Source: an uncultured Candidatus Saccharibacteria bacterium | Lineage (GTDB): Bacteria > Patescibacteriota > Minisyncoccia > Phycocordibacterales > GWA1-40-21 | Reading direction: 5' to 3' | Length of the DNA: 41,118 nt | Assembly (NCBI GenBank): GCA_964583845.1 | Contig: CAZOXG010000002.1 | Span: 1 to 41,118 of the forward strand | In this document: positions 1 to 41,118 of the stretch, piece after piece | Position numbering within the stretch: position 1 is the first letter of the stretch | Layout of the letters: every line of letters starts with the position of its first letter | Position numbers and translations under genes: made by a program | The notes under the pieces: model-generated | What the model was told of the DNA's origin: nothing | Databases searched by the model: none | What the model saw: only the letters and a program-made list of their open reading frames with translations

Positions 1-60
1 GAAGCGGTTTTGTTTTTCTTATCATTCCTAGCTAGGTATACTAATAGTTAAAAAAGGAAT

Positions 61-97
61 AAAAAAACAGAGGTCGGATAATGATCCTTCCTCTGTT
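61..97 (-). terminator. intrinsic terminator ending the 2302..120 operon
   Basis: 7-bp stem ACAGAGG(67-73)/CCTCTGT(90-96). On the minus strand it is followed by a T-run (61-67), about 25 nt past the stop at 120. Confidence 0.55.
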
Positions 98-119
98 CGC
101 GCTATAGGCTGAGTGGTCC

Positions 120-1247
120 CTAGAAAGGACGGTACTTGAGCCTTATGGCACACGGGAAACCGGGTGGGACGTTCTGTTTAACGCCTGACACCATGAACTG
201 GACATCTGTTGCCCCGGCGGGCATGGACAGATGAGTCTGGTCGTCGCTGTCATAGGTCCGGAACTCCTTCGGATATCCGCCTTCCATTTTGTAGCAGGCG
301 GTGACGATGAAGCCAGACGACGCGGTTGCCCAGTTGAGATAACACAGACCTCTCTTGACTGGATAACCACTCGACCACTTGTCGGTAACTGTTATTACTG
401 TATCTGCAGGCACTGACTGTGACGGGGGCGTAATGACAATGGTGTTGCCAGCGCCAGACCGTCCCCATTCGATAAACTGCATCACAACTATACAGACTAT
501 CAGCAGCATTAGAAATTCCCAGACGTTGGCGCCGGAGGGTTTAACCTTGCCGGTGCGTACAGCTGAGAATATCAGGAAGACAACAACTGCGATTATAACA
601 ATCGCGAGCCAGTGTTCAGTTACCCAATCTTTCGACGTAGTAAGCCAAGCACTGTTTGTGGACGTAGTCACGTCATTCGTAGTTGCGGTGGCTGTCGAAG
701 GGGTTACGACTTGCGTCGGAACTTCCTTACCAACTCCCACCGCCTTGTTTCCGTAGTGATAGGAGGTCCACATCAGAATCGCAATGATTGCGACAATGAT
801 TGCAGACACGAGCCAATCACGCCAGGTTACTGCAACTCGTCCGACTATTGTTGAAAACCGAGGCCCTGTCCATTTCCGGGTGAGCCAGATAATGAGGCCA
901 CCAACGACAACCGACAGACACCAGGTGGTGTACTTCTTGAAGTCAATGGAAGCACTCTTTTTTGGACTCACATTAGGAACTACAGGAACGACTTGCGTCA
1001 TTTCCTGCGGTTCGACGGGAGTGACGGTCACGACTTGCGCCGTTTCCGCTTCCGCTACCTTAATTGTCGGTGTTGGGTTATCTTGACGGTTTACGACCCA
1101 GAAGGCCGTACCCCAAATCAAAACAACTACGAGGATGGTTACCCATCCTTTGACTGGTTTCGCCGTGACGGTGAGGTACCAGTGTTTGCTGGTGGCCCAG
1201 GCGATGAGCCCGAGCACCAGCAGGGAGAGTACCAGAATCGTATTCAT
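120..1247 (-). CDS. polytopic membrane protein, unknown function (three TM-TM-Thr/Val/Pro-linker repeats plus a ~110-aa Cys-containing C-terminal domain)
   Basis: 375-aa ORF with AAGGAG 8 nt before the ATG. It starts 14 nt after the upstream SPFH-like gene, so the two form an operon. Hydrophobic pattern read from the translation. G+C visibly above the backbone. Confidence 0.7.
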   Translation of the reverse strand: MNTILVLSLLVLGLIAWATSKHWYLTVTAKPVKGWVTILVVVLIWGTAFWVVNRQDNPTPTIKVAEAETAQVVTVTPVEPQEMTQVVPVVPNVSPKKSASIDFKKYTTWCLSVVVGGLIIWLTRKWTGPRFSTIVGRVAVTWRDWLVSAIIVAIIAILMWTSYHYGNKAVGVGKEVPTQVVTPSTATATTNDVTTSTNSAWLTTSKDWVTEHWLAIVIIAVVVFLIFSAVRTGKVKPSGANVWEFLMLLIVCIVVMQFIEWGRSGAGNTIVITPPSQSVPADTVITVTDKWSSGYPVKRGLCYLNWATASSGFIVTACYKMEGGYPKEFRTYDSDDQTHLSMPAGATDVQFMVSGVKQNVPPGFPCAIRLKYRPF

Positions 1248-1261
1248 ACTTCACACTCCTT

Positions 1262-2302
1262 TCAATGTGTACTGCCACTATCGGTAACAGTTGGGGGTTT
1301 GGCGCCGATATACAGATTTGTAAGTTGCGGCGTATTCTTGAGTTGCATGCCGAGCATGGCTAGACTAACATCCGTTCCCGGGGGGAGGTTGTCAATCAGG
1401 GCTTTGATTTCGGCCTTGGTGGCGTCGCCACGAGCCGTACCAAGGCGTTGGATCTGAGCGGCTTGAGCAATAGATTCAATTTCCAGAATCTTTGCTGCGT
1501 TGTCAGCTATCTTTCTTTGGCGCTCTAGCTCCTGCGCTTGTTTTGTATCTTCCTGGCCGCTCATGGCAACCTTTTGCAAGGTTTTGACCACATCTTTTTC
1601 AGTGAGATCAACACCCGTTCGTGATAGGGCTATTATTTCAAGTCCTGTTTGTTCTTCAATCTGAGTAGTGAAGGACCCTGCGGGCGCCGGTGGGGGCAAG
1701 GTTACTTTTAGGTATTCGCGGAGAGCTACTGCAATATCGCATTCTGTGCCGTTATACATAACCTTGCCATTGTAGACAAGCATGATGTTGTCTTGCGTAC
1801 CGATGATGCTTGTCATCGCCGCATTGATGATACCTAGGATGACTTTTTTAATTTCATCCTCACCGACAAGAAACATAGCCGTGTAAGCTTGTTTCGTTTC
1901 GGTTGTTAGGTTGAAGTGAAACACAAAGGGGACACCTTTAAGTTCCACTGGCAACGTCTCAAGATTCTCAAACACTTGACGATACTTCATTTTCAGAATC
2001 CTGCCCTTATTGGGAATCAGGCCCATGAAGAAATATCCGGTCGTGTGGGCAAACAGTGCACGAAGCGGTCCGACGGGGGCACCTTTTGGCTGACGATCAC
2101 CATTCTGGTCAAAGTGTTTGTCCTTTAACCCACAGTTAATCTCTAGGAGATTTCCCGCTTTGTTGGTGATCGCAATCACCGTGCCTTCTGGCCGTTCGGT
2201 GAATAGTGCGGGAAGCTTTTTGGGGAGCTTGAAAAGCACCCAGAAAGTTAAGACAAAAAACAGAAACCAGAAACCGATAAATAAGTAAGTAAACATGACC
2301 AT
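1262..2302 (-). CDS. SPFH/band-7-like membrane protein (by-eye call)
   Basis: 346-aa ORF with AAGGAGA 6 nt before the ATG. N-terminal anchor FIGFWFLFFVLTFWVLF, a globular middle, and a C-terminal Ala/Gln/Glu-rich helix QAQELERQRKIADNAAKILEIESIAQAAQIQ as in SPFH tails. Confidence 0.5.
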   Translation of the reverse strand: MVMFTYLFIGFWFLFFVLTFWVLFKLPKKLPALFTERPEGTVIAITNKAGNLLEINCGLKDKHFDQNGDRQPKGAPVGPLRALFAHTTGYFFMGLIPNKGRILKMKYRQVFENLETLPVELKGVPFVFHFNLTTETKQAYTAMFLVGEDEIKKVILGIINAAMTSIIGTQDNIMLVYNGKVMYNGTECDIAVALREYLKVTLPPPAPAGSFTTQIEEQTGLEIIALSRTGVDLTEKDVVKTLQKVAMSGQEDTKQAQELERQRKIADNAAKILEIESIAQAAQIQRLGTARGDATKAEIKALIDNLPPGTDVSLAMLGMQLKNTPQLTNLYIGAKPPTVTDSGSTH

Positions 2303-2340
2303 TCTCCTTTTTCCAAGACACTATTGTTTTGACAAGGAAT

Positions 2341-2362
2341 GAAGGCTGGCAAACAGGCCAAA
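2341..2362 (-). promoter_or_regulatory. conserved 5'-leader hairpin motif, copy 1 of 2
   Basis: Minus strand reads TTGGCCTGTTTGCCAGCCTTCA (stem TGGC/GCCA, loop CTGTTT). The homologous motif at 29901-29922 has stem TAGC/GCTA, a compensatory G-C to A-T change. Confidence 0.55.
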
Positions 2363-2407
2363 CTTCAACATCTGAAAGGGCATATAGGCTCCTTTCTTCC
2401 GTATTCT

Positions 2408-2436
2408 ATATTAGCACAAAAGAAGACTAAAGTCAA
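2408..2436 (-). promoter_or_regulatory. sigma70-type promoter of the SPFH-like operon
   Basis: Minus strand TTGACT (2431-2436), 17-nt spacer, TAATAT (2408-2413). Leaves a ~100-nt leader. Confidence 0.6.
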
Positions 2437-2506
2437 GGTAGAAGTGGGGAAGTTGGAATAGCTGGATTGGTGGGGAAATAGGGCTAGTATTAAGGTGCGT
2501 TTAGGG

Positions 2507-2537
2507 TTGACTTTATAATCAAAATAAAGAATAATCT
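2507..2537 (+). promoter_or_regulatory. possible promoter of tRNA-Leu(UAG)
   Basis: TTGACT at 2507-2512 and an AT-rich -10 candidate (ATAATC/TAATCT) about 18-19 nt downstream. The tRNA starts at 2546. Confidence 0.4.
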
Positions 2538-2545
2538 ATGTTAAT

Positions 2546-2626
2546 GCGCGGGTGGTGAAATGGCAGACACGCTAGCCTTAGGAGCTAGTGCCGCAAGGCA
2601 TGGAGGTTCAAGTCCTCTCCCGCGCA
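2546..2626 (+). tRNA. tRNA-Leu (anticodon UAG), type II with long variable arm, no encoded CCA
   Basis: Cloverleaf folded by hand: acceptor GCGCGGG/CCCGCGC, anticodon stem CTAGC/GCTAG, loop CTTAGGA, variable stem GCC/GGC, T arm GGAGG-TTCAAGT-CCTCT. Confidence 0.93.
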
Positions 2627-2659
2627 CAAACAAACTGACTAAAAGTCAGTTTTTTGTTG
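2627..2659. terminator. bidirectional terminator hairpin between the tRNA and mini-element copy A
   Basis: CAAACAAACTGAC-TAAAA-GTCAGTTTTTTGTTG: a GC-poor stem flanked by A-run and T-run. Confidence 0.6.
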
Positions 2660-2832
2660 CGCGGGAAGCAACCTCTGGGAGAGGTTGCGTGAGGACTTGA
2701 AAGGCGGAGCAAATTTTTGATAGTAGTCAAAAATGCGAGCCGGGGTCGAGAAATTTTACGAGCGACGGCGAGTAAAATATTCGTGACCAAGTCCTCTCCT
2801 TAAAGTCGAGGGAAAGACTCCTCTCCCGCGCA
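2659..2832 (-). mobile_element. gene-3'-end-associated mini-element, copy A (type-1 core), behind tRNA-Leu(UAG)
   Basis: Minus-strand core is GTCACGAATATTTTAC-TCGCCGTCGCTC-GTAAAATTTCTCGACCCCGGCTCG-hairpin-CTCCGCCTTTCAAGTCCTC. Inverted tRNA 3'-end pieces at 2659-2665 and 2691-2701. Direct copies at 2788-2799 and 2818-2832. Confidence 0.8.
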
Positions 2833-2862
2833 TAAGTGAGGACAAGACTGTTAATAATTATT

Positions 2863-2892
2863 TTGCAAAAATACATTGGAAAATGGTATAAT
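2863..2892 (+). promoter_or_regulatory. promoter of the DUF3592-like gene
   Basis: TTGCAA (2863-2868), 18-nt spacer, TATAAT (2887-2892). Confidence 0.55.
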
Positions 2893-2945
2893 TTACTGAT
2901 AGCTGATTGCTTTTGCAACCCCAAATATACAAAAATCATAATATT

Positions 2946-3635
2946 ATGAAAAATAAAATTACTAGTTTGGTTGGCGCCATTTTCTTTTTTCTTGGTATCG
3001 GCATACTTATAGGGGGGATTTTCGAATACAAGAGCAACCAGCAATTCCTTCAATCGTCCCAAAAAAGTACTGGAATTGTTACAGATTTAATTCTTGGTGA
3101 TTCTGTTTACTACCCAGTGCTACAATTCCGTACACTTGCAAATAAGACAATTGATTTTAAATCATCAGTAGGTAGCAATCCTCCCTCGTATCGAGTAGGA
3201 GATACTGTGGAAATTTATTACAATCCGACGGATCCATATTCAGCAAAAATATCTGATTTCTGGTCGAATTGGTTTGGAGTTATAATCACTGGTTTTCTTG
3301 GCACTATATTCACGTTTTTGGGTGGAATATTTCTAGGCAGTATGATCAGATCTAGTATGAAGAAAAAATGGTTGTTACAATATGGAAAAAGGATTTCTTC
3401 CGAATTTCAAAAAGTAGAAATAAATGAAAGTTTCTCTGCTAACGGAATTCATCCTTACATTATCGTAAGTCAGTGGCAAGACCCAGAAACCAGAACAATT
3501 CATATCTTTAAAAGTGAAAATATTATGTATAATCCAGAAAAATATATTACTAATAAAAGTATAGATGTGTTAGTAGATCCCATGAATTGTAAAAAATATT
3601 ATACGGACATTAGTTTCTTGCCAAAGTCAGAGTGA
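2946..3635 (+). CDS. DUF3592-like membrane protein (by-eye call)
   Basis: ORF 2907..3635. The ATG at 2946 gives MKNKITSLVG plus a TM. GDTVEIYYNPTDP and a second TM fit the DUF3592 layout. Backbone-like low G+C. Confidence 0.55.
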   Translation: MKNKITSLVGAIFFFLGIGILIGGIFEYKSNQQFLQSSQKSTGIVTDLILGDSVYYPVLQFRTLANKTIDFKSSVGSNPPSYRVGDTVEIYYNPTDPYSAKISDFWSNWFGVIITGFLGTIFTFLGGIFLGSMIRSSMKKKWLLQYGKRISSEFQKVEINESFSANGIHPYIIVSQWQDPETRTIHIFKSENIMYNPEKYITNKSIDVLVDPMNCKKYYTDISFLPKSE

Positions 3636-3660
3636 AATTATTAATGTACTAAATATCTTC

Positions 3661-3727
3661 TTCCTCTGGTTCGCTGCAGCGACCTCAGTCGAAACTCAGT
3701 ATCGAATTATGGCGCAAAGTGGTGCAC
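3661..3727 (+). repeat. decayed older mini-element remnant (C0)
   Basis: 3702-3727 TCGAATTATGG-CGCAAAG-TGGTGCAC parallels the right arm of copy C1 (TTCGAATCCTAC-TCGCAAG..-TGGGTGCAC). Followed by an old hairpin at 3744-3769 and a tRNA-Lys 3' remnant at 3779-3788. Confidence 0.3.
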
Positions 3728-3778
3728 TATGTGGGCAACAACTTTTGTCTTTTGTGTGCTCAAGACAAAGATTCTATA

Positions 3779-3976
3779 AGTAGGAATTTCTTCCTCGACT
3801 AAAACTTCGTCGTCGGGCCACAAAGGCCACTTCCATTTTCTAACACGGAGTACCGTGAAGAAAATCAGGTCGCTCGGTTTTGTCTGGGCACGCTCTCGCA
3901 TGACTTTCTACTGAAAGTCATTGGCTCCGAGCTTCGAATCCTACTCGCAAGTGATAACATCACTTGCTTGGGTGCA
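3779..3976 (+). mobile_element. mini-element copy C1 (type-2 core variant), behind tRNA-Lys
   Basis: Left arm AGTAGGAATT. The core shares GGTCGCTCGGTTT..TGGGCACGC.TC-hairpin-CTCCGAGCT with copy G2. Right arm is TTCGAATCCTAC, then a 24-nt inserted hairpin, then TGGGTGCA, which is the tRNA-Lys 3' half in inverted orientation. Confidence 0.65.
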
Positions 3977-4014
3977 CAATTAAAAAAACTGCTACGCGCA
4001 GTTTTTTTTAATTG
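3977..4014. terminator. bidirectional terminator shared by copy C1 and tRNA-Lys
   Basis: CAATTAAAAAAACTGC-TACG-CGCAGTTTTTTTTAATTG palindrome. Confidence 0.65.
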
Positions 4015-4087
4015 TGCACCCAGTAGGATTCGAACCTACGACCTTGTCCTTAAGAGGGACCTGCTCTACCAACTGAGCTATGGATGC
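4015..4087 (-). tRNA. tRNA-Lys (anticodon CUU), no encoded CCA
   Basis: Minus-strand cloverleaf: acceptor GCATCCA/TGGGTGC, anticodon loop CTCTTAA, T arm with TTCGAAT loop. Confidence 0.9.
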
Positions 4088-4145
4088 ATTTTTACCTAAT
4101 AAAAGTAACAGTTATTTTAAGAAAAATCAAGTAATTTTGCTTTCA

Positions 4146-4174
4146 TTGACATTTATTGATTTGTAAGGTAATTT
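4146..4174 (+). promoter_or_regulatory. candidate promoter of the 4307 gene
   Basis: TTGACA (4146-4151), 17-nt spacer, TAATTT. The leader contains hairpin TAGCAGAC/GTCTGCTA (about 4206-4243). Confidence 0.45.
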
Positions 4175-4306
4175 AAAAACCAGTTCTTTATATATTATTT
4201 CGCTTTAGCAGACAGTATCTTTATTATATGATTTTGTCTGCTACAGCGAAAAACCCGATGTGGGCTAAGCTGAGCAGTATGTAAACTGCTAAGTAGGAGA
4301 AAGACA

Positions 4307-5014
4307 ATGAAACACTCATCGGCAATCCAAATGCTCAGGTTGTCTGAGCTGATCGCAAAGGGGTCAGAACATGCTTTAGAGAGGATTCTTCGGAATCCTG
4401 GAGTCTTTAAAGACCTTCTTGAGGCGGCTGAAATGAGAGAGGGAGATAATCGCTTTCATGGTCAGTCTCGCTGGGAAATTCGCAAGGCCCTTGGTCTTAG
4501 CAAATATCCAGCACCCGAAGTCTTTCAGATCTCTGTTGATGTTAACCCGTCGGTTAGTATTGAAGATTTGATTGGACTTGGAAAGTATCAGTATGTAAGT
4601 GCTGCTATGCAAGAGTCCATCAAGAACAATTTATTTGCCCGGGCCGAAAAGTCTGGAAAGGTTAAGATTTCTATCCTTCACTTTGATAGGGATATCATTT
4701 CCTACAATTCTGGTCACGAAATGTTGGAGGAGGTTGATCCAACTACGATTGAGAAAGAGATGCAAATAATCAATTGCATTCCTTTTAGTCCGAAGTATCG
4801 TCCGTTAAATATTGACGAACTTTTGGCGGTCGGGAGTCAGAAACCCGAGATCCAAAAGAAGTTCCCTTTGGTTGCCTATGGTTTGTTCTCTGGTCAGGCA
4901 AATGTTGCCTTGGACGACAGCGGACCACGACCTGAGCACCGCCGGTTGGTCGAATACAACTTCGACTGTAATGCCTTCTATGACTTCTACCGCATCCTTG
5001 CGGTGGAGACATAA
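4307..5014 (+). CDS. hypothetical protein (higher-GC ORFan)
   Basis: 235-aa ORF with GGAGAAAG 5-6 nt before the ATG. No motif recognised. Weak hairpin plus T-run at 5016-5067. Confidence 0.7.
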   Translation: MKHSSAIQMLRLSELIAKGSEHALERILRNPGVFKDLLEAAEMREGDNRFHGQSRWEIRKALGLSKYPAPEVFQISVDVNPSVSIEDLIGLGKYQYVSAAMQESIKNNLFARAEKSGKVKISILHFDRDIISYNSGHEMLEEVDPTTIEKEMQIINCIPFSPKYRPLNIDELLAVGSQKPEIQKKFPLVAYGLFSGQANVALDDSGPRPEHRRLVEYNFDCNAFYDFYRILAVET

Positions 5015-5121
5015 TCACACATGTTTCTACAACCCGTGCATCTGAATAAGGTGTGTGGGATTTTTTTATGTAAGAATATAATATTAAACATAATGGGGAT
5101 TTGGTGACAAATATTTTCCAA

Positions 5122-5379
5122 GTGCCCAGGATGGGACTCGGTCAGGAATAATTTTCTTATCGACACAAGAAAATTTTCACGACCATTACATGGTCAGTAC
5201 ACCATTTTGGATATTTTATTTCGTTACACTCATAAAATATCTCACAAGGTCTTTCGGTTGGGTCCCTTACCCAATCCTCAACCTGCCTCGCGGCTGGGCA
5301 TTGCTATACCCAGACCCTCTGCCTAAGAAAAATCGGCAAAGGGTACGCTCCGCTTTTCGAGTTCCACCCTATCGGGCAC
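5122..5379 (+). mobile_element. mini-element copy D1 (composite/nested), outer copy behind tRNA-Leu(UAA)
   Basis: Left arm GTGCCCAGGATGGGACTCG matches the tRNA gene strand at 17/19. Then GTCAGGAATAATTTTCTT-ATCGACAC-AAGAAAATTTTCACGACC. A nested second core-like unit lies at about 5192-5245. Right arm is TTCGAGTTCCACCC-TAT-CGGGCAC. Confidence 0.7.
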
Positions 5380-5395
5380 ATACAAAAAAACAGCT

Positions 5396-5480
5396 TGGTG
5401 GACTCGGTCACAGGTTTTTGCTTGCTAGCAAAACCCGCGACCCCGACTCGGCCCGTCGGCCTCCGTCTTTCGAGTCCCAC
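5396..5480 (+). mobile_element. mini-element copy D2 (short type-1 core), inner copy behind tRNA-Leu(UAA)
   Basis: TGGTGGACTCG|GTCACAGGTTTTTGCTTGCTAGCAAAACCCGCGACCCCGACTCGGCCCGTCGGCCTCCGTCTT|TCGAGTCCCAC. Confidence 0.75.
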
Positions 5481-5481
5481 G

Positions 5482-5520
5482 ACCAAAACAAAAACGGCCA
5501 TAAGCCGTTTTTGTTTTGGT
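5482..5520. terminator. bidirectional terminator, overlaps the CCA end of tRNA-Leu(UAA)
   Basis: ACCAAAACAAAAACGGC-CATAA-GCCGTTTTTGTTTTGGT perfect palindrome. Confidence 0.7.
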
Positions 5521-5602
5521 GCCCGGGGTGGGACTCGAACCCGCACGGTGTTACCACCGAAAGATTTTAAGTCTTTTGCGTCTACCATTCCGCCACCCGG
5601 GC
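5517..5602 (-). tRNA. tRNA-Leu (anticodon UAA), type II, CCA encoded
   Basis: Acceptor GCCCGGG/CCCGGGC, anticodon stem AAAGA/TCTTT, loop CTTAAAA, T loop TTCGAGT, 3' ACCA. Confidence 0.92.
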
Positions 5603-5618
5603 GAATATATTTTTGGCC

Positions 5619-5743
5619 TTGAGGCCTGTGCAGAATGGTCAGGAATATTTTGTTCGCCGGCGCTCACAAAATTTCACGACCCTGGCTCGGCCCGGCTGAT
5701 TGCTATCAGCCGACTTCGTGGCCTCTGCCTTTCGATTCTGCCC
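5619..5743 (+). mobile_element. mini-element copy B (type-1 core), behind tRNA-Cys
   Basis: Left arm TTGAGGCCTGTGCAGAATG versus tRNA gene strand TTGAGGCCTAGGGCAGAATCG. Core is GTCAGGAATATTTTGT-TCGCCGGCGCTC-ACAAAATTTCACGACCCTGGCTCGGCC-CGGCTGAT/ATCAGCCG-..GGCCTCTGCCTT. Right arm TTCGATTCTGCCC. Confidence 0.8.
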
Positions 5744-5767
5744 GAAAAAACACTTTCGTGTTTTTTC
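5744..5767. terminator. bidirectional terminator between copy B and tRNA-Cys
   Basis: GAAAAAACAC-TTTC-GTGTTTTTTC. Confidence 0.65.
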
Positions 5768-5770
5768 TTG

Positions 5771-5842
5771 AGGCCTAGGGCAGAATCGAACTGCCGTATA
5801 GAGATTTTGCAGATCTCTGCCTTACCACTTGGCTACTAGGCC
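5771..5842 (-). tRNA. tRNA-Cys (anticodon GCA), discriminator U, no CCA
   Basis: Acceptor GGCCTAG/CTAGGCC, anticodon loop CTGCAAA, T arm GGCAG-TTCGATT-CTGCC. Confidence 0.92.
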
Positions 5843-5974
5843 GATATGTTATTTTACCAACACAAACAAATATCGCAATCCCTTACTGTCTTTATGACCT
5901 TTACCTGGGCAAAGGTCAGTCTTCCTTATACACTATACATATACTTTATACTATCAGGGGGAACGCTTACTATT

Positions 5975-6316
5975 CTAATTTTTATTTATCAAATCGTCAA
6001 TTTTTTGTCGGTTTTTTTCACCGCTGTCTATTTCAAAATCAAACAGTGGTGGACGTCCGATGCGAATATTGTCTATAAAATACTTATAGAATTCACTGCG
6101 ATGACGCTTGGCAAAATTCAAGGCTCCGATTTCTTTGTCTGTTGGTAAAACGGAAAAAAGAATTTTTGCATGTTTGCCGTCTTTTGATAATTTAACATCA
6201 GTTACAGTGATAAGTGAAGTTTGATTGGATTCGCGCTGTAAATATTCAGCCGCTTTCTCGCGAATAGCTTGAATTAGTTTAATATCTCTTTTGCTTTCAT
6301 TTTCTTGTATTATCAT
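5975..6316 (-). CDS. rbfA: ribosome-binding factor A
   Basis: 113 aa. ITVTDVKLSKDGKHAKILFSV matches the RbfA KH-like core. Sits directly downstream of infB, the conserved order. Confidence 0.85.
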   Translation of the reverse strand: MIIQENESKRDIKLIQAIREKAAEYLQRESNQTSLITVTDVKLSKDGKHAKILFSVLPTDKEIGALNFAKRHRSEFYKYFIDNIRIGRPPLFDFEIDSGEKNRQKIDDLINKN

Positions 6317-6317
6317 T

Positions 6318-7823
6318 TTATTTTTCTATTAGTCTGACGGAAATAATTTTGTCACCCGGTGCTACTTCTATATTGGCTTGTAACATACAACCGAATTCCA
6401 CACCGCCACGAACTTCATTGGTCTTAACTTTTTGTTGCTGAAGCTCCTTTATTTTGCCAGCACCAATTTTTACATCCTGACGCATTATTTTTACATCATC
6501 TCCAACATTTAGTAAACCTTCCTCAGCTCGTCCGCCTAAAACATATTTGTCTTTAACACTACTGAAAACTTTAAGTATTTTTGCTCGGCCAGCTTCTTCT
6601 TCAACTTGTATCTTTGGGGTAATGGCCAAAGCTTTTTCTGCCAACCACTCAGTCAGTTTGTAAATAATATCAAAAGTTTTAATTTCTACACCGTCTCGTT
6701 CCGCCAAGTGTTTGGCTTGGGTATCTATTTTTGTATCAAATCCCACCAAGAGTGTGCCAACCTTGCTAGCCGTCAGTTTTACATCGCCTTCAGTGATATC
6801 ACCAATGGTAGCTGAAATAATGTGTATTTTAACTCGGTCGTTTTTAATTTTGGCCATCTCATGAGCGATACCTTCAAGAGCTCCAACATTTTGAGCTTTG
6901 ATCACTACTTGAAGCAGTGCTTGATTCTCTAGTAATTCATCGGTTACCATACAGTTGTTGCTCACTCGTGTCTCTTTGAATGAAGTGGTAAATTCCTCAG
7001 CTTCTTTTTTTGTACTAACGGTTGTAAACGGTGTTCCAACTTTAGGTTGTATGTTAAAACCAATAACACGAACTGGAGAAGAAAAAGTGACATCAGTAAT
7101 TTTTTTACCTTTAAAATCTTCCATCATTCTGGTGGTGGCCCAGGCGTCACCGCAAACAACAAAGTCACCGCTGTGAATTGAACCGTCTTTAATTATAAGT
7201 GTCGCGGAGATACCTTTTTTACTATCCAAGGTGGCTTCGATGACCGCACCTTCAGCTACCCGTTCAGGATGGCCTTTAAGTTCCTCCATCTCAGCTACTA
7301 AAAGTAATAGGTTGAGTAGATCATCTACACCTTTACCAGTTTTGGCAGAAATTGGGACATAAGAAATATCACCACCCATACCTTCAAGGTAAATACCATT
7401 TTCTACTAAACTCATTTTTGTTCTCTCAATATCGGCACCAGGTTTGTCTATTTTGTTGATAGCTACAATGTAGGGAAGTTTACTAGCGACAATACAGTGC
7501 AAAGCTTCTAGTGTTTGTTTTTTAACACCGTCATCAGCTGAGACTACTAAAATGGCAATGTCGGCAACTTCAACTCCACGTGAGCGAATAGCTCCAAACG
7601 CCTCGTGCCCAGGGGTATCCAAGAAAGTAATTTTCTTTTCTTCACCGGCCAAATTTTGACGAACTACTTCATACGCCGAAATCTTCTGGGTAATACCACC
7701 AGCTTCAGAATCAACGATATTGGTCTTGCGAATATAGTCTAGTAGAGTGGATTTACCATGGTCAATGTGACCCATAATACAAACTACCGGCGGTCGCTCT
7801 TGTGTTATTTCTTCTTTAGTCAT
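6318..7823 (-). CDS. infB: translation initiation factor IF-2 (short form starting at the G domain)
   Basis: 501 aa. G motifs [17 protein letters not shown] and NKID, followed by the beta-barrel and C-terminal domains. Confidence 0.92.
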
Positions 7824-7850
7824 AAGCGTTGCCGGTTTTAAACCGACGAG

Positions 7851-8321
7851 TTATCCTCTAGTATTAGCAGATTCTTGGGCTTTTTGCAAAGCTTCTTTTT
7901 CTTCGGCAGTCATTTCAAAAGGTGATTTCATGTTATGAACTGGTTTGGAAAAGACACTGGTGTGATCACGGGAATACAAACTAGAGATAATAACTCCGTT
8001 TCCATGCTCGTTCACAATAGCGGTGGCAAAGCTTTGATTACCACCTTCACCAGCTCCTTTAAAAGGATTGAAACGAATTGTTTCGACACCACTGATCGCA
8101 TGCTGAGATTTTTTATCTAAGATAATTAAGTGATCAATTGTATTAGCCCGAAATTTTTCTAAACTAGCTATCTTGTTTTGAAGTAAAGAAAAAGAGTCAT
8201 CTAGAGTTGAAGATTTACCTGCCAAGAGTTTTCGCAATTTATTTTCCAAACGAATAATCCAAAAGCCAAGAGTTAAGAAAATTAAAACAAGTACAGTTAA
8301 TATATAAATTTCAGTTGTCAT
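7851..8321 (-). CDS. DUF4446-like membrane-anchored protein
   Basis: ATG at 8321 (MTTEIYILTV plus a TM). IRFNPFKGAGEGGNQSFATAIVNEHGNGVIISSLYSRD resembles the DUF4446 core. Call made from memory of the family. Confidence 0.6.
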   Translation of the reverse strand: MTTEIYILTVLVLIFLTLGFWIIRLENKLRKLLAGKSSTLDDSFSLLQNKIASLEKFRANTIDHLIILDKKSQHAISGVETIRFNPFKGAGEGGNQSFATAIVNEHGNGVIISSLYSRDHTSVFSKPVHNMKSPFEMTAEEKEALQKAQESANTRG

Positions 8322-8518
8322 ATAGTAATCTATTTTACTGCAATAAAATATTTTAGGCAAATTTAACGAGAGAGTATATTTGCCAAATAATTCTGACTTA
8401 ATAAAACTGTTAAAATCTCAAAAATTCATTAAAAACTATTGCATTTTTTGAAAAATGATTTATTGTAAAGCACGGAAGTCTTTTCACTCACAAAGTTTTC
8501 ATCTATAGGAGAAGTAAA

Positions 8519-9010
8519 ATGAATCTGCAAAAGTTTTCGAACCCAGCCTATGGGGGAAGCTATCGTTCCTGTTCGGGCATTCGTTGCAAGAACTACGCTG
8601 CCAAGATCGGCAACAGAAAGGTTCAAGTTGATGGTTTACAGTTTGAGTTGACAGGCACGAGAGAATTTCTCGGTTACTGCGACAGCTGCATTAAAGAGTT
8701 GCTTCGTCGGGAATGTCAGAAGTGGTTAACGCACGAAGCAAGTTTTTTCAGTCTTGACCGCTGCTCAAAGATAACCATCGATTGGTTCAATTTTTTTTCT
8801 TGTCTCAAACTCGGTGAAAAGAAACAGTTCGTTAGTTTTCTAAAGTACCTTCGAATACTGGTCAAAAACCCAGTTCGAAACCGTCGCATAAAAATTGAGG
8901 AATCTTTCTTTTGCGACAAGATGGGGACTGAGGTTTTTTACGCCAACGCTACTGTGGTTAGAAAAGTAAAGAAGGAGAAATCTAACTGGTTGTTCTCGCT
9001 CAGGGTTTAG
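8519..9010 (+). CDS. hypothetical Cys-containing protein (moderately higher-GC ORFan)
   Basis: 163-aa ORF with GGAGAAG 6 nt before the ATG. CSGIRC...CDSC pairs near the N-terminus. A strong terminator follows immediately. Confidence 0.6.
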   Translation: MNLQKFSNPAYGGSYRSCSGIRCKNYAAKIGNRKVQVDGLQFELTGTREFLGYCDSCIKELLRRECQKWLTHEASFFSLDRCSKITIDWFNFFSCLKLGEKKQFVSFLKYLRILVKNPVRNRRIKIEESFFCDKMGTEVFYANATVVRKVKKEKSNWLFSLRV

Positions 9011-9012
9011 TT

Positions 9013-9046
9013 GGACCGGTCGCTCTGCGACCGGTCCTTTTCTTTT
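9013..9046 (+). terminator. intrinsic terminator
   Basis: GGACCGGTCGC-TCT-GCGACCGGTCC followed by TTTTCTTTT. Confidence 0.8.
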
Positions 9047-9076
9047 ATACTTTTTTATGTTTTAATATTGCTGCTT

Positions 9077-10291
9077 ATGAAAAAGTTAAAAACCCCAGCC
9101 ATAATATACTGTGATACTGCTGCTACTACACCAGTAGCTTTGCCTGTTCAAAAAGAAATCATCAAGCATTTAAAGGTTACTTTTGGAAATGCTGGTTCTA
9201 TTCATCAAATTGGCGTGACTGCAAATAATGTCCTAAATAATAGTCGTAGGATTGTGGCGGATTTTTTAAAAGCGCGACCTCAAGAAATTATTTTTACTTC
9301 AAGTGGTACAGAATCAAATAATCTGGCTATTATGGGTGTTATTAATGCCTGTTTAGAAAAGGGATATATTGCCAAAGATTTGCATATTATTACTACCAAT
9401 ATTGAACACAGTTCAGTTCGTGAGACATTTTTTCATTTGGAAAAAATTGGCTGCCGGGTAGATTGGCTTTCAGTTGAAAAAAATGGACAATTATCGCCAA
9501 GTGTTTTACGTAAAGCTTTGCGTCCAAATACCATTTTAGTTTCTCTTGCGTATGCTAATTCCGAAATCGGTGTTATTCAACCACTCAGTGATTTAGTAAA
9601 AGAAATTCGTCATGCTCGCAAAACATCCTCAATAAAAATTAGTGAAGATAGTTTGTCTTTTCCATACACTCATCTGGATGCAAGCCAGGCCACACTTTGG
9701 TTGCCGATGAATACTGAAAAACTTGGTGTGGAATTGTTAACTCTTGATGGTCAAAAAATTTATGGTCCGAAAGGGGTTGGTGCGCTGTATATTCGTTCTG
9801 GTGCGACTATTAAATCAATAATGTTTGGAGGTAAGCAAGAAAAAGGTTTAAGACCTGGAACAGAAAATATTCCTCTGATTGCCGGTTTCGCAAAAGCTCT
9901 GACTCTCGTTTCGGCTTTTCAGAAGACTGAACCAGAAAGAATTTTAGCTGTGAGAAACTATTTTGTAAAAAAAATATCCCAAAAGATTCCTGAGGTAATT
10001 ATAAATGGCGATCTTGAAAATCGTTTACCAAATAATGTAAATTTTTCCCTTACTGATTCTGACGCCGAGTATTTGCTATTACAATTGGCAGAAAATGGAA
10101 TTATTTGTTCGGCTAAAAGTGCCTGTTTGGCTGGCGATGCTGGTTCCTACGTTGTTGGTGCTGTATCTGATAACCCGTCGTCCGCTAGATCTTCTTTACG
10201 TTTTACCTTTGGAGATAGTGTTGGTAAAAAGGAAGTTGATAAAATCATCGATGTTTTATCAAAGAATGTGTTTCGGGGTGGATTGATTTAG
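9077..10291 (+). CDS. cysteine desulfurase (class V aminotransferase, NifS/IscS-like)
   Basis: SSGTESNNLAI, PLP-Lys region DGQKIYGPKGVGALYIR, and C-terminal Cys loop SAKSAC. The ATG at 9077 is chosen because the longer ORF start (9011) runs through the upstream terminator. Confidence 0.8.
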   Translation: MKKLKTPAIIYCDTAATTPVALPVQKEIIKHLKVTFGNAGSIHQIGVTANNVLNNSRRIVADFLKARPQEIIFTSSGTESNNLAIMGVINACLEKGYIAKDLHIITTNIEHSSVRETFFHLEKIGCRVDWLSVEKNGQLSPSVLRKALRPNTILVSLAYANSEIGVIQPLSDLVKEIRHARKTSSIKISEDSLSFPYTHLDASQATLWLPMNTEKLGVELLTLDGQKIYGPKGVGALYIRSGATIKSIMFGGKQEKGLRPGTENIPLIAGFAKALTLVSAFQKTEPERILAVRNYFVKKISQKIPEVIINGDLENRLPNNVNFSLTDSDAEYLLLQLAENGIICSAKSACLAGDAGSYVVGAVSDNPSSARSSLRFTFGDSVGKKEVDKIIDVLSKNVFRGGLI

Positions 10292-10317
10292 TCTTCTTTT
10301 TAATCTATTATAACTAT

Positions 10318-11190
10318 ATGGAAAATCTAAATAAACAGCAGTTAATTCTTCTTACTCTGTTAATTACTTTCGTTACTTCAATCGCGACTGGTATCGTGAC
10401 GGTTTCTCTTATGGATCAGGCTCCTAAAAATGTTACTCAAACCATAAACAGAGTCGTTGAACGTACGATTGAAAAAGTTGTGCCGACTAAAGTGGATGGC
10501 AATCAAACTCAACAAACTACTATAAAAGAAACCGTGGTTGTTAAAGAGGATGATAAGGTGACTAGTACTATCGCTGAAAACAGTGGCGCTGTTTTAAGAG
10601 TCTATCGTTTTGTTCCAAACATTGTTGAACAATATTTTATGTGTTTAGGTGTAGTGGTGTCGGCCGACGGTTTAATAGCCGTACCCATTACCGCCGATGT
10701 TGGAAATGGTGATGAAAAGTTTTTGGTCATGTCTAGTAAGGGTGACATAATGAGTACAAAGAAATTGCCGATTGCTCCAAATGCCAGATTCTTCTTCTTA
10801 CGAGTTGATACAGGTGATAAAACCAAAACAGTAAATATTCCGACCGCTAAATTATCAAACAAAGATTTGTCACTCGGACAAACTGTGGTTTCAATCAGTG
10901 GGGAGAAAAGAGATATTATTAGTACCGGTATTGCGGCGAGTTTTATACCTCAGCTTCAAAAAGTTGCTGTGGCCTCAACTACGGCTTCCACTACAGACAT
11001 AGTTGATAAACAATTTAATTTTATTGAAACCGGCATGAGTAATATTTTGTCTGGTGCACCACTTCTTGATTTATACAGTAATTTAATGGGGATGAAAGTT
11101 TCGGGTGAAAATATGTTTGCACCCTCAGGTTTAATTACTTATGAAATGCAGGTTGCCTTGAGTAAAGAAAAAGCCACTGCTAGTAATTAA
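10318..11190 (+). CDS. membrane-anchored hypothetical protein (weak trypsin/HtrA-like C-terminal resemblance)
   Basis: 290 aa with an N-terminal TM. ILSGAPLLDLYSNLMGM is reminiscent of the GNSGGPL..G.L.G segment of S1C proteases, but no clear catalytic His was seen. Confidence 0.45.
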   Translation: MENLNKQQLILLTLLITFVTSIATGIVTVSLMDQAPKNVTQTINRVVERTIEKVVPTKVDGNQTQQTTIKETVVVKEDDKVTSTIAENSGAVLRVYRFVPNIVEQYFMCLGVVVSADGLIAVPITADVGNGDEKFLVMSSKGDIMSTKKLPIAPNARFFFLRVDTGDKTKTVNIPTAKLSNKDLSLGQTVVSISGEKRDIISTGIAASFIPQLQKVAVASTTASTTDIVDKQFNFIETGMSNILSGAPLLDLYSNLMGMKVSGENMFAPSGLITYEMQVALSKEKATASN

Positions 11191-11254
11191 TTTATTTTGC
11201 TAGGTCTGTACCGTTTTTTTAGTATGTTTTATATTTATAATTATTTTAAAAAAT

Positions 11255-13915
11255 ATGCCTCCAATCAACAATTTCACCACCAAAGCTAAAGATGCCATTC
11301 GTCGGGCTCACGAGTTGGCGATTGAGCGTGGTCAGAATCATGTAAACCCGGTTCATTTATTGGCGGCTTTGGTATTTCAAGATGACAGTATCGTTGGTTC
11401 TATTTTAGACAAGATGGAAGTTGATTCTGTTTTGTTGGCCGATTCTTTGGCTGATTCTATTGAAGGCGAAGGCCCAACAAATACAGTCTCTCCATCAGTT
11501 CAAATGTATCTAACACCTGACTTGGCACAAGCTTTGGATGAAGCTGGTAAACAAGCTACTAAAATAAAAGATGAATTTATTTCAACAGAACACTTACTCC
11601 TAGCTTTGATAGAAGTGCCTTCACCAGCCAAGGATCTTTTGGCTCGATTTAAAATTGATAATGAATCAGTGTTGAAAGTTTTAATTGATTTACGAACCAG
11701 CAAGAATTCTGAGGCAATTATTAGTAGAAAACCAAAAATATTAATTAAGTATACTCGCAGTTTAACCAAAATGGCCAAGGAAAACAAACTTGACCCAGTT
11801 ATTGGTCGTGATGAGGAAATTTCTCGTATTATTCAAATTCTCTCTCGTCGTACAAAAAACAATCCTATTTTAATAGGAGAGGCTGGTGTTGGTAAAACCG
11901 CAATTGCTGAAGGTCTGGCTATCCGCATGGCCCAAGGTGATGTACCAGAATCTTTGAAAGATAAAGAATTAATGTCACTGGATTTGGGCATGCTTGTTGC
12001 AGGTACAAAGTATCGCGGTGAATTCGAAGAGCGTTTAAAGAATATTATTAAGGAGGTAGAACGAGCTGAGGGTAAGATTATATTATTTATTGATGAGTTG
12101 CATACAATCGTGGGGGCTGGAGCTTCTGAGGGCTCGCTAGACGCTTCAAACATGTTAAAACCAGCTTTGTCTCGGGGCGAACTGCGGGTTATTGGTGCCA
12201 CTACCTTGCGAGAGTATCAAAAACATATCGAGAAAGATCCGGCTTTGACTCGTCGTTTCCAACCGGTCTATGTAAATGAACCATCCATAGAAGATGCGGT
12301 AGCAATTTTACGTGGCTTAAAAGAAAAATACGAGCTTTACCATGGAGTGCGAATAACCGATGACTCTATTTTGGCAGCGGTCAATCTTTCCAGCCGATAT
12401 ATTTCAGATCGTTTTTTGCCGGACAAAGCTGTGGACTTGATTGATGAAGCTTCATCAGCTTTGAAAATATCATTGGAAAATATGCCACCAATCTTGGAAG
12501 AGACCCGTCGAAAAGTGATGCGTTTGGAAATTGAAAAAGAAGCTTTGAAAAAGGAGGCCGAGGGTGATGATGGAAAAAACGCCAAATCACGGACTAAAAT
12601 TATTGAAAAAGAAATTGCCGACTTGAAGGAAAAAACTTCAGAGACTGAATTGAAGTGGAAAAACGAAAAAGAAACTATTGCAATTATTAAAGCCAAGAAA
12701 AAGGATTTAGAAGTTTTACGATTGGAAGCCGAAGATGCTGAAAGTAAATCTGATTTAACTAAAGCGGCGGAGATTCGTTATGGTAAAATTCCTGGGACTG
12801 AAAAAGAATTGGAAACCGCTAGTAAGCGTTTGAAACGTTTGCAGTCCTCTCGACAAATTTTGAAAGAAGAAATCACTGAAGCTGATATTGCCGCGGTGGT
12901 TTCTCGTTGGACCGGTGTTCCAGTAGCACGGATGCTGGAAGAAGAAGCCGAAAAACTTTGCCGTATGGAAGAAGAGCTCAAGAAACGTGTAGTTGGACAG
13001 GAAGAAGCCGTCAAGAAAATTTCAGATACTATTAAACGATCCCGAGCGGGAATTGCTGATCCTAACAAACCGATTGGTTCGTTCATTTTCCTTGGACCAA
13101 CTGGGGTTGGTAAAACGGAGTTGACCAAAGCACTAGCCGAATTTATGTTTGATTCTGATAAAGCCTTGATCCGTTTGGATATGTCTGAATATATGGAAAA
13201 ACATTCCGTTTCTAAGTTGGTAGGTGCTCCTCCTGGTTACGTTGGTCACGATGAAGCCACTAGTTTTAGTGAGACTGTTCGTCATCGCCCTTACTCTGTT
13301 ATTTTGTTTGATGAAGTAGAAAAAGCTCACCCAGAAGTTTTTAATATGTTGTTGCAAATTTTAGATAATGGTCGCTTAACTGATTCCAAGGGGCGAGTGG
13401 TTAATTTCCGTAATACCGTTATTATTTTGACCTCTAATATTGGTTCTCAACATATTGATAAGATGGAGAGACTTGGATTTAACGCCGACGCTGGGGCTGT
13501 TGGTGACTACAAAGACGCCAAGGCTAAAGTGATGGGTAGTCTCAAAGATTATTTCCGTCCGGAATTTATTAATCGTTTAGATGATATTATTATATTCGAT
13601 ATTTTGAGTCCAGAAGTGATTCGTCAAATCGTTGATATTCAAATTGATATTGTGAAAAAACGTTTGGAAGCTAAAGATATTAGATTGGAAATTTCGAAGG
13701 AGGCCTCAAATCTTTTGGCTAAGGAAGGTTATAATCCACAGTATGGTGCCCGACCTTTGAAACGTTTAATTCAAGAAAAGATTTTAAATCCGGTGGCGCA
13801 TTTTATGATTACTAAGGGAGTACTATCAGGAGGTACTGTCCTGGTGGATGTAAAGAATGGTGCGATTATTGTAGATGCTAAAAAGCGTAAAGGGAAGTTT
13901 GATGAGGTAAAATAA
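11255..13915 (+). CDS. clpB: AAA+ disaggregase ClpB
   Basis: 886 aa. Clp N domain, two Walker A motifs ([16 protein letters not shown]), and a long coiled-coil middle domain. Confidence 0.95.
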
Positions 13916-13940
13916 TCTAGTTGCAGAATTAAAAATGGTA

Positions 13941-13976
13941 AAAAAAACGCAGGCACACCGGGTGCCTGCTTTTTTG
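13941..13976. terminator. bidirectional terminator (clpB / 109-aa gene)
   Basis: A-run, GCAGGCAC-ACCGG-GTGCCTGC, T-run. Confidence 0.8.
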
Positions 13977-14306
13977 TTAGACCTCGACATACCCGGTGAG
14001 AATTTTACTTCTCTTGACCTGTATGGCTTGGACTGATCGGCATAACACCTTTGCTAACTCTTGGTCAGACGGACGATCCGGGGAAGTAATCGTGGTGATT
14101 TCTCCCGGCATCCAAAACTGACCTTTGTTTGTGCTATGTGTTGTCCTAGTGGAGTAGTATGTTTTCTTTAACTCCACCTGTTTTGTAGGGTTCTTTTTCC
14201 TCCATTCTTTATTGGCACAGGTAATACAGACATGGTGACCAGTTGCTTTGCTCTTGTGCCCGTTTTTTTCGCGACCACAAATTGAGCAAATCGCTTTGAC
14301 TTTCAT
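13977..14306 (-). CDS. small zinc-ribbon protein with basic, possibly DNA-binding C-terminus (higher-GC ORFan)
   Basis: 109 aa. CSIC...CITC pairs. C-terminal SDQELAKVLCRSVQAIQVKRSKI is helix-turn-helix-like. Own promoter at 14349-14377. Confidence 0.6.
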   Translation of the reverse strand: MKVKAICSICGREKNGHKSKATGHHVCITCANKEWRKKNPTKQVELKKTYYSTRTTHSTNKGQFWMPGEITTITSPDRPSDQELAKVLCRSVQAIQVKRSKILTGYVEV

Positions 14307-14348
14307 TGGGTTTTCCTGTTGACGGTTTGAGGTTGAGGCTCCGGCGTA

Positions 14349-14377
14349 ATCATAATATAAAAATGTGGAGGTGTCAA
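14349..14377 (-). promoter_or_regulatory. sigma70 consensus-like promoter
   Basis: Minus strand TTGACA, 17-nt spacer, TATGAT. Confidence 0.6.
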
Positions 14378-14384
14378 ATATAAC

Positions 14385-14425
14385 AAAAAGAAAACCCGTA
14401 ACCTTAAGGGGGACGGGTTTTCCTT
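14385..14425 (-). terminator. terminator of the 152-aa gene
   Basis: AAAACCCGT/ACGGGTTTT stem. T-run on the minus strand. Confidence 0.7.
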
Positions 14426-14442
14426 TGGGTTAGGGGTGGGGT

Positions 14443-14901
14443 TTAGATGACGACGTCGGGGATTTTGAAATTTTTGCCTTCAAGTTCTTTTTTTGCTGTC
14501 TCGCAACCAAAGGCTGCGGTCATCAAAGAGAACTGGGAAAGATTGGACAATTTAAGAGCCTTACCCTTCCTTGATTTTGTAGAATAAAAGCTGAGTAGTG
14601 AACCGCAGATTTCCATCCGGCGATTATTAGGAGACACCGAACAGATGTCCGAATAGATTCGCCACAAATGACCGTCACGACAGGCAAGAATATCATCGGC
14701 ACTTTCTACGGCCATAAGAGCAATGAGTCCTACTTCCAGTTCAATAAAATTTCCTTCTGAATCTTTGAGTTCGAGGGTAAACTTTGAACGGGAGTAAAAC
14801 TTCCTTGAGAAAGTTGCTTCCATCAGGTCGAACTTTGATGGTCCGTTGACGATTTCGTAGATGATTTTTTTGGAAGGTACAGACGTTGCTGTGGTTTCCA
14901 T
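14443..14901 (-). CDS. hypothetical protein (higher-GC ORFan)
   Basis: 152-aa ORF with AAGGAG 7 nt before the ATG. About 100-nt leader with hairpins. Confidence 0.7.
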   Translation of the reverse strand: METTATSVPSKKIIYEIVNGPSKFDLMEATFSRKFYSRSKFTLELKDSEGNFIELEVGLIALMAVESADDILACRDGHLWRIYSDICSVSPNNRRMEICGSLLSFYSTKSRKGKALKLSNLSQFSLMTAAFGCETAKKELEGKNFKIPDVVI

Positions 14902-15005
14902 ACGGAACTCCTTTGCTTTTGTTTACACTGTAAGGCAGTGTTGACCTCTTACGGACTACATACACAGCCGAGTTCTGTCGTACAAGACAGAAGATATCTA
15001 ATCGA

Positions 15006-15034
15006 AGAATACTTTAGGTTATCGACTGTGTCAA
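15006..15034 (-). promoter_or_regulatory. sigma70-type promoter of the 152-aa gene
   Basis: Minus strand TTGACA (15029-15034), 17-nt spacer, TATTCT (15006-15011). Confidence 0.55.
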
Positions 15035-15082
15035 GAATAGAAAAAATACATTTGTAATTTAGACTTTTTGCATATTTTGCTT

Positions 15083-15199
15083 GGAAAGGATTTGGTCATG
15101 GATAATTCACTAGTCGTCTCTCGTGAATTTCCACGACCCTGACTCGGCCACACTACCTGCTGGCAGTGGCTTCGCGGCCTCCGTCTTTCAAATCCTTCC
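15083..15199 (+). mobile_element. mini-element copy E (type-1 core), behind tRNA-Tyr
   Basis: GGAAAGGATTTG|GTCATGGATAATTCAC-TAGTCGTCTCTC-GTGAATTTCCACGACCCTGACTCGGCC-hairpin-GCGGCCTCCGTCTT|TCAAATCCTTCC. Confidence 0.8.
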
Positions 15200-15205
15200 T
15201 TGAGC

Positions 15206-15275
15206 AAAATTGGTTTCTTAACCAATTTTACAAAAGAAAAACACCAGTTTAATAATAAACCGGTGTTTTCTTTTG
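15206..15275. terminator. two consecutive AT-rich hairpins between copy E and tRNA-Tyr
   Basis: AAAATTGGT-TTCTTA-ACCAATTTT, then GAAAAACACC..GGTGTTTTC flanked by A-run and T-run. Confidence 0.55.
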
Positions 15276-15359
15276 TGCGCAGGGAAGGATTTGAACCTTC
15301 GTAGTCCATTGGACGATTGATTTACAGTCAATTGCGATTGACCACTCCGCCACCTGCGC
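15276..15359 (-). tRNA. tRNA-Tyr (anticodon GUA), type II, no CCA
   Basis: Acceptor GCGCAGG/CCTGCGC, anticodon loop CTGTAAA, long variable arm, T arm GAAGG-TTCAAAT-CCTTC. Confidence 0.92.
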
Positions 15360-15482
15360 AATGGGGAGATTATAAAGCCTTTTTTTAAAAAAGACAAGAG
15401 GACTTGCTTATAGGTTTACCTAGTGTTAATTTTAATATAGAAAAACAAAGTACAAACAGTGCCAAAAGGGAAAGGAAGTGTA

Positions 15483-15866
15483 ATGATGAGAACTTACCTT
15501 GTAGCGAGGTTTCCCGTTATTAACCTCATTCTCTGGTCACTGGAAGCGGTTAAATTACTGAATCTGGTCAAAGATCCAAAGGCTTGTGTGGACGCTCGTT
15601 ACGAGGTGTATGAGTCAGTTGTTTTCTTTGCCAATTCGGTTGAAAAGAAACTGATCGAGGGACATACTCTCAACGAATCATTTGACCTTTCAGAGCGCCT
15701 GTTGGAAACAGCTATTAGAGGGGAAATTCCTCATCGCTGCAAAATGCCTCTGGTGGTTGAGATATTGAGCCGTCACTCAACAAGAGCTCACGAACTCAAG
15801 TCCTGGTACGACACTCGTTGTCTTGCAAAAGAACAAGACATAACTCAACATGAGTTCGTCGGGTAA
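15483..15866 (+). CDS. hypothetical protein (higher-GC ORFan)
   Basis: ORF 15459..15866. The ATG at 15483 lies about 5 nt after GGAAAGGAAG. No motif recognised. Confidence 0.65.
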   Translation: MMRTYLVARFPVINLILWSLEAVKLLNLVKDPKACVDARYEVYESVVFFANSVEKKLIEGHTLNESFDLSERLLETAIRGEIPHRCKMPLVVEILSRHSTRAHELKSWYDTRCLAKEQDITQHEFVG

Positions 15867-15895
15867 ACCAAAAGATTGAGACCAAATATTGGTCG

Positions 15896-15924
15896 GCCGC
15901 TGGAATATTACCCAGCGGCTTTTA
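15896..15924 (+). terminator. intrinsic terminator
   Basis: GCCGCTGG-AATATTAC-CCAGCGGC followed by TTTT. Confidence 0.75.
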
Positions 15925-16037
15925 TATTATAATTATCACATATATGCTATTGTCTTTAAAAATGAGATATGATATAAAATAATTGGGTGAATCGGTTGCC
16001 GATTTCCTAAAACCAATCAATCTGGAGGGAGTAAAAA

Positions 16038-16172
16038 ATGCTACAACAGTCCTGGTTCGCATGGTTCTTTGGACAGTTCAAAGAGAAGAAATTCGAGGCA
16101 GGCTTCCTGCTTCTCATTATCGTTTTGCTTGCGTGGTCACTGACAGTGCAAGTCAAAATTCCCACTCCATAA
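16038..16172 (+). CDS. 44-aa single-TM peptide (below the ORF-track cutoff)
   Basis: GGAGGGAG 7 nt before the ATG. Translation is MLQQSWFAWFFGQFKEKKFEAGFLLLIIVLLAWSLTVQVKIPTP. Its stop lies 16 nt before a strong terminator. The 88-aa track ORF in another frame runs through that terminator. Confidence 0.55.
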   Translation: MLQQSWFAWFFGQFKEKKFEAGFLLLIIVLLAWSLTVQVKIPTP

Positions 16173-16187
16173 ACTTTGGGGCTCTCT

Positions 16188-16220
16188 GCTCCGTCGCATC
16201 TCGCGACGGAGCGTTTTTTT
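16188..16220 (+). terminator. intrinsic terminator
   Basis: GCTCCGTCGC-ATCTC-GCGACGGAGC followed by GTTTTTTT. Confidence 0.8.
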
Positions 16221-16267
16221 ATAATAAAAGACGCGTAACCATTATATAGATTACGCGCCGGTGTGAA

Positions 16268-16540
16268 TTATCGGATCAGTCTCCTGTTGAAAAGGTGATG
16301 TTCGTCTCTTCGTAAATAACATTCTTCGGCTGAAAGCCAGATACCAAAACGTGGGATTGGAAAGAGATCGCGCCAGTGATCAATTGGTTCATAATCAGGT
16401 AGCTTTAAATAACCAATGATAGCTATAGCCAATTCTTCTTCTCTTTCTCGTTGTTCTATTTGTTCTCCGACCTTCTTGATCCGAGCCTCTTCTTGTGGAT
16501 CTTGAGAATGTGCCTTAATAGTTTTATATTTGTTTTTCAT
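16268..16540 (-). CDS. hypothetical 90-aa protein (higher-GC ORFan)
   Basis: GGAGAT 6 nt before the ATG. Charged N-terminal helix. No motif recognised. Confidence 0.6.
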   Translation of the reverse strand: MKNKYKTIKAHSQDPQEEARIKKVGEQIEQREREEELAIAIIGYLKLPDYEPIDHWRDLFPIPRFGIWLSAEECYLRRDEHHLFNRRLIR

Positions 16541-16636
16541 GGTTCATCTCCAAAGTTCGATGTTGAGAACCATTCTAAAACTCCTTAGTCAGTTTATCAC
16601 ATTTACATTTTGAATCCACTACATTATTATTTGTTT

Positions 16637-17767
16637 ATGACTTTCCAAAGACCTAAAGGTATTAGAACATGGCTAGAAATAGACAGTAAAGTTGTTGAAA
16701 AAAATTTAAAAGTTTTTCGCTCAATTATTCCAGAATCTGTAAAAATTATGGCTGTAGTTAAATCCAATGCTTATGGACATGGACTTTGGGATTTTTCTAA
16801 AATGATTAAAGATAAAGTTGACTGGTTAGCAGTTGATTCTGTTGTTGAGGCTTTGGCCTTACGTCGTGAGGGAATAGATAACCCGATTTTAGTTTTAGGT
16901 TATACTTTGCCTGAAATGTTAGAGGAGGCTGTTAAAAATAATATAAGTATCACGGTTTCTAGTTTTGAGTATTTTAAACACTTTAAGAAGTTTCAGTACA
17001 AACTAAAAATTCATATTAAAGTTGATACGGGTATGCACCGGCATGGATTTATGATTAACGATATGCAGAGAGTATTATTTGAAATCGCCAAGTGTAAGGA
17101 TAAGATTCAAGTAGAAGGTTTGTTTACCCACTTTGCGATGGCTAAAAACCCGGCGTTAGCTTCAGATACTAAAAAACAAATTTCACTTTTTAGTGAATGG
17201 CGTAACGCTTTTGCTAAGGCAAATTTTAATCCTCTATGTCATGCTTGTGCTACTGGTGGCACGCTTTTGTTTAGTGAGGCTCATTTTGATATGGTAAGAA
17301 TTGGAATCGGTTTATATGGTATTTGGCCCGCCAAAGAAACTATGTCATTTTTAAAGGGTGAAATTAAATTAGAGCCAGTTATGTCCTGGAAGAGTTTAAT
17401 CGCTGAAACTAAAATAGTACCAGCTGGAGATAGAATAGGTTATGATTTTACTGAAAAATTTGATAAAGATACTAAAGTGGCAATGATACCGATTGGCTAT
17501 TGGCACGGATATCCGCGGGCCCTATCCGGGATTGGTCGGATATATGTTGGCGGTGTCTCTTGTAAGGTTCTTGGACGGGTTTGTATGGATATCATTATGA
17601 TAGATGTAACTGAGGTTAAAAAACTTGAGGTAGGTCAGGAAGTTGAAATTATGAGTAGAGAAATATCTTATGATAATTCTGGTGCGAATCTAGCAGATTT
17701 GGCAGGGACAACCACTTATGAATTTTTGACGAGAATCAATCCTTTAATAAAAAGAATTTATAAATAG
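16637..17767 (+). CDS. alr: alanine racemase
   Basis: PLP-Lys motif AVVKSNAYGHG and C-terminal beta domain with GYWHGYPR. The ATG at 16637 is preferred over the TTG at 16610. Confidence 0.9.
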   Translation: MTFQRPKGIRTWLEIDSKVVEKNLKVFRSIIPESVKIMAVVKSNAYGHGLWDFSKMIKDKVDWLAVDSVVEALALRREGIDNPILVLGYTLPEMLEEAVKNNISITVSSFEYFKHFKKFQYKLKIHIKVDTGMHRHGFMINDMQRVLFEIAKCKDKIQVEGLFTHFAMAKNPALASDTKKQISLFSEWRNAFAKANFNPLCHACATGGTLLFSEAHFDMVRIGIGLYGIWPAKETMSFLKGEIKLEPVMSWKSLIAETKIVPAGDRIGYDFTEKFDKDTKVAMIPIGYWHGYPRALSGIGRIYVGGVSCKVLGRVCMDIIMIDVTEVKKLEVGQEVEIMSREISYDNSGANLADLAGTTTYEFLTRINPLIKRIYK

Positions 17768-17855
17768 TTAGATTCACAATTTCATTTTTATGGATTGACG
17801 CAAGCGTGTATTTGTGATACCTTTTGTATAGATTTTACCAACCACGGAGGAAAAC

Positions 17856-18107
17856 ATGACAAATAAAAAAATGTTTCTTGCGCCATTGATGGCGGCTTGT
17901 GGAGCATCATCATCCCAAACAGTTTTTATTGTGAAACCTTGCCCAGTAAGTGAGTCCCCTGAATTTTTGTCAAAATCCATGTTGACACTGAAAACTGAAC
18001 ATGGAAAAGCTTCAGTCTGTCCATCACCGGCTGGCAAAAAACGTCAGAACAATGATTTTGGTCACAGTAAAAATTGTAAGTGGCCGGGGCGCAAAGTTCA
18101 GTTCTAA
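17856..18107 (+). CDS. small putative lipoprotein (83 aa)
   Basis: GGAGGA 5 nt before the ATG. The signal peptide ends in LMAAC (lipobox-like). Confidence 0.55.
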   Translation: MTNKKMFLAPLMAACGASSSQTVFIVKPCPVSESPEFLSKSMLTLKTEHGKASVCPSPAGKKRQNNDFGHSKNCKWPGRKVQF

Positions 18108-18132
18108 ACTTAAAATAAGGAGGAACGTTCAA

Positions 18133-18387
18133 ATGAAGACTTTTTTCGCAGGCACTTTTATAATATTCGTTGGCTTATTCTTGCTTTATTCAGCTGGGGT
18201 TAGTAAACCAGTAACGAAGGATGACTCGAACCCGAGCAAGTTGTGTCAGGCTGTTGTGTCCAGAAGTTTCAGAATCAGGACTCGAATAAAACCCTCCCAT
18301 GTGCCGGTCAAAGGCAATAAAAACCTAGTACTGAAATCACAGGTAGAAGAGTCTTGGCAGGGCAGAAATATGGTCAGACAAGTATAA
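18133..18387 (+). CDS. small secreted or membrane-anchored protein (84 aa)
   Basis: AAGGAGGA 8 nt before the ATG. N-terminal hydrophobic helix FFAGTFIIFVGLFLLYSAG. A terminator follows. Confidence 0.6.
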   Translation: MKTFFAGTFIIFVGLFLLYSAGVSKPVTKDDSNPSKLCQAVVSRSFRIRTRIKPSHVPVKGNKNLVLKSQVEESWQGRNMVRQV

Positions 18388-18403
18388 TATTTATGGTCGG
18401 GGT

Positions 18404-18438
18404 GCCAGTGTTCCAATATGGAATGCTGGCCATTTTTT
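18404..18438 (+). terminator. intrinsic terminator
   Basis: GCCAGTGTTCC-AATAT-GGAATGCTGGC (2-nt internal mismatch) followed by a T-run. Confidence 0.65.
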
Positions 18439-18444
18439 ATAGTA

Positions 18445-18473
18445 TTGCATTTTTTATTGATTTAGGTTATACT
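18445..18473 (+). promoter_or_regulatory. promoter of rpmG
   Basis: TTGCAT, 17-nt spacer, TATACT. Confidence 0.6.
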
Positions 18474-18498
18474 CGGAACACTGTAAATAAGAAATAAT

Positions 18499-18657
18499 AT
18501 GTCACAAGATCAACTAATTAAATTGGCCTGCAAAACCTGTAAGAGAACAAATTACTGGTCTCGCAAAAATAAAAAGAAGGTAGAGCGCAAAATTGAGCTC
18601 AAGAAATTCTGTAAATGGTGTAAAAAGAAAACTGTTCACAAAGAATCTAAAAAATAA
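18499..18657 (+). CDS. rpmG: 50S ribosomal protein L33 (below the ORF-track cutoff)
   Basis: 52 aa: MSQDQLIKLACKTCKRTNYWSRKNKKKVERKIELKKFCKWCKKKTVHKESKK. Two CxxC pairs and the L33 pattern. Confidence 0.88.
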   Translation: MSQDQLIKLACKTCKRTNYWSRKNKKKVERKIELKKFCKWCKKKTVHKESKK

Positions 18658-18660
18658 TTT

Positions 18661-18688
18661 AAAAAAACAGGGGAAACCCTGTTTTTTG
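18661..18688 (+). terminator. intrinsic terminator after rpmG
   Basis: A-run, ACAGGG-GAAA-CCCTGT, T-run. Confidence 0.75.
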
Positions 18689-18700
18689 TTACATAATTTA

Positions 18701-19297
18701 ATGTATAATATATTTGTGAAAATTGAACGACCGAAATCTAAACAACCACTTCCAGAAAATGCCAAACTAGTATACAAGGGTATAATTTTTGATACCTACC
18801 AATGGGAAGTAGATGATTATGATGGTACTAAGAAGACATTTGAAAAACTTAAGAGGCCAGATACAGTCATGATAATACCCGTCACTAATGATGGTGAAAT
18901 TATTCTTGCTAATCAAGAGCAACCGGGTAAACAAGTTTCCATTAGTTATCTTGGTGGAAGGGTTGATGAAGGTGAAGATGTGTTAAACGCTGCCAAAAGA
19001 GAATTATTGGAAGAGGCTGGATTAGAAGCGGATGAATGGATCTTGTTTAATGCTATGCAACCAGTTAGTAAGATAGAGTGGTCTGTCTATATATTTATAG
19101 CTAGAAATTGCAAAAAAGTTGCCGAGCAATGTTTAGATGGTGGTGAAAAAATTGAATTACTTAATGTAGATTTTGATAAGTTTATCGAGATGATTTTAGA
19201 TAAAGATTTTAGTGACTTTGGGTTAAGAATTAAATTTCTCGAAGCAAAAATAGATTCTGATAAGATGTCTGAGATTAAAAGATTAATCATTGGCTAG
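18701..19297 (+). CDS. Nudix hydrolase (ADP-ribose pyrophosphatase-like), canonical Nudix box
   Basis: GRVDEGEDVLNAAKRELLEEAGL fits GX5EX7REUXEEXGU exactly. Start moved to the ATG at 18701, since the track start (18593) overlaps rpmG and its terminator. Confidence 0.85.
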   Translation: MYNIFVKIERPKSKQPLPENAKLVYKGIIFDTYQWEVDDYDGTKKTFEKLKRPDTVMIIPVTNDGEIILANQEQPGKQVSISYLGGRVDEGEDVLNAAKRELLEEAGLEADEWILFNAMQPVSKIEWSVYIFIARNCKKVAEQCLDGGEKIELLNVDFDKFIEMILDKDFSDFGLRIKFLEAKIDSDKMSEIKRLIIG

Positions 19298-19338
19298 AAG
19301 ATTCATAATACCCGTCGTCACAGCTGAAGCATGTAAAC

Positions 19339-19462
19339 ATCAGATTCGGTCACGACTTTTTCTTTCGCCGTCGCTCAAGAAAAGTCTCGACCCTAGCTCA
19401 GCATTACTCGCTGGAGCTCGTAATAAGCTTGCGCTTTTCGAATCTGAGTGGGCCCGCATATT
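19339..19462 (+). mobile_element. mini-element copy F (type-1 core), behind tRNA-Trp
   Basis: CATCAGATTCG|GTCACGACTTTTTCTT-TCGCCGTCGCTC-AAGAAAAGTCTCGACCCTAGCTCAG-hairpin-CTTGCGCTTT|TCGAATCTGAGTGGGCCCGCATATT. The 26-nt right arm is a perfect inverted copy of the tRNA 3' half. Confidence 0.85.
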
Positions 19463-19489
19463 AAAAAAACTGCTTATTAGTAGTTTTTT
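19463..19489. terminator. AT-only hairpin at the centre of the 26-nt inverted repeat
   Basis: AAAAAACT/AGTTTTTT stem. The flanking arms extend the palindrome to 19437-19515. Confidence 0.6.
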
Positions 19490-19495
19490 AATATG

Positions 19496-19567
19496 CGGGC
19501 CCACTCAGATTCGAACTGAGAACCTCGCGTTTGGAGTGCGATGTTTTACCATTGAAACTATGGACCC
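19496..19567 (-). tRNA. tRNA-Trp (anticodon CCA), no encoded CCA end
   Basis: Acceptor GGGTCCA/TGGGCCC, anticodon stem TCGCA/CGCGA (imperfect), loop CTCCAAA, T arm CTCAG-TTCGAAT-CTGAG. Confidence 0.9.
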
Positions 19568-19608
19568 AAGCGCACTTATCTTATAATAAATAAGACCATT
19601 ACGCAAAT

Positions 19609-20265
19609 TTAGATTTTTTTGAGAAATGTCTTTCCGACACTAATACCAACGACCGAACCCATGATAGCACCAGCGACAGCATCAGAAACCCAGTGTATAT
19701 TACTAACTGAAACTCCTAGGCCTATATATGTGGCATATACCAAAGCACTGATTATCAATATTTTATTTTTAGGCCACAGAGTTATTAAAGTAAAAGCCAT
19801 GGCAAAGGCAATCATAGTGTGTGAGGATGGCCAACCCCAAAATATACCGTTTTGAAAAAAACCAAAATTAAAGGTGTTGTGGAGATCAAAAAAAATGTTG
19901 AAGGATTGAGGTGGCGGAGTTCTTCCGGTCACAGCTTTATAGAGAGAAGATAAAGCCCAGGCTAAAATAGCTGATTGACCCAAAGCAAAAGCCAAGTTTT
20001 TTAAATTTAAGGATTTACGAGTTCGAGCAAAAACCAGGAGGATTAAAGGAACGATTATTGGTAATAGAGCCCCTAGTAATACTGATCCGAAGAAAAAATA
20101 ATAAATATTAGGAGATTTATAGAGTTCATAAAATTTATAATCACCATCGACGTAAACTATTATTGCCGTAAAAAGAACACCGATGATCTGTATTAATAAA
20201 TAGTAGCCAGTGAATAAACGTAAAAGACTCTTTTGAAATTTATAGAATAAGTTCGAAAAAAACAT
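19609..20265 (-). CDS. PAP2-superfamily membrane phosphatase
   Basis: 218 aa, multi-TM. Motifs KAVTGRTPP, PSSH and SVSNIHWVSDAVAG approximate the PAP2 signature KX6RP / PSGH / SRX5HX3D. Confidence 0.6.
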   Translation of the reverse strand: MFFSNLFYKFQKSLLRLFTGYYLLIQIIGVLFTAIIVYVDGDYKFYELYKSPNIYYFFFGSVLLGALLPIIVPLILLVFARTRKSLNLKNLAFALGQSAILAWALSSLYKAVTGRTPPPQSFNIFFDLHNTFNFGFFQNGIFWGWPSSHTMIAFAMAFTLITLWPKNKILIISALVYATYIGLGVSVSNIHWVSDAVAGAIMGSVVGISVGKTFLKKI

Positions 20266-20272
20266 GGGTAAA

Positions 20273-21169
20273 TTATAGCATGAACTGGTCTATGGTTTTA
20301 ATTATTTCTTTTTTATCCTCAAGTTTAAACCATTTGATGCGATTGTCTCTTTTGAACCAGGTTCTCTGGCGTTTGGCAAAATGCCAAATTGCCATACAGA
20401 GCTCGTTAATCATTTGTTCATGAGTAATTTTTTTTTGCAAATATAAGGCAAGATATCGATATTCCAAACCAAAGTTTTCTAGTCTCTTCCAAGTGACACT
20501 TTGGCTGTGAAGTTTAGAGACTTCTTTGAGCATTCCATTGTCTAGACGTTTAATTAAACGCTTATGTATTCTGTCTTTCAGTATTTCATCATTGGCATCT
20601 AAGCCAAGTTGTAGAGAATTATATTTGATGTCTTTTTTGATTGGTGGTACGAAACCTAGAGTTTTGGCAATCTCAATCGCTCGAACGATTCTGACTCGAT
20701 TATTTTTGTCTATTCGGTTAAAAGTGTTTTTATCGAGTTTTTCTAGTATAATTAATAGTTTATTTGTTGTAAGTTTTTCAAGTTTAACACGAAGTTTTTC
20801 ATCAGATTTAACTTCTGGAAAAATGACATTATCAACAATGGCTTGAATATAAAAACCAGTACCACCACAAATTATCGGCAGTTTGTCACGGCCGAGAATG
20901 TCGGCAATAATCCCATGAACTTCTTTTTGATACTTGGCGACATTATATTTAGTGTTTGGTTTTACAATATCCAACATGTAATGTTTGACACCCAACATTT
21001 CTTTCTTGGTTATTTTACCAGTACCTAAATCCATATCCTTAAAAACCTGACGGGAGTCGGCACTAATTATTTCGCCATTGAATCGCTGAGCAATTTCTAC
21101 GGCTAGATCACTCTTACCAGTAGCAGTTGGGCCGAGAATGACTAAGATTTTTGGAAGTATATTTTTCAT
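20273..21169 (-). CDS. miaA: tRNA dimethylallyltransferase
   Basis: P-loop GPTATGKS, SADSRQVFKDMDLGTGK, and overall MiaA length. Confidence 0.9.
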   Translation of the reverse strand: MKNILPKILVILGPTATGKSDLAVEIAQRFNGEIISADSRQVFKDMDLGTGKITKKEMLGVKHYMLDIVKPNTKYNVAKYQKEVHGIIADILGRDKLPIICGGTGFYIQAIVDNVIFPEVKSDEKLRVKLEKLTTNKLLIILEKLDKNTFNRIDKNNRVRIVRAIEIAKTLGFVPPIKKDIKYNSLQLGLDANDEILKDRIHKRLIKRLDNGMLKEVSKLHSQSVTWKRLENFGLEYRYLALYLQKKITHEQMINELCMAIWHFAKRQRTWFKRDNRIKWFKLEDKKEIIKTIDQFML

Positions 21170-21486
21170 TACATTTCAAGAAAAATAATACTAGTTAAGC
21201 CGATAACGATGCCAACAATATTCAAAGCTGATAATTCTTCTTTATAAAAGAAAACTCCAACTAGAATACCAACTATAAGAGTTAAAACTGCAAAAATTAC
21301 CATAGCCTTGGATAGACTTTGATATTTAAGTGAGAATGCCCAGAAAAGTGTAGCAGCTGTATAGGCGAGTATGCCCAAAACCAACATGTAGTTTTTGTTG
21401 TGTATAGACCATTCTTTGAAAAGAATGTCACCGATGACTTCCAGAAAAGCTACGGCAGTAACTAGATAGATGAAGTATTGATTCAT
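21169..21486 (-). CDS. small 4-TM membrane protein, SMR/DMT-like
   Basis: 105 aa with four hydrophobic helices and an acidic residue in TM1 (AFLEVIGD). Its stop overlaps the miaA start. Confidence 0.45.
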   Translation of the reverse strand: MNQYFIYLVTAVAFLEVIGDILFKEWSIHNKNYMLVLGILAYTAATLFWAFSLKYQSLSKAMVIFAVLTLIVGILVGVFFYKEELSALNIVGIVIGLTSIIFLEM

Positions 21487-21598
21487 TATGAAGTGATTCT
21501 AGCAGATTTGGGGATGGGGTCAAATAATTAAAAGTTTTTTGAGTTTTTCTCCCGAGTAAGAGGTGTTGGAAGAGAGATTGCCCGAAAATATTAAAATA

Positions 21599-21728
21599 TG
21601 CCGAGAGCGAGACCCGGTTACGAATATTTTTCTTGTTGTCACAAGAAAAATTTCTCGACCCCGGCTCGGCCACTCTCTCTGGTGATAGTGGCTTTGCGGC
21701 CTCCGCCTTTCGAGTCTCTCTCCCGGCA
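21599..21728 (+). mobile_element. mini-element copy G1 (type-1 core), outer copy behind tRNA-Leu(CAA)
   Basis: TGCCGAGAGCGAGACCCG|GTTACGAATATTTTTCTTGT-TGTC-ACAAGAAAAATTTCTCGACCCCGGCTCGGCC-CCACT..AGTGG-CTTTGCGGCCTCCGCCTT|TCGAGTCTCTCTCCCGGCA. Confidence 0.85.
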
Positions 21729-21736
21729 AATACAAG

Positions 21737-21858
21737 TGCCGGATAGAGGACTCGCCCGCACCTCTCGTTTCGCCGTCGCTCAACTCGGTTTGGGCACCGC
21801 CTCACATTTTTGACTACTGTCAAAAATAGGTTCCGGCGTTCGAGTCTCTCTCCCGGCA
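21737..21858 (+). mobile_element. mini-element copy G2 (type-2 core), inner copy behind tRNA-Leu(CAA)
   Basis: TGCCGGATAGAGGACTCG|CCCGCACCTCTCGTTTCGCCGTCGCTCAACTCGGTTTGGGCACCGCCTCA-CATTTTTGACTACTGTCAAAAAT-AGGTTCCGGCGT|TCGAGTCTCTCTCCCGGCA. Confidence 0.8.
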
Positions 21859-21898
21859 CAAAAGAAAAACACTGGAATATTCCAGTGTTTTTCTTTTG
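21859..21898. terminator. bidirectional terminator between copy G2 and tRNA-Leu(CAA)
   Basis: CAAAAGAAAAACACTGG-AATATT-CCAGTGTTTTTCTTTTG perfect palindrome. Confidence 0.75.
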
Positions 21899-21981
21899 TG
21901 CCGGGAGAGAGACTCGAACTCTCACAGTGTTGCCACCGGTGGATTTTGAGTCCACTGCGTCTGCCATTCCGCCATCCCGGC
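21899..21981 (-). tRNA. tRNA-Leu (anticodon CAA), type II, no CCA
   Basis: Acceptor GCCGGGA/TCCCGGC, anticodon stem GTGGA/TCCAC, loop CTCAAAA, T arm GAGAG-TTCGAGT-CTCTC. Confidence 0.92.
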
Positions 21982-22039
21982 AAAAATTACATCTTTAAGA
22001 TTATCAGTTTTATCAAAAAAAGCAATATGGTAAAAATTG

Positions 22040-22068
22040 TTTACAAATCAATTTTAAAATGATATGGT
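22040..22068 (+). promoter_or_regulatory. candidate promoter of the 22112 gene
   Basis: TTTACA, 17-nt spacer, TATGGT. 20 of 25 nt are identical to the promoter region at 40416-40440. Confidence 0.5.
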
Positions 22069-22111
22069 CTTTTAGGTTATTTGGTGGTCTCTAATATAAG
22101 GAGAAATTCAC

Positions 22112-22624
22112 ATGAAGATGCCGTTCAAAGCATTTGCTATTGAAATTGATCGCGCTGGTGCCACAGACCTATTGAAATCGGATGTAATGACTGTCAGTAC
22201 TTTGGACTATTGGTCCAATGATGCTCGGTCCTTATTGCAACGAGAGTTCGCTTTAAGAAGCGAAGTAAATAATCAAGTAATTTGTTTTAAAAAGAAAAGG
22301 CATTATGTTGTGATTCCAGGTTTGTTTTTTGCTGGTTGTACAGACATTGAATCTGTGACAGCTATCGCTAAAAAAGAACTGGATTGTTCTTTCGCTTTTG
22401 TCGAGGATGCTTACTTTTTAAGCAAAGCAGATCCTAATATTTTAGGTTTTCCCCAGGTGATTGTTTTTCACCGTTTGGTTTTGGCTGATTTTTCGACTGA
22501 TTTGTGGCAATTGCTCACAGTTCAAAATTCAAAAGAGAAAGGGGAAGTTCTTTCTGTGGGTGTGATTGCTGAGAATGACTTCATCAAAGATCTCGCAAAT
22601 CGCCATGTCTTGTTTTCACGCTGA
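22112..22624 (+). CDS. hypothetical protein (ORFan)
   Basis: 170-aa ORF with AAGGAGAA 7 nt before the ATG and a strong terminator after it. No motif recognised. Confidence 0.7.
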   Translation: MKMPFKAFAIEIDRAGATDLLKSDVMTVSTLDYWSNDARSLLQREFALRSEVNNQVICFKKKRHYVVIPGLFFAGCTDIESVTAIAKKELDCSFAFVEDAYFLSKADPNILGFPQVIVFHRLVLADFSTDLWQLLTVQNSKEKGEVLSVGVIAENDFIKDLANRHVLFSR

Positions 22625-22640
22625 AAATAGTCAGCGAACT

Positions 22641-22672
22641 ACGTAACCCAATCCGGGTTACGTATTTTTTTT
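22641..22672 (+). terminator. intrinsic terminator
   Basis: ACGTAACCC-AATCC-GGGTTACGT followed by ATTTTTTTT. Confidence 0.8.
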
Positions 22673-22752
22673 CCACAAAATATCAACATTTTCTACGTTG
22701 TTTTATTTTGATATATTATGTTAAAATACAGGTCATAACATTAAGAAATAAT

Positions 22753-23898
22753 ATGGTTCAATTTTATAATGACTCAATTTTTTGGATAGAAATAGAAAAG
22801 GTCAAACCTAATCCATATCAACCTCGTAAAGAGTTTGATGATGCAAAACTCCGTGATTTATCGGAGTCTATTCGTCAGTACGGTATTTTACAGCCCTTAG
22901 TGGTCACTAGAAAGGAGTTTCAGAAGGAGGATGGTGGTTTAGCTGTTGAATACGAACTTATCTCTGGAGAGCGTCGTTTACGAGCATCCAAATTAGCTGG
23001 TCTTTCTCAAGTGCCAGTATTGATCCGTAATTCGGAAGAAAATGATTTGGTTAAATTAGAGTTAGCGATTATTGAAAACTTGCAGCGCGAGGATTTAAAT
23101 GCTGTTGATCGTGCCAGGGCTTTTCAACGTTTAGCTGATGACTTTAAATTTAAGCATACTCAGATCGCGGAAAAGGTGGGTAAGAGTCGTGAATATGTTT
23201 CTAATAGTTTGCGCATTTTATCTTTGCCACCTCACATGTTGGATGCTTTATCTATGGGGAAAATTTCTGAAGGTCACACCCGTCCATTATTGATGTTAGT
23301 GGATCGCCCTGAGGAACAGGAAGTTTTGTTCAAAGAAATCATGTTCAAGAAATTGACGGTTCGTGAAGCGGAAGCTATTTCTCGTCGTGTGGCCTATGAT
23401 CGAGTTCGCAAGAAAGCTTTGGCAATTGATCCAGAAATTGTTGAATTAGAAGAGAAGTTGGCTGAGTCTTTTGGAACCAGGGTTAAGATTGAGAGAAAAG
23501 AAACCGGTGGCAAGATTATGATCGATTTTTTCTCCAATGAAGATCTGCGCGATATTTTAAATTTGATGGAGAATCACAGTAAGGATCCCAATACTGCTTT
23601 GAATCGTCATATCAGTACGATTTTGTCTAAGCGTGAACCGGCCCCAGTGCCAGAAAAGGTAACAGTTGAGAAAGCTATTGCCGATATTATGAGAATGAAT
23701 AATGAAGTAGCTTTGAATACTAGTTCACCTATTCCAGAAGTAATTACTGAAACAAATATTCCCACAATTGTTCCTGAAAATGTTCTACCTGTCATTGATG
23801 AAGAAAAGGCGATTGATGATCGACCGAAGGAAGAGATCATTAAAGCGGAAGAAAGTGACGAAGAAGATTTGTATTCAGTGAAGAATTTCAGTATCTAA
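22753..23898 (+). CDS. parB: ParB/Spo0J-family partition protein with a long acidic/Pro-rich C-terminal tail
   Basis: ParB N-terminal box ISGERRLRAS and an HTH region (QIAEKVGKSREYVSNSLRIL). The ATG at 22753 is preferred. No parA adjacent. Confidence 0.85.
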   Translation: MVQFYNDSIFWIEIEKVKPNPYQPRKEFDDAKLRDLSESIRQYGILQPLVVTRKEFQKEDGGLAVEYELISGERRLRASKLAGLSQVPVLIRNSEENDLVKLELAIIENLQREDLNAVDRARAFQRLADDFKFKHTQIAEKVGKSREYVSNSLRILSLPPHMLDALSMGKISEGHTRPLLMLVDRPEEQEVLFKEIMFKKLTVREAEAISRRVAYDRVRKKALAIDPEIVELEEKLAESFGTRVKIERKETGGKIMIDFFSNEDLRDILNLMENHSKDPNTALNRHISTILSKREPAPVPEKVTVEKAIADIMRMNNEVALNTSSPIPEVITETNIPTIVPENVLPVIDEEKAIDDRPKEEIIKAEESDEEDLYSVKNFSI

Positions 23899-23908
23899 AT
23901 AAAATGAA

Positions 23909-23937
23909 ATGGCCGGCACCTTTCGGTGCCGGCCATT
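23909..23937. terminator. bidirectional terminator (parB / rel)
   Basis: AATGGCCGGCACC-TTTC-GGTGCCGGCCATT with flanking A-run and T-run. Confidence 0.8.
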
Positions 23938-23940
23938 TTT

Positions 23941-25488
23941 TTATTTTCGTTTTTTCTTTTCTTCAATATCTAACTCGTTTCTAATATGTCTTTTGGCCAT
24001 AGTAGTTTTAGCCATATCTATCCATTTAGGTGAAGGTTTGGCAGAATTCTTGGTTATTACTTCAACAATATCGCCATTTTTTAACATGGTATCTAAAGAA
24101 ACTAATTTACCGTTTACTTTGGCACCACTAACATGATGACCAATGTCCGAGTGGATTGCATAAGCAAAATCTATTGGAGAAGATTCGATCGGTAAATCAA
24201 CAACATCCCCCTTGGGAGTAAAAATAAACATACGCGCGGCAAAGAAATCTGATTTTGTGTCATTATCAACTTTGCCGTCGCCATCTTTATCAAAACCCTC
24301 TTTAACTAACTCTTTAATCCAGACCGGGATATCGTTATTAATTACACTGTGGTTATGATTACCGATGAATGGAATTTTCTTTGGCAAAAATTGTTTAAAC
24401 CAAGACATTGAAGAATCTTCTTTAGCGGGTTTATGTCCGTTTACTGAATGACACTCTTTATATGATATATGTGAAGCCACACCGTACTCAGCGTTTCGGT
24501 GCATTTCCTCAGTACGGATTTGGACCTCGACAATGCCGCCATCACCAGTAAAAATCGTGGTGTGCAAACTTTGGTAACCGTTTGGTTTTGGTAAGGCAAT
24601 ATAATCTTTGATACGTCCGGGCAAAGGGCGCCAAATACTGTGAATTATTCCTAAAATTTTATAACACTCAGTAACATCGTGGGTAATGACACGAACTGCT
24701 AAGATATCATATATTTTTTCGATATCATTATCCTTTTTTAAAAGTTTTCGGTATAAACTATAAAGTCCTTTAACGCGATAACCGGTGTGAATATCTAAAA
24801 CATTTTCTTTAGCCAGAGCTTTCTTTAATGACTTAATATATTTTTCTAAAACTGGCAAAGTTTCGCGACTTTTCTCTTTAATTAGTTCTTTGATTTTTGC
24901 GCATTCTTTTGGATAAACATAAGAAAAAGCTAGGTCTTCCATTTCTGAACTGAGTTTTCTGATACCTAAACGATAGGCGAGTGGAGCAAAGATGTCTAAT
25001 GTTTCAAGGGCGATACGAAGTTGTTTGTCTGGTCGGACATATTGCAAGGTTCTCATATTATGCAAACGATCTGCACACTTGATTACTAGAACGCGCAAGT
25101 CTTGAGACATTGCTACAAAAAGTTTTTGCAAGGACCCGATATATCTTTCTGCTCCTCGATATTTATATTTACCGAGTTTAGTGACACCAGTAATTAAAAA
25201 TAATATTTCATCACCAAATTCTTTTTTAACTTCCTCTGGAGTGGCTTTACCATCTTCAATACAGTCATGTAGTAGACCAGCGGAGATTGTAACAGAGCCC
25301 ATTTTGATACCGGCCAAATTCTTGGCGGTTTCAAAAACGTGAATAAAATACGGTTCACCAGAAAAACGAGCCTGTCCGTCGTGGGCTTTCTCGGCAAAAT
25401 TATAAGCTTTAGTTATAAGCTCAATATCTTCCTTGGTAGGGGATTCCATTAAATCAATTATTTCTTTAACGTTGGCCATATTTGTCAT
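23941..25488 (-). CDS. rel: RelA/SpoT homologue (HD hydrolase + synthetase + TGS, no ACT-type C-terminal region)
   Basis: HDCIEDG (HD domain), synthetase region DILAVRVI..YQSLHTTI, and a TGS-like end FTPKGDVVDLP..GAKVNGKLVSL. Start uncertain (ATG at 25488 or 25479; the track ORF extends to 25515). Confidence 0.85.
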   Translation of the reverse strand: MTNMANVKEIIDLMESPTKEDIELITKAYNFAEKAHDGQARFSGEPYFIHVFETAKNLAGIKMGSVTISAGLLHDCIEDGKATPEEVKKEFGDEILFLITGVTKLGKYKYRGAERYIGSLQKLFVAMSQDLRVLVIKCADRLHNMRTLQYVRPDKQLRIALETLDIFAPLAYRLGIRKLSSEMEDLAFSYVYPKECAKIKELIKEKSRETLPVLEKYIKSLKKALAKENVLDIHTGYRVKGLYSLYRKLLKKDNDIEKIYDILAVRVITHDVTECYKILGIIHSIWRPLPGRIKDYIALPKPNGYQSLHTTIFTGDGGIVEVQIRTEEMHRNAEYGVASHISYKECHSVNGHKPAKEDSSMSWFKQFLPKKIPFIGNHNHSVINNDIPVWIKELVKEGFDKDGDGKVDNDTKSDFFAARMFIFTPKGDVVDLPIESSPIDFAYAIHSDIGHHVSGAKVNGKLVSLDTMLKNGDIVEVITKNSAKPSPKWIDMAKTTMAKRHIRNELDIEEKKKRK

Positions 25489-25668
25489 TGTATTACTTCT
25501 ATAATTTTTAGGCAAATATTATTGTGATTTTTATATATATACGTCTCTGCGAAACTTTGCGAAGTAGTCCAGAAATCAGAATATCCATTAATACTAATGA
25601 AGACTGAGCTGGATTGCTTCGTCAGAATTCGCAGTGACGACATTCGTTAGTGATTAGTATTTTTACAT

Positions 25669-25714
25669 TAAAAAACCGCTTAGCTTTTCCCAGAGAGGAA
25701 AAGCCAAGCGGTTT
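25669..25714 (-). terminator. terminator of the 25725..26291 gene
   Basis: 18-bp imperfect stem AAACCGCTTAGCTTTTCC/GGAAAAGCCAAGCGGTTT. T-run on the minus strand. Confidence 0.75.
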
Positions 25715-25724
25715 GGCACAACCC

Positions 25725-26291
25725 TTATCCAGGGTGCCAATTAAAGAGACGATGCTTGATGCAGGCGGGTGTATGTCCTTTCCTCGGAATCAAGACAACC
25801 TTCACGGCCTGCAAAGTTTTCGATATGACCGCTACCTCATCCTTGGTCATAAAGTAAGCTGGTACATTGGACTGTTGTCCGTTGACCAACACTTTCTTGG
25901 CTCCACCACGCGTGATAAGGTCGCCGGTACTCGGACAGACCTGTACCATCACAAGATTTGTCTTCGGTGATGAGGCTTGAATGCACCACAGGTGATCCAT
26001 GGCATCCACGACGGCGCCGAAGACCAAGGTCTCGTCGCCATCATTGGATTGACACAGGCCGCGAGTGACAAGCTCTCCCTCAAGCTGGCTCACATTGACG
26101 AAGTCTTTACCGAGAGACTCTGTAGCCAGGCGGAGGATTGCTCTATGAAAGCGTTCGCTTTCGTCAAGAATACCTTGGCAAGTTGGCCGAAGGCAATTTG
26201 GAAACTGGCTGTCGGTTGTCAGGATGGCACTGAGAGTACCATCTACTTCTGCCACCACCAGTATCAAACTGACCGATCTCGTCTCTTTCAT
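25725..26291 (-). CDS. Nudix-fold-like protein with degenerate Nudix box (paralogue B)
   Basis: 188 aa with AAGGAGA before the ATG. GILDESERFHRAILRLATESLG keeps GX5EX7R, but REUXEE has become RLAxES. Alignable by eye to 28268..28795. Confidence 0.6.
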   Translation of the reverse strand: MKETRSVSLILVVAEVDGTLSAILTTDSQFPNCLRPTCQGILDESERFHRAILRLATESLGKDFVNVSQLEGELVTRGLCQSNDGDETLVFGAVVDAMDHLWCIQASSPKTNLVMVQVCPSTGDLITRGGAKKVLVNGQQSNVPAYFMTKDEVAVISKTLQAVKVVLIPRKGHTPACIKHRLFNWHPG

Positions 26292-26372
26292 TTGTTGGTC
26301 TCCTTAGAATTGTTTGTCGTGCAGAAGAATTGCCTTCTGCTAATCCAAAAACACTATAACATTTTTTATTAG

Positions 26373-26424
26373 AAATGGCAAATTAAAACCCCACACCAGG
26401 ACTTCCGAAGGGAAGTGAGTTGGT
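26373..26424 (-). repeat. 52-bp direct repeat, copy 1 (terminator hairpin plus -35 box)
   Basis: AAATGGCAAATTAAAACCCCACACCAGGACTTCCGAAGGGAAGTGAGTTGGT. 49/52 identical to 28199-28250. On the minus strand: hairpin ACTTCC-CTTC-GGAAGT, then GGGGTTTTAATTTGCCA. Confidence 0.85.
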
Positions 26425-26446
26425 TGTGCTGTAACAAACGCCTTAT

Positions 26447-28123
26447 TTATTTTCCTGGAGAAAAAGCCTGATCAAAATCAATTAAATATAACCTAGGAAA
26501 ACGATTAAAATCTGGTTTACCATTTTCATTTCTAAAAAATCTTAGACAAAAGTTGCCATCGTGAGGGTGACCATGTTCAAAATTTATACTACTTAACACC
26601 GCCTTTATTTTATTTTTTTGTTCTTCAAGTTCAGATTCAAATTTAGTTGATATTTCTTTCCACCTAGCCAAACTAAGATCTAAGACTCCACTATACACCC
26701 TAATTGAACCATTCTTATTAATGCTAAATGATTGGATTGGTTCTATTGGAACGTAATCAAAACCAGCCTGCTGCCACAGTTTCCAATTCTCATATATAGA
26801 TTGCCACGATAGAAAAGCTTCTGGTGTAATTTCTCTTATTATCGTTTTGTCTTTTAAGTCACCACCAAGTAAAATAGTTTCTGAACCTGTCTTATCAAAA
26901 TTAGCTCGAGAGAATTTTTCTTTTCTTACTGCTCCATTTTTGTATAATGCTGGTTTAATCAAGTATTCTTCTAAACCTTTTTCCTTCATTAATTTATACA
27001 ACCCTTTCCTTTCATTTTTGGGAATATAGTCAATCATTCCAATTGATGAGGTTTGCACTTTAGGATCAACACTTTCTAAACTCTGTCTAATCCTTAGTAA
27101 AACATTCTTCCACAAGGAAGGCTTTTCCGGCTCAGAGACAAAATTAATGTTATCAACTGATAGTATTTGAATCTCTAGATTTGAATGAGACAAACCTTCC
27201 CTGATAAGACTAGCTCTCTCATTTACAGGAGCAAACCGAATATTTTCAGCCGATATTTTTTGTACTTCTGGGTTAGGGTGATTAAAACCGTCTTTAATAA
27301 GGAGTGTTATTTCATCTTTGGGAGCATCGCCCATCATTAAAGCTGATGTAATTTGAACTTCTGGATTTGAATGAGACAAACCTTCTCTAATAAGTGTTGA
27401 TCTTTCGTCTCCAAATGCTCTTTCAATTATTTTAACTGATTCCACCTGAACTTTTGGGTTAGGGTGTTTTAAACATTCTCTAATAAGATTAGCTATCATA
27501 TTTTCAGGAGCAAACCGAATATTTTCAGCCGATATTTTTTGTACTTCTGGATTAGAGTGATTTAAACCTTCTTCAATAAGCGATAATGTTTTAGTTACTG
27601 GAGCATTGTCCAATAATTTGGCCGATGTAATTTGAACTTCGGAGTCAGTACTATTTAATCCATTTTTGATTTTTTGTAAAACAATTTCTCGCAGAAAACC
27701 CTTTTGAGTTTTAGGTGCAAACCAAATAGTTTCAGACGAAATTATTTGTACTTCTGGGTTGAGATGACTTAGACCTTCTTCAATAAGTGGTGTTATCTCA
27801 TCTTCTGATATAAATTTAATAGCCTCGGCTGCTGCTTTTTGCACCTCAGGGTCAGAATTAGCTAAGCCTTCTTTAATAAGAAAGAATGTTTTTGAGTTAG
27901 GAGTGAATAGACTTTCATTAATTTCATGCACCAAAGGTGAAATTTTCTTCTCTTTATTTTTAGTAATAATTAAATCAATCTTCTCATTATTTCTAATTTT
28001 ATCCTCTTTGTATCTATCAAAACTATGTTCAGTTATCTGATTTTGCCCAGGAATTTCATACATTTTCAAATATTTTGGTAGTGGTGACTCAGGACTTTCA
28101 ATTTTTTGCACAGGTCTTTCCAT
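26447..28123 (-). CDS. HEAT-repeat protein (about 9 repeats of ~31 aa) with a C-terminal protein-kinase-like domain
   Basis: Repeats of EGLxHxNPEVQxxSAxxIxFAP. The C-terminus has HGHPHDGNFCL (catalytic-loop-like) and LYLIDFDQA (DFD). The ATG at 28123 is preferred (MERPVQ). Low G+C. Confidence 0.7.
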   Translation of the reverse strand: MERPVQKIESPESPLPKYLKMYEIPGQNQITEHSFDRYKEDKIRNNEKIDLIITKNKEKKISPLVHEINESLFTPNSKTFFLIKEGLANSDPEVQKAAAEAIKFISEDEITPLIEEGLSHLNPEVQIISSETIWFAPKTQKGFLREIVLQKIKNGLNSTDSEVQITSAKLLDNAPVTKTLSLIEEGLNHSNPEVQKISAENIRFAPENMIANLIRECLKHPNPKVQVESVKIIERAFGDERSTLIREGLSHSNPEVQITSALMMGDAPKDEITLLIKDGFNHPNPEVQKISAENIRFAPVNERASLIREGLSHSNLEIQILSVDNINFVSEPEKPSLWKNVLLRIRQSLESVDPKVQTSSIGMIDYIPKNERKGLYKLMKEKGLEEYLIKPALYKNGAVRKEKFSRANFDKTGSETILLGGDLKDKTIIREITPEAFLSWQSIYENWKLWQQAGFDYVPIEPIQSFSINKNGSIRVYSGVLDLSLARWKEISTKFESELEEQKNKIKAVLSSINFEHGHPHDGNFCLRFFRNENGKPDFNRFPRLYLIDFDQAFSPGK

Positions 28124-28198
28124 AGAAGAAATATAGCATAAAACTATATTAGTTTCGAATTTTGATAAAATATAAAAGTGTATATGGTAAGGCAATAA

Positions 28199-28250
28199 AA
28201 ATGGCAAATTAAAACCCCACACCAGGACTTCCGAGGGGAAGTGAACTGGT
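28199..28250 (-). repeat. 52-bp direct repeat, copy 2
   Basis: See 26373-26424. Lies 17 nt past the stop of 28268..28795 and supplies TTGCCA as the -35 box for the HEAT gene. Confidence 0.85.
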
Positions 28251-28267
28251 GGAGGTTTGGGATAGAC

Positions 28268-28795
28268 TCATGATAGTTTGTTGAAGAGTTCGGAGGCAAT
28301 TTTGACCGCCTTGAGTTCGTCATCAAACATGGTGATACCCTCAAGTGGGGCTCCGGCCATCATCATTTCCTTGGTTGCGATTCTCACGTTGGGCAGGTCT
28401 CCCCGGTGGATTTTGACCAGGCCACCGGTGCTGGGGCCGAGTCTAATCCAGTCGAGCGATTCAAGGGAGACCACACACCCGAAGGTGGTCATCTCTTTCT
28501 TGTTAGTGACCAAAGTCACCAATTCGGTCAGTCCGGTTTCTTCGCCAATCCTTTTGATGTGGTCGGCGAAATGTGGGCCGAGTTCTTCTTCAATTTCACG
28601 CATCAGACCGGCAATAGGAGTTTCGCCGGCATTGAGTTTGCCGTGGCAAGTGACTTGTGTCACGCCAGCAAAGAGTGAAGGGCTCATTTCACGTTCGGTG
28701 CTATAGGCACCACGTTTTTGACCAATCGCGACCATCTGTCCATCAAGGTCCGTGATGAGAACAATCAGTCCGGCACCTTTTTCTTTTTCCGACAT
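28268..28795 (-). CDS. Nudix hydrolase-like protein with intact Nudix box (paralogue A, higher GC)
   Basis: 175 aa with AAGGAGA 7 nt before the ATG. GKLNAGETPIAGLMREIEEELG fits GX5EX7REUXEEXG. Confidence 0.75.
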   Translation of the reverse strand: MSEKEKGAGLIVLITDLDGQMVAIGQKRGAYSTEREMSPSLFAGVTQVTCHGKLNAGETPIAGLMREIEEELGPHFADHIKRIGEETGLTELVTLVTNKKEMTTFGCVVSLESLDWIRLGPSTGGLVKIHRGDLPNVRIATKEMMMAGAPLEGITMFDDELKAVKIASELFNKLS

Positions 28796-28831
28796 GGAGT
28801 GTCTCCTTTGTATGGTTCAGTGAACAGTGTC

Positions 28832-28851
28832 ATCAGAAAACGTTTTCTGAT
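28832..28851. promoter_or_regulatory. perfect 20-bp palindrome in the leader of 28268..28795
   Basis: ATCAGAAAACGTTTTCTGAT, lying between the candidate promoter (TTGACA near 28885) and the RBS. Confidence 0.5.
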
Positions 28852-28904
28852 CAAGTTCGTTCATTTACACAATATAACTAATTTCATCTTTGTCAAATAT
28901 ATAT

Positions 28905-28943
28905 AAAAAAACACCTCAAGGCCGATAGGTCAGCCTTGAGGTT
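28905..28943 (-). terminator. terminator of 28957..29850
   Basis: ACCTCAAGGC-10 nt-GCCTTGAGGT. T-run on the minus strand. Confidence 0.8.
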
Positions 28944-28956
28944 GAGGACATATGAA

Positions 28957-29850
28957 TTATCCTTTCTTGTCATTCGCATTCGTTGGACGGTGATAGTCTT
29001 CCATCACCACGTCCCGGATTTGATACCGGGTGATTTCCTTGTTGATGTTCATGGGTAGGCTCGGAAAGCCAATGCAATCCTTGCCGATTATCAACTGGTA
29101 GGGCTCGTTGGTCGAGTTCTCGTACCAGATGGGATCATAGGTGATGTAGCGATGCTTCACCCAGTCCTTTTCTGGTTTGTCGACCAACTCGAGTTCCCAC
29201 TTTTTGAACAGCGTAAAGGCCCAGCCGTGTTTCTTGCCATCGTCGGTAACGACGGCGAAGATACAGGGAACGTCGCCGAAGGTACAGCCGGTGCCGGGAA
29301 TGTTACCGGACCTGTGAACACGGCCAGCTCCCGATGTCGCTGCGAAGCTTTCAATCACCACGGCGTCTTTGGGAAAGGCGTACAGGTCGGCGATGTCGCG
29401 ACCCTTGTTCAGTTCCCAAAGCGGCAGAAGACAGGCGCTGCGCTTACATGTTTTGGGGTTCACACCTTCACTGATCACGAGCTGAGGCAGTTCGTGAAAA
29501 TAAATGACGGCGTTCGGTGGCACGCAAGGGAGAGTTTGCAGTTTTCCGTCATGGCAGACGAGGGTACTGCAAGCATAACGCATGAGTCTGAACTCTGGCC
29601 AGGTGGATTCGTAGTAAACCGTGACGACGTGGGGTTCGCACTCTGACACCTCCAGTTCTATCGCTTTCTTGCCGGTCGGGAACTCCATCGGTATAACGAC
29701 CTTGCTCCGGTCGTTCCAGATCTCGATACCTCCCTTGGCCTTCTTGGCATAGGCCACATTGTTCTTGTTGGGCGAACCGGGAATAAAGAACTTCACCGGA
29801 TCTTTGATGCTCATGGATTCGACTTGGATACGAGTGAATTCCTTCGTCAT
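28957..29850 (-). CDS. hypothetical Cys-rich protein (highest-GC ORFan in the window)
   Basis: 297-aa ORF with AAGGAG 8 nt before the ATG. 12 Cys. No motif recognised. Confidence 0.75.
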   Translation of the reverse strand: MTKEFTRIQVESMSIKDPVKFFIPGSPNKNNVAYAKKAKGGIEIWNDRSKVVIPMEFPTGKKAIELEVSECEPHVVTVYYESTWPEFRLMRYACSTLVCHDGKLQTLPCVPPNAVIYFHELPQLVISEGVNPKTCKRSACLLPLWELNKGRDIADLYAFPKDAVVIESFAATSGAGRVHRSGNIPGTGCTFGDVPCIFAVVTDDGKKHGWAFTLFKKWELELVDKPEKDWVKHRYITYDPIWYENSTNEPYQLIIGKDCIGFPSLPMNINKEITRYQIRDVVMEDYHRPTNANDKKG

Positions 29851-29900
29851 GGTGTGACTCCTTTTCTTTTTACTTTATTGACATTTTACAAACAACACTG

Positions 29901-29922
29901 TGAAAGCTAGCAAACAGGCTAG
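29901..29922 (-). promoter_or_regulatory. conserved 5'-leader hairpin motif, copy 2 of 2
   Basis: Minus strand CTAGCCTGTTTGCTAGCTTTCA. See 2341-2362. Confidence 0.55.
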
Positions 29923-29937
29923 TTTCGGTTCAAAAAC

Positions 29938-29966
29938 ATACTATAACATAATATCTATTTAGTCAA
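29938..29966 (-). promoter_or_regulatory. promoter of 28957..29850
   Basis: Minus strand TTGACT, 17-nt spacer, TAGTAT. Confidence 0.6.
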
Positions 29967-30003
29967 TATAATATAGACAATATATGAATTTTGTTATATT
30001 TAA

Positions 30004-30032
30004 GTTGACAGCAGTAATTATATAGTATATAA
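30004..30032 (+). promoter_or_regulatory. consensus sigma70 promoter (divergent)
   Basis: TTGACA, 17-nt spacer, TATAAT. An exact consensus match. Confidence 0.75.
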
Positions 30033-30100
30033 TTTTTACCGAATTGGTTTCATGTCTGAAGGCATGGAATAAGAAGCTTCAATTTTTAAGGAGACAGAAA

Positions 30101-30307
30101 ATGTATACGGAAATGCCCAAACAGTCGTCTACTTTCATGGAACTAACAGTCTTCACTACCGGTTTTTTGGTCGGTATCTGGAGTCTGGGAATTGCTGAAC
30201 TGCGTTTCTGGGACACCGAAAGGCGTCGCGCCTTGTTCTATGTTTCCGTTACGGAACTTTACGGTCTTCAGGCCAGCATTCTATTTCTCGGTACCTACCA
30301 ACGGTAG
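30101..30307 (+). CDS. 68-aa single-TM protein
   Basis: AAGGAGA 7 nt before the ATG at 30101 (in frame within track ORF 30044..30307). TM is LTVFTTGFLVGIWSLGIA. Two terminator hairpins follow. Confidence 0.6.
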   Translation: MYTEMPKQSSTFMELTVFTTGFLVGIWSLGIAELRFWDTERRRALFYVSVTELYGLQASILFLGTYQR

Positions 30308-30371
30308 TGTACATCAAGCCATCCGGCTCATCGGTCCCTCAAGGATCGGAGCTGGGTGGTTTTTTAATTAA

Positions 30372-30409
30372 TACCGCCCGGCTCGCAAAGCGAGCCGGGC
30401 GGTATTTTA
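30372..30409 (+). terminator. intrinsic terminator (second of two)
   Basis: TACCGCCCGGCTCG-CAAAG-CGAGCCGGGCGGTA followed by TTTTA. A weaker hairpin plus T-run lies at about 30322-30365. Confidence 0.75.
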
Positions 30410-30411
30410 AT

Positions 30412-30495
30412 TTATTTTGTGTCTGCAACCTCAGCCAGTTTATGTGGATTATGATTAGGACAATTCTTATCACTACATCTATCTGGTATGGTCTT
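30412..30495 (-). pseudogene. displaced 3'-terminal fragment of topA (27 codons plus stop)
   Basis: Minus-strand translation is KTIPDRCSDKNCPNHNPHKLAEVADTK*. The first 20 aa are identical to the end of intact TopA, with 12/60 nt different and all differences synonymous. Confidence 0.8.
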
Positions 30496-30497
30496 TG

Positions 30498-30628
30498 GTC
30501 ACAAATATTTTCTCGCCGTCGCTCAAAAATTTTGCCGACCCCGGCTCAGTATTGCTCGTTGCTACTCGCAATATACTTCCGCCTCACAAAAACTAAAAAC
30601 AGACAGCGAAGACTGTCTGTTTCTTACA
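30498..30628 (+). mobile_element. mini-element copy H (type-1 core plus terminator), behind topA
   Basis: GTCACAAATATTTTC-TCGCCGTCGCTC-AAAAATTTTGCCGACCCCGGCTCAG-TATTGC..GCAATA-TACTTCCGCCTCAC, then the AAACAGACAG-6 nt-CTGTCTGTTT hairpin (30597-30622) directly before the topA stop. Confidence 0.85.
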
Positions 30629-32824
30629 TTAGTTTGTTAATTTATGCGGATTATGATTCGGACAATTCTTATCAGAACAGCGATCGGGAATAGTTTTTGT
30701 GCCAACCATCATCAACTCACCACATAACTTACATTTTTCTCCAGTTGGTTTAGTTTTGATTATATATTTGCAATCAGGATAATTTGAACAACTATAGAAA
30801 ATTCCAAATCGTCCACGCTTTTCAGTCATCATACCTTTTTTACACTTTGGACATTCAACACCAGTGGAGTTCAATCTCTCCATTTCTTTATCTTTTTTTA
30901 TAAACTTACATTTCGGATAATTACCACAAGCGATAAACTTACCAAATTTTCCTTCACGTTCAAACAAGTTTGATTTACCACATTGCGGGCAAAGTTCACC
31001 AGTATCTTTTGGTCCCGCAATTTCAATTCCGTCCATTTTAAGTGCTCCTTGACACTCTGGATATTTGGCGCAACTCAAAAACTTGCCAGTGCGTCCAAGC
31101 TTGATCACCATCGGTCCTTTACAAACTGGGCATTTAAATTCGGCACCTGCTTCACCAAGATTAGTAATTTTTTCTACTCCTTCTTTAGCCTTAACATCTG
31201 CTAAGAACGGGCCATAAAAATCCTTCAAAGTTTTGACGTATTGAGCTGTTCCGTTGGCAATATTGTCCAGTTTGTCTTCCATGTCGGCGGTAAAAGTATC
31301 ACTGATATATTTGCCAAAATTATCTTCCAAGAAAGTACTGACAGTCTCACCGGTGTCAGTTGGTTTGAGAGCTCTTTCTATTTTTTCAACATAACCACGA
31401 TCCTGAATCGTCTTAATAATAGAAGCATAAGTAGAAGGACGGCCAATACCTCTTTTTTCTAATTCTTTAATCAAACCCGCTTCAGTATAACGTGGTGGTG
31501 GTTCGGTACTTTTTTCCTGATCTTTAATTTCAATTAGTTTAAGAGTCTCACCAACAGTGATACTTGGTAGTTCTACATCTTCACCACGAGCCTGAGGGTC
31601 GGCGATTAACCAACCGTCAAAGATAACGCGGGACCCATTGGCGGTAAAATCTGGAATCTCACCAGTACCAATTTTTACAATTATTTTACTACGAGCGATT
31701 TTGGCATCAGTCATCTGAGAAGCCACAGTTCTTTGCCAAATCAATTTATAAAGTTTGGCTTGTTCAGGTGTAAAACGAGAACTAGTTTCTAAAGCAAAGT
31801 TAGTTGGACGGATGGCTTCGTGAGCTTCTTGGGCATTTTTACTTTTGGCAGCGAAAGTGCGAGGAGATAAATAATTTTCTCCATAGTTAGTTTTTATAGT
31901 TGCAAAGATTTTTTCTTGAGCTTCTTTGGAAAGGTTGGTACTGTCCGTACGCATATAACTGATGAAACCACCTTCGTAAAGTTTTTGAGCAATACTCATG
32001 GTTCGAGCCGGAGCAAAACCAAGACGGGAAGAAGCAGTTTGTTGCAAGGTGGAAGTGATGAATGGGGCTTTTGGTTGACGTTTAGCTTCGGTTTCATTTA
32101 GATCAGAAATCACCCAGGAATTTGTTTTGCCATAAGCAACAATACGTTTCATTTCTTCTTCGGTTTTTGGTTTTTCTTCACACTCTAAAGGCAAAGGTAA
32201 CTTTTTTGTGGTTTCAGTATCGGCAGTTATCACCCAATATTTTTCAGGAACAAATGCGCGAACTTCACGTTCGCGCTCTACAATAATACGTAGGGCTGGT
32301 GACTGAACACGTCCAGCGGATAGTCCGTAGCGAACTTTTTTCCAAATCAAACCAGAGAGATCGTAACCAACGAGACGATCTAAAACACGGCGAGCTTCTT
32401 GAGCTTGGCGTAAGTTCTCGTCAATTAAGCGTGGGTGAGTCAAAGCTTCTTCGATCGCGGATTTCGTGATTTCATGAAAAGCCACACGTTTTGGATTATG
32501 AAGACCAATAGCCTCCTTCAAATGCCAAGCAATTGCTTCACCTTCACGGTCGGGGTCAGTCGCAAGTAAAACTTCTTCTGCTTCACTAGAGAGTTTTTTT
32601 AATTCCGCGACCACTTTTTCTTTGCCCGGAGAAATTTCGTAAGTGGGAACGAAGCCTGCGGGAATATCAATCGCCTTTTTGTTACTTTTTGGTAAGTCAC
32701 GAATATGACCGATACTTGCCTTTACTATATAACCTTCACCGGCATATTTGGTTATTGTGTTGGCTTTGGCAGGGGACTCCACGATCAATAATTTAAAACT
32801 TTTTGGTGAACTTGTATTACTCAT
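30629..32824 (-). CDS. topA: DNA topoisomerase I with four C-terminal zinc ribbons
   Basis: Toprim start LLIVESPAKA, type IA core, and four CxxC..CxxC modules. The ATG at 32824 is preferred over the TTG at 32833. Confidence 0.93.
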   Translation of the reverse strand: MSNTSSPKSFKLLIVESPAKANTITKYAGEGYIVKASIGHIRDLPKSNKKAIDIPAGFVPTYEISPGKEKVVAELKKLSSEAEEVLLATDPDREGEAIAWHLKEAIGLHNPKRVAFHEITKSAIEEALTHPRLIDENLRQAQEARRVLDRLVGYDLSGLIWKKVRYGLSAGRVQSPALRIIVEREREVRAFVPEKYWVITADTETTKKLPLPLECEEKPKTEEEMKRIVAYGKTNSWVISDLNETEAKRQPKAPFITSTLQQTASSRLGFAPARTMSIAQKLYEGGFISYMRTDSTNLSKEAQEKIFATIKTNYGENYLSPRTFAAKSKNAQEAHEAIRPTNFALETSSRFTPEQAKLYKLIWQRTVASQMTDAKIARSKIIVKIGTGEIPDFTANGSRVIFDGWLIADPQARGEDVELPSITVGETLKLIEIKDQEKSTEPPPRYTEAGLIKELEKRGIGRPSTYASIIKTIQDRGYVEKIERALKPTDTGETVSTFLEDNFGKYISDTFTADMEDKLDNIANGTAQYVKTLKDFYGPFLADVKAKEGVEKITNLGEAGAEFKCPVCKGPMVIKLGRTGKFLSCAKYPECQGALKMDGIEIAGPKDTGELCPQCGKSNLFEREGKFGKFIACGNYPKCKFIKKDKEMERLNSTGVECPKCKKGMMTEKRGRFGIFYSCSNYPDCKYIIKTKPTGEKCKLCGELMMVGTKTIPDRCSDKNCPNHNPHKLTN

Positions 32825-32947
32825 TTCCAACAAGTATTACACGAAAATATCAAAACAGGCAAATTTTTGAAAAGTTTTGGTGAATAATTTTCGCACTTTT
32901 TTTAATAATATTGTATAATGAAACGGAAACTTATTGTTATTAAACTT

Positions 32948-33580
32948 ATGCTTAAAAATAAAACACTCTGGTTGTTTATGGTTGTTGGAATCGGTTTTGT
33001 TGGTTATTTACTTTTTTTGATAAATACTACCAATGCACCGGTTTATACAGCGACTCAATTAAACTCAATTAATATAAATTCTACTTCAACAGATGATATT
33101 GTGTCTGTAAGTTCTGATGGTCTAGATATCGTAAGAGCTACTACGACCGATAATGATATTTCAATTAGTAGTACAACCAAACCAATTACAAAATATACAG
33201 CAACTGTTTTAAAAAGCGCTGTCGATACTTCCAATGCCGTCACTGTTTTAGAAGGGGCCCGTAATTTAGTAAATGTTACTGCTCCTATAGTTAAGCAAAA
33301 TTTTTATTATTTATTTGGTGGAAAATCAAATTTAATTACCGGCTATGGTTTTACTTTTAGCAATCCATCTACCGCTAGTAGTACAGTGGCTTTAAATAAG
33401 ATAAAAACATATTTAACCAAAAATCAAAATATGGCCATCGATATGATGAATAGTGCAAATTCTGGAATGGGAACTACTTTATATAATGGCAGATATATTT
33501 GTTCGATTTACGAATATTCAATTACGATAGATATGAATGTTTCTAAAACTGTTTCTATCCGTTGTGCCAATAGAAAATAA
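32948..33580 (+). CDS. hypothetical secreted or membrane-anchored protein (backbone GC)
   Basis: ORF 32918..33580. The ATG at 32918 overlaps a TATAAT box (32914-32919), so the ATG at 32948 (MLKNKTLWLFMVVGIGFVGYLLF) is preferred. Ser/Thr/Asn-rich. Confidence 0.55.
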   Translation: MLKNKTLWLFMVVGIGFVGYLLFLINTTNAPVYTATQLNSININSTSTDDIVSVSSDGLDIVRATTTDNDISISSTTKPITKYTATVLKSAVDTSNAVTVLEGARNLVNVTAPIVKQNFYYLFGGKSNLITGYGFTFSNPSTASSTVALNKIKTYLTKNQNMAIDMMNSANSGMGTTLYNGRYICSIYEYSITIDMNVSKTVSIRCANRK

Positions 33581-33587
33581 TTTATTT

Positions 33588-33631
33588 AAAATCAGTCGGT
33601 CAATTCGCAAAGCGAATTGACCGACTGATTT
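33588..33631. terminator. bidirectional terminator
   Basis: AAATCAGTCGGTCAATTCGC-AAA-GCGAATTGACCGACTGATTT perfect palindrome. Confidence 0.8.
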
Positions 33632-34504
33632 TTACTTCAGGTATATTTGTCCTCCGTTCTCAGAAATCAGCCCCTTTATTTCCATTAAAGTTAAAACAGT
33701 ATTTAATTCAGTGATTGTTATATTGGCTTTGATTGCCAAGTCATCACGCTCTAGTGGTTCGGTTAAACATTCAATAATTTTTCTTTCTTCTGGTGAACAA
33801 TCGTCAAGATTTAAAGTTAAGTTGGCGGTTTTGGTTTGTAAGCCTAGAGCCTCTAAAATATCAGCACTTGAAGTTATTGGAGTCGCCCCGAGTTTCAAAA
33901 GTAAATGCGGTCCTTCCGATGTACTAGAAAAAATTGAACCAGGCACAGTAAGAACATCACGATTATAATCAGTGGCCATGCGAGCAGTTATTAAAGTGCC
34001 CGACTTGGCTTCGGCTTCTATGACTAAAATAGCGTGCGAGAGACCGGCCATAATACGATTACGTTGAGGAAACGACCAAGTGGTGGCTTTAAAATTTGGT
34101 TCAAATTCGGAAACAAGGGCTCCTCCTTTTTCAATTACTTTTTCAGCGAGTGATATATTAGTCGAAGGATAAATTGATTTTGGATCAAGACCAGAACCCG
34201 GTACAGCTATAGTCGGTAAACCAGCTTCGATTGCCGCTCGATGAGCTATGGTGTCAATCCCTAAAGCTAGACCCGAAACAATGCAAACCTTACTACCAGC
34301 TAGACCGCTTATTAATTTATGTACTATTTCGGCTCCATAATTGGTATATTTTCTAGAACCAACTACGCAGAGGAACTTGTACCCACTATTTTCTGATGGT
34401 AAATTTCCTGCCAGGTATAATTTTTGTGGTGGTTGAGGAATTTCTAGAAGCCTTTCTGGCCACTCGCTCCTTTCAAATTCACGAATATCAAATTTCATAT
34501 ACAT
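33632..34504 (-). CDS. dprA: DNA-processing protein DprA/Smf
   Basis: GSRKYTNYG..IVSGLALGIDTIAHRAA..AVPGSGLD Rossmann-like DprA core. Start ambiguous (34504, 34498, or TTG at 34516). Confidence 0.88.
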   Translation of the reverse strand: MYMKFDIREFERSEWPERLLEIPQPPQKLYLAGNLPSENSGYKFLCVVGSRKYTNYGAEIVHKLISGLAGSKVCIVSGLALGIDTIAHRAAIEAGLPTIAVPGSGLDPKSIYPSTNISLAEKVIEKGGALVSEFEPNFKATTWSFPQRNRIMAGLSHAILVIEAEAKSGTLITARMATDYNRDVLTVPGSIFSSTSEGPHLLLKLGATPITSSADILEALGLQTKTANLTLNLDDCSPEERKIIECLTEPLERDDLAIKANITITELNTVLTLMEIKGLISENGGQIYLK

Positions 34505-34604
34505 ATATTTTATCAATTAAACATGTTTTTACAAAACTTTTAAGCATTGAATTTTAATTTTGTTGTTATATACTGTCATTATTATAGATTATTAGTAAAA
34601 AACC

Positions 34605-35885
34605 ATGTTAGATATTAAATTTATTCGGGAAAACAAAGATTTGATTATGATGGGGGCGGCTAAAAAGCGCCTCAAGTTTGATGTAGAAGAATTAATTAAA
34701 GCTGATGATAAACGTAAAGAGCTCTTGGCTTTAACTGAGGCTAAACGCGCCGAACAAAACATGGTTTCCTCCAAACTTCCACAGATGACCAACGTGGAAG
34801 AAAAACACGCTCTCTTGGCGGATATGAAAATTCTCAAAGAAAGTTTGCAAAAGGAAGAAGAAGAATTAAAAGAGGTAATGAAGACTTGGCAGACTTTGAT
34901 GTTGTCGGTGCCAAATATTCCCGATATGTCTGTGCCAGAAGGTGAAGATGATTCTCAAAATGTAGAAATTAGTACTTGGGGTGAAGTTCCTAAGTTTGAT
35001 TTTCAAGTAAAAGATCATATTCAATTAATGGAAGCTTTGGATTTGGCTGATTTTGAAAAGGGAACTAAGGTGGCCGGTTTTCGTGGATACTTTCTTAAGA
35101 ATGAAGGTGCTTTGCTTGAACTAGCTTTGTTCCAGTTTGTAACTGATGAATTCATCAAAAAAGGTGACTACGTTCCAATGATTGTGCCGTCTCTAGTTCG
35201 TCGCGACGCTCTTTTGGGTACAGGAATCTTACCTCAAGGTGAAGATGATGTTTACAAGACTCAGGATGGAGATTATCTCGCCGGTACCGCTGAAGTAGCT
35301 ACTATGAGTTATTTTGGCGATACTGTAATAGACAAAAAAGATTTACCTAAAAAAGTAATCGCTTTTTCCCCTTGTTTTCGTCGCGAAGCCGGTTCTTATA
35401 GTAAGGATGTTAAAGGAGCTTATCGTGTGCATGAGTTTTATAAGTTTGAACAAGTTATTGTTTGTGAAGCAAGCCACGAAACCTCAGTAAAGCTTCACGA
35501 AGAATTACGTGAAAATTCTGAAAAACTTTTACAAATTCTTGGTTTGCCTTATCGCGTTGTAATCAATTGTGGTGGCGACCTTGGACTTGGTCAAGTTAAG
35601 AAATACGATATAGAAGCTTGGTCTCCGGCCGCGGGAAAATATCGCGAAACACACTCATGTTCCTACTTTCACGATTTTCAATGCCGACGTCTAAATATTC
35701 GTTACAAGGATGATGAAGGTAAAATGAGAATCGCTCATTCTCTTAATAATACGGCTCTGGCAATGCCACGAGTGTTGATCCAATTGTTGGAAAATAATCA
35801 ACAAGCTGACGGTACAGTAAAAATTCCAGAAGTGTTACAAAAATATATGGGAGGAAAGACAATAATTACTCTAAAGACAAAATAG
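34605..35885 (+). CDS. serS: seryl-tRNA synthetase
   Basis: N-terminal coiled-coil arm, then class II motifs (FRREAGS and the NNTALAMPRVL region). Confidence 0.93.
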   Translation: MLDIKFIRENKDLIMMGAAKKRLKFDVEELIKADDKRKELLALTEAKRAEQNMVSSKLPQMTNVEEKHALLADMKILKESLQKEEEELKEVMKTWQTLMLSVPNIPDMSVPEGEDDSQNVEISTWGEVPKFDFQVKDHIQLMEALDLADFEKGTKVAGFRGYFLKNEGALLELALFQFVTDEFIKKGDYVPMIVPSLVRRDALLGTGILPQGEDDVYKTQDGDYLAGTAEVATMSYFGDTVIDKKDLPKKVIAFSPCFRREAGSYSKDVKGAYRVHEFYKFEQVIVCEASHETSVKLHEELRENSEKLLQILGLPYRVVINCGGDLGLGQVKKYDIEAWSPAAGKYRETHSCSYFHDFQCRRLNIRYKDDEGKMRIAHSLNNTALAMPRVLIQLLENNQQADGTVKIPEVLQKYMGGKTIITLKTK

Positions 35886-35892
35886 AAGGATA

Positions 35893-35937
35893 AAATAAAG
35901 AGCGTGGGTTGGCTTTGCCAACCCACGCTCTTTATTT
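35893..35937 (+). terminator. intrinsic terminator
   Basis: AAATAAAGAGCGTGGGTTGGC-TT-TGCCAACCCACGCTCTTTATTT (imperfect palindrome). Confidence 0.8.
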
Positions 35938-36005
35938 AAGTGCCTTTTTCGGTTATGATAATAGATGAATCGTCACTATTTTTTAAATTAGCAACTTATT
36001 AGCCG

Positions 36006-36839
36006 ATGAAAATTAAAAAGAAACTCAAGGGTCAGTCATATTTAAGACAGAGACGCAGACGCCGATTGATTTTGAAGTTGATTTTAACGGGAATCGGTTT
36101 GTTGGTTTTACTTATCGCAAGTTTTATTTTAGCTAGAATGGATTATTTTCAAGTATCTAAAATCGAAATAGTAGGTAATAAAGCAGTTGACTATAGAAGA
36201 ATTAATATTATTGCTCAGACAGCCTTGGTTGACTATTATGCTTGGCTGATTCCAAAAGGAAATATTATTTGGTACCGGAGTTCGGATCTAGAAAACAAAA
36301 TTGCAAAAGCGATACCACGTCTTTCCTTGGTGGAATCTCAAAGAATTTCTCATAACGCTATTCGTATCACAGTTGATGAAAGAAGGCCTTTTGGTGTGTG
36401 GTGTGATAAAAGTACGCCAGAGAACTGTTTTTTGATTGACGCTCGTGGCCTAATTTTTGATAAAGCACCTTTTTTTTCAGGTCAATTATTTTTTAGGTTC
36501 TATGGAGCACTTGACTCGCAGGAGCCGGTTGGGCTAAGGTATTTGTCTGAGACCCGTTTTACTACTTTATCTAACTTTTTGAGTGGAGTAGAAAATCTGG
36601 GCCTTGATATTAAAAGTATAGAAAAAGACAAAGACAAAGATGATTATTTTACGGTAGTTATAAATGATGGCACCAAGTTATTTATTAGCGATCGTTCTTC
36701 GCTAGAAGTAGCTTTAGCCAATCTGCAAACTCTGTTAACTAACAAGGATTCAATTTTTAAAGAAGTTAACGTTTGGACAAAAGTAGATTATTTGAATTTA
36801 CGTTCAACTGATCAGGCGTTTTATAAAATGAAGAAATGA
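36006..36839 (+). CDS. ftsQ: FtsQ/DivIB-like cell-division protein (POTRA)
   Basis: Basic N-terminus, one TM, then FQVSKIEIVGNKAV, typical of a POTRA start. Confidence 0.55.
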   Translation: MKIKKKLKGQSYLRQRRRRRLILKLILTGIGLLVLLIASFILARMDYFQVSKIEIVGNKAVDYRRINIIAQTALVDYYAWLIPKGNIIWYRSSDLENKIAKAIPRLSLVESQRISHNAIRITVDERRPFGVWCDKSTPENCFLIDARGLIFDKAPFFSGQLFFRFYGALDSQEPVGLRYLSETRFTTLSNFLSGVENLGLDIKSIEKDKDKDDYFTVVINDGTKLFISDRSSLEVALANLQTLLTNKDSIFKEVNVWTKVDYLNLRSTDQAFYKMKK

Positions 36840-37852
36840 TAAAAAATAATTTGAAATTTAAAGATTCTAAAGGGTTTTGGCAGAAATTGCCAACGCCATT
36901 TTTTTGTTTAGCGCCAATGCTGGATGTGACCGATGATTCATTTAGACAGATAATAGCTAAATATAGCCGTCACGGAAAAAATGGTGGTGGACCCGATGTA
37001 TTTTGGACCGAGTTTGTTTCTGCTGACGGACTTGATTCCAAGGGGTTGGAAAAACTCTTACCAATGTTGAAGTTCGATAAAAGAGAAAGACCGATAGTAG
37101 CTCAGGTGTTTACTGCTTCACCTGAACATATGTTCAAAGCAGCTCAAATAATTCAAAATCTCGGTTTCGATGGTTTAGATATAAATATGGGCTGTCCCGA
37201 TAAAGGAGTTCAAAAACAAGGTTCAGGCGCGGCTCTTATAAAAAGTCCGACTCTAGCAAGGGCGGTTATTCGTGCGGCTATCGAGGGCGCTCCCAAACTT
37301 CCAATTTCTGTCAAAACTCGTTTAGGTTATAACAAAGAAGAAATAGAAACCTGGATTCCTGAATTGTTAAAAGAAAATATTTCGGCCCTAACTATTCACG
37401 GTCGGACGAAGAAGGATATGTCTTTGGTGCCAGCTCGTTGGAATTCTATAAAAAAAGTTGTCGAGGTTGTTCGGGCTTCAGGTAAAGATATACCCGTTAT
37501 TGGTAACGGCGACGTTTTTGATCTAAAAGATGGTTTACTAAAGGCTGAAATGTCTGGTTGTGATGGTATTATGATTGGCCGTGGCATTTTTGGTAAACCT
37601 TGGTTGTTTGATAGTAAAAGAAAGGCTGAGCCAGAACTAAAAGAAAAACTAAAAATAATGGTTGAGCACACCGAATTATTTTTGAAAATAATGGGCAAAC
37701 GCAAAGTCTTTGATGTCATGAAAAAACATTACAAGGCTTACGTTGGAGGTTTTGATGGAGCCAAAGAGTTACGCGTTGAACTTATGGTCGCCAAAGATTT
37801 GGCCGAAGTTAAAAAAAATGTAAAAAACTTTGTAAAGTCTAGTAAAATCTAG
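36836..37852 (+). CDS. dus: tRNA-dihydrouridine synthase
   Basis: LAPMLDVTD, DINMGCP (catalytic Cys), VKTRLG and HGRTK motifs. 4-nt overlap with the upstream gene. Confidence 0.88.
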   Translation: MIKNNLKFKDSKGFWQKLPTPFFCLAPMLDVTDDSFRQIIAKYSRHGKNGGGPDVFWTEFVSADGLDSKGLEKLLPMLKFDKRERPIVAQVFTASPEHMFKAAQIIQNLGFDGLDINMGCPDKGVQKQGSGAALIKSPTLARAVIRAAIEGAPKLPISVKTRLGYNKEEIETWIPELLKENISALTIHGRTKKDMSLVPARWNSIKKVVEVVRASGKDIPVIGNGDVFDLKDGLLKAEMSGCDGIMIGRGIFGKPWLFDSKRKAEPELKEKLKIMVEHTELFLKIMGKRKVFDVMKKHYKAYVGGFDGAKELRVELMVAKDLAEVKKNVKNFVKSSKI

Positions 37853-37912
37853 ATCCGTGATATCATACTAATAGATATCCAAGTTCAACCTCAAAGAAAG
37901 GAATGGTGACTA

Positions 37913-38125
37913 ATGGCTAATAAATATTCCAAACTGCATCTGGTGGCTGTGTTGCCAAAGTTGTGCCGTTCCAAGGCAAAACTTTCTCAGTCTTCACGCC
38001 CAAGTGTTTCAACAGCCAAAACATATTTGGTGACTGGTCATTTTATTGGGTGCGTTCCGAGTCCAAATCTCCTGGCCCAAGTTCGGAGAGAAGTTTTGAT
38101 CTCAAGAAAAAGATTCGCACCCTAA
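37913..38125 (+). CDS. possible 70-aa basic protein (frame uncertain)
   Basis: AAAGGAA about 9 nt before the ATG, and the stop lies before the terminator at 38132. An overlapping frame (37963..38175) has codon usage closer to the other islands but no RBS, and it runs through the terminator. Confidence 0.3.
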   Translation: MANKYSKLHLVAVLPKLCRSKAKLSQSSRPSVSTAKTYLVTGHFIGCVPSPNLLAQVRREVLISRKRFAP

Positions 38126-38131
38126 GTGAAT

Positions 38132-38162
38132 TGCTCGAGGAACCACCTCGAGCACTTTTTTG
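38132..38162 (+). terminator. intrinsic terminator
   Basis: TGCTCGAGG-AACCA-CCTCGAGCA followed by CTTTTTT. Confidence 0.8.
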
Positions 38163-38163
38163 G

Positions 38164-38191
38164 TTGCATATTTAAAATAAAAATATAGAAT
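38164..38191 (+). promoter_or_regulatory. promoter of the 38237 gene
   Basis: TTGCAT, 16-nt spacer, TAGAAT. Confidence 0.6.
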
Positions 38192-38236
38192 AGCGCTTAG
38201 GTGTTTCCAATAATTGTTCCAAAAGAAAGGCCAAAA

Positions 38237-38761
38237 ATGAAAACGAAAATTTCGATCGTGCCGTTTGTAAAATTGCCGAAGGTTGGTGTATCCGCACTAC
38301 TGCTTCGTCGCCCTGGTTATGATTTTACAAATTTGCGACCAAACTATTTTCCGTACGTGCTGGAAAGTATGTGTCAGGGTCAATTCAGTGATCAGTACTC
38401 GACTCAACTCGATACTATTAACGAATTGTGTCGGACGAAGGAGTTGGCTGCTGTTTGGTCAGTTTGCGTGGCGATCTCCACGGTGCTCTATGAGAATAAG
38501 ACCATGGCTGGACGGCACCTCGTTTGCGGGTGTATTATCCCTCAACCGAGCAAAAACATCCCTTTGCTAAATCTTGGTGTTGGGGTTGGCGAATTGGTTC
38601 CGATTTCAAGACAGATCTTGCCGTCGGTAATGATTCCCGACGCAAGAATGAAACGTGATGGACCAATGGCCCACCGGGTTTTGGTTGCTCCAACGATTCT
38701 GATTGAGTCAATGGAGAAAGGTTTCGAAACCTTCTCTCATTACAGCACTGAAGTTTGGTAG
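38237..38761 (+). CDS. Nudix-fold-like protein, strongly degenerate box (paralogue C)
   Basis: The ATG at 38237 follows AAAGAAAGG. MCQGQFSDQYSTQLDTINELCRTKEL aligns by eye with TCQGILDESERFHRAILRLATESLG of paralogue B. Catalytic Glu residues are lost. Confidence 0.5.
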   Translation: MKTKISIVPFVKLPKVGVSALLLRRPGYDFTNLRPNYFPYVLESMCQGQFSDQYSTQLDTINELCRTKELAAVWSVCVAISTVLYENKTMAGRHLVCGCIIPQPSKNIPLLNLGVGVGELVPISRQILPSVMIPDARMKRDGPMAHRVLVAPTILIESMEKGFETFSHYSTEVW

Positions 38762-38766
38762 ATTGT

Positions 38767-38801
38767 GGCAAGACTCGATTTGCGAGCTTGCCCTTTTTTT
38801 T
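38767..38801 (+). terminator. intrinsic terminator
   Basis: GGCAAG(A)CTCG-ATTTG-CGAGCTTGCC followed by CTTTTTTTT. Confidence 0.75.
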
Positions 38802-38919
38802 AATCAAAAAACATTCAAATAATGCTGTGTCTATATTGCTAAAGTATTCTGAGAAGTGTTTAATTGTTGCTGAACAAGATGATTGCATCTTGCGTTAAAA
38901 ACTCAAAAAGGAGACTACT

Positions 38920-39123
38920 ATGCCCAACAATGAAACTGATGCTAATGTCATCGGAAGCCAGGATAACCAAGGTTCGGAATTTCCGGATTTCGTCCATCCA
39001 AATATGGCCGAACATGGTCAGGCTGGAAAAGATCAGCCCCTTTGGGATTATGCTTGCCCGGCCGAGGTATCATCGACTGGAGCGTTTGATAGCGTGCCCG
39101 GAGTCATTATCGACGGTCGTTGA
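38920..39123 (+). CDS. 67-aa acidic protein (ORFan)
   Basis: AAGGAGA 7 nt before the ATG. Terminator at 39196. The leader carries hairpin CAAGATG-ATTG-CATCTTG. Confidence 0.6.
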   Translation: MPNNETDANVIGSQDNQGSEFPDFVHPNMAEHGQAGKDQPLWDYACPAEVSSTGAFDSVPGVIIDGR

Positions 39124-39195
39124 TAATTTCTTTTTAGAAGTGTTTACATCTTGTTTGTTATCGATCTTAACCTTATTAAAAGGGAAGTGTCTGTT

Positions 39196-39229
39196 CCACC
39201 CGTGTGCAATTATGCACGGGTGGTTTTTA
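39196..39229 (+). terminator. intrinsic terminator
   Basis: CCACCCGTG..CACGGGTGG followed by TTTTTA. Confidence 0.75.
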
Positions 39230-39276
39230 TTTGTCATTAAGTTATACTATATTCATTATTATTTTATAGATTAAAC

Positions 39277-40335
39277 ATGTCCAAAATTCAAAAAGATCAA
39301 GTTGAAAATTCCGCCACTCTTTATAGAAAATACCGCCCACAATCCTTTAAGGAAGTGGTTGGACAAGATCATATAACACATACACTCGAAGCTTCCATAA
39401 AAAATGGCAATATTGGGCACGCTTATCTTTTTTGTGGCTCTCGTGGTACTGGTAAAACTTCGTTGGCCCGTATTTTTGCCAAAGCAATCGGCTGTACTCC
39501 AAATGATCTTTATGAATTAGATGCTGCTTCACACACTCAAGTAGAAAATATCCGCGAGTTGAACGAAGCTGTGAATACTCTGCCTTTTGAATCTTCTTAC
39601 AAGGTATACATTTTAGATGAGGTACACATGCTCTCCAAGAACGCTTGGAATGCGCTTTTAAAGACTTTAGAGGAGCCACCTCAACACGCTGTCTTTATTC
39701 TAGCGACGACTGAGTTGGAGAAAGTACCCGAAACAGTTGTCTCTCGCTGTCAGTCATTTATTTTTCGTAAGCCGACTCAAGCTATTCTCAAGGAGATGGT
39801 TTTGAAGCTGGCAAAAAGTGAAGACTTTAAGTTGGAACCCGCTTCTGCTGATTTGATTGCATTTTTAGGAGATCGTTCATTCCGCGACACTCAGAGTATT
39901 TTGCAAAAGGTGATTGGAGCTTCATCAGACAAAAAGATTTCTGTCGAGGAAGTATTAGAAATTACAGGTGCACCAAGATCGGAATCAGTTAATGGTTTTA
40001 TTTCAGCCATTGATAGTCAAAATATTGAGGATGGTTTGCAAGCAATTTCAAAAATAGCAGAAGAGAATATTGATCCAGAAATTTACATTAAAATGATTTT
40101 AGAAAAAGTTCGCAATATTCTATTGCTCAGACTTTCGCCAAGTACCGCTGAAAAGATTCGCGATAAATATTCAGATCAAGATTTTACTTTTATTGATAAT
40201 TTGGCCAAGAAAAAAGAAGTTAAAATTAATTCCAATGTTTTAGCAGGACTTTTGTGTACTAGCGATGAGATTCGTAAATCTAGTGTGCCAGAAGTTACTC
40301 TTGAATTATGTTTGTATAGTTTGCTGGGGGAATAG
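39277..40335 (+). CDS. dnaX: DNA polymerase III gamma/tau-type clamp-loader subunit (short, 352 aa)
   Basis: Walker A GSRGTGKTS, Walker B ILDEVHML, sensor VSRCQ. Confidence 0.9.
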   Translation: MSKIQKDQVENSATLYRKYRPQSFKEVVGQDHITHTLEASIKNGNIGHAYLFCGSRGTGKTSLARIFAKAIGCTPNDLYELDAASHTQVENIRELNEAVNTLPFESSYKVYILDEVHMLSKNAWNALLKTLEEPPQHAVFILATTELEKVPETVVSRCQSFIFRKPTQAILKEMVLKLAKSEDFKLEPASADLIAFLGDRSFRDTQSILQKVIGASSDKKISVEEVLEITGAPRSESVNGFISAIDSQNIEDGLQAISKIAEENIDPEIYIKMILEKVRNILLLRLSPSTAEKIRDKYSDQDFTFIDNLAKKKEVKINSNVLAGLLCTSDEIRKSSVPEVTLELCLYSLLGE

Positions 40336-40367
40336 TCAAGATTAGATACTACAATAAATAAGCAACA

Positions 40368-40408
40368 AACCCGGTTTTTTCACAAGCAAAAAACCGGACT
40401 TTGTTTTT
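40368..40408 (+). terminator. intrinsic terminator after dnaX
   Basis: CCGGTTTTTT-7 nt-AAAAAACCGG followed by a T-rich tail. Confidence 0.65.
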
Positions 40409-40415
40409 ATCGACT

Positions 40416-40444
40416 TTGACAAATCAATAAAAACATGATAAACA
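40416..40444 (+). promoter_or_regulatory. candidate promoter of the 40489 gene
   Basis: TTGACA, 17-nt spacer, TAAACA. 20/25 nt shared with 22040-22064. Confidence 0.5.
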
Positions 40445-40488
40445 ATATAATGAAGTTCTAGTACCAATTTATAACGGAGGAAGTGACA

Positions 40489-40947
40489 ATGAACAAGACT
40501 TTTTGTTTGAAGGCCGAGATCTTGACCGGAAACACAGTTTCAGTCTTTGAATTTCGCGGACATGTACACAAGCAGTCCCCAATCGGACTTATTCTTGATG
40601 AAACTCAATTCTACTCGACCTGGGGTGAGGTACCGTCTGGTATCCACCATGAAATCGAAATCTTGAGACCGCCGGTCTGGGTCAATGACAACTGGCCGGC
40701 GAGAATTCATACTTATCGGCCGGTAACTGACAACACCAGACACTTCGTATGCTATCCGCGACCGATTCCGGATGAGAGGAAACTTGAAGAAGTTATCAAG
40801 TTGTGGTGTGTGGGTACGGCTTATACACTGCTTACAGATAATGACTTTCAGTTACACCCACTGATAGTCGCTGGCAATAAGCCTGCTTTCTTCGAGGAGA
40901 TGGAGCGAGTCTACGGTATCCGTTTCCTCACGTTCGAGATACTCTGA
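40489..40947 (+). CDS. hypothetical protein (higher-GC ORFan)
   Basis: GGAGGAAG 6 nt before the ATG at 40489 (the track start at 40483 is a GTG). 152 aa. No motif recognised. Confidence 0.7.
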   Translation: MNKTFCLKAEILTGNTVSVFEFRGHVHKQSPIGLILDETQFYSTWGEVPSGIHHEIEILRPPVWVNDNWPARIHTYRPVTDNTRHFVCYPRPIPDERKLEEVIKLWCVGTAYTLLTDNDFQLHPLIVAGNKPAFFEEMERVYGIRFLTFEIL

Positions 40948-41066
40948 AAACGAGATCTGAATGTTAATCAAAACCATCGCGCATGCTGTGCCGGTGGTTT
41001 TATATTTAAATACTGGATTTTATTATTCTTTTATAGTAAATTAGAGCAGTTAGTTGAAAGTGTTAT

Positions 41067-41118
41067 TGCCAGATCGTCTAAAGGTAGGACAGTGGCCTTT
41101 GAAGCCATCAATCTTGGT
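41067..41118 (+). tRNA. tRNA-Gln (anticodon UUG), 5' part only, truncated by the window end
   Basis: TGCCAGA acceptor strand, D arm GTCT-AAAGGTA-GGAC, anticodon stem GTGGC/GCCAT, loop CTTTGAA. Confidence 0.7.

Follow-up and report, generated by a model that had tools for sequence, protein, structure and literature searches.

An inverted repeat of a tRNA-Trp 3' end belongs to a family of small, gene-less elements at tRNA ends in Candidatus Saccharibacteria and other bacteria

Introduction

In an uncultured Candidatus Saccharibacteria bacterium (GCA_964583845.1, contig CAZOXG010000002.1), the tRNA-Trp gene is followed by an exact inverted copy of its own 3' half. What is this copy, how did it come to lie there, and is it anything more than one arm of a terminator? 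We addressed these questions in the 41,118-nt stretch of DNA that holds the locus, hereafter the window, from a genome that is also represented by GCA_037138255.1. Genomes of CPR/Patescibacteria and Elusimicrobia are thought to be poor in mobile DNA. Outside the elements described here the window is ordinary chromosome, encoding ClpB, IF-2, TopA, SerS, MiaA, RelA and DprA, and Pfam and NCBIfam scans of its ORFs found no mobile-element genes. We find that the inverted copy is part of an element, copy F, that belongs to a family of small (about 120-250 nt) non-coding, gene-less elements at tRNA ends.

Results

The inverted repeat extends over 32 nt and forms a stable fold

The initial annotation described a 26-nt perfect inverted repeat of the tRNA-Trp 3' half with a 27-nt spacer. 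The 26-mer TTCGAATCTGAGTGGGCCCGCATATT has two exact matches in the whole window, at 19437-19462 (+) and 19490-19515 (-), where none is expected by chance and where two matches were obtained in 0 of 100 shuffles even with 3 mismatches allowed. The true perfect pairing is longer: the arms are 100% complementary over 32 nt (19437-19468 and 19484-19515) with 15 nt between them, and the 26-nt description is the same structure with the A and T runs left uncounted. The right arm starts at T54 in the T-loop, takes in the 3' strands of the T-stem and of the acceptor together with the discriminator, and ends after 11 nt of trailer. Folded as single-stranded DNA, 19330-19520 reaches -55.7 kcal/mol, compared with -19.7 +/- 3.2 for shuffled sequences (z = -11.4), and the RNA fold of 19330-19490 also beats shuffles (z = -4.2).

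As a control we searched the 200 nt downstream of tRNA-Trp for inverted exact matches to the 26-mer of the tRNA 3' end and recorded the longest match. At element-free related tRNA-Trp loci (n = 40) this match is 4-8 nt and terminators never reach into the tRNA, at element-bearing loci (n = 8) it is mostly 9-13 nt with one locus at 6 nt, and at the window locus it is 26 nt by the same measure. These values bear directly on the simplest explanation, an ordinary tRNA terminator whose stem happens to reach into the tRNA with no element involved. The centre of the palindrome does have the A-run, weak stem and T-run of such a terminator, and the trailer halves covary among relatives, but the arm is contiguous with a conserved core found at 120 or more loci and the core-free loci lack any comparable inverted match, which leaves this explanation scarcely tenable. 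The proposal that the tRNA and the element converge on one shared terminator has to be qualified: the centre resembles a bidirectional hairpin, terminator-like in its sequence and common to the tRNA and the element strand, although a consensus terminator scan gave no call at 19463-19489.

Copy F is one of ten copies in the window

A covariance model of the core (model R1) recovers 10 copies in the 41-kb window with E-values, which are rough, from 9e-28 to 4e-5, bearing out the view of F as one copy of a repeated element. One or two copies lie downstream of each of the seven tRNA genes in the window, convergent with the gene every time, and one lies at the 3' end of topA. The parts of copy F and its target are as follows, the two core hairpins being defined by alignment, covariation and the covariance model.

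19340-19348, + strand: copy 3, residual left direct repeat TCAGATTCG, identical to the tRNA-Trp gene strand at 19505-19513
19348-19392, + strand: core hairpin HP1 (GGTC...GACC)
19396-19434, + strand: core hairpin HP2 (AGCTCAGCATTACTCGCTGGAGCTCGTAATAAGCTTGCGC region)
19437-19462 (perfect pairing to 19468), + strand: copy 2, inverted copy of the tRNA-Trp 3' part, left palindrome arm
19463-19489: palindrome centre, A7, weak 6-bp stem (ACTGCT/AGTAGT), T6
19484-19515, - strand: copy 1, functional tRNA-Trp 3' part and trailer, right palindrome arm
19495-19567, - strand: tRNA-Trp(cca) gene, insertion target

The other nine copies, all located with the covariance model, are:

2687-2788, - strand: copy A core, hp3 kept, 103.6 bits, convergent and downstream of tRNA-Leu(tag) 2546-2627
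3868-3947, + strand: copy B, divergent core, hp3 kept, 23.3 bits, E = 4e-5, adjoining tRNA-Lys(ctt) 4014-4087
5140-5227, + strand: copy C1, distal member of a tandem pair at tRNA-Leu(taa)
5406-5483, + strand: copy C2, proximal member at tRNA-Leu(taa) 5517-5602
5637-5745, + strand: copy D, at tRNA-Cys 5770-5842
15094-15201, + strand: copy E, at tRNA-Tyr 15275-15359
21616-21723, + strand: copy G1, distal at tRNA-Leu(caa)
21753-21853, + strand: copy G2, proximal at tRNA-Leu(caa) 21898-21981
30497-30599, + strand: copy H, at the 3' end of topA (30629-32833, - strand)

In copy F, whose core matches the covariance model at 19348-19451 (80.6 bits, E = 2.7e-21), 19340-19348 pairs with 19439-19447 to form a closing stem that closes a three-way junction. 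HP1 carries an invariant apical loop, TCGCCGTCGCTC, at 19365-19376 and a conserved bulged T, and copy 2 spans the T-loop, T-stem 3' strand, acceptor 3' strand, discriminator and first trailer bases. The G2 arms (21838-21878 and 21879-21919) form a perfect palindrome of 82 nt with 41-nt arms. Copy H has only its own terminator hairpin and lies between 59-nt direct repeats that represent the coding 3' end of topA (30439-30497 and 30641-30699, 83% identical).

The nine tRNA-linked copies have arm-pair scores of 26-68 against a shuffle maximum of 19-25, and their DNA folds reach z-scores of -8 to -16, with hp3 forming a side branch in A and B. A foldable arm pair is thus present in 9 of 9 tRNA-linked copies, as a universal rod-like arm would predict, but the uninterrupted rod is not the family norm, and the extent of the pair varies from the T-loop only, or the acceptor and trailer only, to the whole 3' half.

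A conserved core is joined to target-derived arms

Across the family, the element strand reads copy 3 (direct repeat), core, copy 2 (inverted), a terminator-like palindrome and copy 1 (the functional 3' end), a layout that agrees with the make-up first proposed from F itself, in which a replacement tRNA 3' end, a loop and the complement of that end are joined to a core. Copy 2 pairs first with copy 3 and, because copy 1 equals copy 3, also with the functional tRNA end; the inverted repeat of F is this second pairing. The core of about 100 nt comprises two hairpins, HP1 (GGTCAC...GACC) followed by HP2 (GGCTCG...CCGCC), and the consensus of 110 copies starts with GGTCAC and ends with CCGCC-TTTCGA. 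The 12-nt HP1 loop is invariant in the family, and the bulged T is conserved. In many copies a third hairpin, hp3 (e.g. ACGCGAGCAAAGCAGTTTGCTCGCT), splits copy 2 exactly between the T-stem and acceptor 3' strands. We considered, and rejected, a kissing contact of the HP2 and hp3 loops (CTGCT and AGCAG, respectively), since these loops are complementary in many copies but show no covariation (L021, L028, L032, L052).

The junctions fall into two classes. In the T-loop class the repeat ends ...GGAATCG/GTCAC, between T55 and C56 of the tRNA, and the direct repeat in tRNAs runs from C56 to the 3' end; these repeats are 17-28 nt long, often 100% identical, and end ...TCG/GTCAC in the T-loop. In the short class the repeat stops at a point 3-4 nt within the tRNA 3' end and copy 2 measures no more than about 10 nt; copies at topA, rplL and other protein genes resemble this class. 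Repeat lengths across loci are 10, 17-28, 43 and 57-59 nt with a fixed inner end, and in every class, topA and rplL included, the closing stem abuts the core. The arms of one core family match more than 20 different tRNAs, and one sub-family carries a generic T-loop copy, TTCTCATCC, that is mismatched to the local tRNA. At three further loci (L128, L144 and L165) another core is embedded in this layout, which suggests a superfamily.

Elements occupy tRNA and tmRNA genes of CPR bacteria and Elusimicrobia

An exact-pattern scan of one genome per species returned at least 120 loci. Among the matches listed, nearly all fall in CPR/Patescibacteria or Elusimicrobia, and the CPR groups represented are Saccharibacteria, Paceibacterota, Nomura-, Kaiser-, Taylor- and Moranbacteria. 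A tRNA gene lies within 400 nt downstream in 86 of 121 listed matches, convergent in 86 of 86 and with at least 18 tRNA identities, in a locus set that is biased to the TCGCCGKCGCTC sub-family by its selection with an exact pattern. The covariance model finds 135 copies in 100 loci, with 96 tRNA-convergent, 3 tmRNA-convergent and 1 same-strand, so that, of the 100 copies that have a tRNA or tmRNA gene in the 450 nt downstream, 99 are convergent with it. In these 100 loci 93 of 154 tRNA and tmRNA genes (~60%) are occupied. Rfam confirmed 3 more tmRNA targets, and other targets are the 3' end of topA (9 genomes and the window), rplL, a site beyond a 16S gene and a few protein genes. The closest named relatives of this bacterium among the loci compared belong to Taylorbacteria/Paceibacterota, at 65-68% nucleotide identity. 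A phage or plasmid origin was rejected: the core pattern had no match in 2.9 million viral contigs, and blastn of the core against phage and plasmid collections returned no match.

Pairing in the core resembles that of DNA, not RNA

In an alignment of 110 cores, compensatory double changes occur in 19 of 26 predicted pairs, and one-sided G-U changes are almost absent. Variable core pairs contain 27 G-T and 36 A-C combinations of about 2,250 cells, whereas 165 tRNAs encoded at the same loci have 78 G-U and 6 A-C in their acceptor and T stems. The core thus covaries without the G-U preference that these tRNA stems display, which points to folding as DNA and away from an RNA gene. The sequence pattern points to strand-symmetric pairing, as in DNA hairpins or a cruciform, rather than to a functional RNA; a double-stranded cruciform, or a need for both strands to fold, would make G-T just as scarce, which counts against the single-strand reading set out below.

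These data weigh against the alternative that the element is a small RNA gene or 3'-UTR module opposite the tRNA, with a 3' end that mimics the T-arm/acceptor minihelix and stops at the shared terminator; such a mimic might, for instance, serve CCA-adding or processing enzymes as a decoy or a substrate. Such a module would account for the stability of the RNA fold of 19330-19490, for the T-run after the central hairpin and for a closing stem that is minihelix-like, since reverse-complementing the acceptor 3' strand yields the acceptor 5' strand. Besides the missing G-U excess, it is opposed by the T-loop bases, which are paired and not looped, and by the filled/empty polymorphism and pseudo-3'-ends described below, which show insertion. 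A consensus scan of the element region found no promoter-like site, and because only the target repeat is conserved upstream of GGTCAC there is no room for a conserved promoter. Rfam offers the core no family: on the window only tRNA reaches the gathering score, and at E <= 10 on 19250-19600 nothing credible covers the core, the sub-threshold matches being hairpin-type miRNA on the palindrome arms and weak snoRNA-type noise over the core. We consider an RNA module very unlikely, and the earlier suggestion of a plus-strand transcript ending in a tRNA 3'-half mimic is disfavoured on the same grounds, the missing G-U preference and the lack of promoter space.

Two further candidates were rejected by inspection, namely a hammerhead or other ribozyme in the core, which has no CUGANGA/GAAA, and a split or permuted tRNA or tmRNA-like domain, the tRNA genes being complete (54-70 bits).

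The elements have been inserted at tRNA 3' ends

At a tRNA-Tyr gene we found a filled/empty pair, in which locus L151 carries the element and locus L130 is empty with its original terminator. The extra 139 nt of L151 consist of a 117-nt element and a second copy of the 22-nt TTTGTGCGTCGAGAGGGATTCG; the left flank is identical at 68 of 70 positions and the tRNA-Tyr gene at 100%, while the contigs diverge upstream of the tRNA. This pair, the one clean pair found, shows real insertion or excision. Among 52 metagenomic loci that share the 5' half of this tRNA-Trp, about 40 are element-free, and the core is confined to a few genomes and is multi-copy where found. Tandem arrays occur at single tRNAs, both in the window (C1-C2, G1-G2) and elsewhere (L023, L043, L133), with the distal units more decayed. 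The filled/empty pair, the tandem arrays and the lineage-specific multi-copy distribution together lead us to conclude that the elements were inserted. The left repeat at topA represents a pseudo-3'-end in decay, with 83% identity in the window and 57/57 identical positions in L080. We rejected a diversity-generating retroelement at this repeat, as its two copies also differ at positions other than A.

No empty site could be assigned for the window tRNA-Trp, as only two loci, L142 and L148, share its T-arm and both have the element; the closest relatives carry F, G1 and G2 as orthologous, fixed insertions. Apparent strain polymorphism at the window loci was also discarded, because contigs encoding an identical PAP2 protein represent the same genome (99.9%) and end inside the palindromes.

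Short-read assemblies break at perfect palindromes, as two public contigs of this genome do within F and G2; these palindromes are worth masking or annotating in analyses of tRNA flanks.

No recombinase, transposase or reverse transcriptase was found by Pfam and NCBIfam searches of the window ORFs and of recurrent ORF clusters near about 150 copies, and the copies contain no ORFs. We clustered 931 ORFs from 172 loci and annotated the 10 recurrent clusters; none was retained as a partner enzyme, the clusters being housekeeping (MiaA, alanine racemase, ParB, FtsH, RelA, AlaRS, RecG and others) or lacking a recombinase match.

One way to explain the insertions is that the core alone was inserted and the target was duplicated in place, for example through widely staggered nicks or target-primed synthesis, with the inverted copy and the perfect palindromes arising later, purely by quasi-palindrome template switching, and having no mimic role. 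Repeat lengths that vary from 10 to 57-59 nt around a fixed inner end suit this explanation, as do the sub-family with the mismatched generic T-loop copy and the exact erasure of hp3 at two window loci. The repeat also enters the non-conserved trailer at L021 and L048, with residual similarity past 22 nt at L151, and repeats that cross into the trailer fit in-place target-site duplication better than an element-borne replacement end; that the repeat reaches about the gene end favours an element-borne repeat, as in integrase attP logic. On the other side, the position of hp3 within the inverted copy is fixed in many phyla, which tells us that this copy belongs to the organisation of the element and did not arise as a chance by-product. 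In all classes the core is directly adjoined by the closing stem, and no reverse transcriptase or transposase was seen near the copies. In-place duplication alone is, in our judgement, improbable.

Equally improbable, we believe, is that the elements derive from ordinary tyrosine-integrase islands with a T-loop target in tRNA and tmRNA genes, either as minimal remnants or as non-autonomous (CIME-like, attP-only) descendants, in which case the core would be an arm region bound as a duplex by integrase and accessory proteins and the inverted copy would lie among core-type inverted binding sites. Tyrosine-integrase elements reportedly occupy tRNA and tmRNA genes and include a T-loop sublocation class. 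The elements studied here share with them the tRNA/tmRNA 3' target, a junction in the T-loop, where the crossover would lie, a direct repeat that extends from there to the gene end and restores the gene, tandem arrays, occasional protein-gene 3' targets alongside tmRNA and precise empty sites. Their attL/attR-type repeats with a restored gene measure 17-28 nt in the T-loop class, 22 nt at L151/L130 and 57-59 nt at topA. Also in keeping with an island origin, cargo ORFs are stacked between elements at a tRNA-Ser gene (L079), and an AbiE island lies at the same tRNA (L091). Unlike integrase islands, the whole element is uniformly tiny at 120-250 nt and holds no integrase or any other gene, no integrase lies beside any of about 150 copies, and the core was found neither in the 2.9 million viral contigs nor in the phage or plasmid collections. 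Integrase islands likewise differ from a family with a conserved covarying hairpin pair, an internal inverted target copy and ~60% tRNA occupancy. Finally, stem sequence is free to vary while pairing is kept (19 of 26 pairs compensatory), which argues for hairpin pairing and against duplex binding sites of defined sequence.

The perfect arm of copy F arose by loss of hp3

Two relatives of the window locus reveal how the perfect arm came about. L142 is a close syntenic relative (79-95% nucleotide identity) and L148 is somewhat more distant, and both have orthologous elements at tRNA-Trp and tRNA-Leu(caa). At both loci in both relatives copy 2 holds a 25-nt hp3, and the window lacks exactly those 25 nt at both loci, which leaves contiguous tRNA sequence and perfect arms of 32 nt (F) and 41 nt (G2). 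From this exact loss at two loci we conclude that the rod is a derived, homogenised, lineage-specific palindrome and not the working form. An uninterrupted arm of 26-32 nt can therefore no longer be taken as the normal state of the family, as hp3 splits the arm in L142, L148 and most T-loop-class copies.

The trailer halves differ among the three genomes (window, L142 and L148), yet each is still a perfect palindrome. From the sequences of the three genomes we infer an ongoing homogenisation of the arms, with the tRNA arm, which is under selection, as the template. This might proceed through intra-strand template switching (quasi-palindrome correction), which is an established mutational process, or through conversion of one inverted repeat by the other. 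The decay of copy 3 has taken a different course in each genome; the left direct repeat is longer in L148 (GGGTCCACTCAGTTCG), and the window keeps only the 9-nt TCAGATTCG. Copy F is old and fixed and, because its closing stem has decayed to 9 bp, it may no longer be mobile.

A folded single strand may mediate insertion

In our main reading, to which we assign a probability of about 0.55, F is an old, fixed member of a family of insertion elements whose homing sites are tRNA and tmRNA 3' ends and, now and then, the 3' ends of topA, rplL or other genes. Insertion in the family is orientation-specific and occurs at a fixed point in the T-loop or gene end, the gene is kept intact by the direct repeat, and an internal complement of the target abuts a DNA-type folded core. 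The element would be inserted, and at times precisely lost, via a folded single-stranded form, whose closing stem would mimic the target site as a duplex next to a core that a protein recognises; a candidate trans-acting enzyme would work at the T-loop. Once the element is in place, the arms would be homogenised against the selected tRNA arm, by gene conversion or by template switching within the strand; in the window lineage, this homogenisation would have erased hp3 and produced the perfect arms of F and G2, which may now also act as a tRNA terminator hairpin.

That the folded strand presents its closing stem as a target duplex beside an enzyme-recognised core is a tentative component of this reading, drawn by analogy with attC and CTX attP(+) or with the pairing of guide and flank in IS200/IS605, and we regard it as possible rather than probable. 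The initial annotation had compared the arms with folded single-strand substrates such as integron attC and the CTX-phage attP hairpin. The DNA-like pairing of the core fits this comparison better than the transcript alternative, and a putative folded target mimic of the attC/CTX kind is, as an analogy, compatible with the data; no recombinase was found in or near the copies. It counts against the lead reading that one core family carries arms for more than 20 different tRNAs. A variant that we think rather unlikely is that the elements are guide-bearing DNA parasites, seemingly autonomous though without genes, in which the inverted copy is a DNA guide that chooses the insertion site by pairing with the target strand, while a host or trans enzyme would read only the three-way junction.

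Discussion

The bottom strand of integron attC and the (+) strand of CTX-phage attP, the latter used by XerCD, are folded single-strand recombination sites. The elements resemble these sites in keeping structure over stem sequence, in lacking a G-U signature, in their bulged base and in having a stem able to reproduce the partner site in duplex form; they also share a fixed orientation to the neighbouring gene and, at L079, an ORF-element-ORF-element stack at one locus. The nature of attC as single-stranded DNA has been discussed (PMC5737381). In the elements a conserved apical part stands on a variable, target-specific basal stem, the reverse of attC, and the consensus of 110 copies contains no attC boxes (RYYYAAC...GTTRRRY). 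Nor do the copies form attC cassette arrays: they follow tRNA, tmRNA and topA genes, L079 is the only locus with ORFs between copies, and no intI is present. CTX-type IMEX that use XerCD differ in their target, which is dif, whereas the elements are found at the T-loop of tRNA and tmRNA genes and at the 3' ends of tRNA, topA and rplL genes.

Among elements mobilised by other enzymes, the PATEs of IS200/IS605 and the REP elements of RAYT are likewise gene-less multi-copy hairpins with a bulged T and strand- and orientation-specific insertion, and IS200/IS605 elements are known to recognise flanks through base pairing with a guide inside the element. These have no direct repeat and use 4-5-nt targets, whereas our elements have repeats of 10-59 nt and a core with a three-way junction and a 12-nt invariant loop; no TnpA or RAYT (Y1 transposase) was found in the sequence examined, which comprised individual loci. 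MITEs and palindromic repeats (Correia/NEMIS, RPE, BOX, RUP) are comparably small, non-coding, abundant in small genomes and often terminators. Unlike MITEs, the elements have neither terminal inverted repeats nor a short fixed target duplication; they begin with GGTCAC at one end, have a variable target-derived other end and a variable repeat length, and lie in strict orientation at a specific gene 3'-end position. Casposons and Cas1-type integration share tRNA 3' ends, target duplication and tandem arrays with our family, but casposons are 8-20 kb long, carry genes for Cas1 and a polymerase and duplicate ~14-15 bp of target, and no such genes were found here.

The element therefore fails the defining tests of the systems compared, with no integrase, no R/L boxes, no dif target and with direct repeats present. 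It shares its target logic with integrase islands and its folded DNA with attC, CTX and HUH hairpins, and we class it as a site-specific non-autonomous insertion element. We found no earlier description of it in full-text searches of the literature (the 224-motif paper included), in Rfam or in viral, phage and plasmid collections.

If this reading holds, CPR/Patescibacteria and Elusimicrobia would harbour a very successful, unannotated class of structured DNA element, one that sits on ~60% of sampled tRNA and tmRNA genes and supplies their terminators. The combination of a conserved protein handle with a variable, target-matched stem suggests that a gene-less DNA element selects its site by nucleic-acid pairing, which would be relevant to research on mobile DNA and to the discovery of genome-engineering tools. 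Should the inverted copy prove to be a guide, the family would amount to a programmable, DNA-guided single-strand insertion system on nearly every tRNA gene of many CPR and Elusimicrobia genomes.

Assembly breaks at copies F and G2

Public short-read contigs of the window's own genome stop within the palindromes of G2, the element copy at tRNA-Leu(caa), and F, the copy at tRNA-Trp, and assemblies are fragmented by these two elements. The contig ends lie at:

window 21812, ends of contigs L173 and L174
window 19486, end of contig L175

Directly upstream of copy F, the Nudix ORF within window 18700-19330 is missing in the close syntenic relative L142, where the counterpart interval (L142:3190-3270) holds only a terminator hairpin.

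Other repeated or palindromic features are found elsewhere in the window:

26447-28222, minus strand, HEAT-repeat ORF
33588-33632, perfect palindrome, 21-nt arms and 3-nt loop
35893-35937, perfect palindrome, 21-nt arms and 3-nt loop

The HEAT-repeat ORF holds 93-nt tandem repeats at window 27134-27804 and is flanked by a pair of 55-nt repeats (26370-26424 and 28196-28250; 93% identical), within which lies a small hairpin. The two palindromes, located between convergent or adjacent genes, are probably ordinary terminators.

Variation in element arms and at tRNA-Trp

In one element sub-family, comprising rows L007, L012, L053, L057, L079, L100 and L106 of the core alignment together with L151:1130-1480, the inverted T-loop copy reads TTCTCATCC or TTCTCGTCC in place of the local TTCGA(A/T)TCC, which results in an unpaired bubble of 2-3 nt directly beside the junction. 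This bubble recalls the unpaired central regions of folded recombination sites.

Downstream of tRNA-Trp, an element-type layout surrounds a different, unrelated-looking core in L128, L144 and L165, and is comprised of a tRNA 3'-end direct repeat of 21-24 nt, TTTTCGAGTCC, a hairpin like the one that splits the inverted copy in many elements (hp3), and an acceptor copy. In element-free genomes, a second conserved block of ~90 nt (...GGTTCTAAGCCCGAG..GGGTCGAA..CCTCAAAATATCCTTAAAAACTA..TCGTGCTAGC..TTGGCGGGCCC) adjoins the tRNA-Trp 3' end; it is present in L121, L122, L126, L129, L135, L158 and L163, with a variant form in L132, L141, L150 and L157. Of the two tRNA 3' ends checked for this in the window, that of tRNA-Leu(taa) (5517-5602) apparently has its CCA encoded in the gene (…GGGCACCA), and that of tRNA-Trp does not.

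Elements beyond rRNA genes and stacked at tRNA genes

Elements convergent to the 16S rRNA gene also occur in L056:1-1900 and L093:7090-8000, one copy in each, 200-1300 nt past the gene's 3' end, and in L056 a match to group II intron D1-D4 sits between gene and element. At tRNA-Ser(gct) in L079:1950-4850, the order is tRNA, element, DUF4238 ORF, element, 384-aa ORF, element, with a decayed tRNA-Ser 3'-end copy preceding every element. Because cargo genes sit between the elements, this stack looks like a cassette array. In L091:2500-4700, an element has beside it a direct-repeat copy of a tRNA 3' end that is truncated past its acceptor part; an AbiEii/DUF6088 toxin-antitoxin island comes next, and the same tRNA is therefore used by a larger island.

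Follow-up and report, generated by a model that had tools for sequence, protein, structure and literature searches.

A tRNA-Leu(CAA) gene backed by two subfamilies of a non-coding three-way-junction element: possible successive insertions at a conserved-gene 3' end

Introduction

This study focused on the stretch behind a tRNA-Leu(CAA) gene of an uncultured Candidatus Saccharibacteria bacterium (contig CAZOXG010000002.1), where two non-coding units, G1 (21599-21728) and G2 (21737-21858), are stacked one behind the other. What these units are, how they came to stand there and whether they exchange parts were the questions raised by the locus. All positions refer to the window, that is, the whole stretch of 41,118 nt that was analysed. 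An earlier note, made from the sequence, quoted the stretch correctly, and was right in placing two stacked core variants behind tRNA-Leu(CAA), G2 being of type 2 and G1 of type 1, and in calling both 20-nt right arms perfect: each reproduces the tRNA 3' end exactly, in inverted orientation. G1 and G2 proved to be full-length members of one element family, a protein-less, strongly folded small insertion element with the tail of the target gene copied in its units. The reading favoured here, with about an even chance of being correct, is that they represent successive insertions, by two subfamilies, of a non-coding element that homes to the 3' ends of conserved genes.

Anatomy of the tRNA-Leu(CAA) locus

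Both units read in the sense of the minus strand, the same as tRNA-Leu(CAA), and each consists of three parts: an arm (X'), a core and X_R. The core of the family is a three-way junction of ~90 nt, while X_R is a decayed direct repeat of the tRNA 3' end and the partner strand of X'. Unit length is ~110-270 nt, and there is no ORF inside. From the tRNA outwards, the parts are:

21899..21981, minus strand: target gene tRNA-Leu(CAA) (ARAGORN and Rfam tRNA, 57.2 bits)
21899-21918, minus strand: X_L, the last 20 nt of tRNA-Leu(CAA), T54-A73, source of the arm sequence
21859..21898, no strand: Y, a 40-nt perfect palindrome of an A-tract, CACTGGAAT followed by ATTCCAGTG, and a T-tract
21839..21858, minus strand: G2 arm X', TGCCGGGAGAGAGACTCGAA on the minus strand, exact reverse complement of the tRNA 3' end (20 nt)
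21753..21841, minus strand: G2 core, type-2 subfamily (cmsearch 55.2 bits, E 1e-10, model positions 1-91)
21737..21754, minus strand: G2 X_R, CGAGTCCTCTATCCGGCA, direct repeat of the tRNA 3' end in decayed form, with orthologous copies in L256 and L258
21709..21728, minus strand: G1 arm X', with the same exact reverse-complement match to the tRNA end
21616..21711, minus strand: G1 core, type-1 subfamily (T1a; cmsearch 56.1 bits, E 7e-11)
21599..21615, minus strand: G1 X_R, GGGTCTCGCTCTCGGCA, direct repeat of the tRNA 3' end, decayed (14/17 identical)
21566..21584, minus strand: remnant of an older unit, CGGGC followed by AATCTCTCTTCC, a type-2-like P3 end and then a decayed tRNA tail

Y is a terminator-like hairpin with tRNA-Leu(CAA) on one side and G2 on the other, and X_L, Y and X' together form a perfect 82-nt palindrome (21838-21919) with 41-nt arms, 100% matched, and a loop of 0 nt. 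In orthologous loci the changes in Y are symmetric between its arms, and Y differs in L260, the ortholog without type 2. Read on the plus strand, both X' arms are the 20-mer TTCGAGTCTCTCTCCCGGCA (21709-21728 and 21839-21858). The G2 core has J12 GAAC, P2 GCC:GGC, a P2b hairpin, the P3 base GUGCCC...GCGGGC and the P3 cap GAGCGACGGCGA, and its closing helix P1, formed by X_R and X', is predicted by RNA folding to be ~16 bp long. The G1 core is partly decayed, with GUAACC replacing the invariant GUGACC and an altered P3 cap; it resembles the tRNA-Tyr copy and the L260 and L256 orthologs, and its X_R:X' pairing is present in the minimum-free-energy fold.

The arms described in the earlier note are present, but the folding strand is the minus strand, so that its perfect 'right arm' is the tRNA-proximal, guide-like X' and its 'left arm' is the displaced tRNA tail. 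The match of 15/18 given for both left arms holds for G1, with the register shifted by 1 nt, but not for G2, which reaches 12/18 ungapped and ~16/19 with one indel pair. A third, decayed copy does exist, although at ~21566-21584 rather than at 21578-21594; its sequence resembles a type-2 core at its 3' terminus, joined to a decayed copy of the tRNA tail, and L258, L260 and L261 have similar remnants on the distal side.

Fold of the core and relationship of the two types

A covariance model was built from 90 aligned cores. Compensatory changes were found in 21 of 29 pairs, and the G.U pair at columns 54:90 was invariant (90/90). Paired cells amounted to 95.8% in the 90 cores and 73.3% in shuffles, the covariation score was 0.611 against 0.182 in shuffles, a value reached by 0/500 of them, and slid-partner controls gave only 33-46% pairing. 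Nor are G1 and G2 chance matches, the model finding both (56 and 55 bits) over its full length. The folding strand is the gene-sense strand, because G.U and U.G cells (~150 in the pair table) far outnumber A.C and C.A cells (~22); fold stabilities of sense versus antisense were -61.1 vs -54.4 and -56.7 vs -48.1 kcal/mol.

As in small ribozymes, many core positions (26 of ~90) are invariant, and the topology is that of a type-I hammerhead, with an open P1, two hairpins and no nucleotide separating P3 from the 3' strand of P1. Both features favour a putative intron-like or ribozyme element acting on RNA, an explanation that we consider decidedly unlikely. By this account X' would pair with X_L or X_R, so that the boundary before X_L and that between GACC and X_R take the same position relative to the junction; both boundaries would be cut and rejoined, by self-catalysis or with the help of RtcB or another ligase of the host, the segment X_L-Y-X'-core would be released, possibly as a circle, and the gene body would be joined to X_R, with mobility by way of the reverse reaction or a DNA copy. 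Of the junction strands, J23 has 1-2 nt and J12 is GNRA-like; J12 is, however, variable (GAAA, GUGA, GCGA, GGAA), unlike the hammerhead core, and ribozyme and intron families were unmatched in Rfam at E values up to 5.

G2 had been taken for a different core that borrows modules, but it aligns end to end with the type-1 model: J12, P2, P2b and P3 all align, the GAGCGACGGCGA cap is the same, and P2 GCC:GGC in place of GGC:GCC is a compensatory swap. The layout that G2 was said to share with copy C1 at tRNA-Lys is indeed common to both, each having the type-2 P3 base GUGCCCAGAC...AGUCGMGGGM. This base recurs in L020, L036, L040, L078 (three times) and L200, and type 2 and type 1, in either order behind a single tRNA, were also seen in L036 and L040. 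Both G2 (55 bits) and C1 (24.9 bits) are related to the type-1 core, and type 2 forms a true subfamily rather than being an unrelated core.

The G2 hairpin at 21805-21827 matches the reverse complement of 2713-2735 (P2b of copy A) at 22/23 positions, as the earlier note stated. Its conclusion that hairpin modules are exchanged between core types is unproven, the shared hairpin being the homologous P2b position and of low complexity (A/T runs). The identity of the G2 and copy A hairpins is 0.88, compared with 0.81 for the best foreign locus, and G2 P2b is already found in the orthologous type-2 copies of relatives, 1 nt off in L256 and 4 in L258, with compensation. Since P2b is both of low complexity and already present in these relatives, exchange of G2 with copy A is only possible. 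As for a link between subfamilies and recombinases, which had been suggested as a check, none was found for type 1 or type 2.

Copies in the window and distribution of the element

Other copies in the window to which the comparisons refer are:

2660..2836, plus strand: copy A behind tRNA-Leu(TAG), core 2699-2788 (cmsearch 99.3 bits), the best-preserved type-1 unit
3851..3935, minus strand: copy C1 behind tRNA-Lys, type-2 core with the GUGCCCAGAC motif (cmsearch 24.9 bits, E 7e-4) and a long insertion within P3
30497..30587, minus strand: type-1 copy at the topA 3' end
30629-32833, minus strand: topA gene

On each side of the topA copy lies one member of a 59-nt direct repeat, made of the final 19 codons of the gene (30641-30699 and 30439-30497); the two members are 83% identical, with the amino acids unchanged. 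Altogether, the element occurs ten times in 41 kb, its carriers being all complete tRNA genes (7/7) and the topA 3' end. Identity among the copies within the window is ~70-80%, with no near-identical pair, which means that there has been no recent burst and counts against the insertion reading.

Loci matching the core pattern numbered at least 120, from genomes of Patescibacteria and Elusimicrobia, and the element is common in ultra-small bacteria (CPR/Patescibacteria) and in Elusimicrobia. About half of the tRNA genes in the sampled loci of the two phyla are occupied. The targets are tRNA T-loops or 3' ends (31 different anticodons), tmRNA, topA, rplL and rpsI, and the gene tail is duplicated at every one of them.

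The element is always oriented strictly like the upstream gene. This co-orientation, the folding of the sense strand and the occupation of all seven complete tRNA genes of the window speak for a host-functional 3'-end RNA module, whose transcription would accompany or immediately follow that of the upstream gene and which selection would keep, with arrays arising from local duplication. Such a module could be, for example, a processing, termination or stability signal, or a mimic of the acceptor/T arm for RNase P, RNase Z or the CCA-adding enzyme. We regard this explanation as rather unlikely: 79 of 177 sampled tRNAs are without an element, the same core stands behind topA, rplL and rpsI, where P1 is not tRNA-like, and in Patescibacteria a terminator-like hairpin usually separates the gene from the core.

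Arms and displaced gene tails

The arms match their own tRNA exactly over 11-20 nt in 8/9 window copies, and other tRNAs over 8 nt at most. Among 85 tRNA-linked cores outside the window, 26 have an X_R with 18 or more consecutive identical nt, while the partner-swapped control gave no run of 12 nt or more; for X', exact runs of at least 8 nt numbered 56, against 15 in the control. X_R starts at tRNA position 56/57, within the T-loop, and the length of the direct repeat varies from ~8 to 59 nt. Behind tRNAs, P1 corresponds to the 7-bp acceptor stem plus the 5-bp T stem, X_R can end in ACCA, and an optional hairpin stands at the exact branch point of the D and anticodon arms, a mimicry that again favours a host module.

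Between topA copies, synonymous and non-synonymous codon differences stood at 13:1, 8:0, 12:0, 11:2 and 11:5, with frame and stop intact, and, judging by their sequence, the displaced tails are real gene ends. In L056 the two tails are of different lineage types, one of them foreign, which does not fit a host module. Nor is it always the same arm that is perfect: the window has a perfect X' beside a decayed X_R, and in L007 and L023 the reverse is seen. One simple insertion chemistry does not account for both, which counts against the insertion reading.

For an intron-like element, it is relevant that both tails look functional, given the mostly synonymous changes and the stop in topA and the perfect tRNA tails including CCA of several Elusimicrobia, and that X_R has CCA while the gene copy lacks it in L008, L062 and L083. 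A donor at genus or family distance, however, explains the synonymous pattern equally well, the nucleotide 5' of X_L is unconstrained across targets (C, C, A or G), and X_R is often clearly a non-functional tRNA half, as in G1 (G at position 58) and G2 (mispaired T stem).

Array turnover and conservation in place

At the orthologous tRNA-Leu(CAA)-SMR-MiaA locus, the order of units is T2, T1a in the window and in L256; T2, T1b and remnants in L258; and T1b, T1a and a remnant in L260, with no T2 and a different Y. L261 has a third core variant with remnants. These comparisons indicate that the newest unit adjoins tRNA-Leu, that older units decay farther out, and that arrays differ among relatives; in the distal unit, G1, the invariant pair is broken. 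Decay of older units and a tRNA-proximal slot that holds different subfamilies in relatives argue against a host module. Among contigs of the same population, the sole difference was a 25-nt hairpin module that other contigs have inside the G2 X' arm, and three other loci were invariant within this population. No empty orthologous site or excised form was seen, which counts against the insertion reading.

In Elusimicrobia the element stands behind the same tRNA-Val in at least six species and behind tRNA-Arg in four, with helices kept by compensatory change and with X' and X_R following the species-specific changes of the tRNA. Orthologous type-2 cores likewise change in sequence and keep their pairing. 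To go by these alignments, this looks like selection in place, which a purely selfish relic would not undergo and which counts against the insertion reading; such orthologous conservation and compensatory evolution, in Elusimicrobia and in relatives of the window, is a further point in favour of a host module.

Searches for related elements and mobility genes

In the window, Rfam 15 at gathering score gave tRNAs only, and at E<=5 no family covered the cores, the only hits being chance miRNA-like matches on a tRNA-Trp palindrome. The core pattern was absent from 2.9 million viral contigs, and blastn of copy A had no match in 72,556 plasmids and 50,697 phage records. No description of the element was found in the RNA, mobile-element and full-text literature collections searched, and a paper on rRNA-gene insertions in CPR (PMC11270868) mentions neither tRNAs nor these elements. 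A metagenome scan with the 3' 25-mer of tRNA-Leu(CAA) gave 111 loci in other phyla, 109 of them without an element; as it matched mostly unrelated phyla, it is usable only as a negative control.

No neighbour gene recurred in 118 loci, and the nearest downstream ORFs cluster only as syntenic housekeeping genes, for which reason a linked mobility gene was rejected. A single LAGLIDADG ORF, in L200, is a one-off. Among the 30 window ORFs scanned (10 without a Pfam match) there was no integrase, transposase, reverse transcriptase or homing endonuclease; a Y1 transposase was likewise absent from the window, and no related autonomous transposon with the same ends was found in 120 loci (up to 8 kb each) or in the window. 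That no enzyme candidate is known counts against the insertion reading.

The absence of an integrase nearby also bears on whether the units are scars of integrase islands, left as attL, deleted interior and attR when a phage or island at a T-loop site lost its cargo. Direct repeats running from the T-loop to the tRNA 3' end or beyond, tmRNA among the targets, and tandem arrays with older partial tRNA copies distally would suit this origin, and such repeats, targets and arrays are reportedly typical of tRNA-targeting integrases. It is nevertheless very improbable: the interior of ~90 nt is a conserved, covarying fold found in two phyla and at more than 31 target types, not a deletion remnant, the viral, phage and plasmid collections gave 0 matches, and the implied attP/attB left flanks have no common core-type inverted repeat.

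Several other ideas were discarded. A diversity-generating retroelement at the topA repeat does not fit, the differences not being adenine-specific (they are mixed transitions and transversions, mostly synonymous and including Ser TCN/AGY switches) and a reverse transcriptase being absent. The tandem G.A motifs are, by inspection, no k-turn or box C/D, their bulge geometry being unfit. Formation of X' by self-primed reverse transcription at the terminator hairpin predicts an antisense core, and the core is sense.

Discussion

To the observed anatomy, fold, folding strand, target range, array turnover and lack of a cis-encoded protein, the favoured reading of arm-guided insertion adds a sequence of steps. 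In target-gene sense, the inserted unit would be X_L-Y-X'-core, in which X_L is a replacement gene tail (in tRNAs it begins at T-loop position 57 and reaches the 3' end), Y a hairpin or terminator, and X' an arm complementary to the gene tail. Insertion at the 5' edge of the tail would leave the gene intact and push its former tail, X_R, downstream, where pairing of X_R with X' would close the junction as helix P1. Each new unit would enter beside the tRNA, so that an array lengthens on the side of the tRNA while its older members decay farther away, and the long X_L/X' inverted repeat may be held perfect by palindrome-driven template switching. We infer that the target is chosen by X':X pairing of the folded sense strand, as RNA or single-stranded DNA, and that insertion is by a trans-acting enzyme or by recombination after DNA uptake.

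More tentatively, and with a modest but appreciable chance of being right, the three-way junction may constitute the active portion of a mobile RNA or ssDNA of a new class, protein-less and self-targeting, with X' as a programmable guide. The core would then catalyse cleavage and joining exactly at the P3/P1 boundary, or recruit a host enzyme for it; in this way the unit would enter its site and might also leave it by splicing or become circular, the spare gene tail meanwhile keeping the host gene working. This would be a polite hybrid of intron and transposon, distinct from group I/II introns, IS110 bridge-RNA elements and IS200/IS605.

Integrative elements of tRNA and tmRNA genes (T-loop class; tycheposons) use the same T-loop/3'-end site, bring along a tail that makes the gene whole again, so that its previous tail persists as a direct repeat, and form arrays with the newest member nearest the tRNA; the direct repeat starting in the T-loop is shared here. 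In contrast, the present units of ~110-270 nt encode no protein, an integrase included, carry an inverted tail and a three-way-junction fold, also target the 3' ends of protein genes, and are absent from the viral and plasmid collections. MITEs and REPIN/REP are likewise short and non-coding, form hairpins, lie between genes at 3' ends and occur many times in a genome, and some of their copies persist at orthologous sites. Here, however, the inverted repeats are derived from the local target and differ at every locus, the direct repeats of 8-59 nt replace a fixed short duplication, copies are 70-80% alike, and no RAYT or transposase partner was found; unlike IS200/IS605 PATE or REP/REPIN, every well-preserved unit is flanked by long duplications.

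Integron attC and CTX-phage attP sites also fold as one strand, with a two-arm stem equivalent to the target duplex, and occur in arrays, whereas here the core sequence is highly conserved, R/L and GTTRRRY boxes and a cassette/IntI context are lacking, the arms are the target gene tail, and the targets are tRNAs and gene 3' ends. Small self-cleaving ribozymes (type-I hammerhead; HDV-like at R2 and phage tRNAs) share the three-way junction with an open closing helix that is partly host-gene sequence, a position behind tRNA, and many invariant junction nucleotides. The junction strands here nevertheless differ from CUGANGA and GAAA, there is no nested pseudoknot, and Rfam gave no match at E 5; for group I/II introns, the ~90-nt core and the unmatched Rfam intron families at E<=5 do not fit either. 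Resemblance to the tRNA-like domains of tmRNA and the Y RNA YrlA lies in a P1 made of the acceptor and T stems of the neighbouring tRNA, with discriminator and optional CCA, and in the hairpin at the D/anticodon branch point, but the core replaces the T-loop, copies at protein genes have no tRNA-like helix, and Rfam was unmatched.

The family is abundant in two phyla and yet was not found in the RNA, mobile-element and literature collections searched. If insertion is arm-guided without a protein of its own, it would be a new route for selfish DNA or RNA into essential genes, harmlessly, and might be a compact programmable targeting module; if the element belongs to the host as an RNA, tRNA and mRNA 3'-end biology in Patescibacteria would have an unrecognised component. 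The arrays log the succession of insertions and could serve as a lineage marker. They also break short-read assemblies, five of six population contigs starting inside the array, and yield pseudo-tRNA fragments and misleading ORF calls, such as the 134-aa 'SMR' call of L258, which reaches upstream into the array.

Stacked elements behind tRNA-Leu(CAA)

The window has a G+C content of 39.5% over its 41,118 nt and carries seven complete tRNA genes, together with a partial one cut by the window end (41067-41118, plus strand; Rfam tRNA, 27.6 bits, model positions 1-52). Two copies of a small, structured non-coding element, G1 and G2, and the remnant of a third copy are stacked behind tRNA-Leu(CAA).

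Features of the locus (G1 and G2 in plus-strand coordinates)
21899-21981, minus strand, tRNA-Leu(CAA)
21737-21858, G2
21599-21728, G1
about 21566-21584, third-copy remnant, CGGGC followed by AATCTCTCTTCC in tRNA sense

In gene sense, G2 reads TGCCGGGAGAGAGACTCGAA, core, CGAGTCCTCTATCCGGCA; G1, 8 nt beyond it, reads TGCCGGGAGAGAGACTCGAA, core, GGGTCTCGCTCTCGGCA, and the remnant comes next. Both copies have TTCGAGTCTCTCTCCCGGCA, the inverted 3' end (T54-A73) of the tRNA, at their plus-strand terminus, as the earlier note described, and a perfect palindrome of 82 nt occupies 21838-21919. The third copy suspected there was present, but ten bases to the left of its proposed position, and of the 15/18 matches claimed for both left arms against the gene strand, that of G1 was reproduced, while the G2 match was 12/18 without gaps and about 16/19 once an indel pair was allowed.

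Read in gene sense, each of the seven complete tRNA genes has one and the same layout. Its tail (X_L) comes first, then a hairpin (Y) that is palindromic and resembles a terminator, and then an arm (X') whose sequence is the reverse complement of that tRNA's T-loop and of the 3' strands of its T-stem and acceptor; the conserved core follows, and last a displaced direct copy of the tail (X_R), often decayed. X' matched its own tRNA over 11-20 exact nt in eight of nine window copies, and any other tRNA over at most 8 nt. X_R starts at T-loop position 56/57 or directly at the tRNA end; in 26 of 85 cores it matched exactly over 18 nt or more, and some of these stretches extend through CCA into as much as about 10 nt of trailer. 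At three loci (L008, L062, L083) CCA is on X_R and not on the tRNA gene copy, and at L116 the opposite holds, so that among orthologs CCA encoding switches from one copy to the other. Two window copies, C1 behind tRNA-Lys (3851-4013) and the second of the units behind tRNA-Leu(TAA) (5140-5400), are enlarged by additional inserts of about 100-150 nt.

Core fold and subfamilies

The core pattern GAGYYRGGGTCG-N11-GAGCGNCGGCGA matched at least 120 genome loci, and 90 cores were aligned, 87 from these loci and three from the window. RNAalifold and explicit pair counting gave a three-way junction with a closing helix P1 formed by X' and X_R, a GNRA-like J12, a helix P2 that continues, past a 3x2 internal loop in which G/A are conserved, into hairpin P2a/P2b (loop AGYA), and P3 (GGUCG...UGACC), capped by GAGCGNCGGCGA. 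Paired cells amounted to 95.8%, against 73.3% in shuffled alignments and 33-46% with partners slid, and the covariation score was 0.611 against 0.182, a value reached by none of 500 shuffles. Compensatory changes were seen at 21 of 29 pairs; one G.U pair was invariant (90/90), and a second core pair was GC in 48, GU in 27 and AU in 10 cores. Since G.U cells outnumber A.C cells in a tally of the pair table (about 150 vs about 22), the gene-sense strand, for G1 and G2 the minus strand, is the folding strand, as RNA or single-stranded DNA. The strand and arm roles first assigned to G1 and G2 are reversed. Sense folds were also more stable than antisense folds.

Covariance model R1 recovered ten copies in the window.

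Cores in the window
2699-2788, plus, 99 bits, copy A (best-preserved type 1, behind tRNA-Leu(TAG))
3851-3935, minus, 25 bits, C1
5140-5203, minus, 31.4 bits
5406-5471, minus, 46.6 bits
5637-5733, minus, 79.8 bits
15094-15189, minus, 69.4 bits
19348-19439, minus, 78.2 bits
21616-21711, minus, 56 bits, G1
21753-21841, minus, 55 bits, G2, full model length
30497-30587, minus, 72.7 bits, at topA

G1 and G2 are members of one family. The stacking of two variants is upheld, while G2, instead of being a different core, represents a subfamily with that common fold. It departs in three respects: a swapped P2 (GCC:GGC), a terminal pyrimidine in J12, and a P3 base of GUGCCC...GCGGGC. Its signature, GUGCCCAGAC...AGUCGMGGGM, recurs in C1, whose layout G2 does share, and in other genomes (L020, L036, L040, L078 three times, L200), where type 1 and type 2 occur together; in L036 and L040 they are likewise stacked behind one tRNA. 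Type 2 is a real subfamily. The 22/23 match between copy A and the G2 hairpin at 21805-21827 was reproduced, but the exchange of hairpin modules drawn from it is possible and unproven, because the shared hairpin is a homologous, low-complexity P2b already present in type-2 orthologs.

Targets and duplicated tails

Among the 121 pattern matches listed, 81 lay 60-290 nt behind a same-strand tRNA, representing 31 anticodons; of the 177 tRNAs that could be evaluated at these loci, 98 had at least one core by nhmmer. The remaining targets were tmRNA, topA, rplL and rpsI. In the window topA (ORF 30629-32833, minus strand), which encodes Toprim, Topoisom_bac and three zinc ribbons, a type-1 element directly follows the stop codon. 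Farther downstream the last 19 codons are repeated (30641-30699 and 30439-30497), with 83% nucleotide identity and identical amino acids; the same insertion point in topA recurs in at least eight other genomes. In protein genes X_R keeps frame and stop codon, and its differences from X_L are nearly all synonymous (55 vs 8 codons in five topA cases). The two tails of L056 are of different lineage types. On our reading of such comparisons, the element brought along a tail from a donor about as distant as another genus or family and set it beside the native one; the truncated X_R of L006, L016 and L105 show later decay. In two Patescibacteria MAGs (L048, 6777-6850, minus; L065, 6080-6153, plus) ARAGORN reports a UUA-anticodon tRNA under the label 'tRNA-Stop', with a type-1 element behind each; the call may reflect a suppressor tRNA, a recoding tRNA or an annotation error.

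Array turnover

Orthologous loci with the same synteny were reached via MiaA homologs at 84, 81, 79 and 66% identity.

tRNA-Leu(CAA) arrays, tRNA-proximal unit first (T1a and T1b, type 1; T2, type 2)
Window: T2 (G2), T1a (G1), remnant
L256: T2, degenerate T1a
L258: T2, T1b, 3' remnant of T1a, partial unit
L260 (without T2): T1b with different Y, T1a, remnant
L261: third variant, remnants

The intact unit is tRNA-proximal and decay lies in distal units; in G1 an invariant pair is broken. Type 2 comes with its own Y, and the third variant has GGCUG...UAGCC, in which pairs that are invariant elsewhere have changed in a compensatory way. Among orthologous arrays X' stays perfect or nearly so and X_R drifts, palindrome changes are symmetric on both arms, and P2b differences between type-2 copies are compensatory.

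Within the source population, contigs L242 and L244 are about 100% identical to the window over about 700 nt, the sole difference being a 25-nt hairpin, GAAGCGAGTGCTGGATAGCACTCGC, inside the X' of G2 (21839-21858), exactly between its acceptor and T-stem parts. The window, L243 and L246 are without it, and many other copies have the same optional module, of form A-GC...GCG(T). Its loss makes the window palindrome perfect, which is consistent with template-switch correction of quasi-palindromes. Short-read contigs from several samples (L243-L247) start inside the G2/G1 array; the repeats thus fragment assemblies.

Mechanism

The most likely explanation is that non-coding units (X_L-Y-X'-core) were inserted one after another, each at the 5' edge of the gene tail, whereupon the displaced tail would close the fold. 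No protein was encoded within or near the units in the neighbourhoods and window ORFs examined. Insertion might be due to a trans-acting enzyme recognising the folded core, to RNA-level reactions, or to recombination after DNA uptake, in which the tRNA body and X_R could act as homology arms; DprA is encoded in the window at 33632-34516. A host-level or in-place function is kept as a possibility because of long-term orthologous conservation with compensatory change, seen in Elusimicrobia and in the type-2 orthologs. In L200, an ORF with a pair of LAGLIDADG-like motifs (ILGLLVTDGNL, LRGHLDGDGNV) begins about 8 nt past X_R behind tRNA-Leu(CAA), with none recurring beside other copies.

Distribution and other repeats

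Searches of viral contigs, phage records, plasmids and Rfam did not recover the core family, and a literature search found no description of it. The matches listed came from many Patescibacteria lineages (Saccharibacteria, Nomura-, Kaiser-, Taylor-, Lloyd-, Zambryski-, Yonath- and Moranii-bacteria, Paceibacterota, Minisyncoccia) and about 20 Elusimicrobia; one carrier MAG is labelled Bdellovibrionales. Where other phyla have the identical tRNA-Leu 3' end, a core followed in only 2 of 111 loci. Window proteins were closest to Minisyncoccia-type loci, and the MiaA relatives bear Minisyncoccia labels.

About six tandem 93-nt repeats (27134-27804, 61-84% identical) lie inside a HEAT-repeat protein gene (ORF 26447-28222, minus strand). 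This gene is bracketed by a 55-nt direct repeat (26370-26424 and 28196-28250, 93% identical) that includes a GC-rich hairpin, CCCCACACCAGGACTTCCGAAGGGAAGTGAGTTGGT; the repeat has no relation to the tRNA-linked family.

Follow-up and report, generated by a model that had tools for sequence, protein, structure and literature searches.

A probable ORF-less mobile element with a folded core and a target-matched segment at the 3′ end of topA in Patescibacteria

Two 3′ ends of topA

The window considered here, the whole stretch of 41,118 nucleotides that was analysed, carries on its minus strand a gene for type IA DNA topoisomerase I (topA). Its product contains Toprim, Topoisom_bac and three Zn_ribbon_Top1 domains (Pfam), and its homologs are the TopA proteins of Patescibacteria (Table 1). 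The C-terminal sequence KTIPDRCSDKNCPNHNPHKL is encoded twice on this strand, once at the end of the gene in use (30638-30697, tail G) and once in a displaced copy (30436-30495, tail D). Re-translation upheld the claim of an earlier note on this DNA that the two segments are identical in amino acid sequence: 12 of the 60 nucleotides differ, the changes fall in nine codons and all are synonymous, including the six-fold-family switches CGC/AGA, TCT/AGT and TTA/CTG. The tails then end differently, tail G with KLTN and a stop codon at 30629-30631, and tail D with KLAEVADTK and a stop codon at 30412-30414. A repeat search of the window recovered a direct pair of 59 nt with 83% identity and a spacing of 202 nt, and this pair is not a product of chance, since the same anatomy recurs at more than 30 other loci. 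The same note had described the codons of the in-use tail as GC-richer, like those of the element, which was not borne out: GC content is 0.35 in G and 0.33 in D, and GC3 is 0.25 and 0.20, respectively (0.29 in the topA body), differences too small to measure.

An ORF on the opposite strand (30307-30693) was considered as a source of constraint on tail D and was rejected on a reading of the coordinates, because the third codon positions of D are first positions in that frame. If the explanation proposed below is correct, this 128-aa ORF would be a spurious call created by the element.

The unit that is probably mobile measures approximately 190-230 nt, holds no ORF and lies antisense within topA. 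On its own strand, the order is core, guide-like segment I, terminator and, in reverse complement, a complete gene end that replaces the native one. The core had been described before with a start at 30498; its presence was confirmed, but it begins one base earlier and ends at 30583. Across the family, the core spans about 87 nt and follows the consensus GGTCA...P1...CGACCCCGRCTC...P2...CTCCGYC. Segment I is laid out as one spacer nucleotide, three nucleotides that match the gene-body side and then at least 6-20 nt that match the tail side. A terminator-like hairpin was found directly after the topA stop codon, as previously claimed, and it carries a compensatory A-T to G-C change relative to the related locus L001. 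The carried gene end varies between 17 and 75 nt across copies, and the target-derived flanking repeats (10-75 nt) differ from copy to copy.

Table 1. Positions of topA, of the parts of the element inserted in it and of the other copies in the window
Feature	Position	Strand	Remarks
topA (type IA DNA topoisomerase I), target gene	30629..32833	-	734 aa; Pfam domains and homologs
Crossover region in topA, ggCACAAAAACTA	30691..30701	-	Thr-Lys-Thr codons; complement of segment I; junction conserved at >30 loci
Tail G (in use, element-borne replacement)	30629..30697	-	KTIPDRCSDKNCPNHNPHKLTN, then stop; second half of last zinc ribbon
Element-borne intrinsic terminator for topA	30595..30624	-	hairpin
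Guide-like segment I, TCACAAAAACT	30584..30594	+	inverted, sense-strand target copy spanning the crossover; directly after core
Core, copy H	30497..30583	+	alignments A1, A2; covariation
Core H, P1 hairpin	30497-30540	+	
Core H, junction CCGGCTCAG	30541-30549	+	
Core H, P2 hairpin	30550-30573	+	
Core H, 3′ strand TTCCGCC	30577-30583	+	P3 pairs GGC with GCC
Tail D (displaced, native)	30412..30496	-	KTIPDRCSDKNCPNHNPHKLAEVADTK, then stop; abuts GGTCA end of core
Presumed original (bidirectional) topA terminator	30370..30406		now downstream of D; conserved in L001
Copy A, core	2703..2788	-	convergent on tRNA-Leu(tag) 2546-2627; segment I about 2661-2702, with hairpin insert
Copy B1, core	5140..5354	+	extra module of about 100 nt (5185-5283); outer of tandem pair at tRNA-Leu(taa)
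Copy B2, short core	5406..5467	+	inner of tandem pair; tRNA-Leu(taa) 5517-5602
Copy C, core	5637..5729	+	convergent on tRNA-Cys 5770-5842
Copy E, core	15094..15185	+	convergent on tRNA-Tyr 15275-15359
Copy F, core	19348..19434	+	convergent on tRNA-Trp 19495-19567
Copy G1, core (outer)	21616..21707	+	at tRNA-Leu(caa) 21898-21981
Copy G2, degenerate (inner)	about 21753-21836		at tRNA-Leu(caa) 21898-21981

Related genomes provide occupied and empty versions of the topA site. A 98%-identical strain (L001/L002) carries the same insertion as the window, with the G-type codons of the window's in-use tail in L001, and L189 is occupied as well; displaced tails equivalent to D are present in L001, L189, L181 and others. 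Three sites are empty, as the earlier note had anticipated for relatives that lack the core, and each has a single tail: L003, whose TopA is 77% identical to that of the window, L186, and L187, a 92% identical relative of a second lineage. Two tails without a core, which that note regarded as a sign of a duplication unrelated to the element, were not seen among these three.

The protein sequences of the two tails differ in L189/L143, where the in-use tail reads SNKTCEMHNPHKLGKLK and the displaced tail SVKTCPNHRPDKIAKIS, each followed by a stop. The nearest element-free relative (P0020/L187, with a 92% identical body) has a tail of the displaced type, and therefore the in-use tail of L189/L143 is foreign, in agreement with the proposal that the element brought a foreign replacement 3′ end to topA. 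The swap in L189/L143 thus alters the TopA protein. Between the window and L001, tail D has changed only at synonymous sites and in step with G, which the simple form of a ‘dead remnant’ model fails to predict; D is not simply a decaying relic in the window lineage.

Insertion into topA is recurrent. It accounts for 6 of the 121 cores listed from a genome-contig scan that was unbiased for topA, and for approximately 35 of 39 loci in a targeted metagenome scan. More than 30 independent insertions share the same junction, between T and K of G-T-K-T-I-P, and in each the in-use tail adjoins the element while the displaced tail lies beyond it. Pooling 25 pairs of G and D tails gives 179 synonymous and 54 non-synonymous codon differences, a ratio that fits both tails having evolved as working gene ends, as had been argued from the purely synonymous divergence in the window. 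Tail D is decayed or truncated in L074, L092, L109, L200, L213 and L228, and G and D are identical at the nucleotide level across 19 codons in L198, L204 and L225.

One core family with many targets

The element family is abundant in Patescibacteria. The genome-contig scan found at least 120 loci, almost all in this group, and 72 of the 121 listed cores converge on a tRNA whose 3′ end lies less than 120 nt away, with all kinds of tRNA represented. The complete genome CP066682.1 carries two copies or more. The targets, entered in antisense orientation, are tRNA T-loops, tRNA 3′ ends, tmRNA and topA, and a single core family covers about 20 tRNA identities in addition to tmRNA and topA. In many loci, the tRNA 3′ end is duplicated at an identity of at least 18/22. 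The family is thus not restricted to tRNA targets, as first noticed in the window, and an ORF-less element of about 200 bp is indeed integrated at gene 3′ ends, where the term ‘site-specific integration’ describes the outcome. A scan of IMG/VR returned 60 pattern matches, which were judged to be chance because none fits the core profile, and the family was not seen in these viral contigs. The full-text literature searched yielded references only to comparison systems and no description of this family.

The window alone contains nine copies at seven different targets (Table 1), which argues against site recognition by protein only. In copy F, segment I (19435-19458) and the 3′ end of tRNA-Trp together make up a perfect palindrome of 32 nt, and the tRNA-Leu(caa) site of copies G1 and G2 forms a perfect palindrome of 41 nt. 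The B1/B2 and G1/G2 tandems can be read as serial insertions in which the newest copy adjoins the gene, and this counts in favour of the mobile element proposed below.

Comparative evidence supports a folded core. Paired cells make up 86.9% of the core alignment versus 66.3% of shuffled alignments, and the covariation score of 0.521 (0.184 when shuffled; 0.08-0.16 in slid controls) was reached by none of 500 shuffles. For example, at alignment pair 67:134, 62 sequences have A-T, 58 have G-C and only 3 have another combination. The stems are continuous and use only Watson-Crick pairing, with no excess of G-U-type cells (about 27) over A-C-type cells (about 39). They covary while their sequence varies, and conserved protein-binding repeats are absent. 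Folding the DNA of the locus as a single sequence gives a strongly structured result (z = -4.8), but the fold obtained is not the comparative one. No promoter-like site was found upstream of the core, which starts right at the edge of the mobile unit. The exclusive Watson-Crick pairing and the lack of such a promoter favour an intermediate of folded DNA that is moved in trans. With Rfam 15, only tRNAs pass the gathering score in the window, E-value scans of 30380-30720 and 19300-22000 gave only chance matches of the hairpin type, and the core matches no ribozyme, omega-RNA, group I or group II intron, or tRNA-like family.

Segment I keeps a constant relation to the insertion site. The junction aligns with position 4 of the segment in 29 of 32 tRNA cases, and the register is thus fixed in this class. 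In the topA class, the A/C position of TCAC[M]AAAAC matches the third base of a Thr codon about 100 nt away at 28 of 33 loci. A single core accompanied by a target-matched segment in fixed register across targets points to a choice of site that is defined by base pairing. However, segment I could instead be a by-product of insertion that was copied from the target and is not a guide.

Proposed mechanism and alternative explanations

We consider it fairly probable, and the best explanation, that the sequence in topA is a mobile DNA element of about 190-230 nt, ORF-less and not autonomous, which entered in antisense orientation between the T and K codons of the conserved junction. The observations above show the insertion itself, through the empty sites of relatives, and likewise the foreign in-use tail, the recurrence at topA, tRNA and tmRNA, the folded core and the fixed register of the target-matched segment I. 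Insertion would take place where the matching chromosomal sequence begins; topA would then read into the element-borne tail and terminator and stay functional, and the native tail would be pushed to the far side of the core. Target choice might occur through base pairing of segment I with the target strand, which would explain how one core family can serve dozens of targets, and the same pairing may hold the right end of the element itself. Movement presumably proceeds through a folded single-stranded DNA form, and the enzyme responsible is probably encoded elsewhere. Judged by geometry, candidates are an HUH/Y1-type transposase and a recombinase for which homology at the crossover is sufficient. 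More tentatively, and with distinctly less confidence, we suggest that the family might represent an undescribed programmable insertion system: a protein-less cassette of about 200 nt with a folded core, a 9-22-nt guide that pairs across the insertion point and a carried gene end, moved by a trans-acting and possibly housekeeping enzyme for single-stranded DNA, and redirected to any conserved gene end simply by a new guide and a new carried tail.

The 41-kb window encodes no integrase, transposase or reverse transcriptase. Likewise, no recombinase is found nearby and no gene family is enriched near the 120 listed loci, where ORF clustering gave a maximum of nine loci for any family. Y1 HUH transposases (TnpA) are absent both from the window and from the 8-kb loci of other genomes, and no autonomous or cargo-bearing copy was found. 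Core and target are far apart only in L101, where the ‘cargo’ in the 2.7-kb gap consists of unrelated IS3-type insertions with DDE transposases. A single gene cluster falls outside housekeeping functions: its members, found beside tRNAs, encode an HTH_23 protein (about 220 aa) that is absent from the window and whose C-terminal part has no match in Pfam or PDB. GC skew, examined for a lagging-strand bias, follows gene orientation. Further points count against a mobile element: neither excised or circular forms nor presence/absence polymorphism between strains was observed, and the proposed mechanism leaves the capture of a new tail upon a change of target unexplained.

Such elements could also be miniature remnants or satellites of tyrosine-integrase islands (CIME-like). 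In that case, the core would represent an attP arm that contains protein-binding sites, each target would be read through protein-DNA contacts by integrases whose genes lie elsewhere, and segment I would be part of a bidirectional terminator. Tandem arrays at one tRNA suit this explanation, as do the sublocations at the tRNA T-loop and 3′ end that are known for integrases and that Williams reportedly described in 2002. A regenerated target with a displaced fragment is, moreover, the hallmark of integrase-borne islands (PMC4383910; PMC4482086). We nevertheless find this origin unlikely, given that the integrases are missing from the window and are not enriched near the listed loci, and that the many tRNA identities, tmRNA and topA, with seven targets in 41 kb, would demand many specificities. 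The covarying stems of variable sequence also differ from conserved protein-binding repeats. Finally, the pairing partner of segment I in the topA class is the junction, at a distance of about 100 nt, and the segment is no terminator; in L189, it lies outside any terminator.

An RNA-level system is improbable in our estimation, although the layout invites the comparison. The core would be a scaffold RNA and segment I its guide, in the style of the IS110 bridge RNA, the TnpB omega-RNA or group II EBS/IBS pairing, and together they would bring a recombinase, nuclease or reverse transcriptase to its target; alternatively, the core would be a ribozyme. A structured scaffold is indeed followed by a variable, target-matched segment in fixed register and then by a terminator, and the pairing spans the insertion point with one long arm and one of 3 nt, as in group II introns, where IBS1/2 and IBS3 provide a long arm and an arm of about 3 nt. 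Yet G-U pairs are not in excess over A-C, the mobile unit starts with the core and offers no promoter-like site before it, Rfam gives no match (including ribozymes, omega-RNAs and group II introns), and no associated ORF was found at the 120 listed loci.

It is very improbable that nothing has moved, and that the end of topA was duplicated locally around a resident gene for a regulatory or antisense RNA, with gene conversion keeping the copies alike. The parallel changes of G and D between the window and L001, and their identity over 19 codons in three loci, would agree with conversion. However, this reading is largely refuted by the pairs of occupied and empty sites, and it conflicts with the match of G and D in L189 to different natural TopA lineages, with the 179 synonymous versus 54 non-synonymous differences and with the presence of the same core at dozens of unrelated targets. 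A diversity-generating retroelement, with the tails as template and variable repeats, would account for a near-identical gene 3′ end that occurs in the gene and again just downstream, and for the hairpin after the gene, but it is hardly conceivable and was rejected on the substitution pattern, which is not adenine-specific (6 of 12 differences involve A in D, the others G, C or T) and is synonymous at 12 of 12 sites, the opposite of diversification, and no reverse transcriptase lies in the window.

Relation to known elements and implications

The proposed element shares its outcome with integrase islands (Islander-type islands, phage 21/e14 in icd and dusA islands). Synonymous differences between carried and displaced ends are found in icd insertions as they are in topA. 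In both cases, the target is split and then restored, the targets are tRNA T-loops or 3′ ends, tmRNA or the conserved end of a protein gene, and tandem insertions occur. A regenerated target with a displaced fragment is found at topA (G and D), at tRNA 3′ ends and in the occupied/empty pairs, whereas the element contains no gene for a tyrosine or serine integrase. The element also differs in that it comprises only about 200 nt without any ORF, uses one folded core for dozens of targets even within one genome, places an inverted target copy in fixed register beside this core and has a core whose defining feature is the covariation of its stems and not a set of arm-type protein sites. In integrase islands, the gene end carried by the element restores the split target, and the displaced fragment marks the far end (PMC4383910).

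The geometry resembles that of the single-strand ‘peel and paste’ elements IS200/IS605, their ORF-less derivatives (PATEs) and REP/RAYT systems, in which insertion takes place 3′ of a specific target sequence that stays at the left flank and abuts the left end. Furthermore, the right end of IS200/IS605 elements is recognised like the left and no true target-site duplication is needed. The sequence layout in topA would fit this geometry: the reverse complement of D abuts GGTCA, and the right end, the reverse complement of G, has the same sequence and pairs with segment I. Both kinds of element have hairpin-rich ends. In IS200/IS605, an internal guide selects the cleavage sites by base pairing, and this choice is reprogrammable (PMC3201880, PMC5934647), and non-autonomous copies of this type are mobilised in trans (PMC3333891). 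However, the pairing between guide and cleavage site extends over 9-22 nt in our element versus 4 nt, a single guide would serve both ends and a whole gene end is carried. IS200/IS605 elements have two subterminal imperfect palindromes that resemble each other, with a 4-nt guide 5′ of the foot of each; in our element, P1 is unlike P2/P3 in both sequence and position, and the guide lies 3′ of the core.

Like IS110/IS1111 elements with their bridge RNA (seekRNA), the element would have a programmable target, defined by base pairing, beside a conserved, structured non-coding part, and it inserts into conserved or repeated sequences. It lacks the DEDD/serine recombinase ORF and the RNA with two internal loops, shows neither a promoter-like site nor evidence of transcription and, unlike IS110 elements, carries a replacement gene end in topA. 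Group II (and group I) introns likewise pair their guide across the insertion point with a long arm on one side and about 3 nt on the other, and they too enter the strand with which the guide pairs. The element lacks intron domains (Rfam negative) as well as a reverse transcriptase, and its antisense orientation means that splicing cannot rescue the host gene; the carried tail does so. Finally, MITEs, Rickettsia palindromic elements and Correia/REPIN repeats are also small, ORF-less, multi-copy and hairpin-forming, and some of them insert in genes without killing them. The element differs from these by its site specificity and its carried gene end, and constant terminal inverted repeats with a short, fixed target-site duplication were not found.

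If the proposed explanation is correct, these elements would have practical consequences: they would break assemblies at tRNA genes and yield spurious ORF calls, and the chimeric TopA C-termini they create would confuse phylogeny. A choice of site defined by base pairing, if true, would offer a compact natural template for programmable insertion. For the organisms themselves, the ultra-small genomes of Patescibacteria would be peppered with a tiny selfish element that rebuilds the essential genes it interrupts. At topA, foreign sequence would overwrite part of the last zinc ribbon, which would amount to horizontal transfer of a protein segment by a vehicle of 200 nt.

Two tails at the topA locus

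Re-translation of the topA locus bore out the central claim of the earlier note, namely that the in-use tail of the gene (G) and the displaced native tail beyond the conserved core (D) have diverged at synonymous sites only. Both copies translate to KTIPDRCSDKNCPNHNPHKL. They are unlike at 12 of 60 nucleotides, in nine codons, and all 12 differences are synonymous, including six-fold family switches (CGC/AGA, TCT/AGT and TTA/CTG). The described layout of the locus was likewise correct, apart from the start of the core, which lies at 30497, one base ahead of the coordinate first assigned. An argument that the in-use tail is set apart by GC-richer codons was not supported. One copy of a repeat that has further copies in the window also resides between the two tails.

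Features of the topA locus, forms of segment I (a slash marks the crossover) and loci of an associated protein
Feature	Position	Strand	Remarks
topA, type IA topoisomerase, 734 aa	30629-32833	-	Toprim, Topoisom_bac, three Zn_ribbon_Top1 matches
In-use tail copy	30638-30697	-	terminal part of the 734-aa ORF 30629-32833
Displaced tail copy	30436-30495	-	continues to AEVADTK, own stop 30412-30414
Strong hairpin terminator beyond displaced tail	30370-30406
topA terminator between the two tail copies	30595-30624
I at T-loops			T-TTC/GAWTCC...
I at topA			T-CAC/AAAAAC
I at tRNA 3' ends			T-CGC/AC...
~220-aa HTH_23 protein	L065 6634-7305; L083 2792-3451; L141 661-1326; L183 2443-3174; 5 more

On the opposite strand, a 128-aa ORF (30307-30693, +) runs across both tails and the core between them; the equivalent call in the related locus L001 is 94 aa, and the ORF is almost certainly spurious. 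Elsewhere in the window, a HEAT-repeat ORF (26447-28222) contains 93-nt in-frame tandem repeats (27134-27804) and is flanked by a 55-nt repeat whose copies are 93% identical (26370-26424 and 28196-28250).

Judged by its TopA homologs, the window belongs to the Patescibacteria (Parcubacteria/Paceibacterota), and the string GTKTIPE/DRCS.K.C..H.P.K is nearly invariant among the 120 best TopA matches. The loci L001 and L002 (TopA 98% identical) carry the same insertion in the same synteny. Two relatives at 77% identity (L003 and L186) have one tail followed by a terminator and the next gene, and lack the core. Thus both tails without a core, the arrangement expected of a duplication unrelated to the element, were not seen in the relatives examined. 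In another 77% relative (L184, 2244-2270), topA ends in ..KLVS and a stop, followed by a terminator of the element-borne type (AACAGACAGTCTGCACTG), where the contig breaks; this probably marks a further occupied site at which assembly failed.

Recurrence at topA and origin of the carried tail

A scan with a core-only pattern, using one genome per GTDB species, yielded at least 120 loci, nearly all in Patescibacteria MAGs. Among the loci listed, six cores have the arrangement seen at topA (that of the window type and those of L074, L092, L109, L143 and L181), and a metagenome scan for the topA subclass gave 39 loci, approximately 35 of them at topA. In this class, the displaced KTIPE... tail lies in reverse complement upstream of GGTCA, whereas TCAC[A/C]AAAAC, a hairpin and the in-use tail (reverse complement) lie downstream of the core. 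The junction G-T/K-T-I-P is common to all topA-class loci.

Simple drift of the displaced copy after a local duplication predicts a ratio of synonymous to non-synonymous differences of about 1:1 or worse. However, the codon differences between G and D number 179 synonymous versus 54 non-synonymous (25 distinct non-decayed pairs, 19 conserved codons), and the drift model is excluded because single pairs reach 11:0 (L181), 12:1 (L206) and 10:0 (L208). Displaced tails do decay in time, as frameshifted or truncated examples demonstrate (L074/L220, L092/L226, L109, L200, L213 and L228).

A protein-changing swap is observed in L189 (TopA protein P0044) and L143, whose in-use and displaced tails read SNKTCEMHNPHKLGKLK and SVKTCPNHRPDKIAKIS, respectively, each followed by a stop. 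The closest element-free relative of the L189 TopA, P0020, has a body 92% identical and ends in SVKTCPNHRPDKIGKIS and a stop; in its locus, L187, relA begins 45 nt after this tail, and the DNA further on is homologous to that beyond the displaced tail of L189. The tail of this relative, together with the homologous downstream DNA, indicates that the in-use tail of L189 and L143 is foreign. The L189 insertion is a clean block of approximately 190 nt.

Comparison of the window with L001, which shares its insertion, reveals about 8% divergence in the core and terminator and 10% in topA. The topA genes (30629-32833 versus L001 3001-5196) differ in a mosaic of 196 synonymous and 16 non-synonymous codons, which suggests homologous recombination between strains. 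The first 150 nt show 0% divergence, and mid-gene values reach as much as 17%. Among the first 20 codons of the displaced tails (30412-30496 versus L001 5427-5508), seven differ, and only by synonymous changes. Of the seven codons at which G is unlike in the two strains, six are unlike in D too, four of them by the same change (TGT/TGC, AAG/AAA, AAT/AAC and CAT/CAC), a co-change with P ~0.001 by our own hypergeometric estimate. Over 19 codons, the G and D tails of L198, L204 and L225 match at every nucleotide, but they are unlike beyond. These patterns do not fit the model neatly. They could reflect gene conversion acting between G and D, cycles of excision and re-integration through which D stays under selection, or repair of heteroduplex DNA when the element inserts.

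Anatomy, targets and fold of the family

The element strand carries, in sequence, D (reverse complement), the core, a guide-like target copy (segment I), a hairpin and G (reverse complement), which forms the live gene end. D is often identical to the live target end at 18 or more of 22 positions. Copies in the window converge on six of seven tRNA genes, two of these as tandem pairs, and for 72 of 121 cores a convergent tRNA, of whatever identity, has its 3' end less than 120 nt away. In L086, a core (7371-7456) targets the 3' end of a tmRNA gene (6879-7299), as ARAGORN confirms; L107, L123 and L099 are also assigned to tmRNA, by sequence similarity.

Two perfect palindromes in the window pair a tRNA 3' end and trailer with the element's inverted copy, one of 32 nt (19437-19468/19484-19515) and one of 41 nt with no spacer (21838-21878/21879-21919). 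An optional module of ~100 nt interrupts the core at CGACC^CCGG in copy B1 (module at 5185-5283), the outer member of a tandem pair at tRNA-Leu(taa), and in L001 (5279-5376). The two modules are ~90% identical and start ..ATGGTCAGTACACC...; the module could represent either a second element nested in the first or an additional domain. In L069, L083, L099, L156 and L168, a related short motif, GTGAGTACAC.TTC, separates the displaced tRNA end from GGTCA. A short-core variant (short P1, P2 absent) occurs at tRNA 5' ends (L169 3216-3278, minus strand; L079; L178); there, the I side carries a second copy of ~10 nt from the tRNA 5' end, and a TAAAAT box adjoins the live tRNA.

The core fold comprises a P1 stem of variable sequence with a GGTC foot paired to GACC, a conserved joint (CCYRRCTC), a variable P2 hairpin, and P3, in which GYC of CTCCGYC pairs with RRC of the joint. 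Paired cells amount to 86.9%, versus 66.3% in shuffles (123 sequences). The covariation score of 0.521 compares with 0.184 in shuffles, was reached by none of 500, and fell to 0.08-0.16 in slid controls. At one P3 pair, 62 sequences have A-T, 58 have G-C and 3 have another combination; the search pattern placed no constraint on either position.

After CTCCGYC comes one nucleotide, then a sense-strand target copy whose first 3 nt lie on the gene-body side of the crossover. Among 32 well-preserved tRNA cases, 29 have the junction aligned with position 4 of I, and the carried tRNA end spans 17-20 nt. At topA, segment I lies ~100 nt from its complement and does not form a terminator stem; in L189, I lies 6 nt past the stop. 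The variable A/C of topA-class I equals the third base of the live-junction Thr codon in 28 of 33 distinct loci. I can therefore pair with the target strand of an empty site, spanning the point of insertion, with the left flank and with the element's right end. About 17 of 120 elements (alignment A2; including L076, L082, L086, L107, L117, L122, L123 and L127) form a subclass whose I reads TTTC-TCA-TC rather than TTTC-GAT-TC, leaving three crossover-adjacent bases unpaired.

A candidate guide-directed mechanism

Base pairing with I would choose the target, since it is implausible that the enzymes of one genome recognise ~20 tRNA identities, tmRNA and topA through protein contacts alone. The fold probably acts at the DNA level, because G-U-type cells (~27) are not commoner than A-C-type cells (~39), no promoter-like site was found upstream of the core, whose start coincides with the end of the unit, and no Rfam family matched. 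A single-strand geometry like that of IS200/IS605 would retain the recognised sequence in the left flank, close the right end with that same sequence and hold both through the internal guide.

IS200/IS605 elements read their cleavage sites through base pairing and are reprogrammable (PMC3201880, PMC5934647). These elements and their ORF-less derivatives are the closest known mechanism by geometry, although the guide here is much longer and one guide serves both ends. Islands borne by integrases leave a regenerated target and a displaced fragment (PMC4383910), an outcome equal to that seen here, and IS110 bridge RNAs and group II introns share the guide-based logic. When the defining features of each compared system were tested, not all were found.

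The window yielded no enzyme, and none was enriched near the 120 loci examined; the sole long 'cargo' proved to be unrelated IS3 elements. A ~220-aa protein with an N-terminal HTH_23 domain resides beside element-bearing tRNA genes in nine of 120 loci; its C-terminal part has no Pfam or PDB match, and it is absent from the window.

Searches of the full-text literature found no description of this element family. Its conserved core is folded, its target-matched segment keeps a fixed register, many targets occur within one genome, and its small insertions bring a working gene end and a terminator. The element can be classed as a miniature, ORF-less, tail-carrying integrative element with the outcome of known integrative elements, and there is a substantial chance that the family represents a new, programmable class.
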